A DNA stretch of 57,971 nt, filler included, from Dirinaria sp. TL-2023a (Eukaryota), in NCBI GenBank assembly GCA_051941275.1. It is 3 parts of 3 records of this genome, joined end to end, with 100 filler letters (N's around TTAATTAATTAA, not from the genome) between each part and the next. Parts side by side here need not be neighbours in the genome. Positions count along the whole stretch, not along the records: positions 38,740 to 57,971 come from JAVEBF010000346.1; 2 more parts are not named here. One strand, written 5' to 3'. Positions 1 through 57,971 of the stretch are shown here, piece after piece (positions within the stretch are counted from its first letter, which is position 1; each line of letters begins with the position of its first letter). The translations under genes and the position numbers were made by a program. A model generated the notes under the pieces. That model was not told where the DNA came from and searched no databases. It saw only the letters and a list, made by a program, of their open reading frames with translations.

Positions 1-123
1 AAATTGCCGTGGCCGCCGTGGAAGCCGGCGAAGGAGACGAGCCCGTCCGCCGCCGCCACGATGGGCGAGCCCATCGGCGCGCCGTAATCCACGCCCTGGT
101 GCATCCGGCTGAAGCCCAGGATC
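1..123 (-). other. Foreign fragment of a bacterial M23-family metallopeptidase (MepM/NlpD-like) gene, alphaproteobacterial-like; probable chimeric contig end
   Basis: The minus strand from 122 reads ILGFSRMHQGVDYGAPMGSPIVAAADGLVSFAGFHGGHGN, with the M23 HxxxD motif (HQGVD) and typical flanks (API.AAADG.V..AG..GG.GN). GC is 86/120 (~72%) in 1-120. It joins the fungal gene at GATC 120-123 in a different frame. Confidence 0.85.
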
Positions 124-779
124 GTGCGCTGCTTCTTCCCAGGTCTTGTTGTACGGGTATCGAGCAGCTTTCTGCCCATGAAGCCATTGCTCGATTTCAG
201 GGACACAGACCGCACGCACATCCGACCTATCTTGGAGTATCTCAGCGATTGCCGCCTGCGCGGAGGCAGAGTGCAGGTAAGCCCGGCAGTCGGTTTTGTT
301 GAGCAGGTTCAAATGGCCTTCTTTGGTCGTGAAAGGCGACGGCAAGAGGATCTGCCATATATTTCAATACACACCGATCCCACACAAAAAAAAGTAATGC
401 GGGTGGCTTATGTGCATCATATAATATCAGGTAGCTTCTTTTCATAGAATAGTAATAAATTTAACATTACCTTTCGACCAACTTTCACAGCCGCAACGCC
501 CAGGATCGGGAACCGAACGTCTTTGTCCCCGGAATAGGCAAACGTCTCGAAAGTGCCCTCGCTGCACACCCCCAGCGTCTGCTCCAGCCACCACGCTGCG
601 CGATCGATCGCATCCGCGAATTGTTTGTAGGTGATGTCTTTGAAACCACGCGCCAGATCGGCGTCGTCGAGCGGGACCGAGACCCATACTCGGTCTGGCT
701 CGTGATCGGCATAGTAATCAATCACGGTTGCGAGGAGACGCTGTCCGTAGGGACCACATGGAGGAGGAATGCTGGACAT
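120..779 (-). CDS. NRPS-like (adenylation-domain, probably A-T-R reductase type) enzyme, 5' part only, truncated by the chimeric junction
   Basis: Exon1 779-471 (QRLLATVID...DITYKQFADAIDRAAWWLE...FAYSGDKDVRFPILGVAAVKVGRK), GT-AG intron 470-352, exon2 351-~120 (ILLPSP...YPYNKTWEEAAHDP). Homology stops just before the expected xxLHTSGSTG (A3) motif. Confidence 0.8.
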
Positions 780-1629
780 GGTTGTAGACTTCTTCTTCTT
801 CCTCAGATTAGAAGATCAGTTCTACTAACAACACGTCTCACATGAAGGAAAAAGAAGTTTTATATTTTTGGAGAGATTGAGGGATGCATGAGCAATCATT
901 AAAATGGAAATTGAATCATGTTCACATACAAGTAGAAACCTCTTCACATCGAGGTAGCTCGGTAGGGAGGTGTTAAGGGGAACTCATTACCCTAAACCTA
1001 AAAACCAAAAAAAGCGATAGGAAACTACCTCATCTCTACCTTCCCCTCGAGATTTTTGATCAACAGGAGAGAGAGAGAAAAAACGAAAACATCACACTTA
1101 TAAGGGACAATAGTAATAATAATGCGGGGAAGCTGCAGGAGCCGTCAGGAACAGCCGTATGACTCAGGTGCCGCAGATATCCGGATTTGCAGGATTCAAA
1201 GGATCCCCGGCTCTGCGATATTTCCGGCCCCCATGTTGCGAGGAAGCGGAGAGAATGACACAATCGATTGAGTTTCGCTTCTATTTTCGAAGGAACGGCA
1301 GCAGCAGATCCAGTCGACGACGCGGACGGTATGGAATGCAATTTCATTGGTTGGAGGGCGCATGATCCCCCATGGGCGGACAGTGGTGCTCGAATGACAC
1401 ATATGATCTCTTTTGTCTGGGTATCCTAGAGAATAAAGTATCACACTTTGCTGATCTGATCCCGAGTAGTGCAAGTCTGGGACGTTGGGAACCATTCGTA
1501 CGTGATAGAAAAAGGACAAAGGTAAATCTCCATGTTAAAAACCTGAGCGACATATATGGCTGCTAGCTAACTGAGTGTGGTAAATTTGAGATGCATCCAT
1601 ACGAACATGGCATGTGCGGCTCTTAAGAG

Positions 1630-2315
1630 TTACGAGTAGTGTGTGACGCCATCTGGTCCGGCGACAACCTTGGGAATCGGCTTGCCAGTGTAGCCTGACC
1701 TAGCCTGACCATTGGCTATCAAACCCCATGGAGCATCCCATATGTGGAAGGTCGACAGGGTCTTATAAGCGCTTTGTTCGCCCAGGTGGTGATAGAGCCA
1801 CCCCAACGCAGCACCAAGGATGCCCCAGGTTAAATGTTGCCCCGGTACTGACTGGCACATAACAAAGGCGCCGTTGTTGAGATCGTAATAGAACGGATCT
1901 ACGTTCTGCGGCAACTGACCGTCACCCGAAGCCAGAAGTTGGCTCTGGACGAAGGCGTAGCTGCCGTTCAGAACAGCCTTGATTGCACTTGGTGGCCCCC
2001 GTCCTTCCGTGTTTAGCACTATCGTAGTGTTCGTTCCCGGTATCAGAAATGTGTTGGGCAAGTACTCGTCCCCATCTGCGTCCCCTCCGTCGTCGTCAGC
2101 ATTGGAATGAACAAAACGCGCCTGATTCCTTGGCCTGCGGATCCATCAGCAAAACAAAGATACTACGCGCTGTAGGAAGAAGGATGTACAGACCCTGCTC
2201 TTGCTTCAACATGGTCTGAATACGTTGAGACGGAAGATGTGGGAATGGCAGATGTGAAGCTTATTAGACGAGCGAAAGAAAGGATCACTACCATAGAATA
2301 CATTGATTGAAGCAT
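1630..2315 (-). CDS. Small secreted protein (~208 aa) of unknown function, cysteine-poor
   Basis: join(2315..2194, 2134..1630); 59-nt intron with GCTGAT branch site. Signal-peptide-like MLQSMYSMVVILSFARLISFTSAIPT; TATATATA about 100 nt upstream; mature part carries IPGT...GDG...DPF...LTWGIL..AL..L...F.I.....G.IA.G. Confidence 0.8.
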
Positions 2316-2982
2316 GACTGAATGGAATCCGAACAGGTAGAGGACTGCGAAAGGTGTAGGTAGTATTGCGGCGGCCTTGGCGCTTCATGACGAGATCGGG
2401 AGCTGCGCAATGTACATATATATAGTGCCACAATAACAGTACTGAGAGGGAAAGAATAGGTGGAAGACGGCACGAGGTATTCCAGATGGAAAGGCGCGCC
2501 AATACTTGAGGGAGACTTTGCCGCGTTTGACGGTTTCGTCACACATTTGGTGTTAGCGCACTGTTTCCTCTGGAGCGCCAACATCTTTGTGGGACCACTT
2601 CATACATTTTTTGAAACAGATATCGGCTGATAGATTTAGAGCCTAGTTGATGATGCCTTAGCGCTTAGTTGGCGGAGCATACCGTAGTATTACGTGTGTA
2701 CCTTTATACCCACGTCAGTGCAGTGGTTCTGAAAATGATCTGCGTAAGCCACTTCGCGTACGTTACCTTATTGTATGATATTGTGGGACCTTTTGGCACT
2801 TGGCAATATGTTTCCTTGTGTCCCCATTGAATGACCGGAATCTCTCAAAGAGAGGAAAAATATTAAGGAAAATTCAAATCCCAGCGACCATGCATAAGGT
2901 TGCCCGGAAACTACTCTTGTCGTTGTGTACTCGAGACTTTAACCGGTCACAGCCCTTAACCAATCAGGGTTAGGGTTTTAGA

Positions 2983-3014
2983 GATAACTTGATAGTTAGG
3001 TATCTTATCTTATC
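2983..3014. promoter_or_regulatory. Cluster of five GATA cores (possible AreA/SreA-type GATA factor sites)
   Basis: GATA at 2983 and 2991, TATC at 3001, 3006 and 3011, about 0.7 kb upstream of the secreted-protein gene. Partly a (TTATC)n microrepeat. Confidence 0.25.
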
Positions 3015-3589
3015 TACAAAAAAATTGCTTTACGCGGTCCTCTCCACTTTGCATCGAGCTTTTCTCAATTCAAAATCATGACACTGAGATAATGCCTGTT
3101 TACTCCTCCATCCTTTTCAGTACGCATCATCCTACATCCAAAAAATTTTCCCTACATGGGCTCTCTAAGGTAAGAGTCGACTAGAATCCATCGATGAAGG
3201 TACAGCTATCTACAAAGTTTCGCCGAATAATATCAGATGGAAAGGTGGAAGTCCACCGTCTCTCCACCCACGTAAGTAGTGTCGAATCAAAGGTTCGAGC
3301 GCATAGGGGATGTCGAGCACATGTTTCAACTTGTCACACGGGGTAAACAACAGGAAAAAACATGTATTGATGAGCTTCAAAAGGGAATGTGGACGGTATA
3401 TGTACAGTAGAATTTTCCTTTATCGAGAAACTGCTCTATGCAGTATGAATTATGAGTACAATGAACGTAATGCGTTTCGAAACTTGGGTACGGGGAGAAG
3501 TTCTTCTGCATCCAAAAGTCCACATGCCGGCTACATATTGTGGACGAACAATGTTCCCAACTGTTCAGCCACGGATTAAAACAGCCATC

Positions 3590-5218
3590 TTATCCTTGTA
3601 CAGCACCGTATCCTCTAATCGTGTTCTCGTTCTCGTTTTCGGCAGACTTTGACGTGTAGTCACCAGCTCGACTAACGGCGAGCCCTATATCATGGCTCGA
3701 TTTGCTGCTCTTCGAGTCCACGTGAACTAGTGGTATATTCGAAATTGTTGCCGCTGAGCCTTGTTGCTCAAAATGCCCGAACTCTTTGTCCCGTCTGTTG
3801 TACCGCTCTGGCATCGTCTCATCCTCATCCCGAGATTTGGCGACGTTGTGGTCGGCGTGACTCCTGGCGTCTGATCTGATCGAAAGTCTTTCAGCGGCAT
3901 ACCGAAGTCCAGACATGGACAAGTTCCAAAGTTGACGGAATCTTTGAGGAAGAGCGTTGGCGACACGGAAGCTTAGGCTGGGAAGGTTGCATGCAATGAG
4001 ACCGACGCCAATCTCACATGCTGGCCATACGGAGAAGAGAAGACCAGACCCTGCTTGACATTAGCTAGTCGCATCAGGATATGGAAGCACGGTGATGAGA
4101 AGCAAGACTGCTTTAGTAAGAGATTTCGGACTTGCGCGACGTCTTGGCTTACGCACCTGGAAAGAAGTCTGCGCCTCCTCCACTATTCGCAATGGAAGGG
4201 TCCGTTAAGTAAACTATTTGAACTATGGTGTTGTTGAGGCCGGCAACGAACGAACTGTATAACGAATCAGATCGAGCTACGAGCACGAGATCATCTAGGC
4301 TTCACTCACAATCCTCCGAGGCAAAAAATTATCGCGATGACAATCTTCCGCGCGAGATTCAAATGCAGTCTCCAGACCTACGTTGATCTCTATCAGTCGG
4401 TGTCTGTCAACAAGCTGGAGATCAGCAATGAGACTCGCCACTTACGAAAGGGACAGGTAGAATAAGTAAGCAAAAGTCGACGAAGCTATCTAGGCAAAAA
4501 ACACCCATCTGCATATTAAAGCCCCAATGGTCACAAGCGGACCAGCCGCCTTCAAAGTTGGCTCGAATATTTGTACCGCAATATAAGATCCAGGAGAGAA
4601 CTGCATATACAAGCCAGAGGATGGAAAGACCGATCAGGATCCGGTTGCATATGTTGAAAACCTTGCCGATGAAGATGCGACGATAAAAAAACAGGATAGA
4701 AAGCTTGATCAAGCTGTTGGAGGTGATCCAGAAAATGATTATTGCAGCTGTCACCTAGAACAGAGCATCAGTCAGCTTGATTTCCGTGAGCAGTACTTGA
4801 GGGAATGCCGAAGCGAAGGCGCTTCATGTGTACGTACTTGTGCAAGAATGCGCTGCTGCTCTGTAACAGTACTTGGATCTGCCGCGGTTTGTTCGCCGAA
4901 GGCATCTTTGAAGACTCCTGGGTAGCGCGTTATTGCTGCATGGTACATGAATCTGAAAGCGTAACCATATGGTACCAGTCAGGAGTGATGCACAACAGCC
5001 AGTCACACCCAGCTGTGGAAAGGTCAGTTCTGGTTGTGCTGGTTGTATCGGTACTGCATCTTGACACTAACCCATGCAGGCAAGCAAAGCCAGTCATCAA
5101 TTTGCCATGGTGTCCTGCGATGCCGGCGGACGTAAAAGCGAGCGGCCACAAGAATGCCGCCGATAATCGGGAAGCAGAATCCAATGGCCATAGCGCTGCC
5201 CCGTGTTGCTATGCCCAT
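3590..5218 (-). CDS. PTH11/Sat4-like (fungal rhodopsin-domain) 7-TM integral membrane protein, multi-exon
   Basis: MGIATRG...VAARFYVR...IDDWLCLPAW; LIKLSILFFYRRIF; DFCLLILPVP; EIGVGLIACNLP; several GT-AG introns; stop at 3590. Confidence 0.85.
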
Positions 5219-6559
5219 GATGAGTTTGCTATGCCAGTAGAGAGTTTTTTCGAAAGGGAAGTGAGGGTAGGTCAAGCTCTCGTCTGAGAGCCGATTGTGC
5301 GGAGATAACTTTGTTTGACAGTGCGGCACGGATTTCGAGACATACAATCGACCACTAGTAGAAACACCTATCTTATAATCTCCGAGCCAGCGAAGAAAGC
5401 GAGGCAAGGCATCTGAGGGCATCCCGCGAGCCGGCCAAACCTGCCTATCAGTGAGGGAGGGAGAGCGCAGGATCGTGCAGCGCTGTGCAGCATTTGGATT
5501 CCAACCCCCATGGAATTTCCCCGAATCCCGACAGATTGGAATGCTAGGGTGACCAATGCTTGGCTTACAAGTGCTGGCTGGAACATCTGATGCGTTGCGT
5601 GACATGCATGGGGCGTCATCACCAGCTTCGGTGTGTCTTCCAATCCCTACTACGAAGAGTCGCTGGGAAGGAATCGCACCATCCGATTCTTGCATCAGAG
5701 CTGTGCCGTACAGGGCAGATCTTCGCACTGCTCGTGGTGGTTACATTGAATTCTTCAGCAAATGGGAGTGAATGACGCGGGGCTGATGCACGAGGCTGTT
5801 CTTGTTTTGGCGGGCAACGTTGCGGAATCGTGATTGGCTTTTTTTCATGGCCAGCTTGGCGGAACGCAGCCTTACCAGCTCTTATCTGTCCCAAAGGGAT
5901 ATATATGAGACGGATTGGGGATGGGCCCACATCCTGTATATGTCAGGATCGTCGGCCCCCGCATCCCTACTTCAAGGACATGGCAGTGGCTGCTTTATCA
6001 TTGCTTCAGGAGCAGGTTCGACAGACTTAGGTAGTCCATCTGTCCTGCGATGATGCGGCAACTAAGGTACCGAGGCTCCCCGACGAGGCTCCGAGGGTAT
6101 GATACTTCCGTCCACTGATGTCTTGGCAAAGGGACAATACCTACCTTAAGGTACATGATGATATGAGAGTACCTTAGTTAAGGTAACCGAAGCAGGGTTC
6201 CGATGGACTCTCCGTCCCATGGGCTCGGTGACGCTCATCGTTCGCTATTGCGATCAATCGACTTCTCTGTATGCGGATCTCGCCGCGCGAAAGTCAGGGT
6301 CTCTGTGGCAGAATGGGGTGCGTGCGCAGAATAAACCGTATATCTTTTTCGTCATTGGGGTTCTTCTGGATCTATTGGACGGCGGTGGTACTTTGCCTTC
6401 TGCTATGTACGAATACGAGCTTCTCCCAATTCTGAGGCCTCTCTATACGAATCACGCGCGCGCTCGTTGACATTGAAAGCCAAGATCGACCGATACGGTC
6501 ATGCCTTTGCTCGTTTCACTTCGACCGATTCCATCAACATCCTGCTAACCTTCCAACGG

Positions 6560-7532
6560 GCTCGGGAAGTCCGAGCCGGGTAGGGCAGTCGACAGCTTGG
6601 CTGAAATGAGTGATGGCGGTGGTAGGGAGAACGGCCGGTGCGGTAGGTGATGTTGCACCAGACTGGTGCCGCAATTGCGTCGTGTGTTGAGATGGGCGTA
6701 GTATGACGAGAAGAGTGGTAGTGCTGGACATATCTCGCGATTCGGAGCCGTCGAAGGCGGAGGACGATGTAGGCCTTTTGAGCTCACGAAGCAAGTCTTT
6801 ACTGATGCGGAATATTTCGCAGCAAGTTTCTTGTGCTGCAGAGCTACCCTTTAAAATGACCGGTAATGCCGTCTAGCCTGTATGATTCTCAATGACCCCT
6901 GGGAGGCCATATCCAGCGAGTACGGATGTGCGATTGAATGAGTAATTATTAATCGAAGGACTCATATGATTCGAAGAATGGCTTATGGATCCAGCAGATT
7001 ATGCTTTGCAAAGCTTGTCTGCGAAGATTTTTATAACCTCTCTGATACCTTGCCCGTCGCAGAGAGTATGAATGATGGAAACGACCAAAAGAAGCCCATT
7101 TTCGAAGAAGTTGACGCGCGAGTGACATATCTCAATCGGCCCGTCTCGGATGTAGAGAGGCTCTGGGAAGGGACAAAGCTCATCATTGTCCATGGCTGAT
7201 GGCGAAAAACCAGCTGCCCGTAGATCCAGAAAGTCAATCTTCTGGGAAAGATCTCGAGCTTCCAGGTACACAAAGCCATGCGGCTGGAGATCGTGGAGTC
7301 ATGGCTGGTCTTTGGAGAAAGGCACAACGGACCCGGCTAGGAAAGGGAGCTCCTCCATTGTAGAGCGCAAAGCAGTGAGGAGCAGGTGTGTTACTCGCTC
7401 CTTTCGCTCTTTGGTATTTTCAGAGAAGTGAAAACATTAAATTCTTTTCGAGTACAATAGTGTTATCTGTTTATCCCAGTGAGACAATTGGAGCTTGAAA
7501 GGAGGACCTTCAACTGCAAAGCATTGTTCCAT
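6560..7532 (-). pseudogene. Pseudogene of a CoA-dependent O-acyltransferase (Tri101/BAHD-like transferase family)
   Basis: ATG at 7532. LSHWD...YSKRI*CF; EELPFLAGSV; QP*LH; catalytic HxxxD in GLLLVVSIIHTLCDGQG; KA*; TG*; after frameshifts ISTHDAIAAPVW and AVDCPTRLGLPEP. At least four in-frame stops and two frameshifts; the C-terminus was not found. Confidence 0.8.
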
Positions 7533-7853
7533 GACTCAAGGCAGATGGTCAAGAGAGAGATACGTTGAACATCGGAGAACCGTCGCAGATGGGAAGCTTG
7601 AGCATTTGATTTTTTGCTTCCGGAATCAGGCATACCTCCTTATCCGAGTAGGAGAATATTCGGGTGCGGTTGGTCGCCCATAATCCTATACGGGTTGACT
7701 GATTGACCATGCTAGCCAAGGTGCTCAGTGGCACCCAATTCCGCCCTTTCGTTTGGCCAGATCTCGGTGATAGCTTGGACACTGTTCGATGAGCTCCAGC
7801 AGATCCTTTGTGGGGAAGAAGCTTTATGCTAAACATATGGAGTGAGCTCACGC

Positions 7854-9588
7854 TCATTTGACTTTGCTGTCCAGTAACCTCCACTGGACCTGCTCCGCGG
7901 ACCGAGGCCGGGGGCCTTTACTACGTTCTTCGATCATCAGCACAGACTTTGAAGACGATGCATTGAAGCGCCGAATAAGCATTGCAGTATAGTATCCGAC
8001 AAGGCGCTGGGTTGGGTGTTCTGCAAGCACATAGTCAATTATGGCAAACAACTCCACGGAAAGAATGCATACTTTGCTTGATATAGTTGACAATGTGCCT
8101 GGATTCCTCGTGCTCGAACATCTTGCTCATAAGCGCATCGACTCTCTCTCTGATATCGATAGTCTCTTCCCCAAGATCCCTCCTGGCTTTCTCAATCTGG
8201 TCTATGGTTGAGAAAGCTGGGACGCTGCTGGCTCGCATCAAATGCTGTGCTGCTGCAGTCCGCAACTCCATGATATCTGCCAGAAGTTGCCAAGTATTCA
8301 TCGGAACGCCGTCTAAGAGTTCGGCAAAGTTGCGAAAATCCTGTATCAGCTGCAACGATGGGTACCTTGTATGCAGCAAAGCCATTGTCTGCGCGATGAT
8401 CTGGACCCTGCGATAGCCTTGAAAGATCTCATCCTCGCTGCTACCGAGTCTCACGGCAGGGAATACGGGATCCCCCCCTCCTAGGCGCGGTTGATGAAGC
8501 ATATATGGAAACACAGTCTCCGCACTGTTGGGGATCTGGCGAGCACAGGCGTCACAGTCGCACTTGATCGCTTGAAAGCTTTGATAAGAAAGCCCGCAGT
8601 TTCGGCACTCAACCTGCTCAGACCCGCCGGCATTCGACTCCATACAGCCTGGGCAGGTACTTGGCGGACACGCGAAACGATGGAAGACCATGCTCATGTC
8701 GACATGCTGACCAGGTTTGAAGACGGTCTCCCAAGGTTTTGTCAAGTCAACAAATCGCTTTCGTTGCGTGTCCTGGATAGAAAATTCGTGGTTTTCAAGC
8801 TTTGCAATACCAGATTCTTTCGCCCCGGCTTGCGCGAAGCGCACTTTGAGGACGGCCAGGAAGCAGTCGAGGGAGTCGATGAAGTCAAGATGAAAAGGTG
8901 CCCTATTGCCGAAGCAATCCAACAGTACTACAGGCTGTTGGAGAGGTACTTGTGGTGGAATCGCCTTCTGGATCTGAATCATCCGTCCCAGATCCTGCAC
9001 ACTCTGCATCAATTCCTTGTTCTGGTGCATGAGGAAAAGAAAGCATTGGCGCTGCTCGAACGTAAGATTCTGAAGAATACCGGCGAACTGGTCCTGCGGT
9101 AGAGATTGGGACTCTAGCGCGACGCTCCGGTCTTCGGAATGGCTCACACGCATGTTCTGCTTGATCTGGAATGTCACAAGCAACATGTTGAGGGCGGATG
9201 AATGCCGAGCGATTTGTGCACGGAAGTTCGCTATATCTTCCTTCTTGCATAATGCCCACTGGATTTTTCGGTAATTTGACCTCCATCCAGAAACTTGGGA
9301 TCGTAGATGGGGTTGATACTTTGCGATTGACCCAAGAAATTCATCAATACTTTTCCGGCAGCCAGATAAAGCGCGGTCAAGGGCTGCGGTCTGCTTCGAA
9401 GAAAAGTTCTGCACCAACTGCAATTCCTCAATGGCTTCTAGCCCGCCCTGTAGGATGATAATCTCGTTGACAAGCGCTGCGTAGTCCGAGGAGGCCCCTT
9501 TGGTACTGCTAAAAGCTTCGATTGAATCTTTAAATACTCTGATTCCGGCTATAAGGTCTCCGACGGAGAATCCAAACCCTGCAGCCAT
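7854..9588 (-). CDS. Protein with a fungal N-terminal HeLo-like/sesA-type helical domain, a ubiquitin-like domain and a Cys-rich zinc ribbon
   Basis: Start MAAGFGFSVGDLIAG at 9588; ...KIQWALCKKEDIANFRAQI; Ubl-like PVVLLDCFGNRAPFHLDFIDS...PWETVFKPGQHVDMSMVF; CPGC...CRNCG; 52-nt intron 8072-8021; final exon to stop at 7854. Confidence 0.8.
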
Positions 9589-10033
9589 TTCACGGCCGCT
9601 GTGCTCGCATATTGTGCGGGAGACCTGATCTACATCTCGAGATCTCGTGCCAGTTTCATCGTGGTAACAGAGGAACACCGACTACTCGAGACCCATCACT
9701 TCCTCTTCGGAACCCTTGGCAGCCAATAGGAGCCCATTGAAGAACGTGAGCTGAGCAATTGAAGAGCAAGCTACCTGCAAGATCCCATAGTACGCGATAT
9801 AATAGTGGGATAGAGTTCAAGAGCAACTCCGAATTGCAACATGGCAAACTCTACAATATTCCTTCGTGGCGATCTTATGTCGGATTGAGACTAGCGTCCG
9901 GCACGGTCCTACAGTCCATTTATCACCCCTACGTGGGGGAGGTAGGTTCGGGAGGTCTGTAGGGTAGGACTTTAAGTACTCCCTTACCTCCTCATCTGAA
10001 GGCACCCATGTATCCATCTCATCCAAGTCAACC

Positions 10034-10465
10034 ATGACCGCGCCGTCTGAATCCAGCACATGCAACCGTGATGGAGCTTCCGGCGCGGGGACTACGGAGC
10101 AACAAACCTCCGAAGCCCGCCACGCCTTCCTGACCGCCTTGTCTTCAACCGCACAGTCTTCTCTCGCACCTTTACAGTCCCGCGCTTCGGACATCCACAA
10201 CGCATCCCAGCGTATCGACGCGCAACAGCAATCTCTTGAAACCACGACCAACAAAGTTGCAAAGGAAGAGAAGCAGTATGAAAAAGTAGCCGAAGACGCC
10301 GGGGCGAAATTGAAAGAGCTGGGGGACGTGCAGAATTGGGCGGAGATGCTGGAGCGCGATCTACTGGTGCTGGAAGATATGATGGATACGGTGGAGGGGG
10401 AGGAGGACATGCGGCGCGAGTGCGTGAACGGAGATGCGGCGAAGAGGAAAACCAGCTGGATGTGA
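10034..10465 (+). CDS. BLOC1S1: BLOC-1 complex subunit 1 (GCN5L1 family)
   Basis: Coiled-coil protein with the family motif LKELGDVQNWAEMLERDLLVLE. Confidence 0.92.
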   Translation: MTAPSESSTCNRDGASGAGTTEQQTSEARHAFLTALSSTAQSSLAPLQSRASDIHNASQRIDAQQQSLETTTNKVAKEEKQYEKVAEDAGAKLKELGDVQNWAEMLERDLLVLEDMMDTVEGEEDMRRECVNGDAAKRKTSWM

Positions 10466-11246
10466 AGGGAGTGCGTTCGGGGCGAAGGTGGTGCAATGGA
10501 CTCAAGACAGCCTCAACATTCACGAATTCATGAGCGTTACGAGATTGTAATGGATCTGATTTTTGGGAAGGGGTTTGAAATTGTAGGCCCTTCGGCGGAT
10601 GCGATTGAATTGGAAAAGGGATTTGTTGGTGGTATCCCTTTCGCAAGCATAAAATTGAGGTCGTGCTGTGGCGAATGATACTGCAGCTCTGTAAAATTGA
10701 GTCTTCTCCTTGCTTCATCAAAGAACAAGGCCTTCCAAAGCCACACTCTCTGGGACAGCTCTTCAGCTGCTGTGTGCCGATCGGGGTTTACACGTCCCTT
10801 CTGTAGGCTACTAATTCGTCCCTCACATCCTTGCCATGTCGTGATTATTCTAAGGATTCTTCTCATCTTCCTAGTCAGACTATGTTTAGTCTGCCGAAAA
10901 CCCTCTGACATACCTCTGACTAGTAAGCTGTTTAGATGACTTTAGTCATTCAGACGTGGATGCTACAATAGTGTCTTCGAAATGCCGCGAGCTTGTTCAG
11001 TCTCGCCAAGAATCCCACTGGACGCTGACACTCGCGGACAAGCTCTTCAATGCGTGAAAGTGGTTCTCCGGGGCGGCCCCAATGACGTTATCATCCCAGA
11101 GGAGGCTCGTGATGGCACCGGGTTGCCCAAAAAACGAGAAGCTTGATAGAATCTAAGTCCCTGTTTGGGGTTTCGCCGACGGGTTGATTCTCTCTACCGC
11201 GTCTTGAGGAGAGCCATAGACATATTAGTCAATAAAGTGGGGTGCG

Positions 11247-13451
11247 TCATGGCGTTTGTGTACCATCAGTCGTCAAGCCCATCAACCCACTAGCCAGACC
11301 TTTCATCCTTCGCCCAAGTAGATCCTCTTCACTTGCTAAGCTTACCATGCTCTGTTTCCTTCTATCTATACTTGGCCTCACGCGACTATCTCTTGAGCGC
11401 GGCGATGAATGGCTGTCCTCTTTGGTAGAGATGGTGCTCATTTGCAAAGGCATATCTTCATCCCCAGAACTCTCTGTTGGAACTCGCCTGTGATGTCTGT
11501 GCCTCGAGCTGAGGTGTATTGGCTCTGTATGGTGAGCTGATGATTGATGAAGGTTATCGTTTTCTGCGAAGATATCCTCAATCCAGCGGCCGCAGCGGAA
11601 GACGTGCCTCCAACCCTCCGGAAAGACAGAAACGAACTGTAGGAAGCCGTGAGAAATACCCGGGATGAGCATTACTTCAACATGATCTTTTTCATTGAAC
11701 TCATCTTTCTTTTTCCGGAGACCGAGTTCTTTTTTTTGGAGGAAATCGTTCTGTTTTGCTTGCCGGATACGGCCAGCAAAGATGACGGTATCATCGACCA
11801 GTGGGTCTCGCTCACCAGTCAGAAAGTAAGTCTTAGGAAACTTAGCAAGCATTGCTTCGGGGGCTAGCAAAGGCGAAAGCAAAAAGTCAGAACTAAAATC
11901 TGGTCGATTGTGCGGACCAACGTAGAGTATGATCATTGCGCGCATCATCTCTGGAGTTAAGACTCTATCATTGAAATATGAGATCATTGACGAAACGGCT
12001 AAGCGAGTCTTGAGTAGCTTCGGCCTCGAGGACGCAAGAGCAGAAGATTGGGATGCTACTGTGGGACCAGCCGCCAAATGTCCTTCCTTCGCCGCTGGTG
12101 ACTTCACAGCTGTTGTAGACGAGTCTTCATTAAGAACGATTCCAGCGTTGGGACCCGATGACAGAGACTCCGCATGCTCATCATCTGACGGATGTGGGGT
12201 ATCTGGTCTCAGCTTGTAGTAGTCCTGGCTCTTTCGTTTTAGAATATCCTTGTTGATCTTTCGCATACGCTGGTCTTGTATCAGAGACATTTGCTCGTCT
12301 GACATCCAATTGCCAATGTTCAAGTCGAGGGCAGGGTAAATGAGCACCAAGCCTTCAGGCGCTGGTAGACTCTGTTGGTCTTGCAGGCGTCGTTCCATAT
12401 TTGCGGACTCCAAAACCATCAAGCAAAGACCAACAGCGAAATTAGCGCCTGCACTGTCCCCAGTAAGAACAATGCGTGGCGGACTTAAGCCTGCCAGACC
12501 GATACACCTCCCAAGGGTAGCCACTAAGGTATGGTAAGCATCGTAGGCCTCGTTGAGCGCGTACGGATAAGGGTATTCTGGTGCTTTTCGATAGTCGAGG
12601 CTAAGCACCGGAAGCCCCGTGCGCGCAGCCCAGGCCATCAACTTGTCATCATGGTGCCGTGGGGTCATTGCGACAAAACCTCCCCCTGGTAGATCAAGGA
12701 CGATATTTGTATGGTTTCTGAGAGCCGACAACGGTCCGTCAAAGTAAAGCCATGCGTTAACAGGTTCATTGTATACCGACTCAGCCGGTCTGGGTATTCG
12801 GATCGCTCGAGGGGGATACTGCATGAGCTTTGGCCTCATGATTCGACTAACAAGTGAGAGGTATGGGGTCGTCGCTTTGTTCCACGATACTCGCAGATGG
12901 TCGACAGTCAAGAGACCTCTGACTTTGCGAACCTTCTCATCCGCTTGCTCTGCAGCAATTAGGTAGTATACCGAAAATACCATCGACGCCAGATCTCTCA
13001 GCCATTTCCGCTTGATTTTCATAGCAGTCCAAAAGCCCGCATCTAATGCAGTTGTGACCCAAGTCGCCCGAAAGTATGCCCTGTTATACAGATTTGCCAA
13101 CGGTTCTGGGGACTCTAAGCCGAATATCTTCGCAAAGTTGCGGGCTGTGTATAGCCATAAGAGCGTTAAAACGAGGGTTTGCCAGGCTGTGAGCCGTTTA
13201 GAGAGACGGGCGGATATATTCCGAAGGATGGGTGGGCCATGGTTGTTACCTCTATGGCTGGTCAGCATATACACTCTACTTTACCTCCCTAGACGTAGCT
13301 TACCGCAACAAATACAAGGACCAAAAGGATACCACCGCGAAGACCTGAATCTTGCGGAATTTGATGGATGGGCGTCCAAGTACATGGTCTAGAGTGCATT
13401 GAGCAAACAAGCTACGGGAGACAATTTAATGGCCGTGTTCATACCTATCAT
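11247..13451 (-). CDS. Hormone-sensitive-lipase-like alpha/beta hydrolase (Abhydrolase_3)
   Basis: join(13451..13445, 13388..13304, 13251..11247); starts MIDHVLGRPS; oxyanion LPGGGF, nucleophile GDSAG, DPLVDD and HGF motifs. Confidence 0.92.
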
Positions 13452-14098
13452 GGCTGAAACTCAACAATCCAGATATACCCCGAACGCCAACACGTGAAGG
13501 AGAAAAATGACTAGACGCCCAGACACATGAGAGTACCTGGTTACTCCTCTCAAATTGCGAGTTCGTGAAAGGCCGGCTCAATTTGGTTGCAGGATCAAAG
13601 GATTCGAGGAGAAAGGCAATCTCAGCCGTAGTCAAGCAATGCCATGTGAAGGGCTCCGCGTAGGCACGGGACAAGCAAAGAGGGATTCATACGTGATAAG
13701 GCAGTGACACTTAAGATCCACAGATGGGACTCCGGATTGTGTTTTCATGGGGAAAGTATTGATTGCGTCTGACAGGCCGAGTAGGTACAGTATGTAATCT
13801 CAAGGCTGGCTCGGCTGGATACGGTAGGCATCAGGCGTGCAGGCTTGCATGTGATTCCCTTTTACTGCCGAAGAGTCGGCTGTCGGCGATTACGATCACC
13901 GATGCCAAGACCGAGGTTCGCAGCGAAGTTGATTAGGTAGATGGTACTTAATCTTACAATTGGTTGTGGGCCTTAAGGTATCCAAAATTGCTATTATGCC
14001 GAGCAGAGTCTTACAAGTCCATATCTATGTACATGTACAGCGTAATCCTGCAATCTATCATGCTACAGTTAACGTACTCTACACACCTCGTGCGCCCC

Positions 14099-17000
14099 TC
14101 AAGCTTCAACAGCCACAGTAGCCGGCTTGACCAGCGTGCCACCCTTGATACTTCGGGAAGATTTGTACGGTCGAATAGCGGGGCCTTCAACCTGTGCAAA
14201 CTGAGACTGAGCAAGTTTCATACGCTGCCTCTGCGCCTCACCAGTCCTATCGCTTCCCTGATCATCGACCCACTGGATTTTCTCAATTCTGAAGCTCATT
14301 CCATCATGTGTGTTACCCCATGATCGAGATTTGATGCCGTGAGCAATGTGGGATGCATATTTTTCCAGCGTGGGAAGGACGAGCAGACCCAGGTGCAGGT
14401 CCTTGTCTGGAGGCGGTAGCATCGGTTCTGCTGGCGGGCTGGTGAACGTATCTGGTCCATCGGAACCGGGTCTAGTGACTGTGTTCTCTGTCTTATCATG
14501 GCTCGGTAGCTCGAGCGCGGCGGGATCAACGTCTTCGCCAAAGTCGCCACGGATCCAGCCGGAATGGATTGCCGCAGCAATTGGATCCGAGTCATCAGTG
14601 TAGACGTCCGTGCCCCATAGCGCTCGACGCCGGCAAATTTCCTCACGCTCTTGGGCACCCAGGTAGAACCTCGGGATGCGAACAGTGAAGGTGCAGTTCT
14701 CCTTCCCTTCGTAGCGCGGTAGTGGGTTTGGCGTGCTTGAATAGCCGAGGTGGGAGGATAGAGTAGCGTTAGATGTGGCAGGTTCGAGGGATGATGAATA
14801 CACTGTAGACCCTAAGTGTACTCGCGGTAGATGACGGACACTATTGAGTAAAGCTTCGTTATTGATGATAGTATTAGGTATTCGAGGAGGTTTCGGTGTG
14901 TGGTGGTGGTGATGATGTGCGATATGGTGATGGGTGTGATGGCGATGAGGGCCTGTTGAGTTTCCCTGCGCTGGAGTGTGCATACGTTTCCCACTGCTAG
15001 CAGTCGGAGTAGCGGTACCATTGCTTCTGTCTTCGTCGGCATGGTGATGGCGGTGGCTACACATATCATTAGTACCACGTCATTTAAGTACCCGCCCTGT
15101 CTACTTACTGGTGGACATGAGGATACGGGTGGTAGTGGTGATTCGCCCTGTTCCTTTTAACGACTCTAGAACCAGTAGAGGCACCATCAACTTCCTCGAC
15201 TGCTGACTTTGACTCTTCGTCTCTGGCCTTCCTGGACCTCTTCACTCCTCGCGATGCTGTGGCTGGCTTGGTTGCAGCAAGCTCAGCACGATTGTTGAAT
15301 GATGACCGATGTTGGTCGTGGCTCATCGTGGGGCTCGGTGGAGCAAACGGTGTCGATGCTCCACTTCCATTAGGACCAGCGCTGCCCACACCGCTGCCTA
15401 TGCCTGAAAACATACGAGCGAACTCATTCTTAATACCAGGATCACTAGCTGGTCCACTAGTACGGCGTTGAGCGCCTTGGACTGCTTGTGGAAGAGGTGA
15501 GAATCGGCCGCGACTTCTATTGCTCTCCATCAGCATGGCCAGTGAGCTCTTGCGATGGCCAGTGAGTTCATCTTTGAGGTGTTGCTGATCGTTTCCATCA
15601 GCTTCCCTCGAAATTTCTTGAGGATTCGGGAAGGATTCCGTCTGCCGGTCCTCGGGGAAACTGGAAGCGCGTTCAGGGTTTGACGGTGATTGGGCTGAAG
15701 GCCGTTGATGGAGCCCTTGCCGCTCCTTCTGTAGGCGGCGCAAGGATTCCGACGAGAAAGGAGACTGAGTGAGATTGTGGGATTGGGACTGGTGTTCGAG
15801 GGGTCGAATAGGCCCCAGTTGTTTCACATCCCTCTTATGTCGGTCTGTGGGATCGGAATTCGATGAAGGGCGTGATAGATGGGAATTGCTCAACCCGTTG
15901 GTATGATCTTGTTCGGGCCTAATCTCTCCTTTCAAATGCGTGCGTCTTCGATCGGTTGCTGATCCGGCGCCGTACTGCAGCCGGTCGCTACCCGCACGCT
16001 CCCCAGGGTTGGGCCTCGATGTGTCCTCTGTAATCGCGTGGTCTATTTCAACGTACTGTTTCTTCCCATCCCGATGATGTCTCGTGGGATCAGGGTTTCG
16101 AGGAAGTATTTCACTCAGGTCTTGAGGAGGGTTTTGGCTGCTTGGCTGACTGCTTGGTCGCTGCGAATCCCTGATATCTGGGGGAGGCCTCCCTCTATGG
16201 GGATTGCTGCCTGAGATGGGGGAGTATTGTGGCGCTTGAGCTCCTGGTAGTAAGCTACTTTTATCCATCTCAAGAGAAGTAGGTTGGCCAAGAGATGTTG
16301 GGCCACCAGAGAAAGAACGGAAAGGGCGACCTAATGAAGCGCTTGACACTTTGTACTTCCCCGGAGAAGTGGATCTCTCACTAAATACTGAGTTGCCATA
16401 GTTAACTCGGGGCGAGGACGCTTCATGATTTCCTTGACGGATTGGTGAGGTCAGGAGATTGGTCAATGATTTGGAAGAATTAGTTGGGTGGCCGTTGAGT
16501 GTGGTTTCACGAGCAGGCTTTGCAGGGTCTGAGCCAAGCATTGAAGAGATAGACATGCTACTGGATGGGCGTTGGCTAGCAGACGGAGCAGGCAAATCGC
16601 GACCATTAGAGAAAGACGTTAACGAAGCCCGAGAGGGCGCAGGCTGGGTAGGGTGCTGTGCCTGCGGGGCGTGAGGCGAAGGCGGCAGCATTTGGCGACC
16701 ACTGGATAGATAGCGCTCTGTGGCTCCTGAATATATGAGTTAGCAACCATCGAGAAAATGGCGAGTGGCGTGTTCAGAAATGATAGACTTCAAGGGACAC
16801 AAAAAACGAATCGAAACAGGCTTGCGCCTTGTTCTCTTGGGAGTGATTAAGCGAAAAGGGTACAGACCGCCGAAGGCTGTCGGAGAGCCGGCATGCCCGC
16901 CGAGGCGCCGTTGAGTATCTTCTTGAGCGACTTGCGCTTGGCTGTAGGACCCAGAGCTGAGGGAAGGAGGGGCGGATGTCAAGGATTGTGACATGGTTCG

Positions 17001-17916
17001 GTCTCGTGTATCTGGGATATATCAGCAAGACTGTCATCTTCGGCTCGGCGCGCTAGTGACTGGCGCCGGGGAAATTTTGCAAGGATCTTTCGAAACGCGG
17101 GGAAAGCCGAGAGTTACGGTTTCGCTAACTGTTTCGAGGTCGCATTTTGCCAACACACACGGAAGAGATGATAAGGGCCCTGATAGAACATCTAACCAAG
17201 ACCCTCCACCGTGTGGAAACACTGACCTCGTAGCGAGCGTGTCGTAGCGTACGCATCGATGCTGGGCATCATGCTGAGCATTGCGCCTCGAGAAACGTAA
17301 AGCGCAAAAGGACAACTCGGAAGTGTAACGCGCGAAGAAATAGGAACAAGATCAGAATGAAAGCAACGATGACCAGAGTAATCGAAGATGTAGACAGAAT
17401 CGAACAGAGTGAAACGTGCGGCACGCGCTACAGTCGTGGGAAGAGCCAGCTCGCTTATCCTGAGCAGCACAGGCGTCTCGAGGCCACAGCGAACAGACTG
17501 TTCCACCGGAGACTCTTGATACAGCCGAAAGGAAGTTTCGTACCTTCTGCGCCATGCGATGAGTATCTGTCCATCCTTCTGTCGCCGTATATTGTACCCG
17601 AGCCAAAGCTACTCCGGCGCAGATGGTCGCTGCTTGCCGCTGCATCTTGCGAGGCCGATATGGAGGGGCTAGAGTACTGCGGGGTCTGAGGTAGGCCGAA
17701 ATTTCGAGGCGCATTAAGGAGGGATGGACTTCTGCGCTGTTCGTCGAAGTCATTCCTTCGACGGAGGAACGGATCGTTCTTGTGGATGGTTTCGGAGCGC
17801 GGTGTGGAAGGTTGGGATCGGAATGGAGGAGGTGGTATAGGACCGAAGCGGGGATCGCGTGTTGTTTGCTGGGACTGCGGTCGTGAGAAAGGGTGGTTTG
17901 GGGGTCGCGGATCCAT
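14099..17916 (-). CDS. RXT3: Rpd3L histone deacetylase complex subunit Rxt3
   Basis: join(17916..17544, 17011..16868, 16726..15109, 15056..14099), all phases consistent; long disordered N-terminus, His-rich tract, C-terminal LWGTDVYTDDSDPIAAAIHSGW...SRSWGNTHDGMSF. Confidence 0.9.
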
Positions 17917-18503
17917 CCCCTTCACCGACTCGCCAGCAGTGTCGCGACCAGCTCGGAATCTCGGAATCTCGGAAAATGGCGATATAGATCTGGCTTCGGT
18001 TACAACACCATATCATTACTTCGAGAGACAAGCACAAAGCTGGGACGCAGAGCCGTCAGAATCGTTCAGTCGAGTGGAAGAGAATAGTGGTGGTACAGTA
18101 CACATTGGGAGAGTTTGCAAAATGGCAAAGCAAGGAAGCTCATTTCAGGCGCGCCGATCATCTGTGCAGGGGGCTCGAGGGGCGCCCGTTACCGTATCCG
18201 TACCTTAGCATGCAGTCGATCTGCAACGCAAGATCCTTGCAAGCCTCATCCGAGCTTCGGATCTGCGTCACCATTTGCCTTTCGAGCCCTTGTTTCTACG
18301 ACCGGCCAGGGGGCCCTCGGGCTAGAAGCAGCATGACTGATGACTCAGCATTGCATCCGAGGGGTCGAGGGGGCCGAGGAGCCTTCTTCGGTTGCCCGAG
18401 GTCACGTCGAGTTCTGTATGTACAGTACCGTCTTAATGGTGGTTCACTTGCAGATAGGGAGACAGCTCGGTGAGATGATTGTTGCTGGACCTCATGCAGC
18501 GAT

Positions 18504-19305
18504 ATGCTGCCACTTCCAGGCGCTTCTTCCTCTACTTGGGCTATGTGGGGAGCTCGAGTGAGAGCCTTGTTTGAAGGCGCTGACCTTCGCATCTGTTCGG
18601 CATTCTGGCTCTTCGGTACGCGATGTCGACGTGATATTGTACTCGATCAAGCTGATACTTAACAGGTCTCATCAACAACGTCCTCTATGTCATCATTCTC
18701 TCCGCTGCACTCGACCTGATCGGACCTGATATACCCAAGGGCGTGGTGCTCCTGGCAGACGTTATCCCTTCCTTCGTTACAAAGCTATGCGCTCCCTACT
18801 TCATCCATACAGTACCATATCCCATCCGTGTTATCCTCTTCTCACTGCTCTCGGCATGGGGCATGCTTCTCATAGCTTTAACACCGAGCTACGTCGACGG
18901 CGGTACCATTAGTACAAAGTTGGCTGGCGTGGTACTGGCCAGTCTGAGCAGTGGAGGTGGTGAATTGAGTTTCTTGGGGTTGACGCACTTTTTTGGGCCT
19001 TCCAGTCTTGCTGCCTGGGGCAGCGGTACAGGTGGCGCCGGGTTGGTGGGCGCAGGCGCATACTCGTTGGCGACTACGACCTTCGGCATGAGCGTGCAGA
19101 GGAGTTTGTTCGTCTCTGCGTTCCTGCCCATCATCATGCTGGTCAGCTTCTTTGTTATCTTACCTCGGAGACCCTCGAGTCGCTCGGCTAGAGTATCCGT
19201 TGTGGAGGAAGAAGGTGGCATCGAACATGTTGACGAGGATCTACTCACACCACACCGCGAAGAGGACAGGCTTCTGGACAATTCTATGCCAAAGGCCATA
19301 AACTC
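18504..19305 (+). CDS. BTN1: Battenin/CLN3-family vacuolar membrane protein, 3' end lost in the assembly gap
   Basis: join(18504..18615, 18666..>19305); [51 protein letters not shown]. Confidence 0.95.
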
Positions 19306-19405
19306 NNNNNNNNNNNNNNNNNNNNNNNNNNNNNNNNNNNNNNNNNNNNTTAATTAATTAANNNNNNNNNNNNNNNNNNNNNNNNNNNNNNNNNNNNNNN
19401 NNNNN
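19306..19405. other. Artificial contig spacer / assembly gap
   Basis: 44 N + TTAATTAATTAA (stop codons in all six frames) + 44 N = exactly 100 nt. Confidence 0.98.
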
Positions 19406-22400
19406 CTCTCGCGACCAGATCAATCACCGTCTGGCCGGCGGGCAGATTCCCCTCCGGCGTGCCCCCCAGCCCCAAAGCCCGCTTCACAATCAGCGCCGTG
19501 TTCTCCCTCACCACATCTCGAAGTCCTTCGACCCCGCTCAGTCCAGGACCCCACACCCCCTGCGCGCCTCTCCCCTGCGTCGTCATCCAGTAGATCATTT
19601 CATCCCGGACGAAGATTTCAAGCTGGGCCTCCAGTTCCTCCTCGGGCTCGATCAAGCAGCGTGCGATGGCCTGCAGGGCGGCGACAAAGATCCCCTCCGT
19701 GGCCAGCGGGCCCATGAGCGTTTGCAGGTTCGGGGTCAGCCGGAAGGGGACGGGTTCCGGGTTGTGGAAGATGGGTCGCTGGGACGCCATCTGCGGCGCG
19801 AGCTCGCTGCCCCAGATATTGCCCGTGGCGCGCGCAATGGTCAGCTTGTGCGGGTACCGGCTCGTCATGTGCATCGTGTAGGTGAGGAACGTCAGCGCCG
19901 CCAGCTGGTAGCTGAAGCGCCGGCGGAAGAGCCAGAAATCGGCAAACGACGGGTACGTGGCCGAGAAGTACTCCTGAGCGATGGTCGCGGGGACCCATTT
20001 CTGGACGATGGCTTTGAAGGTTTCGAGCTTGAAGGGCATGGTTTGCTCGGCGGAGCGGATGCTGCGGAGGTCGGACATGGCCGACATTGCGCGCAGGCGG
20101 TCCATGGTGAAGAGCACTGGATCGTCTTTGTTTTGGCTCTGGCGCCGGCAATAGTCTTCGTAGATGCCTTGCAGAGAGATGTATGATGCGTCATCTTGAA
20201 CGAGGCGGAAAGGTGGCGCGATGGGGATCATGCGTGGGAGGAAAAACTGCAGGTTACGCCGGCGAGACTCTTTGCGCTTGGAGAGGGTCCCGTTGAAGAT
20301 GCGGAAAAGTTGCAGGATCCGCTCTTCGCGACGCGAGTGTCGAGCAGCGGGGTGCTGTATGGCGAAAGGATGCACGGAGCCGTCATGTCCGCGGATTTTG
20401 AGACGACGATGCGAGAAGCCGACGGTACGCACAAGATCAATATTGGGTAGGAAGCGTTCAATGCGGACAAAGTCTTGGTTTTTGTCGGCGTGCTCGAGGT
20501 ACTGCCCTGGTACTTCCACTTCGTCGAATTTCCCAAATCGAAATTCGGAGAGGTGAGGGCTGTAGCTCTCCAGGCTTTGATGCTGGACACGGCGATCGAG
20601 TTTCTCTTCGAACTTGTCGCGCCATTTGCATAGCTTGTGGATGTATTCGTACATGGTCGGGCGTTTGGCGACGAAATCTTCTTCGAACGAGCCTTTGATG
20701 TGCGAGGGAAGAATGGTTTGGGAGAAACGGCGGATGTTGTGCTCCGTCGCTGGAGGAAGCTTGAAGTCTTGGGCGTAGGCTGATGGAGTTCGACTAACGT
20801 AGGCCAAGGCGTCGTTGAGCAATGCTACTATGAGTCGATACGCATCCTCATCTGGAGGACACTTGAAGTGTTTCTGTATCTGATCCACCATAGTCTCCAT
20901 GGTGAGAGCCAAGAAGGGAAAGGCCGTCTTCAGCACCGCCATTATCTCTTCGGAGTGGTCCCAAGCAGGCTTCTTCACCGGCTGCGCAGGCGGGTCTGTA
21001 CCTCCCATCTGGGTGTCTCCGTTTGTCTCTGATTTGGTCGCGCCAGACCCGTCAGGTTGATCTGGCTGAGATGTATGGCCGTTGGACACATCCTCACCAT
21101 TCGCAGTCCCTGGTCTGGAAGCACTGCCTGCTCTGGCGTTCTGTTCCGGCGAGCTGTGTTGTTTCACATTCGGTGATTGCTGCTGCTTGGCTTTGTTGCT
21201 ATCCAACTGCTTCTGGTCCTGCTGCTTCTTGATGGCCAGCATGTCCTCGCGATTGGTCCTCAGCAGGAAGTACAGCGCCTGCGGGTATTTCTTTGCAATC
21301 ATTACAAGTATACTCCGGGACATGTGAGCCTCGGAATGCGAAAGGCCTGTCAACAGCTGAGGTATAAAGGTGATCCAGTACCAAACAGGGGTTTCGCCGG
21401 GGAAGTCTTCAAACGCTTTTGCCATCTCACCATCTGGGCTGTCGATGCTCAGCAGCCAAAGTACCCGGCTAAGGAGCTTTCTGGACTTGGCGTTCTTGTA
21501 CTGGCCTGCGGCTTCCAGATAACAGGCAACGGCTGCGGCACCCGCACTGGCCTCGTGTGGCTTCTCCTTGAACTCGTCGTCATTGAAGACACCCCACTCA
21601 GCCCAAGCCTTGGGTAACCGGATATCATAGTACAATGCCGTGCCAAAGGCAGCATTGGCCTGCTCTTTATGCCCTAGTTTCGCCAAGAACATCCCCTTCA
21701 ACGTGAAGAACTCGGCCTTCTGCTGCTGGCCAAAGTAATTGAGATTCGTGTTGTTGATGACCTCCAACCCGCTGCTAAGCTCACTGCGATTCTGATAATG
21801 GCATTTGGCCTGTTCACGTAGCTTCAAGAAGGCTTCTTGGATCTCGATATTGGGCAAGGTGTAGATCTTGCTCAGCTGTGAAATGCAAACTTCTGGAAGT
21901 TGATGCTTCCTAGCGACATGAGCGAAGCGGTTGATGATCCATGCAGTTTCATGGTATCCTCGGTAGGCGTAAGAGTTCCCGGTTGCGTTTGTCTGGTTCT
22001 GCGGAAGCAAATTCAGATACGTGCGATTGATGAGCTGGAAGATATGTTGCCGCCAGGTTACGAGGTCCTGCCAAGCGTTGATGTCGTCCCAAACATTCGG
22101 TAGTCTGTCTCGCCATGTACCCAGTAGGAGTTTGAGTTCCTGGGATTTCGTATCCAGGTTGGTTGACGTGGTCACCGCCAGACTGTTACATATGACGTTT
22201 GCATCGTGCAGTTCGACGAGCTGCTGGAAGTTTTGCAGGATCGGTATGTGAGCATTGGTGATACGCTTTGGCAACTGATGCCATTTCTTGATCGAAAGCT
22301 GGATGGATTCGTCGCATATCTTGCTGAATTCTTGCGGTGCCTCAATCTTCTCATGTAACCTCAACAGCGAAACGAAAGCTTGGAAAAACGTCCTCCTGGG

Positions 22401-25400
22401 GGTAGGCGCGTCAGAAACGGCTTTGATGATCGAACTCAACTGCTCCAGCTGGTCTTGCTGTTGCCATATCTCGAGCGTTCTCCATGCCGATTCGAGCAGC
22501 AGGTCGTTGAAGTTTTCATGCTTGGCAAAGTCGCTCAATATATCCCATTGCTGCAATTTCTGTGCACACAGTACCCAATGATCCTCCCACAGCATGTATT
22601 CGCCTTGCGAGAAGGGCACTGACCCAGTGCGTGCCTTAATCTGTGCGCCTTCGTAGAATTCTTGCGCTTTGTCCCACATGCCGTTTTGCTCGTATGAAAG
22701 TGCGCAGTTCGTTTCAGTGAATTTGCTTCGCCGCCGCCAAGTACCGTAGAACAGATCGTCTTCTTGTAGTCCGGCGTAGATCTCGATGAGTGCATCAAGA
22801 TTGCTTTCTCGCACGGTTGGCGTATCAATCACGGGTGTGATTGCAGCTTCTTCCAAAGCGACTGCCGTCGTATACCACACATCGTATGTTTTACTGAGAA
22901 ACTTCATGACGTGAGGGGGGAACTTGCACTTGGGTTTGGCTCGAACAATGCCTTCAAGAAGGGCTTGGACGACATTCGGCCGCCGGTCGACTTGACGCTG
23001 ATGGTAGTCCTTGGTAAGCAGCGTCACCATGCCTTTCTCAATCTCACTACGGTCGTCCCGAGACAGCAGAGACCAGCAAAGTGGGAACAAGGCCACCCAG
23101 ACATCGTATGCGACTTGCGGCTCCGTGTGCTGTAGTTGGCACAGCGGCTCGAGCACATCACGGGCGCGAACATCACCTAAGCTTGCGTAGAAGCGAGAAT
23201 AGTCGGTCATGAAATTTGCGAATTGGCTGTCGAGCGTTAATTTGTCCTTGCGGCTATCATCTCGTGAAATACCGAAAAGCTGCGCAGGAGAAATCAGGGT
23301 GAAGTCTTCTTCGTGCAGCTCAACGTTGGCACCCATCTCCACGGCGCCAAAGACCAATTGTATAGCCTGGCTTAACCAGAAAGAATCGCTGAGGGTGTCC
23401 CAGTTCTGTGAGATGAGAATGTACAATAGGCGTGCGCTGATGGCTTTTTGCAGGCTCTTATCGAACACATTCATGAAACGCTCGCGCATTTCGACGTCCT
23501 GCGCTCGTGTGCCAACAAGGAAGGCATGTTCTAGCCTTACCGTGAGCTCCGTTCGCGTGATCCTTGGGTCCTCGTAAATGCGTATGACCAGATTCAAGAA
23601 CTTGTGCAACAGCGTTGGGTCAGGCCTTGTTTCAAACCCAAGCATCTTGTGTAGGACAGCTGTCTTCTCCTTCAACGTTGGCCAAGGCTCGTTCGATTCG
23701 AAGACCCAAAACTCTACCAGGCTCAGCACCTTCTCACAGAGCTTCGTATTCGCGGATCTCTCCACCAGAGTTGCAAGAATACTGAGGAAAGCTCGCCGGC
23801 GATCGCCTAGCGCTGCCATTCGTAGTGAGAGTACGTCCGTGGCTTTTAGTGCGAGATCGGTCGAGATCTCAAGCTCTCGCGGATCGAGTGCATCCGTTGC
23901 ACGGGCCCCAGATGCAAGCAATTGAGCGGGTGGTGCTGGCGGTTGAACTTGGTCTTTTGCAAGCTTCGATGTCAACGCATTAATGATCTGCTGAATATGT
24001 TGATCGACCTCCTTAGGCCGGACCTGGACAAGGCTCCATAGAATATTAATGCTGGGCATGAGAATTTGGTTAGCCATAGTATCTGTAGCCACGGCAGATA
24101 TGAAATTGATGAACTCTGTAGCCGGTGTTTCGACCTCCATATCGTCTTCTTCCCTTTCCTCGGTGGGCAAAGCTTCGAGGATTCGTCTTAACAGCGGTCT
24201 GATAGTACGTCCGTCATCCAGCTGCTGATCAGATATGTGGAGACTCTCCTGAATTTCAGGCTCCTCAAAGCGAATGGGTTTCTCGAGTATCTTTTGGATG
24301 GCGGTGAGATTCGACAAGACCCATTCATCAGATTTCACATTCAAAACTACCCTTATGACTTGCAACGTGTTGATGATACTTGTGTTCATCTTGTCGTCAC
24401 CCTTATCGGTCTTTTCCGACGCCAGTATCTGATCCGTCATCCTCGACATGATGTCGACATCGACATCAACCCAAAGATCCGGGGCGAGGAGATCGTGCAA
24501 AAGCCAGATGGCCTTCTTGCACATTTCATTTGGAGGCAACGGTGCCTGCTGCGCTGCGGATCCAATTTCCCGCAGCTTCGCCGCAGGTAACGGGTACCGC
24601 TCTGGAAGGGTGCAGATAAATTGTACGAGATACTTCAACAGCATGGCTCGAAGAGGCATTTGGATGACAAAGTCCGTCTTCTCCGCAATTCCAGACGACG
24701 TACTGAATGTTGATGACGGAGTGGGTCCTTGAGAAAGATCCAGTTTGCGCATCTTGGCCGGAACGGAATCAGACGAGCCCGATGATGGTCTGTCTCCTCC
24801 ACGCACCCGTACCTTCTCCCAGTGCAGAATCATCTGGATCAGGTTGAGAACTAATTTCTTGTGTTCGTTTGATGGGTTCGGTAGAGGTGCAATTTTCGAC
24901 AGAGACGGGATGATGTGGTTTACAAATTGCTCGCGAGCTTCGTAAAAGAGGTCAGGGTGCCGGACCATGAATTGAAAGATACAGATGATCTGTTGCAGAT
25001 TTGAGCTCTCTTCAGAGAGAATCTTCTTCGGCCATTTGGCCCAAATAGGATACCTCACATCCGCTGGAACGGCGCTGCTCAGCCGTTTTGGGAGATATGG
25101 AGCGACTAGATCAAGAGCTTGAATCACGAGAGCCCGACCTTCGTTCTGGTGAGCCTTGAGCAAGGCGATATAAATTTGGTTGACGATCTTTGTCGGCGTT
25201 TCGAATTGAGCGATGAAATAGCTCACCAATACGTATGCGGCGTGCTTATTGATGGTATCTTCCAGTTTCATGTAGCTCCATCCAAACTTGATAATATCCT
25301 TGCGAGCTTCGCTGACCTGACTGTGGTAATATTTGAGTAGTAGAGCGGACAGCTGCAACAACTCCAGACGTGAGTGGTCAGCCCCAGGCTGAGCATTCTC

Positions 25401-28400
25401 CTCGCCTGTATCCAGGAGCTGAGGCTTCCACAGCTTATTATGTATGGCTTCCACAATACTCTTGTCAACGAAACGACGTTCGACATTGGCCGTCTGGTGA
25501 ACTCGTAGAACGTCCATGGCGAATATGGGATTGACAATTTTCTCAAAAACAAAGGCTTTGACCTTCTGTGAAGAGCTCCGTGAGCTATAGAGATCCAGAC
25601 TGCGCATCACTAAACTTCGCCATAGATCGATCGATTCACTCGATATCAAGTGATTATAAAGGTAAGAGGAAAACGACGCGTGCTGTTTGATGGCTTCAGA
25701 GGTAAATGCTTCTATCAGCTGAAACAGAAAGTCGAGATCTTGCGGCCTTTGTTTCATGTAAGCTACGAATATATCGATCATCTGCTCTCCGGCTTGGTCA
25801 GCTGCCAAACGCAGATCTCCAGCGATGCTATCAGAGGCCAGTGCCTGATGGAGCTCCTTCCCAACGCTCAGAAGGGTATCGCGGAAAGTACGGGCTTCAG
25901 CGATCCACTCGCTTTGATGAGCACATATGGTTTTCACCACATGTACAGCATTCACACCGGCAACGTTCCTCTTCTCGGCATCTTCGACATCAGTGAATGT
26001 CTTGATCAGGCCTTCGATATCCGCGATGACGACATCTCGCAGTGGATCACTTTGAGAAGAGTCTAGTAATTGCGCGAAAAATCTGCCATACTTGAGCTCC
26101 GACATTCTTTCCCCGAAAAAAGCCCAAGTCTCCTTCGCATATCGATTCAAGAATTTGAGAAGTGGCTCGCGGAATGGACTGTAGTGCACTCTTCTCAGCG
26201 AGTCTTCGAGGTCCATTACTTTGTTAACGAGATCCTGCATGAAGCTAGCAGCAGCTGACGGCAGAAGATGGAAAATATTCAACACTGCGATGACGATTTG
26301 CATCTGGGGATGTTGCTCGATGAGGGCAAAAGAAGATTTCTGCAATGCTTGGGCGGTCGCGATATGCGCAAGATGAGACAAAAGCCGTTCCCCAATCTCC
26401 ACTTTGAAATAGTTTGTCAACAGCGCTAGCAACCGAGCTAGCCCTTGTAAGCCTTTGACATTCAGTTTTTCCGGATTTTGGAGGTTCATGAGGATCGGTC
26501 GAAGGCCGCTCTGTAGAAGATCTTTGGGTAGCTTGTTTGTCTGCGCCAGGACACCCTTGAGGCCACTGTTCGCTGCTTCAATCACATCCGGATTGACCGA
26601 GTACAGCGACTTGAAGAAGACCGAAATGATACGGCTACGGCTCTGGGTCTGCTGCTGCCCAGCAAACTCAGAGAAGCCCACAGCTAGTGAGAGAAGCTTG
26701 ATACATGCTACTCTAAGGCTGAGGATCGATTCGGCCGCTTTGTATTCTGATGGCTTGTGTGCAAGTGCCTCGTCCTCCGCGTCAGCCAAAGCCATAGACT
26801 CCGTCAACAGCCGGTGAAGCGGTTCGTTGAACTCGACCAAATTCTGCTGCATGCCTAGACAGTAGGTGATGGCTTCGATATAGCCGATCTGAGTAGCCAA
26901 TGGCAATACCCTTAGAGGCTTGCTGTATATGAGGTGCAGTAAGCGATCTTTCACGGGAGATAGAAGCTCGTGAATCTCAACCTCCACCACCTCCGCAATA
27001 GTCGTAAAAGACCGCTGCGCTGCGGCGCGTACATGCTTATTCATATGCGCCAGCTCATGGATGAGGAAGCCGCAAGTGTTATACAGCCGACTTTGGTGGT
27101 TTTGGATTTCTCCTTTCGGGACACCTTTGCTGCATCGTCGTAATATGGTTTCAATCGTCTGCAACGCTTTATTCCGAGTGCTTGCTGGCAGGTCTTGGGG
27201 CATATCCTTGATAACGTAGATGAGTGATCGAATGAATTTCGTTTGTCTAGTGACCATCCAGTGATCACCAAGATCAATCTTGGTCACGAGTAAGTGAAGA
27301 GCTAAGCCCCCGCCTGCCTTCATGAACCATTCCTCCTCATGGCACTTGTGACAGCATAGATCGGCCAAAGAACTGAAAAAAGGTAGTCTGTCTGCCTTTT
27401 CCTTTCCTCCCATGACAACACCTGCTGCTTCATACATGTTTACGATAGCCCTCTCAGCTACGTCACGGACGGCAGCATTGTCAGATGACAGTGACTCGAC
27501 TATAGCATCTGCCAATACATGACTATCGAGGTTTAACGGGCCTTCTCCGGACCGGACATCGAACTCCTTTCTCTCTTGCTTCATGCGGGACAAGGCTCTA
27601 CCGAGCTCCAGGATCGTGAAGTGGCGGCAGACGTCGGCTAGAAGATTTGAAGCTACAGTGTCGAGGTTTGCTATCGTTGCAGCTAGCATACAGGCTTTCA
27701 ATAATTTCTTGAGCGTCTCCTCCTGCGATTCCTTCTTGGAAACCGACTTTTCACGATCGGCCATTAAGACTACATCTGGGCCTGCATCGTACCGGGCTTC
27801 AAGTAGGTCCTGTGCCTGTAAGCGCACAATCTGTGCCAACTCGTCTGGAAGCCTGTCAAAGCCCATGTGGAGCTTTAGCTGAGCACTGATAAGTCTGAAA
27901 GCTTGCTGCTTGTAGTAAGGATCGGCCTTTTTAGCCGCCAGGGCTTTGGGGCTCTCAGTCAGCCTGGTGATGGCGAGGTCGATCCCCAGTTTGGCTGGGA
28001 AAGCTCTTTCTTTGGCAGATCCTATCAATTTAATGTTAATGCTAGGTTCGTCATCCGCGAACCGCTTGTACTCCAGACGCGGAGGGCCAGTCAGGAATTT
28101 ACGGTTGCGGCCACCAAGTTTACCAAGAATCCGCATGGTGGTGTGTGCATGGAAGTGGCTGTATGGAGTCGGTTGAAGATGGTCCCAGAGCGCTGTCATA
28201 AGGTCATCGATGACCGGTGCCATGATAGGATCAAGGTACTCGGCAGTGAGATTATCCACGCACAGCTCCAGCGTTCGCAAGCCTTGGCTGACCAGGTCCG
28301 ACCCTGCACGAAGGGCGATGACCAGCGGGCGCATGAGGTAGCTCAAATGTGGCAAGAGATTGCTTAAGCGAGCAGGTACTGTAAGACACAGCTCCACGTA

Positions 28401-30928
28401 GAGGTCTCGCTCCTGCGGCTTACGTGCGGCGAGCAATAGGTTGTTCAGCACCTCTAGCAGCATTTCTAATAACGGTAAAATTTCCTTGTACAGTAGCTCA
28501 AACCGTCCTCCGCCGATACTGCGGAAAAGCGATCGCAAGAGGTAGAAGTAGTTCATCGGCTCCTCGGCTGTAGTAGACAACTGGATCGCTTTGGTGACGA
28601 TATTCGTGACGTGGGGAAGGAGAACAGGCTCGTTGGGTTGCGAAAACAATGTTACCGCCATGAAGGAGAGCTTGAACATCCGCAACAAAATTGACGACTT
28701 CTTGATATCTGAACTACCCACATCACCAATACGATCCATCAAGAACTGAAGTAACATGCCGGCAAAGCTCGGCGAGGTAGCCTCGCTAGCGAGGAAGAAT
28801 TGAGGAATGTGAAGAAGTGCAGTATGCTCGAACATCATCTCATACAAACGTGGGATCTCAGAATGAAAGACCTCGTGGAAAGTTGCAGGATCAATGCTGT
28901 GGAAGACGGTTGCAAAAGTCTCGAGAAGTTCCTTTTCTTCCTTCCCGCTCTGGACCATGTACTGGTTCCCCAGAAACTCGAGTGGAGAATTGTATGTAGC
29001 CTCGGTCGGCGGTTGTTCGGAGCTGTAGTATCGGAAGACGTGAGCGCCCTCTCGAAAGAGCTTTTTGATGACATCGACTTCCTCGGCATCATAACCGTGG
29101 GATATCTCCGACCAGTTCGGTGGAGCATTTGCAGGGTCCATGGCCGGGGTGTCGGGATTGCAGAGTCGTAGCTGGTAGAACATGCCTTTGAGCCCGGTCA
29201 AGAGGTTTTTGAACAAGAACTTGTTATCATCTACTGGATTAGCACCGCGATCCTTGGGATTGGAGGTCTTGATGGGCGTAGCAGTGAAAATATCAATGTC
29301 GTCCCAATCAGGTGGATTGCCCGAGTCTAGAAGATGGTCCTCGGCGATTGCATCGATCGTCTGCTGCTCGTAGAGCTTGGATAATTTGACTGCGTTTCGA
29401 TAGTGCCTATTCATAGCCGCAAACTTTTCCGCAATCGCGCTCAATATCATGATCAAAAAGTGACGCGCGTCCTTCTTGTCCTTGAGATTGGCTATACTGT
29501 CCGCCATGTTGAGCAGAAGCTTTGCACTCATAGTCTGGAAGCTGGTGCCGGGGAAGTTGTCATGCAGATTCATCGAAAACACGTCGACAGTCTTTCGAAT
29601 CTGGTCCCGGTTGAGAGTGTCGCGGACATGATGGATCAGGTCGGCAAGCAAGCTATACGCGAGTGGACGCAGAGTCTCATACACGGTCAGCCCGTCCCCG
29701 ATCAGTGTCCGCGCATCCAGAAGATCGTCAATCTTCGTCAAAAAGATCTTCCGAAAGTTGAAATTGATGGTGTGCCGGATAGCTATGAGCAGTTCTTTCC
29801 TCGTGGCCGATTTTTCGCTTGGACAGTCCCGGAGTAGACGAACAACTATTTCTGGTAGTTTTGGCAAGAAGTCGTTCATGTGCGAATAATAGACCCGAAG
29901 CAGGTAGGCCAAGAAGCTCATCACCTTGACCTGCGCCGTGATGAAGTCTCCAAAGGCGGCTTGATTTTTGATTTCCTTGCTGACACCAATAAAATTTTCC
30001 CCTCGTTGTCTTGCTTCTTCGTGCGCTCGCTCTTGTGGTTTGGCTTGGAGCATTAAGACTACTTTGATTAGTGGGAGGAACTTCTTCACATTGCTCGGAG
30101 TGGAGTTCCGGTGGGCTTGAAATAGCGAAACGACGATGATCGGACACTCTGCGAAAACCTTGAACGAGTCCATGCCCTTTAACAAAGGCCGATTGGTTTG
30201 CATATCGATACTCAGATCCGATGCGACCGAAGCGGATGGCGAATTGGGCCGAGGGGATTGAAAGCTCTGACTGTTGCCTGCAGCAGTTCCCGACGCGGCT
30301 GGAGTATCGAATGTGTTCTGCACCACTTGCTCGACGTTCTCGAACATTTCTTGGATTAAGTTCAGGAACGGCTGGATTTTACTGGCAGTCGCTTCGGTCT
30401 GATATCTTTCAAGGTCCATGACCGTCTTCATACAGAGAATCGCGTTATCCTCATTCTCCTTGCGAACCAATTCCATTAGCAGACCGACTATGCCATCGGC
30501 ATACGGCTTGAGAGCTTCCACATGGTTCATGGGAAGACGATGGAAGATCTCCAGCACACAGTTCCGCAATTTCTGAAGAGCCATAATCAGTATGAGCTGC
30601 CAGAAAACCCGAGTTAGTGACGCTTACATGCTCCCAGGAGGTGCTCATGAAACTGGGTGGGCCCTCCAAAAGCTTCGAGAGGACTGGGACCAGCTTGCGA
30701 AGGAAGAGGGCATAGGAAGTTCCGCTGCAGAGTACATCTGTACTGTCCCGGAGTTCGGTGGCAGTGCTGTACTTGAGCTTGATGTCTGTACAGGGTTGTC
30801 AGCCTGGAATTCGACCGATGTTCGATGCCTGCACAGTGGGGCTGTTGAGGCTCGGGTGCAAAGTCCATACCTAAGCCAGTGTCTGCCAGCCTGGCAGCGA
30901 AGACATCAATCTGTCGTTCCGTCATCAT
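19406..30928 (-). CDS. TRA1: Transcription-associated protein 1 (TRRAP), PIKK-family pseudokinase of SAGA/NuA4; the last codons fall in the gap
   Basis: join(30928..30871, 30785..30628, 30572..<19406); ~3800 aa of HEAT/FAT repeats, [24 protein letters not shown], ending at QTVIDLVAR inside the FATC domain. Confidence 0.98.
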
Positions 30929-31816
30929 GAAAGCCTCTACGAGAAAAGATCTATGTGTCGACGTTCCGATGAGAAGCTGCCAACTAAGCTTCTATGGAAT
31001 GACAGCTCGGTGGAAGATACAAAGTGCTGGCTAACACTCATTGCGACGATCTATGTCGTCTGATGATATGAAATCACCAAGTGAAAGATTCCAGCCTCGT
31101 GAATATGGATCAGCATCAAGGTTTCTGACATTCCATGCATGCATCACTAAATTCAATGAGGCAGCGAACAGACGCGAACCTGGTGGAGAACAAAAGATAC
31201 AGTACTGTAGGATGCACAGTCAAGTGTTGCTCAGTGGGATGATAACAAGAATGTTGTGTTCGTGTTTTATGGCGGATATGATTGCCGGATTTGTGAGGGA
31301 CAGAAGGGCAATCCTGAGAGAAGCATGACAGTGTGATGGAGATTCCAAGTACAATATATTAATATCGGGAACAAGAAAATAATCAAATGGAAAGTTTGGG
31401 GGCAACCGCCTGAGAAATCGCTTTGGCGCTAGCAGGGAAGAGGCAGTTCGCTTCCCCGGGCCGAGTCATCCTTGCCTCTCCCCCTTGCCTCTCCCTCTTC
31501 CCCCACCTGGGCCTCCTCCCACCTGGTGAGTTTGCGGCTCAGTGACTCTACATTAGTACTACTATACATACAGTAAAGGCTGCTCAGCCCGATTCTCAGC
31601 CTTATGATCTTTACCTTATCCCAGAATGGTGTGCAGAAGCTGACTCATCGACCTTGCCCCAACCCCTATCCAAACCCTTCAGAATAAGGTAAGCGACCTT
31701 ATGTCAGAGCACAAGACAGTATTGAGTGATTCGAGTGTGTATGGAACTAAAGTAGCTAATGTACAGTAGGGACTGATCAGCTACAAGGGTATCCAGACTA
31801 TAATAATTCAATCAAT

Positions 31817-32653
31817 TTATACCAACGAAGTCTTCTTCTTGATCCCTAACGCTCCAGCCAGATCCTTTTTCTTCTTCGGTGCGCGTTTGAATGTCGGTGC
31901 TGGAGGCATCGATCCGTTCGACTCTTCTCCCACCAGCCAAAAACCGTCGGCAGGCAAAGTGTCGGCCTCATCCAACCCCAGCTTTCGGATCCGTTCCCCA
32001 TTCTCATCCACAAACGCCCTCCGCGTTGCCTCCTCGTCCTCCGCCTCAATTCGTTTCCGCTCCGCCTCCTTCTCTTCCGCCGCCTTGCGGACCAGATCCT
32101 CCACATGCTCCTTCTTCCCCGCCCGTTCGTTTCTCGCGTTCCGCGTCCGGATCTCGTCCAAAGCGTCGGCGATTTCCATCTCCCGTTTCGCATCCACCAC
32201 TTTGGTCTCCAGGTTCTCCATCACCCCCGTCTTCGCCACTTCCGCCTCCAATCGGTCGAACCGCTCCTGCTCCGTCTCCATCTCCTCGCCGTTTCCTTGC
32301 CCCGGATTCTGCCGCCACACTTCGAAATTGCGCTTCGCCCCCTTTTCGCACTCGTAGTCCATGTTCTTCGGGTCCGTCTTAAACGTGATCTCGCCGCTGC
32401 AGCGCGTGCACCGGATGTAGAAGCGGTAGATGGGGATGCTGAAGTACTTCTCCTCCGTCGTCTCCTTGCGCGCGTTGAACTTGCGCCCTTTGTAGATGTA
32501 CTCGCCGCATTGCGTGCATTTCATGCTGAACGGTGCCATCAGCCGCACCGTCTGCAGCGTCGGTCCGGGTGCCTTGGTGCCGCGCGTACGGGCGATTTTG
32601 GACGGATCGAAGTCCGGAGGGTAGTATTTGGTGAGAACCTTGCGTTCAGACAT
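31817..32653 (-). CDS. YJU2: Splicing factor YJU2/Cwc16
   Basis: MSERKVLTKYYPPDFDPSKI, VRLMAPFSMKCTQCGEYIYKGRKFNARKE, CTRCSGEITFKTDPKNMDY; intronless, 278 aa. Confidence 0.97.
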   Translation of the reverse strand: MSERKVLTKYYPPDFDPSKIARTRGTKAPGPTLQTVRLMAPFSMKCTQCGEYIYKGRKFNARKETTEEKYFSIPIYRFYIRCTRCSGEITFKTDPKNMDYECEKGAKRNFEVWRQNPGQGNGEEMETEQERFDRLEAEVAKTGVMENLETKVVDAKREMEIADALDEIRTRNARNERAGKKEHVEDLVRKAAEEKEAERKRIEAEDEEATRRAFVDENGERIRKLGLDEADTLPADGFWLVGEESNGSMPPAPTFKRAPKKKKDLAGALGIKKKTSLV

Positions 32654-33304
32654 CGTCCACTAGGTATCCGCCAAAGTAGAGATCTTCAGAAGGAGACCGC
32701 GCAGAAGGCTGCTAGCGGGTTACTCGGGAGCTATTAGGTACTGGTTTTATAGGGAAGAAGTCCAAAGGACAGAAAAAGTTCGACCTGGCAAGGTGCGTAG
32801 GTTGGGATGTGTTGGGATCTCAACCACGGAATCCAAGGTACCTTAAGGTAAGGAAGGTAAGGTATGGTAAATAATTTACGTCTCTTTAGCGCTGTAATCT
32901 ATTCCCCCGAGCTCCGACTCTCCGAGCCTCCGAGGCTCCGACTGTCCTTCGAGGTACACGAGGTACATACCCCTGTACGTTTAAGGTGCCTCAGATGTTC
33001 GAGACATTATTATTGCATAACCTTACAGTAGTCACCTCGGCCTCAAAACAGGAATTGCAGTGACCGATATGTCTATTTTGCGCTTCCTTGACCGGCCAAT
33101 TTCTCCGAATATAGAACAGAGTATCAAGACAGTCAGCCTGCTCGCAGGTCCAACGAAGTCTTGCAGAACGACTAGCACCGTGTATGTATGCCCCTGTCCC
33201 ACTGCACCAGAACCCAAACCCGACGCAGCTGTGGGGGAACGAAGCCTTGCCTCGGAGGCTTACTACAAGCGTCAAATTCAATTGCCGATATTATGAACTT
33301 TTCC

Positions 33305-35848
33305 TTATGCACGAGGGATGGCGGTGTTAGAATTCTGCCGCGAAGTCGCTGGCGGAGTCGTGCCTCCGGCGCTCGACGAACCACTCCTGTTTAAGCGGTG
33401 CGGACGAGAGTCGCTGTCTGAAGGTTGGTTCGTGTTTGACTGATTGAAGCATGCTGTCAGCATGCCACGCATCGCCAACTCAGAGCTGCAAGCGTGTGTC
33501 TCAACATCTTACCGAATTCTGTCTTTCGCTGTCCCTCGGCCGCCTCGCATCGCGCCCACTAGCGTTCTCGTCTTGAAGTCTTAACGCGTCCAGCCGCTTC
33601 TGGCTATCCTGCGTTATCGAGTCCTCGTCTATTCGGACCGGTGGGTTTATTTTCTGGCCCCTCGTGTTCGTCAGTGGTGCAACGGAGCTAGCATGAGAGG
33701 TGCTGTTGCGCTTCGCTAGCTCGGCCAGTCTGTCCCACTTGGCCTGACGTTGCGCCTTAACCTGATCCGCCTTGTTCTGCGCTTCCGTATACTCGTGTGA
33801 ACACTCGTCGAAGAGCTGTGGATTGATCTCCATGAAGAGCTTCATGGCGTTGTAGACCATCCCATGTATGGTCCTAATGCCGTCAAACGTGCACAACGAA
33901 GGAATTTGCAAGGGTCATACCTATTCCAATGGCCTTTGGAGTTCTCATAGAGCGGGGCAAACATGATAGGAAGTATAACTTCGACGTTATCACTGATAAG
34001 GTTGCAGAAGTATTCGTTGTTCCAAAAGTAAAGTGCGCGTTCGGCCACCTGGAAATGCGGACTTGCGACTGACTTGGCAAGTTGGTGGAATATCGGCTCC
34101 TGCACCTTGGCGAATTCCGACGGATCCATAACCTCAAAGATGTCTTCCACTTCATTCAGGAACATGACCTCTTTGGTACTGTTCACTTTTGGCCAGTACC
34201 TTAAGAGTCCGAGAACAACCTGCTGCGGTGAGTGTCTGGCCACAAACATGGAAGCCTATCCTTACCTCTTCCGTCAGTACAGCATCTTTTTCCAGGAACT
34301 GCACTATACAATACGCCAGCTGTGGATGATACATGCTCAAGCTCTTAACCTTATGCATCGGGATGAGCACTCTGGTGAGAAATAGTTTGTGCTCTTCTTT
34401 CAGCGGCAGCGCAAAGCCGTTGATAATGGAACCCAGTATTTCTAACAGCTCCGCTATGCCATTGAAACGTTCGGTCTCGTAGGTAAATTGGAAGAACACA
34501 TTATTGATAGAACGCCGAATGTATGATCGCAGGTTGAGAAACTTGCCGTAGATACGGTGAAGCGTGGTCTTGAGGAAATCCCGCTCGCGCGGGTCTTCTG
34601 AGTCGAAGAGTTCGAGAAGTTGCAGGACGAAGGCGTGGTCTATAAAGCCTTTTGCGATGTTGGTGTTGAAGTCTTGGCTCTCGATGAAGCGTAGGAAAAA
34701 TTCATACACAACTTGAATGTGGGGCCAAGCAACCTCTAGCACTGGCTCATCCTCTTCCGGATCGAACGCTTCTCCTTGAGGGTTCATTGGTGGCGGTATT
34801 GGACGGAACAAATTTTTGCTGAACATGTCGACGACCCTAGGATACATTGGTTCCGTAATGACTTGCCTATTATTGGCGACATAGTCCAAGAGTTCATGAA
34901 GTGCAAGTCGCTTGATTTCCTTGGACTTCATGTCTCCGCTGGCATCATTGAAATCGAAAATGATATTGCACTGATCGATCTTTTGCATGAAAAGGTCTTG
35001 CCGGCGATTGGGAGGAACCTCATGGAAGCCCGGTAGCTTCTCAAGCTCTCTTTGCCTCTGATCTGATATGTCGAATCTGGATGAATGCTGTCGTTTGGGC
35101 GTCCTAATACCCTCAGGCACATCTTTGGGAGTGGATGTCAATCGGTCAAAGGCCATTGACTTCGCACCTGGTCTTGGGGGTGCAAGATCTCCAGGCATTG
35201 TTTCTGCAGCGCCAGGTGGCGGGATATGCTGCTCATTGTCAGCTTGGTAAGGGCAAGAAAGGACTGCTCGCATAGGATAAAGTAGCAGTGATGGGCATAG
35301 CTTACCGGCGCATTCCCAGGACTTGGGCTTATGACAACATTTGGCGCCATTGGATGACCCGGTCTCGTCGGTGTTCCTGGCCCACCAACCCCACTTTGGT
35401 TGCCCACCCCGCCTGAGCCATGTTGCGATGGCAAGAATGGTTGGTGGGGCATTGAGCCGGGTGTACCTTGCGGAGGAGCATGCAGTGAACCACCATGGCC
35501 TTGGCCAGCCGGACCATTTTCATTTGGAGGTAAAGGTTTGTTTCTAGAATCGACTAAAGCAGAAGTAGACGAGGTCGGTGTACCATGTGCGGAGGAACTG
35601 GGAGAACTCGCACTGCCCGAGGGCGCCGCGCCTGTGTTCTGAGCAGGCGATGCCGAGCCGGTACTCGAGTCTTTCTTGCTCTTCGAGCTCTTGCTTGGGT
35701 CTTTGTTGCGCGACAGCTGCTCATGCTAAGTAAGTCAGCCGTTTCTGTGTGAAGGGGTGTAGAATCGAAGCCGACGCGCCCCAATTGCGAAGGCCCCAAG
35801 GCCTAGGGAAGGAGAAGCACATACTACTCTCTGCCTGATTCGATTCAT
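33305..35848 (-). CDS. RTS1: Protein phosphatase 2A B' (B56) regulatory subunit
   Basis: join(35848..35825, 35725..35306, 35228..34266, 34219..33921, 33873..33513, 33439..33305); [48 protein letters not shown]. The last exon is less certain; unspliced, the stop is at 33501. Confidence 0.95.
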
Positions 35849-36752
35849 CTTGTTGTAGGTGCTAGCCTTGAACCGTTGCCGGCGACTAGTCAGTTATGGT
35901 TCAGCCGCAATGCTCTCCCCACACCAGCCTGAAGTCGATCCTTCCGAGACGACGGCGACGTCAATGAGGGGATTCTTGATGCTCTACCAGCTTCGACTAT
36001 GCTTGGATGCCAAATGCAAGGTGAGCCGGGTCGCTGCTATTGGTTCATGGTGCTCGGGTTTGGAGTCGAGTAGTGGGCAGAGGATTGTTATTAAGGCAGC
36101 TTCGAGGTTCGTGGTCGTTCAGTAGGCTGCATCAAAATCAAAGGGGAAGGTCTAAGTGTAGAAGGGTCTCAAGGGCTTAGGAACATCAAAAGATTTAATA
36201 TGGGAGAAGAGCTGCAGTAGCAGCAGCGAAAGACTAGCAAGAAAACACCAAATTGAAGTGTTTCGTTCGGCGAATATTGAGGTTTCCAGAGCAGGCGATT
36301 AATCTTGCGCATGTTTCGACCAATCGTATGCGATACCGCTGCGGGGCCTCATATACGGATTCTGAGGGTTCACTCAGGGTTCAAACCACTCGAATCACCT
36401 CATCAAGGCATGACCAGGAGAACATGAAATTGAAAATACAGTAGAAGCGAGGTCTTGGAAGAGATGGCGAGGATAAACATACTTTGCTTGCCAAAAGGTA
36501 AGAATTAGAAAGTCATAATCCAACTACATCACACCCGGTCTTGGTAGGTACAAGTCTCTACAGTTACTGCGGCAATCATTGACCAACCCATTCCATATCT
36601 ACCCACCTACTTCATTAGTTCTTCACGAGGGAGATATCCTTGATACCAAAACCTGAGTATCCCCCATTGATTTCAGATCGTGTACCTGTGAAACCCATTT
36701 TTATCATCCAAGAGACAGGAACTGCATTTGCGTGCCTGACGCATTTATTCAC

Positions 36753-38639
36753 ATGGCAGCTCCAAGTAATGGCGATACGGACTCCCAGACCAAGCAGCCT
36801 CGGTATGCGAGTTGGTACAGTATAGCACCAACTCCTTTCGTTGGCATTGAGCATCCTTTCATCATCAAGAACGTAGAGAAAGGAGTTCAGTCGCTAGGTG
36901 GTCTTTCAGCAGTATCCAAAGTAACAGTGAAAATCTACCCCCATCGAACTTTCACAGTAATCTAACAATGATTCTCCCAGCTCGCTCAAAATACCAAAGA
37001 GCGTCCAGCAGCACGGCTGTACTTCAAGCCCGGCAACCGCGAAAGCAAACCAGTCTCTGCGAGAATTGCAAAGACCAGCGATGTGGTCCTGAAAGTGACC
37101 TTGCCGAAGCGGACAGGGCGAAAGCGCAAGAGAGGCTCGGATGATCCATTTGAAGCCTCCAGCGACGATTCATGTCCCCAGGCTAGCAGTCAAAGGACCG
37201 GTACTCCTCGAATTCCTCCGGCTTCGGCGAAAGCAAGTTACGTACTTCGAAGTCTGCGAGATAATCAAGAAATCTACGAAGTGGAAGCTGTTGGACACGT
37301 TAATGAGACTCACCGCTTCAGAAGTGAATTCCCTCACTTGCCTCGCTGCCACGTTTTTTTGCTGACTGGTTGCAGCCTTACCGGACTTTGTCTTCAGCAC
37401 GAAGAATAATGCTTTCATGCAAAAGCTGAGGGATACGACATTGACCTTCGAATGTAACTCTGACCTGCTGTACAAATATCCATGTATCCAAGGCTAACAA
37501 ACAACAGACGAGAAAATCAAGAATTTCGAGTTCGATCAAAGCACAGGCGTACAACAAGTCAATGATCTAGTGCCACCACCGCAATGGAACTACATCCCCA
37601 CGCCTTTCAACTACAAGTCTGTTCCCCCATCCATCTTCAATTCTTTGAGCAATCTTACTCACCTACTCATCTACCAGCTACCACCAAAACCCGGGCGCCA
37701 AGCAGTTAAACGCCCCATCGAGAAACCCCTCCTTCGTAGTCGACGGCATGCCGATCAAGCAACACAACCAACAAACAGCCTGCGACTCTCCAACGATCCC
37801 AATGCATCCCTCGCCCTTGATCCCCGCGCTCTCATCCCTCGACCCAGCGATGCAGCGCATCATAACCGAGGCCCGACACCTCTTCTCCACCCGCCCGATC
37901 TGGACCCGGCGCGCGCTGTACAACTCGCTGCCGCGGCCGGACATGAAAACGATCGGGTGGACGGGGGCCAAGTACATCCAGCAGTACTGCGGCTACAGCT
38001 TCACGAGCGGGCCGTGGCGGGATGCGATCGTCCGCTTCGGCACCGACCCGCGCACCGACATCGGCTGCCGGGCCTACCAGACCCTGCAATTCCAACTCGA
38101 CTCCAACGTGAACGCCCCCGTGGACAGCCGCGGCGGCAACAACAACAAGGGACAGGACAGTAGTGATCTCACGAAACCAGACCGTCTCTCCGCCTCGACG
38201 ACAACGACGCCACTGCTGCCACAGCACCGCGACAGCCACCTCTTCGACGGCGAACGCGTGTTCACGGACGGCAAAGTGTGGCAGCTGTGCGACATCACCG
38301 ACCCGCACCTGCAACACATCTTCGCCACGGCGACGCTGCGCGAAACCTGCCACGTCGCCCTCGACGGCTGGTTCCAGAACGGGGTCTACGCGAAGGCGCG
38401 CATCGTCATGAAACACAAGATCCGCGGCATCCTGGAGGGCCAACCTTTGCGCGACGACGTGTTCCGCTTCTTCGACCGCCTGCCCCATGTTTTGGGGGAG
38501 TCCACGCGGAGCAGGTTTATGGTGGGCAGGAGGGCGATCCGGGAGAAGAGGTTGACGCAGTTGCAGTTGGGGATGTTGGGGGAGATGAGGACTGCGGCGC
38601 TGAGGAGTAAGGATCCGGATGAAGGGGGATTGGAGGGGG
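36753..38639 (+). CDS. TFC1: RNA polymerase III transcription factor TFIIIC subunit tau95, multi-exon, 3' end lost in the gap
   Basis: IEHPFIIKNVEKGVQSLGG; VLKVTLPKRTGRKRKRGS; THRFR; LFSTRPIWTRRAL; YSFTSGPWRDAIVRFGTDPR; WQLCDITDP; DGWF.NG. Confidence 0.92.
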
Positions 38640-38739
38640 NNNNNNNNNNNNNNNNNNNNNNNNNNNNNNNNNNNNNNNNNNNNTTAATTAATTAANNNNN
38701 NNNNNNNNNNNNNNNNNNNNNNNNNNNNNNNNNNNNNNN
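38640..38739. other. Artificial contig spacer / assembly gap
   Basis: Same N44-TTAATTAATTAA-N44 spacer. Confidence 0.98.
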
Positions 38740-39865
38740 GGATTTCTCCGGCTGCCGACGTTTCCGCCAACTCACGCCCTGTCTCTTGGCCTCGGCGTCT
38801 TGTCGTTCGATCCACAGATGGTAGGCGTGCTTGAAGTGGTCGTACGTCCCCAGGTGCTGGGACCCGCGGTACACGTTCAGCTGCCTCGCCATGAGGCCCG
38901 AACCCACCGCCAACCCCCTCGTATTGAGGAAGGCGGCGATCTGCTTCACGCCGTTGCAGGCGTCGAGGGTCCCGTTGAGGGTGCGGAGGTCCGGGAATGT
39001 GGCGGCGAACGAAGGTAACAGGTAGGCGGGACGAGAGGTGGGATGTTTAATCCGTTCCATGCCGGTGAACTGCTCAGGTTCGAATCAGCCGGTTTTGCGT
39101 CTTGGTAGGATTGGTTTATCAGACATGATGGACTTACCTGGAATCTGGCCTCTGTCTCTGTATTTATTCCCTGATCCTGATAATAGGCCGAGATGGTCAA
39201 AGTGTCGCCTACTTTGAAGGCTCCATGGACAAATAAGGTATCGAATTTTAGCTTTGTTTCGAAGTCGGAATATGCCTCCGATCCGATGCCTTTCTTCTGC
39301 ATCCAAAGCGGGTCATACTCGTGGGCAAGCTCCCACGAAGATCCTCCAGCTTCACCATATACTCCCTGAGAGGGAGTTTGCGTCATGGCTGGAACTTGAG
39401 ATGATGAATCAGGCTCTGCTCGACAGTGGTTGTTGTAAGAGAAACCTTCCATAGGAGCCACATTGTTGTACATAGGATAATGATGTGCTTGCTGAGCATG
39501 ATGAACTTCGAACGATCTTAGCGAGCCAGCTTGGGAGCTCTCCGTGCATGTTTGCATGTGCTCATCAGATCCGGCTTGGACGTATTCGAACGAGCGAGCT
39601 TTTACATAATAGTCTAGAAACTCCTCTGGATAGATGCTGTGAGGATTGTCGACCGATTCAGATGGGTGATGACTCGAATCAACTTCCTCTTGATCAACGT
39701 CTAGCTGCTCTGTGACTGATTGCTACGCGTCATCAGCATCGAGTGACGCGGTTTGTTACTCTGGATGCTTACCATTTCATCCTCACTCAATACTGGTTGT
39801 TGTTCAGAGTACTGGGCTGAGTGCTGCGTTGCTGCCAAAGACTCTCCACAGAAAAAGCTGTTCAT
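38740..39865 (-). CDS. Hypothetical protein with a low-complexity N-terminus and a C-terminal RAMA-like domain; 3' truncated
   Basis: join(39865..39773, 39722..39138, 39069..<38740) with canonical GTAAG donors and GCTGAT branch sites, in phase; LKFDTLFVHGAFKVGDTLT and VYRGSQHLGTYDHFKHAY motifs. Confidence 0.7.
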
Positions 39866-40706
39866 TTTGCTGACTATGTGTTTAGACAGGGTGATCCTTC
39901 GCTCAAGCTTAATATAATATTAATTAAGAACTTGAAACGAGAAGTAATATGGAGACACAAAGAGGCGAGAGATAAAACCAAGATCGAAGATCAAAGAAGT
40001 GAGGAGATGTCTGTGGCCTCACGAAATGGGCGCGTCTTTAGATAACAACACATGATCCAGACGCTAAATCATTCACCATCTCACACCATCCGGATAAAAG
40101 ATCCGGCGGATTTTCATTCATTCCCTCAAGCTTCTGCTGCATGGAAATAGATAAGTGTTGTTATGCCAAGCACAAAAGCATATGGGTTTTCCTAGCATTT
40201 GGGTCGACAAGATCAACTCAGTGTTCCATAACAACAGCATTTCTCATATACTTCCAGCCGATATTTATTGCAAGAACATAATAGATGAAGCTTGAGCACA
40301 ACTAGCTGAAGCTAACTATTTGAGCTCAGAAAGAGTAAAATTCAGGCAGAGGTGCAGAGCAGTGTATATCTATGTGACAGCAGGCAGTAGTAGAGATGGG
40401 GCATTAGAGAGTAACATCGCTGCAGAGATGCTGAGCAATGTATATTGTCAAGCAACAAACATCGAGGTTTGCCTTGATGCAAACTCATCTGGACAAAGAG
40501 ATCTCAAAACTTCGAATCAGTTGGCTTGTCAAGCCGACTTGACTAACAGAGCTGTCAGCCTTCTTTTCAAGGCTGACTACCGTGCCGAGCCGCTCTTGTG
40601 CTGAAGTCTTCTAGTTATCTCTCAACAAGCAATCTAATCCTGACTGGATTTGACAAAGAATCTCAGATAGCTTGCCATGGGAAGTGACTCACTGTTTGAG
40701 AAAGAC

Positions 40707-42047
40707 TTAGAGGGCAATGATGTTCCTCAAGTCTCCACTGATGGCAGATTCTGTGGTGGGTGAACATTCTGAATCGGCGCCTTCATTCCTTGCCATGCTC
40801 CGATATCGCTCTAACTCCAGTACTTGGCCTTCTTCGACCGGGTCAGAGTTCTGCTGGTGGTACGTGGATCGGGAAAGCTTGCGCCTGAAGCTGTGGATAC
40901 TGAGTCTGGGCATCACTCTCGCGAAGAAAGGCCGTAAGGCCGGCATACAGCTGCAAACGACGCCAATGTTGATTTCCATAATGCTGCAATATGGAGGTTA
41001 GCCTAGAAGCGTTTAGGGTGGATCGGGCGTCTTCAAAAAAAAAAAAAAACGCACCTCCAGATGAAGTATTCTGCATTGGCAGCATTCTGCCGGACGATGT
41101 AGACATATCGCACCACTGCCACAACGCAGGTTCTGTGCATGGAAACTCAGTAACATGGGAGAAATTCATGGATGGTCCCGCGTACATCATTCCACTCATG
41201 AATATGATCGAAACACCAGCCTTCTCCCTTCGCGAAAGCTTCAGCCGCCAGACAATCGGAAGAGGTAGAATGAAGATGAGAACGTCGGAAAGTATGTTCA
41301 TAGATCCATACGCAAGGCCTGCCTTCGTGTAATTGATGCAGTGGCCTGGAGTGTCCGGCTTCCAGTATTTTGACCGCGGCGAACAGCCAAATATCTGGGT
41401 AAAGAGATTGGCACATAGGTAACCTACGACAAAGAACATCGTCGACAACGTAAGATACCGAAATACCTTATTAACGGCAAACAGTCGCAGGTATAGAATC
41501 AAGATCGACATCTTGTAGCCAAGTACACTGATCAAATATATCATGTCGGCGTCATTGATCCACTGCGACGTGATCAGCACTTCATCCAGACATTGACATG
41601 GTCCCGTGTAACCGGATGATTCACTTTGACATAAGCTGAATCATTGACTGCGATTAGGCTTCGATCTGTGGCTGGTGCCCCATGAGCAAGAACTTCACTG
41701 GAGGGTTATAGCTACATCTTGGTGGCTTACACAACCCTATAAGAACACTGTATGTTATGCAGAAAGCCTAGTGTAAGATCAGTGGATTCTGGCTTCCAAG
41801 GCGACGAGTTTTCCGAAGCACCTTACCAAGACAAGGGAAGCAGTATCTGGGGATGTCAGCTCTTTGGACGAAACGATTGACGAAAGAGAAAGGATTGTCA
41901 CCCACAATCATCCCAGCCTACTGAATGGACCAAAAAGACTCGCGACCATAAACGAAGCAAGATAAAAGTCAAAGTTATGGTAGGCAGCACAATACATGCT
42001 GCCACAATATTATGCGCGCGACTTGATTCACCAACATCAACGGCCAT
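40707..42047 (-). CDS. Second PTH11/Sat4-like (rhodopsin-domain) membrane protein, multi-exon
   Basis: MAVDVG...ILLRLWSRVFLVHSVGWDD; KMSILILYLRLF; IFGCSP...GHC; NILSDVLIFILPLPIVWRLKL; EINIGVVCSCMPALRPFF. Confidence 0.88.
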
Positions 42048-42799
42048 TCTGGTCGTTGGTATTCATCATTGCCATGGAGCCAAAGAACTCATATAAGGAA
42101 GACTAGTATAAAGAAAGGCGCTTCATACGAACCAGTATTCGAGGCATCGACCCAACAGATGAAAGGCAAATTTGAAAAGCTGCACAAGTTACACAACGGA
42201 GCCTTTCAAATTCCAAGAAAGGCGCAGTTGTAGTAGGAAGACCGAAATGGGGGCATCTCCCGACCCATTTGAGTGGTACGTACAAGACACTTGTCTTGGT
42301 TTGGTGCGTGGTTCGTAGAATGATGTTTATTGGTTTTCGATTGCTGTTGTACTTGGCGATATTGGCACGATCAATGCCTAAAGTATCAGCACACATACAT
42401 TAGCGTTCACCGATGCCAATGCTGTGATTTCGTTCATGCATCACACATAAGCGCAATTATAACGCTGATGTCGAGCTAAAAGGAGAATTCATGCTTACAT
42501 CTGATGTACATACATACCCCACATCCCCGTAATCCGTCGCTAAGCCAATCGGGTCTTAACACGGGCTTATGCAGAGCGTTGTGAGACTTGCATGCATGGG
42601 ATGCTTCGGAGGCGTGCATGTCAATTTTCGCTTGCACAACGTTGGAGGCACGAGGCCTCAAGATACGAGCAATCGAATAAGGAGTAAGGCTGAGGCACAT
42701 CCCAATCAGCTTAGAATTCGTTTTTCGCATGCTTGCCGCCATGAAAAGTCGGCTCCCCATGTTTTTTCCTGATCTCGCTAAATGACGGTGATAGGGATC

Positions 42800-43411
42800 A
42801 GGTCGAGCATTTACCCAGATTTAGAATCCGTTGGGGCCAAATATTCATCACCGGCAAGACTTCTGCAAGTTCCAGGTGAGGAGCTTTCAGCTTGTCGAAA
42901 CCAACACTTAAGTCCAAGGGATCTTGGATACTGATCTGACAGCGCTTACAAAAGCGAAAGCGATTGATGTGAGCCTCGATGAAAATTAAGAAGCGTGCCA
43001 AACGATTATTGCTGCAAAGTGGACGGGTCCGTGGAAATAAGGCAAGATTGAAGTAGAGTGTATTCGTATTGCTTCTTCCTTTGGACATGGGGCGAGCTAC
43101 GCCGCAGCCCCATTGAAACAGTTTCATAGCCCCCAGACTCGGATCCCTGGAGAGAGCCGGTGGACCATCGTCGATGTGTGTCCCGAATGGCACTACAGCA
43201 TCAGTCGAACCTACTTTATCGCCGTCGTTAAAAATAAATAAGAAGCTCTCCCACACAAAGAAAAACCGTCCTTTGCAGCGGATCGAGATTGCCAAGTGCG
43301 TGTGGAACCGATGATCACTGAAGCACCCGAAGATTGTGACCAATGTAAACCTCCTATGCGTCATGCTCCCTCAAAAACACTGCTAAGGCTGACAAGCGGG
43401 CTCTACGGCTG
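42800..43411 (+). pseudogene. Possible decayed coding sequence of unknown family
   Basis: One + frame gives protein-like text for ~200 codons, broken by one TAG and four TAA. The codon-aligned antisense frame is open for 188 aa (42798..43364), as is common opposite real genes. Confidence 0.3.
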
Positions 43412-45537
43412 ATCATTGTCCGAGAGTTGGTTCAAATGCTAATAGCCTTGCACGTAATAACGATCGGCATTTGTATGAACCCAGTACTAGTGTGTAGGCA
43501 GCTACCTTGGGATGCCGTGCTTCCATCCAGGACGATTAGATATACCGTACCCAGGAATTCGGACATCTTCGACACGCCATTTATTCTAGTCGAAACGGAC
43601 GAACCTCGGATTTCTCTATATTCTCTTCTCTCGTCGCCATTGTGGGAAATCCCTCTTAAGCCTATCCTGCTGTGGACTGGCTAGCCTCATGGGGTAGTCG
43701 TACTTGGTGAGTACAGAGACAGTCTACAGGCTTTTCGATACCGTACGCCGCATCAAAGCCCGAATCTGTGGCGTGTGATTATCACCAAATAGCGATCAGA
43801 ATCTTCTAACGAATTTCGAGTTCTTCGACAGTCCACAGCAGCGTCATATTGGAAATGCCCTCGGTGTCAGAGACGATTCGCCGCTTTCTCAAGTTTAAGA
43901 TAGGCATGATCAGCTTCTCCGGCCTTGAAAGGCACGACACAAGAGGTGGATAAAATTGCTGTCCTTCCAGGAATTAGATCGCAAAGCTACAAGTATTTGT
44001 ATCGCTCGGTGCAATGATAGAGTATGACGGAACAAGATGGTAACATGTGTTACGACTTCAGGAGCGTCATACGGAACCTCGCTCTCTTCACATGGTGAGC
44101 CAAATTCTATTGCATTCGATCTCGCTTGCTATTGAAGCGCGAGGCAGAGTCACGTCAACCTCGTCTTAAGCGACTTGACAGAGTCTCAAGACGAGATCGA
44201 ATCTTGAGTTAAGTTAGCAAGAGAAAGCGAGCCTAATTGAAAGAGAACTGATCCGCTCGTTTCTTTCTCGTTCTTTAGTTATTTGTCTTAGAAATAGGAG
44301 CCTGCTCTTTTTTTCTTTCACTTCTCATCACCAATAATCGAACCCCTTCACGCGATGTGTCTGTTTCTCCCCTGTAGCTTTACTTCAATTACGAAGCTTC
44401 ACTCAAAAGAGACCCTTCATCTCACAAAATGTTAGCGTACAAAAATTGACATGCGTTTGAAATCCGCGTGTCTGCCGGCTAGCGCACGAGGGTTCGTTCT
44501 GCATGGGTGACTGTGCCAGGCTTTCGGAGATCTCTGTCACCCTCGGGAGAAATTGCTGGAGCTTTGATACCTCAGGTATTCTACCTCACTCAAAGAAACC
44601 TCATCAAAGCGTTGCAGCCGCTTGGGCTTTCTCCGTCCCTTCCCCCCTTCATTTTGTGCAATTTCAATGGAGCTAGTCGGCGTACTCTGAGTGCAGCGGT
44701 ATCACCATCGGGCTACAGAGCTCCATCATCCCAGATGAGATCCTTCCTTGGGAGACGTGGATCTTCCACTCGGGCGATACTCAATCATAAGTGTACAGTA
44801 TACGTGGAAGGTGGTCCAAAGTGAGGAGATGTCGTTTCATTCGCAGAGACGTGTAGGCTAGCTTCCCCACAATAGCTGAACCCTTATAGGAGCGGAGCGA
44901 CTAGGGGGTGCGCCGGTTAATATTAGTTCGTATTTGCCTTCATCCTCAGCTGCTTGATTGTTTTCTTCACTTTCGTATCTCGAACACAGTCAAATTCACA
45001 CTCAAGTCTTTCGTCTCGATAGGCAACCGGGTACCTTAGTAAGCTTATCACGTGACATAATATTAAGTAACATAAAGATTGCCTCGACTGCACAGTGCCG
45101 AGGTTATGTAGTTATTCATATTTCACTTTGGTGTAGCAATGAAACCCGGTTTATTCCTCCCTCCTACAGACCTATTAGGCTACTAGGTAGTCCAAACGAA
45201 AAGAACTTGCGACGGGATATTCCCTTTTGACTACATCCCGAAAGCAGAGTACTTCTAAACTCAACCTCAGCCTTCACAACTTCTCTGCCTACACTTATGT
45301 AGCTTGATCCAACCACTCCTACCCCCCTTAGCTCCGATCTCACATCTCAAAATGGTCGGATACACACGTGTGCGCAAGTCGCCTTTGCTTAGAGGTCCGC
45401 GCATACGTCGCGAGTGGACAGGGATGCCAATAATAATATGTTAGGCGACAAGCTCGGACGAGTTCAAGCTCTCGCTGTAAACTACTCAGCCTTCCAAACG
45501 GACTCCGATCGATGTCTTGACTCTATCTGCGGATAGC

Positions 45538-46239
45538 ATGCATCATGCCTTCGTCCACCTCGTGCAAGCAACATGCTGCGCCCTCATTGTGTGCATATAT
45601 TGTCAATTTATCTTTCCGAACCTAGTCTCCTCGTGGCCTCTACAATCGTTGAATCCCTCTCTCCAGCTGCTATCGTCCGTTTCGTCACCGCCCACAGTAG
45701 CAGTGCAAAATTTTACAGGATTAGACACCACTCCATCAAACAGGTATCTAGTATCATATATGTTCCCCCATAACAGGCTGCCAGCTAACATAGGTGCAAG
45801 CGACTCGTGGCCTCCTACTCCTTTCTTTCTTAGAAACATAAACAAAAACGACACCCATCCTCAATGGATGCATTTCACCTCCAATGGTTCTCGACTCGAA
45901 CCAGAAGAAAGCACCTCGATAAGTTGGTACATGCGGAGCCTGATCCTTCGCCTTTCGGAACTCAATCGTGATGACCCTTGTCCGGGATACGTGACTCCGA
46001 CTGGGGCTCATACAGAGGTTGAACTCGATGTGCACCTATTCCGATCACCCGTGCCTACGGTAGCGCTATGCGAACTTGTGATGACCATATTCGAAAGAAT
46101 GATAGAAAAATGGGGCGCGGAGGTGATCATGTTCAGATTTGGCCAAGGGACAGAAATCGACAGGCCACGAGGTAGGTTTCGACTTTCATTGAGGCAGCCC
46201 CGTGTAGGCCAGGAGGGAGGAGAACTTGATCAGTCGTAA
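45538..46239 (+). CDS. Putative secreted protein of unknown function
   Basis: ATG at 45538; hydrophobic N-terminus (ALIVCIYCQFIFPNLVSSWPL), Ser/Thr/Pro linker, then WPPTPF...ELVMTIFERMIEKWGAEVIMFRFG...RGRFRLSL. An intron-like stretch near 45744-45793 could not be spliced in frame. Confidence 0.6.
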   Translation: MHHAFVHLVQATCCALIVCIYCQFIFPNLVSSWPLQSLNPSLQLLSSVSSPPTVAVQNFTGLDTTPSNRYLVSYMFPHNRLPANIGASDSWPPTPFFLRNINKNDTHPQWMHFTSNGSRLEPEESTSISWYMRSLILRLSELNRDDPCPGYVTPTGAHTEVELDVHLFRSPVPTVALCELVMTIFERMIEKWGAEVIMFRFGQGTEIDRPRGRFRLSLRQPRVGQEGGELDQS

Positions 46240-46393
46240 GCGCTTGCTAGGGTTCGATCATCGAGCTGCTATAGAAAGTTGGAAGCAGATCTTGCAATTT
46301 AAACCCTTGTGCACCCTCGGCCTTGTGCAAAGCGAATCATTAATATAACCCTGATGAGCTTCAAACCTTGGCTTGACGACAATATTGCACTAG

Positions 46394-48503
46394 CTATAGA
46401 TTGAATTTGGAGATGAAGTTTGATATTCCATCATAGGAGGCCATCAACGCGCGCTTCCGCCGTGGATTGAGACCGAAGAAGCTCCCCGCGTATCTCGTCC
46501 AAGAGCAGTCTGTCTGTTCAGCCCTGACCCCGTAGGCAAAGTACTCGTAGTTGGCGGCAACATTCTCCGGAAAGTTGACTGGGTTAAAGTCCGGTAGCAC
46601 GCGATTATAAGCATACCAAGTGACACAGCGCCAGTCATAGCAAGCACCGAACTTCCACTTTGGATCCGTGTGGTAGCCGTCATGGATGTCTCTGCCCACC
46701 AGATGAGGGACCTGGAGGAGCAGGTGCAAGAAGTTCCCGCCTTGCTCATTGATTGTGGGGTTTTGCTGCGTGGGCACCGCGCACGGCAGCGCCAAAGGCT
46801 GGTAGAAGAAACCCGGGCAAAAAATCATGTACGCCGTATGCGGCAACACGAGGAACGCCCTTGTACCTTCCTTGCAGAAATGGGTTTTGCGTTGGAAATC
46901 GCACCGCAATTTGATGGCGGCGTCGTTGCCGGTGGTGTTCCATCGCGCAGCGATACCGAACGTGTCGTACACTTGTTGCTGGACCTGCGGCCCTGCGTTG
47001 AAAGCATAGACCCAGTAATCGCTATGGATATTGTTTTGAGCGAATTTCGCCAAAGTACGAGCGTTGGCCGCCGCGTCTTGCAAAAGTACCAGCGCATCCC
47101 CGGAACATTGCTGGGAAAGAGTAATCGACTGCTCCCAGACATTGTCGGTCTGTCTGCTCGCAAGGCCGTGAGCAGCGCTCGACCGTGGGACTGGTCTCAG
47201 ACCAGCAACAGGCTGTGCATCTCTCTTCTCGACCGCAGGAAGTACTCCGTTCGGAGGAAGACAAGAATCGCCATTGTAGGGTGCACCACCTTGTCCGTAA
47301 CCCCATTGAGCGATGGCCAACTGCGCGTAAGAGTCCGGGTTCTTTGTCGCATTTGCTTGTGAAGGCGGAGCTCCGCTCGAGTTCGCAAGATCGATGCAGC
47401 CAGAGGTTCCACAGACACTATTGGAGATGACTGGTCCTACTACGTTGTTCAAAGTTAGAAGCAAGTGGAACATCACGTGAGATGTAGAGCTGCTTATGTG
47501 GGTTCCAGGCGGCGCGGAGCATGGGGCTGGAACTCTCCCTAAGCTCATAGCAGACGGGCATAGAACGATATCTGCGTCGCCGACAAATGATGGAGTAAAA
47601 CTATAACCCAAGATATTTGAATCGGGGCTACATAATTGCAGACCGTCAGTACAATACAGGTCAACATGAGGACCGGAACCAGTGACACTGCTCGCGACTG
47701 TGCTCGCGACAGCTTGCACAGTTTTGCGAGAAGCCTCGGAAAAGAATTGGCCGTAAAGCTTGCTGTTCGAATCGTTGGCGGCCAGTGCAACGGAATGAGC
47801 ATATATGCCGGCATCTGACAGGGCATCCGATACAATCGTCGCGTTCTGGGCTACACAATCTGCCGTGTCCATTTGAGCTCCGTTCGCAGCGCTCGCATAC
47901 GAAGCGTCGACATCTCGATATATCGGGAACACGGACGAAAGCCGTAATGGCTGAACAGCCACTGTGATATCACCCAGGCCTGCAGCCGCATAATTTCCCA
48001 GCCTCGGTGCTTGAGAGGTAAGATCCGCTGCTGCGTCGGTCGGAACGACATAAGAACCAGAATGAGACACGCCTTGGAATACGGACGTAAGAGCGACTTG
48101 ATACAGTATCTGACCTCCTCGACTAGGTCCGCTTGGAATGCTCTGCAAATAGCTCCTTAGATCAAAGGTTTTCGAGAACGTCTGCCCTGGTGCGAAATTG
48201 TACAGATCATTGTTGGTAATGCCCGAGCGCATTGCATAGGTTGAGGCAATCTGCACATCTTCTCCTTCATCGTCAATGATATTGAAAGACACAGGCAACA
48301 GCGTCTGGTTATCGAAAATGTTGTTCCATTTCAGGATTGAGATCGTGTTTGCAGTGGGATTGGTGATATTGATGGTGATGATGTATGGATTACCCAGGCC
48401 GGTGATAGACCCAGTCAGTTGAGCGAACGATGTCTGGCTCGAGAAAAGGACTACGCAAATCAAAAAAAAAGAGCCGTTCCGATGAAAAAGGCATGATTGC
48501 CAT
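46394..48503 (-). CDS. Secreted tandem M35 (deuterolysin-like) pseudo-metalloprotease: signal peptide, prodomain and two catalytically degenerate domains
   Basis: Prodomain ITNPTANTISILKWNNIFD; domain 1 LYCTD..LC / IVLCP / FHLLLT / NPDSYAQLA; EKR linker; domain 2 LRCD / IFCPGFF / EQGGNFLHLLLQ / VAANYEYFA. The ATG at 48503/48494 is in frame only if the A9 run at 48462-48470 is A8. Confidence 0.8.
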
Positions 48504-49700
48504 ACCTGCTCAGAGAATGGGGCCGGGTCACATGGTATTTGAGATGCACCCACATTATTATTAGGTACGGGACATCATAGCGATGAGAGGTAAACAGCGA
48601 CGAAGTACGCGCCAATGCTCCCGCAAGAAAATAGAATTGGTTGGGTTAAAAAGCGCTTCAGCGGTTATTCGATCGCCTGTTCAGCCTCTTGAGAGAAAAG
48701 TAGACGCAGGAAAAGCATCGAACAGCATTCAAGCACCTTCATCAAGAGCCCAAGCGCCTCGATTTGCTCGCCGGAGCGCTGTGCGTCATTCATTTTCTTG
48801 CTGCTCCAGCTCATCGTGGTTTAGATTGCCATTTTGTGGTAAGGAAGAGCTGGTCCCAAGGCAAGAGTGGCTCCTTGCACATTTTCTCCATAATACTCCG
48901 GCTTGTGGACTTGATGTTAGGCGATGTGGTGGACATGTTTTATATTGGGATTGAAATGACCATAGAGACTCACGTGGAGAGCGTTTGCTGCAATTTTTCG
49001 GATCTTGATGTTCCTATTGAATGAATTGTGTATTGATTGCAAGTAATCAAGCTTGCCACAACGACCGGGACGCAAGAAAAACCTACCAACGTCTATGCAG
49101 AAATGTAGCTGTAGTCGAAATTGTAGGCTATTTTTGAGGTCTACTGAGTCATCATAGTTCCACTGCCCATCACAATATCGATAAAGCGAAAATATAATGG
49201 CCACTGACTTCAATTGATGAGACTCAAGACATTTTCCTCCGAGTTGTGGCGGACCTTTTGTCACCTGCTGCTATACACTGAAATTGACATTTTGTTACTG
49301 TTTTCGTTGGTTAAGATGCCAAGATGTCGTTCTTTCTCTTTGCGGTCAAACGGTTCTGCATGGCCTTGACGAGCGTTTTTTTCTTGGGAAGAGCCCTGTG
49401 GCTTTAGCTCTTAACACAGATTGTGGAGGTAGGATTGAAAGCTTCTTGTTGAGCAACGCCCAGCTCTGTAACGTCAGAAGCTTTCAAGGTAGAGTGGAGA
49501 GGATTCCAGAGATTGAGTTCGTTTACAGTCTCTGACATTAACTATATCGGAAATTTCTAGTAGATGTGAACCTGCATCTTTAAGAAATGATGGATACCGC
49601 TAGATCATCTATTCAATCCAGCGCTGCTGAGAATTACTCTGCTGGTATAATCATGTAAGTTTGATCCTTCGTCCATCTCGCCTGACTCCTTCTCATATCG

Positions 49701-50517
49701 TTAAGCTGTATCAATCTCTGAGGATGTCGCGTTCACGGGCGAGGAAAGTCTAAGAATTCTACCGCCTGATAATGTAATGTTGTGGCCACCTGAGAGGGAA
49801 GAGGTGCCACTGGTTGTGAACATACCCGGGATCCAACGGAAAGCTTCAACGCGTATGTAGAAAGGTTCGGCCGTCGTTACAAACGGAAGTCGGTAAAAGC
49901 CTTTGAGCTCAGCGACGCAAATGTTATACCCAACAGTCTGCCTTAGATATAGTCTTCCGGTACTTGAAACGTAGGGGGTGGATATCGCCAAAGGGACTTC
50001 GTGGTCCAGGTTGCCCGAGACTGTAGCGGCTCTTTTGTGAACTTGGGCACCGACCCATACAAGCGTCTCAACCTCAATGTTAAGACGATCATCTACCGTG
50101 CCCACCAGCTTTCGAAAGGAGAAATGTTAGTCCCTTACGGCAATTGAGCAGTGTGGCGCGTACCTCTATCCCAACAGGGGTCTCTGTTTTTCCTTTATTG
50201 AGGTCAATGAAGGCGTCAAAAGATACTGTCGCAGTGAAAGGTCCACTCTGTCTTATCGTGAAGTTCGCAAGGTTATGGTGAGTTGATTGACTTATCGACA
50301 CGAGGGCCCGTGGTAAGTGTATTGAACCCGCGACGCCTTGCTGCTCATGTGAGCGTCGTTGACGACGTGCTGGTAGGGACTGTATTTGTTTGGAAGCGAC
50401 GTCCCTGTCACCTTCAGTGGGCTGGGCGAGCTCGCTGTCGGGATTGAGCGGTAAGGCCGCTGCTATGGTGGGAAGAACGAGGCAGAGGAATCTAAGGAAA
50501 AGGACCAAAGCCAACAT
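49701..50517 (-). CDS. Secreted protein of unknown function (~253 aa), beta-strand-rich
   Basis: join(50517..50164, 50108..49701); 55-nt intron GTACGC...ACTAAC...AAG in phase; signal peptide MLALVLFLRFLCLVLPTIAAALP; basic RRQRR propeptide site. Confidence 0.8.
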
Positions 50518-51724
50518 AATTTTGACCAAGTGGCAAGAGGCCTAGGAAGAGCTTGACCACAATGGTCGGTGACTCCAAACCATCCACCTGCTAGCAGCAA
50601 CAAGGACTGCAAGGGTACAAATACTCGAAAAGATGAGGACTATAGGTTCTGGTTGAAAATCATATAGAAACCGCGCAAGATAACATCTGCGGAATGGAAA
50701 TCGCATGGGCTTAGCGATTGGACGGGATCCCTCGGGCAGCGTTTTCTTCTAGCGATAAGAGCAAGAGACGCTGCACATCATGCGTGCGGCACTTTTTCTC
50801 ACGAGCCATCGATGGAAGAAAGTCGTGGGATGTGTGGATCTTGTGCCAGCTCGCCGGTGAAACGCACGCGGTATTTTGCCATGCCTATCATCTTATCTGC
50901 ACAGGGCGGGCGATGAAACGTATAGCAAGCCTTGTGTGGTAGATGGGATACTTATTAATATTTATTGCTATTTGGAACACCAGATCGGGCGCATATAAGA
51001 ATAGGGATCAAACTCACAGAGACGAGGGAGTAACAAATCGCCGGGTAAAGCTCGGCTGTATCGAAATTTGATTAATAATACGGTTTTTTATTGTTAGTGC
51101 TATGTACCATTGGTATTCAATCCCAACCACATCCTCAAAGTGGAAGAATTCGACCACATCATCATTATTATTTCTCAAGTTCGTCTTTGATAGATGCTTT
51201 CCACCGCTACACCTACTTGACTACCCAAGTCTTACTAAAATAGCGCAGCCATCATAGAACATCCATGGTAACCTTACTGCCTGAGAGCAAACAATCTAAA
51301 TCCTCCACATCGATGAATCTCAATTTTGTTAGGTGCCATACTAAGGTCATACAGGCAGAAGCGTGCGACACAAGGAACGCAGACACAGATATACCAATAA
51401 TGTATGTAATGTATGTAAGCTGGGATATCCGCCGACGAAAGTAAATAGGCCTTGCGCGGCATTGCGAATCGTTTGCGCATGTCGCAACCGCTCGTGAACA
51501 ACGCGCATCATCAGCGCCCCGTAGCAAGCCCGGAACAATATTGTGTCAGAGCATTCACTTCGTTTTCTAAGATCTTGCGCTGGTCGTTCCCGTCAGAATA
51601 AGTCTTTATACTGCACGGCTGTCCCAATGCAATTTTCGTCGGAGGTTCCTTGAGCGAGCCTTGTGTTCGCCCGCCCATCGTTAGAACCTTCCCACATGAC
51701 TGGGCTGTGCTCCGGTTGCTCGAG

Positions 51725-52388
51725 ATGTTTCGTTGCCACCCTTCTCCTCACATTCTCCTTCTCCTTATCGTTCTATCTCAAGGCATACTTTCCATCGCTT
51801 CTTCGATACGTCTGCCCATCAATAATTACAGAAGGGCCGATTCCCTGCCTTACTGGAGTACTGAGTATATATATCTAAATTCGTCTGCGTATTTGATATC
51901 AAAAGCTTACTATAGACAGAGTGCCAGACACTCTAATAACAGCGGACGGGTCCGCTTCGGCCCAAAACAACGCTCGCTCGATAGGCGTTCGGTTCAAACC
52001 GCGAACCACACGTATCCTTGCTCAAGCCGTCGCAGGTACCATCACTCAAGCGATGTGGAACGCATATGAAGCCTATGGTCTGCTTCCAACGGCTCAACGA
52101 AATTCCTTTAGCAATGAGTTTACTATACGGCATGGCCCGGATACATTCGACACCGTTGTTCAGATTACTGCCCAAGGAAACCAGACCGGACCTTACATCT
52201 TGACCAATTATCGCATGTGCAGAGTGCTGTCCCTGCTAGGATACGATTTTAGCACGCATATAAACATGAACAATCTAACGGAGTATGATTTCGATGTGGT
52301 CATTTTAGAGTTTGACAAAACACCTGTGGTTATAGGTAGGGGGTCTATGGCAAATGGAATTGCTGAGAACACGTCATCAGTATCATGA
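51725..52388 (+). CDS. Small secreted protein of unknown function, distantly similar in pattern to 1630-2315
   Basis: MFRCHPSPHILLLLIVLSQGILSIASS, RR site, one intron (~51858/51865 to 51915/51919), then VPDT...ILTNYRMCRVLSLL...YDFDV...VIGRGSM. Confidence 0.75.
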
Positions 52389-53559
52389 TGTATAGAGGAG
52401 GTATTAGTTATTGCAGATATCGATGGATCTGGGAAACACCTATCCGGGTACTAGGTGATTCACACCTGATGGCTGAAGTCAGGAAGATAATATTGTGAAA
52501 ACCTACGGCGCAAACGAAACCAGGGGCTATTGTCCCAGTCATCCCCCACATTTCAGCACTCAGAAGTTCCACTATGTGCTCTGGGCAGCCGTTCCTGCGT
52601 TCTAAAAGCTACAATATTTGACAGGTTTCCAGCAACTCCACAAGTGCCGAGGATCTATGATATTTCAGAACGGGCCTACAACACAGACCTTGCATTCGCC
52701 ATTTCCCGCATCCCTGCAATTGCTAAAAAAATGGGAGTGGTCCGCATAAGCTACAGGAAGTAAGTTAAGACTCGTTATAATTAATGCCTTATGTGTGTCT
52801 TATGAAATGTTTTTTAATATGCTTTATACTTTCTATTGTCATCTGTCTGTCTTCGGATACTTCTAATCCCATTATGTGCCCTGCTTTTGAAAGGCATGGC
52901 TTCGTGACAAAGCCTTAATCCGAGATTATCTTAACCTCATCGACAGGAGCCTTCATGCACCTGCGCGTTAGAGCGTCCTGTGATCATTCAGGAAATTGCC
53001 GAGCAGACCTCATTGTCAGACTCCCCCTTTATGCAAAGTGCTTTAAGCTTTAATATTCCATCGCAATAATGGCCCCAGGTTACAGAGAAACTAGGGTTCT
53101 CTGCAGATATGTCGCCTTCTATCAAACATTACTATTTCACTACATACAGCTTTCGATTCAATCATGACAATAAGCAGCATTATAAGAGATCAAGGCCATC
53201 CAATACCTTACTTTCAATCTCATTAGTTCATACGCGAGCATTTCCACGGCATAAACGGTCCTTTCGCAACTTGTTTCTATCCACTGCTAATATTCACTCC
53301 AAGTTTACGGGATTCCCCAAGTCGGAATATTTACTGGGAGATAGATTGACAGAAACGCAAGGCAGAGGAATGCGACTTCCAAGTTCAAGATAAAAGACGA
53401 TCAATTTATCAATATCTCAACATGGATACCAACGGGGACTGGAGGTGGTGTAAGCTGCGAGGCAATCCAATCACCATGGTAGTAAGAAGTCTACGCTCTA
53501 ATATTTCTTTTCCTAGGGGTCGGAGTACCAGCACAACCAAACACAATGTCCCACGTGCA

Positions 53560-55184
53560 TCAACGACCTCCCAGTTGGCCTTTCGATACGGGCCGGATCC
53601 AAGATACAAGGATATTACAGCCGATAACGATAACGCCGATGATAAGGAATACTCTGTCGTACGCGGTCCCTGAATATCGAGCTATCAGTAGAAAGACGAC
53701 TCCACCGAGATCACCCGCAGCACCAGTAACACCGGTGATTAGCCCTTTAATTCTATTAGCATGCACATCTATCCCAAGGCAGTGATCAAGCCTACCATTT
53801 GACGTTGGCTGAACATGGGGAACAAGAGAAAAGCAGCTTCCATTCGCGCTCTCTACGAAGAAGGCCAGACCAGTAATGAGACCCACCATTTGAGCTTTGG
53901 AAGTTAAAGTCTCCAGTCCGATAATAACCATGAAAATGCCGGCCAATATACTCAGCATGTGCATCAATATTTTCTTCCCCCATAAAGAGCCGGAGAAGCG
54001 GTAAATTGTATCACTCAGAAGACCTCCAGCAGGACGGCATACTGCGTTCAAAATACCGAAGATGGCGGCATACTTCCCAGAACCGGTCTGGCCGAGGCTT
54101 GGAAATTGATGATCATAGAAAGCGCCGAGAATAGGATTGATGCATAGTTCTATCCCGAAGGTGCAGAAGTAGGCCACTGCGAGAGTCAGGGTTGGTAACT
54201 GAGACACGGCTTTTGCGGAATTGCGCGCAGTTGGCTTTTCGACGAGTTCCCAACTGGCTGCTGTCAACAGGTCATCTTCCGGTGTCTGCGCTTCTGAAGA
54301 TTGGCTTTGATCCCTTCTGGAATTGAGCTTAACAGTATCGTTCTGGGAATCAAGGCTGAGGCTGTTGCATTTCTTGCGATCGGCCTTGGTGCTAAAAAAG
54401 GTATCGCGCATATCTATATGCCTTTGCACGTCCTGGGCGCGGGAGGACCAGGATCCTGTGGGGGTGTCCGGACAGGTCACTATCATTATGACGGCCGTGG
54501 CGGTTATCAATATGAAAGACACCACAAAAGTCACACGCCAGGCGACGTGATCCGAAAGGTGTTGGCGGTTCATCAAACTTTCAAGGATAGCAGGCATAAG
54601 GAAGTAGGTGACTCCGCTGCCGGCGTTACCTAGACCTGCCGTCAGGGAATTCGCTGTACCAACCACGCTCTTGTCAAAGAATGCTGTCGTCCAGACTTGG
54701 CAAGGGATGAAACTTCCACCCAGGATGCCAATAAAAAACCGCAGAGCAATCAGACCTGCTGGCGTCGTGACAGTACCAGCCAGCGCTGTGGGTACAGCAC
54801 CTAGGAGCAGAATCGTTGCAAAAGTCCATCTGGCACCGAACCGATCGCAAGCCGAACCAGCCGTCAGGCGAACCAGAAGTGTCGCCACCAGTGAGAGGAT
54901 GTTTGAGTTTGCAATATCTGCCTGGGAGAGCTGCAGGTCTTTCCGAATGGTGTAGGTCATCAATGGTGGAAAAGCGTACCATGACCAGAAAGCGATGAAA
55001 AAGCCCCACCACGATAAGAGGAATACTCGTCCATAAACATTGAGTGGATTGAATATCGGAATGGACTTTGCCTTGTCTAGATAACTATGTCAGGCAAAGA
55101 AAGTAATCCGGTATCGAGTTGTGTCTTACGTGTGACTGGATTGACTTCTGGCGCCCTCCACAAAGACTTTACTGAGAAAGCCAT
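53560..55184 (-). CDS. High-affinity nitrate transporter family protein (NRT2 / CrnA-NrtA-like MFS)
   Basis: join(55184..55130, 55076..53796, 53744..53560); FFIAFWSWYAFPPL, LLVRL, FFIGILGGSFIPCQVW, AGLGNAGSG, CRPAGG..SD, ANGSCFSLVPHV, GAAGDLGG. Confidence 0.92.
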
Positions 55185-56436
55185 TATTGCTGTTGGGCCT
55201 TAGCAGTCAGTACCAATGGTCCTATTCACTATCAACATGATCGCGCCGCAGCGCTACAGAAAAGCTGTCATTGCACAAGAGCGCCAAATCGTCCGCAGAG
55301 CAAGAGTTGAAGATTACTCTTTCGAGTAATCGAGAAGTCGCAATGAATGATCGCAGCGGTCTTCCGAGACCTAAGTCCGCGCCATCGTGCGTCTCGATGC
55401 CAGTCATAGCATGCAAGTAGATTCAATTGGTGGGTCTAAGCTAGGTCGTCGGCCTTACCTCACGAGATTTCTGATCTAGGTCCCAGACCTTGGCGAGGCA
55501 TTGGACCGCGTCGGATGTGCGACAGGGACTACTGGTCTCTAAAAGCCCGCCAAGGAGCACTAACCTCCATATCCCCCTATTTTCCGGAAGAAAAGGTTTC
55601 GATCACTTGACGATTTGTGGGGAAGAGGTACGCGACCGAATCAAATCTGCTGTGGTCTGGCTAGTGGCTAGGTAAAAGTCTTCCCACGCTAGCGAGTGTT
55701 TCGGCCAGCGATGCTCAACCAGTCCTACATCATGGATATTAGAGCACTACGCTACCGCTACTTTATCATCAACTCTCAATACACCAATAAGTCAGGTGCC
55801 GCTACAATATAACCCTTAATTCGTCGATCAAAGCTCCTTATCGCAGGGTACAGCACGACCTCATTGCTTGTCGCTTGCATCTAAGATCGACACTTGCGAA
55901 ACATGCAATCGCAAGTCATCAAATCTCCGTAGCACCGGAGCCGCAACACTCAATCACGAAGCAGCCCTGAATTCGGGAGAATCAAATGTGGGACTTGCGC
56001 AGAGCCACCAACGCGCGCCATGTGCGGCTTAAACACGGCTCATACTAGCCGCCCCAATGAAGGCTCCGATGATTCAAAGCCGGACCTCTTTAGCTAGCGT
56101 CAAGATGTTCTTCTATGATAAATGGTACCTGAACAGACACGTGCTTTCGGTTTCGGGCTTCCACAATTACAGTTTCACGGGGTGCACCTGGAGTGTTCCG
56201 TGTTTTCGTTGCCTAGATATGCCATTGCAAAGTGCATTTCCGTGGTATCTATATTGATCCAGACGCACTTAGTGCTCCAACAGTACGGAGTGCAAGACTA
56301 CCTATCAAGAGATATCAGCGAGCAGCAGGGCTAGTTTAATACTCTACCTAGTTAATCCATTTTCTCGGTGCTTCTCTATTGGAATTAATAGATATGCCAT
56401 CTTCGCGAGCATGGCCATGAAATTTCTACAACATAG

Positions 56437-57760
56437 ATGATGGATCATCCAACATATAAATCCCGCCCACCACCTCCGCAGTACACCGACAAGCGAACGC
56501 ACGCGAAATCCGGAATCGCCGAAAGTTCAAACTATGGCAATGGATCTTGGCTCTTGCGACGAACGTCATTCACCATCGAAAGCACGCCCGCCACGGCGGA
56601 AACCAACAACGACAGTTTCTCCGACCAACAATCCCTCACCTCCAGCGCGCGAAGCGAGGAGAAACGACGATTGCGCAATGTAATCTCAAGGTTCGGCCGG
56701 ATGCGCGACGAGGGGGTTGCGGATGGACGGCAAAGCCGAAGTAGCGAGGGCGTCACGCACCCATATGATGGCGAGCAATTCGGGACTACGGTCTCTATCG
56801 AAGTCGGTCACCACGCTCGACCTCGCACGCAACGACGGCATGAGATGAGGGGACTGGAGGAGGCGGCTAGTATGAAGCGGTGGAGTGGATCGGGGAAGCC
56901 GGCCGATGCATGGGGAAAGTTGGCAAAGGTATGCCTCTGCATTACAAAATTTTTCAAAAAAAAAAAAAAGACTCTCCTTCAAAATCATCTCTTTCTTCTC
57001 ATGAAATAACAGCTCTAGGACCCAGAACTATGGGACGAGGGCGGCGACACCCTTGTATATTTCGGCTACCAGCGCCCGGAAGCCTCCTTTCGAATCCACT
57101 CCTCACTGCTCGAAAACACCAAATCCGAGATCCTAATTTCTAAACTACGTGATGGCTGGCGTCCCTGTGCGAAACCAACCGCCACGCGTCTCCATGATCC
57201 ATCGCACAACAGCCGCGCTAATAAAGGCCCGCTCAGCAGCCTCAATCCCAACTCCCGCATCAAGTACGAGATCCATTTCCCAGCGCCAGAGGGTGCTTCG
57301 CGGCTCGAAATCCTCCGATACCACACGACAACGCGGAACTTGTTCGCTCTGCTACTGCAAAAACCGCTCGTCGGGCTCACCTTCTACCAAGCACTGACGG
57401 ACCTGCTGGAGCGAATCAAACTCTACATGCCTCACTCCACGACGAACCCAGCCCAAATCCTGGTCCAGCATATCCTAAAACTATCTCTGCACGACATCAG
57501 CAACGACCCAGGCGCAGCCGCGGGCCTGCTCGCATGGAGCGAAGACATCGAAGTGCGATGGGCAGCCGGCTGGCGCGAGGGGTTCGTGCACTGCGCGGGC
57601 ATGTACAAGCACGTGCAATCACTACCCGAGTACCGGGATCTCAGCAACTCGACATGCGTGCTGCTGAACCGCGCGCATCTGGAGCTGCAGGCGCGGGTCG
57701 AGGAGCTCGAGTGGCGGCTGGCGAGTTTCGAGTTCGAGGACCTGTGGTCCCCTTCTTCTT
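56437..57760 (+). CDS. Conserved Pezizomycotina protein of unknown function (DUF8004-like), 3' end replaced by foreign DNA
   Basis: Exon1 56437-56928, intron 56929-57018, then DPELWDEGGDTLVYF...YEIHFPAP...YHTTTRNLFALL..KPLVG...LLAWSE...WREGFVHCAGM...FEFEDLW. The domain name is from memory. Confidence 0.75.
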
Positions 57761-57772
57761 CTCCTCCTTCAG

Positions 57773-57906
57773 CGACCGAAAGAAACAAGGACAAGGAAGA
57801 GAAGATAAAGAAACCGTGGTTGTACGTGGTCAAGCGCAGGTTGCTCCTGAACAACCTGCAGGCCCTGGAGTTCAGCAAATTCTGCGACAATTTCGTCATG
57901 CTGAAG
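57773..57906 (+). other. Foreign exon encoding part of a class I myosin TH1 (PH-like) tail, amoebozoan-like; probable chimeric contig end
   Basis: A pyrimidine tract and AG (57751-57772) precede (A)TERNKDKEEKIKKPWLYVVKRRLLLNNLQALEFSKFCDNFVMLK, followed by a GT donor at 57907 and AT-rich intron-like DNA. Confidence 0.7.
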
Positions 57907-57971
57907 GTATTCCTTTGCTATTTACTACTAGCGCTTAATTTTACTTCTTACAACCGTTTTAACATTTCGCC

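Follow-up and report, generated by a model that had tools for sequence, protein, structure and literature searches.

A tandem protein of the M35 (deuterolysin) fold in which the zinc sites of both domains are lost is predicted to be encoded in the window analyzed here, 57,971 nucleotides of DNA from Dirinaria sp. TL-2023a. Our preferred reading, held with slightly better than even confidence, is that this doubly inactive pseudoprotease is maintained by selection, processed by a Kex2-type convertase, and used as a non-catalytic binder, possibly as a decoy for active paralogues; with both zinc sites lost, the protein probably binds its targets without cutting them. Comparison with its homologues shows that the gene belongs to a small family of secretory proteins that has no name yet and that, where the source is named, comes only from lichen fungi. 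The layout of this family is a signal peptide, an M35 propeptide, a first M35 domain (D1), a conserved KR pair, a linker, and a second M35 domain (D2). The initial annotation had guessed at a symbiotic fungus, and the public record is that of a lichen-forming Dirinaria.

On the minus strand, the reading frame runs open between 48574 and the stop codon at 46394–46396 (46394–48574; 726 codons from stop to stop) and is collinear with its homologues over the full length, with no intron-like insert; all of the features described below are on the same strand, and residues are numbered on the 685-residue translation of 46397–48451. Residues 11–195 (47867–48421) form the M35-type propeptide, a β-sandwich recognized by its strands in the AlphaFold2 model and by Foldseek; the model of the propeptide with D1 matches the AsaP1 proenzyme (2x3a) with an E-value of 7e-13 over 381 columns, in support of the prodomain proposed earlier. 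D1 (residues 196–406; 47234–47866) scores 31.2 bits against Aspzincin_M35 (PF14521; cut-off 30) and 26.6 bits against Peptidase_M35 (PF02102; cut-off 27), that is, above the first threshold and just below the second, and its sequence profile matches deuterolysin (1eb6) with an E-value of 1.6e-6. D2 (residues 445–662; 46466–47119) matches 1eb6 by sequence profile (E = 4e-9) and by fold (E = 9.9e-6). Alone it matches no Pfam family at E ≤ 1, so its assignment depends on the fold and on its orthologues, the D2 domains of which score 33–74.5 bits against Aspzincin_M35. The HMMER search suggested with the initial annotation thus puts D1 over one cut-off but not the other and gives no match for D2 by itself; the structural comparison suggested with it finds the M35 fold in both. 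The AlphaFold2 models of the two halves have pLDDT values of 91.6 and 83.2; for both, 1eb6 is the best single-domain structural match (TM 0.78 each, target-normalised), and both also match 1g12 and 2x3a–c.

The HEXXH motif of M35 enzymes comprises two zinc-binding histidines and the catalytic glutamate (motif as presented in PMC12924839). At this position D1 reads HLLLT (residues 329–333, with H329, L330, and T333; 47453–47467) and D2 reads HLLLQ (residues 576–580, with E577L and H580Q; 46712–46726), and both the translation and the alignments agree with the initial annotation on these motifs. In D1, the GTXDXXYG ligand motif persists as ISNSVCG (47408–47428), with N344 (47422–47420) at the position of the Asp and C347 in place of the family's Tyr; the Asp ligand is absent, as had been suspected. 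The altered motif is shared by the close family (H329 in 92/94, L330 in 94/94, and T333 in 94/94 close relatives), whereas in distant single-domain relatives the same columns hold the canonical H (16/17), E (14/17), and H (15/17). The resulting D1 signature, S-H-V-x-F-H-L-x-x-T-L-N-N, contains a Leu and a Thr that never vary, as well as a new His one turn of the helix upstream. As judged from these alignments, D1 is a fixed non-enzyme in the whole family, lacking both the HEXXH motif and the Asp ligand.

In D2, the Asp equivalent to the GTXDXXYG zinc ligand is kept (D591; 46679–46681); it aligns with the Asp of GTEDLGYG in 1eb6, and 30 of the 32 other rows carry Asp in this column. Both domains retain the cysteines and the C-terminal N-x-x-x-Y helix motif, consistent with the structural cysteine pattern and the NADSY-type motif read in them at the outset. 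The window protein resembles deuterolysin (neutral protease II; MEROPS M35, PF02102, 1eb6) in its fold (rmsd 3.3–3.5 Å over approximately 200 columns for D1 and for D2), cysteine framework, and C-terminal helix; it differs in the absence of HEXXH in both domains, the absence of the Asp in D1, the presence of two domains in one chain, and a sequence identity of only 18–22%. The AsaP1 proenzyme of Aeromonas salmonicida (2x3a/b/c) has the same order of a β-sandwich propeptide followed by an M35 domain; however, AsaP1 is an active enzyme with a single domain (the crystals are of E294 mutants) and no second one, and the placement of the propeptide relative to the domain differs (rmsd approximately 20 Å; TM 0.31/0.41).

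D1 is followed by a KR pair (residues 409–410; 47222–47227) and a linker (residues 411–444; 47120–47221) that is modeled with low confidence and is 55% identical to that of the orthologue P0003. Across 94 close relatives the pair is KR in 63, RR in 14, and KK in 1, that is, dibasic in 78/94, which upholds the earlier proposal of a Kex2-type candidate site between the domains. The second dibasic cluster that had been reported, RRKR near the C-terminus (residues 664–667; 46451–46462), cannot be aligned in the homologues; it is followed by an 18-residue C-terminal tail (46397–46450) that has no counterpart in the homologues and a low-confidence model. The only dibasic sites in the window protein are KR 409–410 and those within RRKR, three in all. 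A conserved dibasic pair beside a linker of low pLDDT is a feature of Kex2-type sites, and the sequence fits with such processing: a Kex2-type convertase would cut after KR409–410 to give one piece containing the propeptide and D1 and another containing D2. A complex prediction for propeptide plus D1 with D2 gave a score of 0.08 (mark 0.34), a value obtained without controls or alignments that counts neither for nor against their association. With 16 cysteines and seven N-x-S/T sequons, the protein would enter the secretory pathway and be disulphide-bonded and N-glycosylated.

The expectation of secretion depends on a run of nine T residues near the 5′ end being an assembly error. In the homologues, a plain signal peptide of 17–26 residues directly precedes AQLTG; in the window, the hydrophobic core of the signal peptide and its ...SFA|QL end lie in the main frame (48422–48466). 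The two candidate start codons (ATG at 48503–48501 and ATG at 48494–48492; together 48492–48503) are both one base off that frame, and their own frame meets a stop after 37 codons. The initial annotation had described an intact frame of approximately 700 codons with a signal peptide at its start; the open frame stands, but the sequence as it is has no in-frame N-terminal signal peptide. The nearest orthologue, P0003, reads 'AIM' in frame at the place that matches these candidate starts. A join between the frame of the ATGs and the main frame would have to fall in the T9 homopolymer (48462–48470), and only if this run had one T fewer (T8) would the two form a normal signal peptide. Either the assembly is wrong at this point or the frameshift is genuine; in a metagenome-assembled genome, a miscalled homopolymer accounts for the switch as well as a recent genuine frameshift does. 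If T9 is genuine, translation does not begin at the conserved start, and the protein is not secreted.

Introns do not account for the break. With a donor at 48505 (GTATGG) and an acceptor at 48451, the upstream frame meets a TGA at 48512–48510; with an acceptor at 48434, the upstream frame has neither an ATG nor signal-peptide character; and for any other intron the stretch is too short. The public gene model of the locus excises 79 codons (47453–47689), those of the D1 motif among them, and exchanges the signal peptide for an unrelated upstream exon, so the locus flags two annotation problems in that model. The genes nearby include neither a cluster nor a partner gene; they encode Tra1, PP2A-B56, TFIIIC, Rxt3, a hydrolase, an MFS transporter, and others.

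The alternative that follows from a real frameshift is a young pseudogene, in which the start and signal peptide have been lost and the changes in D2 reflect relaxed selection on a redundant paralogue. We consider this unlikely. It draws support from the position of the break, which falls between the sole nearby ATGs and the main frame (the latter has no ATG upstream of 48232), from the resort of the public model to an upstream exon that lacks signal-peptide character, and from the active paralogue, P0015, in the same genome. However, the remaining 685 codons contain no stop and align collinearly with the homologues, and the window D2 keeps 39 of the 43 positions that are conserved among 17 HExxH-bearing D2 domains (in leave-one-out comparisons, the active D2 domains keep 0.76–0.98), as well as every cysteine of the family; E577L and H580Q themselves account for two of the four departures. 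The same replacements of E by L and H by Q are found in P0003, which is 69% identical and whose Met at the corresponding place is in frame. When neutral substitution was simulated, with calibration on amino-acid divergence, all 300 replicates had acquired stops at 83% identity (5.7 on average), and so had all 300 at 69%. Identity to P0003 is even along the protein (propeptide 70%, D1 73%, D2 68%). At 0.20, compared with a median of 0.16, the end branch of the window gene is not accelerated. Because P0003 shares the losses at 69% identity, the 685 codons are open, D2 is conserved, and the neutral replicates are never stop-free, a real frameshift would have to be very recent. The doubly inactive protein looks, from these comparisons, to be under purifying selection rather than decaying; the proposal that the fold is selected thus survives, but not in its original form of selection since a loss that preceded the duplication.

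A second alternative, which we rate as quite improbable, is that the protein binds metal without proteolysis, as a zincophore does, or retains residual enzymatic activity with alternative ligands. The precedent is Pra1, a deuterolysin-like HRXXH protein of Candida that, according to PMC3386192, has no protease activity. Both models match Pra1 (9n47; TM 0.62 and 0.57, target-normalised), and the D2 sequence profile matches it with an E-value of 5.4e-7; the D2 domains of some orthologues reach the HRXXH model itself (P0006, 39.8 bits). The Pra1/Aspf2/Zps1 zincophores (HRXXH, PF13933) thus share with the window protein an M35-like fold and a degenerate HEXXH, and they are described in the same source as secreted by fungi. 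The candidate ligands would be H576, D591, and neighboring histidines in D2 and the family-specific H325-x-x-x-H329 in D1; H325 is His in 87/94 close relatives and in at most 2/17 distant active relatives. Since D591 is kept and H583, H590, and H594 are nearby, residual metal binding is conceivable, and the sequence leaves some room for it. However, Pra1 keeps both histidines of H-R-x-x-H and binds zinc, whereas in the window protein the second is T in D1 and Q in D2; the general-base Glu is absent, and the Pfam search gives no match of the window protein to PF13933. As compensating ligands the D2 histidines find no support: H590 and H594 are present in relatives with HExxH too and thus do not single out the clade without the motif, and P0003 does not share H583.

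The family provides the order in which the zinc sites were lost. Ordinary members (e.g., P0004, P0005, P0006, and P0015) share the architecture, the dead D1, and the KR linker with the window protein, to which they are 44–49% identical; they differ in D2, which in them has HExxH and the Asp, with scores of up to 74.5 bits against Aspzincin_M35, compared with HLLLQ in the window. Among 37 relatives that cover D2, HExxH is intact in 33, including P0015 (HELLH); the exceptions are P0003 (HLLIQ), P0007 (HNLLH), P0088 (HSLIS), and P0130 (QELMH). In D1, H-L-x-x-T stands in place of HEXXH throughout the family; in D2, the HLL[LI]Q state is restricted to the window gene and P0003, the record of which ends inside D2. 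A D2-region search of long proteins (492 candidates) for additional HLL[LI]Q orthologues returned only the gene's own record and P0003, a search for stand-alone relatives of D2 gave one match among 747 candidates, and the ESM Atlas search gave generic M35 clusters only. The tree of 16 two-domain proteins requires two separate D2 losses, one in the window gene and P0003 and one in P0007 and P0088; support for each of these clades is 100/100. On this evidence, D1 appears to have lost its catalytic zinc site long ago, and D2 recently in the window lineage and independently in a second one.

Relatives of approximately 490–500 residues (P0048, P0061, P0062, and P0043) were considered as forms without D2 and rejected, as all four continue through an apparent intron into D2; from their sequences they are truncated open-frame calls that end at the intron. 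D1 may occur alone, in forms of approximately 415 residues that end at the KR site. A reading that places the function in D1 deserves mention, although we doubt it: the derived D1 would be the functional core of a lichen-specific family in which a live D2 has been switched off at least two times, giving paralogous decoys or ligand traps that, in the same doubtful reading, would act beside active M35 enzymes and protease inhibitors at the interface between fungus and alga.

The initial annotation had placed a single catalytic loss before an internal duplication, which would make the protein a polyprotein with two domains that are both long dead, and although both motifs start with H-L-L-L and the domains align collinearly with these motifs in register, this is scarcely credible given that D2 has HExxH in most relatives, that D1 and D2 are only 21% identical (E = 0.018), that their nearest outside relatives are different single-domain HExxH proteins, and that the tree puts the D2 loss on the branch of the window gene and P0003 only. 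Because of that low identity, the shared 'HLLL' is taken to be coincidental hydrophobic filling and not a shared ancestral state.

We return to our preferred reading, a selected pseudoprotease that binds. The sequence predicts no zinc-dependent endopeptidase activity. D2 would retain the M35 binding cleft without hydrolysis and so be a non-cleaving binder; it could serve as a substrate trap, or as a decoy that absorbs inhibitors directed against the fungus's own active paralogues, with the partner being entirely hypothetical. The context for a decoy is P0015, which is encoded by the same genome and has HELLH in D2. In the Xanthoria parietina secretome, numerous M35 peptidases are described alongside putative protease inhibitors (bioRxiv 10.1101/2024.08.16.608140). 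A functional analogy, and only that, is offered by XLP1 of Phytophthora (partner XEG1), described in PMC12003678 as a non-enzymatic secreted paralogue beside active paralogues; however, XLP1 has an unrelated glycoside hydrolase fold, belongs to a plant pathogen, and has a demonstrated decoy action, whereas the role of the window protein is putative.

The literature searched, as far as its accessible text extends, contains no description of a tandem family with a dead D1 and an independently inactivated D2. Non-catalytic M35 relatives are already known (Pra1); the tandem form is different in that D1 is dead in the whole family and D2 has been inactivated in two lineages. The setting is the lichen fungi, for which the secretome study cited above reports many M35 proteins and in which roles are known for almost none of the secreted proteins. 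With D2 domains that are active, half dead (HNLLH), or fully dead, the family is a natural series for asking what purpose a protease fold serves without catalysis.

The gene under study is on the minus strand (46394–48574), where 726 codons are open from stop to stop; residue numbers refer to its 685-residue translation (46397–48451). In a Pfam search, residues 194–377 score 31.2 bits with Aspzincin_M35 (cut-off 30) and 26.6 bits with Peptidase_M35, under its cut-off of 27; the second half of the protein alone has no Pfam match at E ≤ 1, and the second half of its orthologues reaches 74.5 bits with Aspzincin_M35 and 39.8 bits with HRXXH. Structural models recover both M35 domains proposed in the initial annotation, with the prodomain. 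An AlphaFold2 model of residues 1–410 (111 aligned sequences; pLDDT 91.6, pTM 0.92) matches the AsaP1 proenzyme 2x3a across 381 columns (E 7e-13) and also deuterolysin 1eb6 (TM 0.78), the Grifola peptidase 1g12, and Candida Pra1 9n47. The model of residues 411–685 (34 sequences; pLDDT 83.2) matches 1eb6 (E 9.9e-6, TM 0.78, rmsd 3.3 Å), and below E 0.01 it matches only 1eb6, 2x3b, 1g12, and 9n47. In the profile of this half, HeLlH...IgDg pairs with HEFTH...GTEDLGYG of 1eb6 and the C-terminal N-x-A-x-x-Y-x-x-Y-A with NNADSYALYA. The layout is therefore a signal peptide (ahead of residue 11), M35 propeptide (11–195), first domain (D1, 196–406), KR (409–410), a linker with low model confidence, second domain (D2, 445–662), RRKR (664–667), and an 18-residue tail. 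The fold and ancestry are M35/aspzincin; AVR-Pita is another M35-like protein, an effector.

In D1, HEXXH reads HLLLT (329–333) and the Asp position, eleven residues past T333, is N344; in D2, the motif reads HLLLQ (576–580) and D591 is kept, with the spacing from Q580 equal to that from T333 to N344. As first proposed, and at exactly the coordinates given then, HEXXH is destroyed in both domains and the Asp ligand is absent from D1. Because the defining HEXXH fails in both domains (family motifs as stated in PMC12924839; the zinc-ligand residues of deuterolysin are, by its title, the subject of a published work), the protein is, judged by its motifs, a predicted non-peptidase homologue of M35.

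The 5′ end is less straightforward. The earliest ATG in the main frame is at 48232; those at 48503–48501 and 48494–48492 are both in a frame shifted by one base, which reads MAIMPFSSERLFFF... and meets a stop codon 37 codons on. Across the same stretch the main frame reads ...FFLICVVLFSSQTSFAQLTG..., where it encodes a signal peptide's hydrophobic core and its cleavage region; these parts of the signal peptide first assigned to ATG 48503 are present, but the ATG is one base out of frame. The two frames meet at a run of nine T (48470–48462). All homologues have a Met 17–26 residues ahead of a conserved AQLTG, the nearest orthologue (P0003) has an in-frame 'AIM' at the corresponding place, and, with one T removed, this Met and the Ala preceding QLTG lie 24 residues apart in each of the two proteins (manual count); introns were tried as the cause of the break and rejected. 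The 5′ end is therefore either a homopolymer miscall in this metagenome-assembled genome (MAG) or a very recent frameshift. The public model of the locus (P0002; hypothetical protein Q9191_003099 [Dirinaria sp. TL-2023a], MAG, 636 residues) is 100% identical, but it starts in an upstream exon (MSWSSKKMND...) without signal-peptide character, apparently chosen to bypass the frame break, and treats as intron 79 codons (HVDLY...NNVVGP), which include the D1 motif helix and show conservation in all homologues (regions concerned, 47453–47689 and 48451–48800); we consider both the exon and the splice artefacts.

The genes nearby have routine housekeeping functions in fungi (Tra1, PP2A-B56, TFIIIC, Rxt3, an MFS transporter, and others). 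The Tra1/TRRAP-type gene is one seemingly intron-free frame of 3757 codons (19350–30623, minus strand; Tra1_ring 1685 bits, with FAT and PI3_PI4_kinase). A frame of 252 codons on the opposite strand (45481–46239, plus strand), shortly past the 3′ end of the gene, has no Pfam match and is a candidate gene only.

With a frameshift among the readings of the 5′ end, the locus could be a very young pseudogene, but we judge this unlikely from the state of the rest of the gene. Of the 43 columns at which 17 HExxH-bearing D2 domains agree to 85% or more, the protein retains 39 (the changes are G486A, D569E, E577L, and H580Q) and P0003 retains 22 of the 25 it covers; active members left out one at a time retain 0.76–0.98. 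All conserved cysteines are present in both domains. Identity to P0003 is even (propeptide 70%, D1 73%, D2 68%; linker 55%), and in a maximum-likelihood tree of 16 two-domain proteins the terminal branch is not long (0.20; median 0.16). When neutral substitutions were simulated on the ORF (transition:transversion draws 1:1, 300 replicates), none of the 300 replicates remained stop-free either at 83% amino-acid identity, one lineage's share of the 69% identity to P0003 (mean 5.7 stops), or at 69% (mean 10.1 stops). The E-to-L and H-to-Q changes are common to P0003, so they would most simply predate the split of the two lineages; this and the simulation indirectly suggest that the frame was kept open after the loss of catalysis. 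On balance, we favor a tandem M35 protein that is non-catalytic and under selection.

The protein belongs to a small family: HMMER, run exhaustively against 1.84 billion representatives, returned 105 proteins at E ≤ 0.001 and 25 at E ≤ 1e-30, and a word-indexed search returned 85. The minority of matches that carry names are all from lichen-forming genera of Teloschistales or Caliciales; Dirinaria is a lichen-forming genus of Caliciaceae, Lecanoromycetes. We aligned 94 close members (this protein included) with 17 distant single-domain relatives. The dead D1 motif is fixed in the former (H329 in 92, L330 and T333 in all 94; N 35, G 25, S 15, and Q 8 at the Asp position), and the latter have H, E, and H in 16, 14, and 15 sequences, which indicates that D1 derives from an ordinary propeptide-plus-M35 enzyme and became fixed in its new state before the family radiated. 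C347 (47411–47413), an eighth D1 cysteine adjacent to C352, replaces the Tyr of the GTXDXXYG remnant in two of the 94 rows, this protein and P0003; 70 rows have Tyr. H325 (47479–47481), four residues before H329, is found in 87 of 94 close members, and no more than 2 of the 17 distant, active relatives have His there; the resulting family-specific H-x-x-x-H pair, a helical turn ahead of the former motif, may be a new site. A metal binder like Pra1, or an enzyme using alternative ligands, seems to us improbable: Pra1 itself has a deuterolysin-like model, HRXXH, and no protease activity (PMC3386192), but it keeps both motif histidines and this protein does not.

D2 has a different history. HExxH is present in 33 of 37 relatives covering the motif, including HELLH in P0015 (Q9191_002149), a paralogue named from the same genome but outside the window; P0015 belongs to the other main clade of the tree, and its model lacks part of D2 (an alignment gap). 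Four depart from it: P0003 (HLLIQ), P0007 (HNLLH), P0088 (HSLIS), and P0130 (QELMH), which is a fragment. In P0007 and P0088 the zinc Asp, too, is replaced, by Asn. The tree requires two changes of D2 state: our protein and P0003 form one clade (100/100) and P0007 and P0088 another (100/100), which groups with the active P0004 and P0090 and is a second, independent inactivation nested among active members. H-L-x-x-T is family-wide in D1, but HLL[LI]Q in D2 is confined to our protein and P0003; from these patterns, the D1 loss is ancient and the D2 loss recent and specific to this lineage. Loss of catalysis before the duplication, first suggested by the shared HLLL, is refuted by the HExxH of most D2 domains, the two separate losses, and the low identity of D1 to D2 (21% over 173 residues, E 0.018), and we give it almost no weight.

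Kex2-type convertases of the fungal secretory pathway cleave after KR or RR. The protein has only three dibasic sites. That between the domains stood up to comparison (KR in 63 of 94 close members, RR in 14, KK in 1, gaps in 8), and we infer cleavage after KR409–410; RRKR is present as reported, but neither it nor the tail has a counterpart in homologues, so we give them little weight. Approximately 50 relatives of 487–550 residues end ~35 residues into D2; we rejected these as forms without D2 and take them for intron-truncated ORF calls, since in several (P0048, P0061, P0062, P0043) D2 resumes past an apparent intron. Five records of 413–419 residues (P0080, P0081, P0085, P0086, P0093) extend only as far as the KR site or fall slightly short of it; four are NCBI gene models from Teloschistaceae. 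These records may be natural propeptide–D1 proteins or another intron truncation.

For the selected, non-catalytic protein, we propose that, if the T run is an error, the precursor would enter the ER, gain disulphides (16 Cys) and N-glycans (7 sequons by sequence count), and be cut after KR409–410. Neither product would hydrolyse peptide bonds, because D1 lacks the Glu, second His, and Asp and D2 the Glu and second His. D2, with its M35 cleft kept, would most likely bind the ligands of its active relatives; it might trap substrates, or serve as a decoy that draws off inhibitors which otherwise block active paralogues. By analogy the decoy role would be reasonable, since the Xanthoria parietina secretome is reported to hold numerous M35 peptidases alongside putative protease inhibitors (bioRxiv 10.1101/2024.08.16.608140) and there is precedent, in XLP1/XEG1 (PMC12003678), for a decoy that is a non-enzymatic paralogue.

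Excerpts of the literature on M35, deuterolysin, and lichen secretomes describe neither a family of tandem M35 proteins whose first domain is fixed in a dead state nor repeated inactivation of a second M35 domain. The family offers no new principle, but it makes a neat evolutionary example, and its proposed functional role is a testable hypothesis; if the 413–419-residue forms are real, D1 would have a role of its own.
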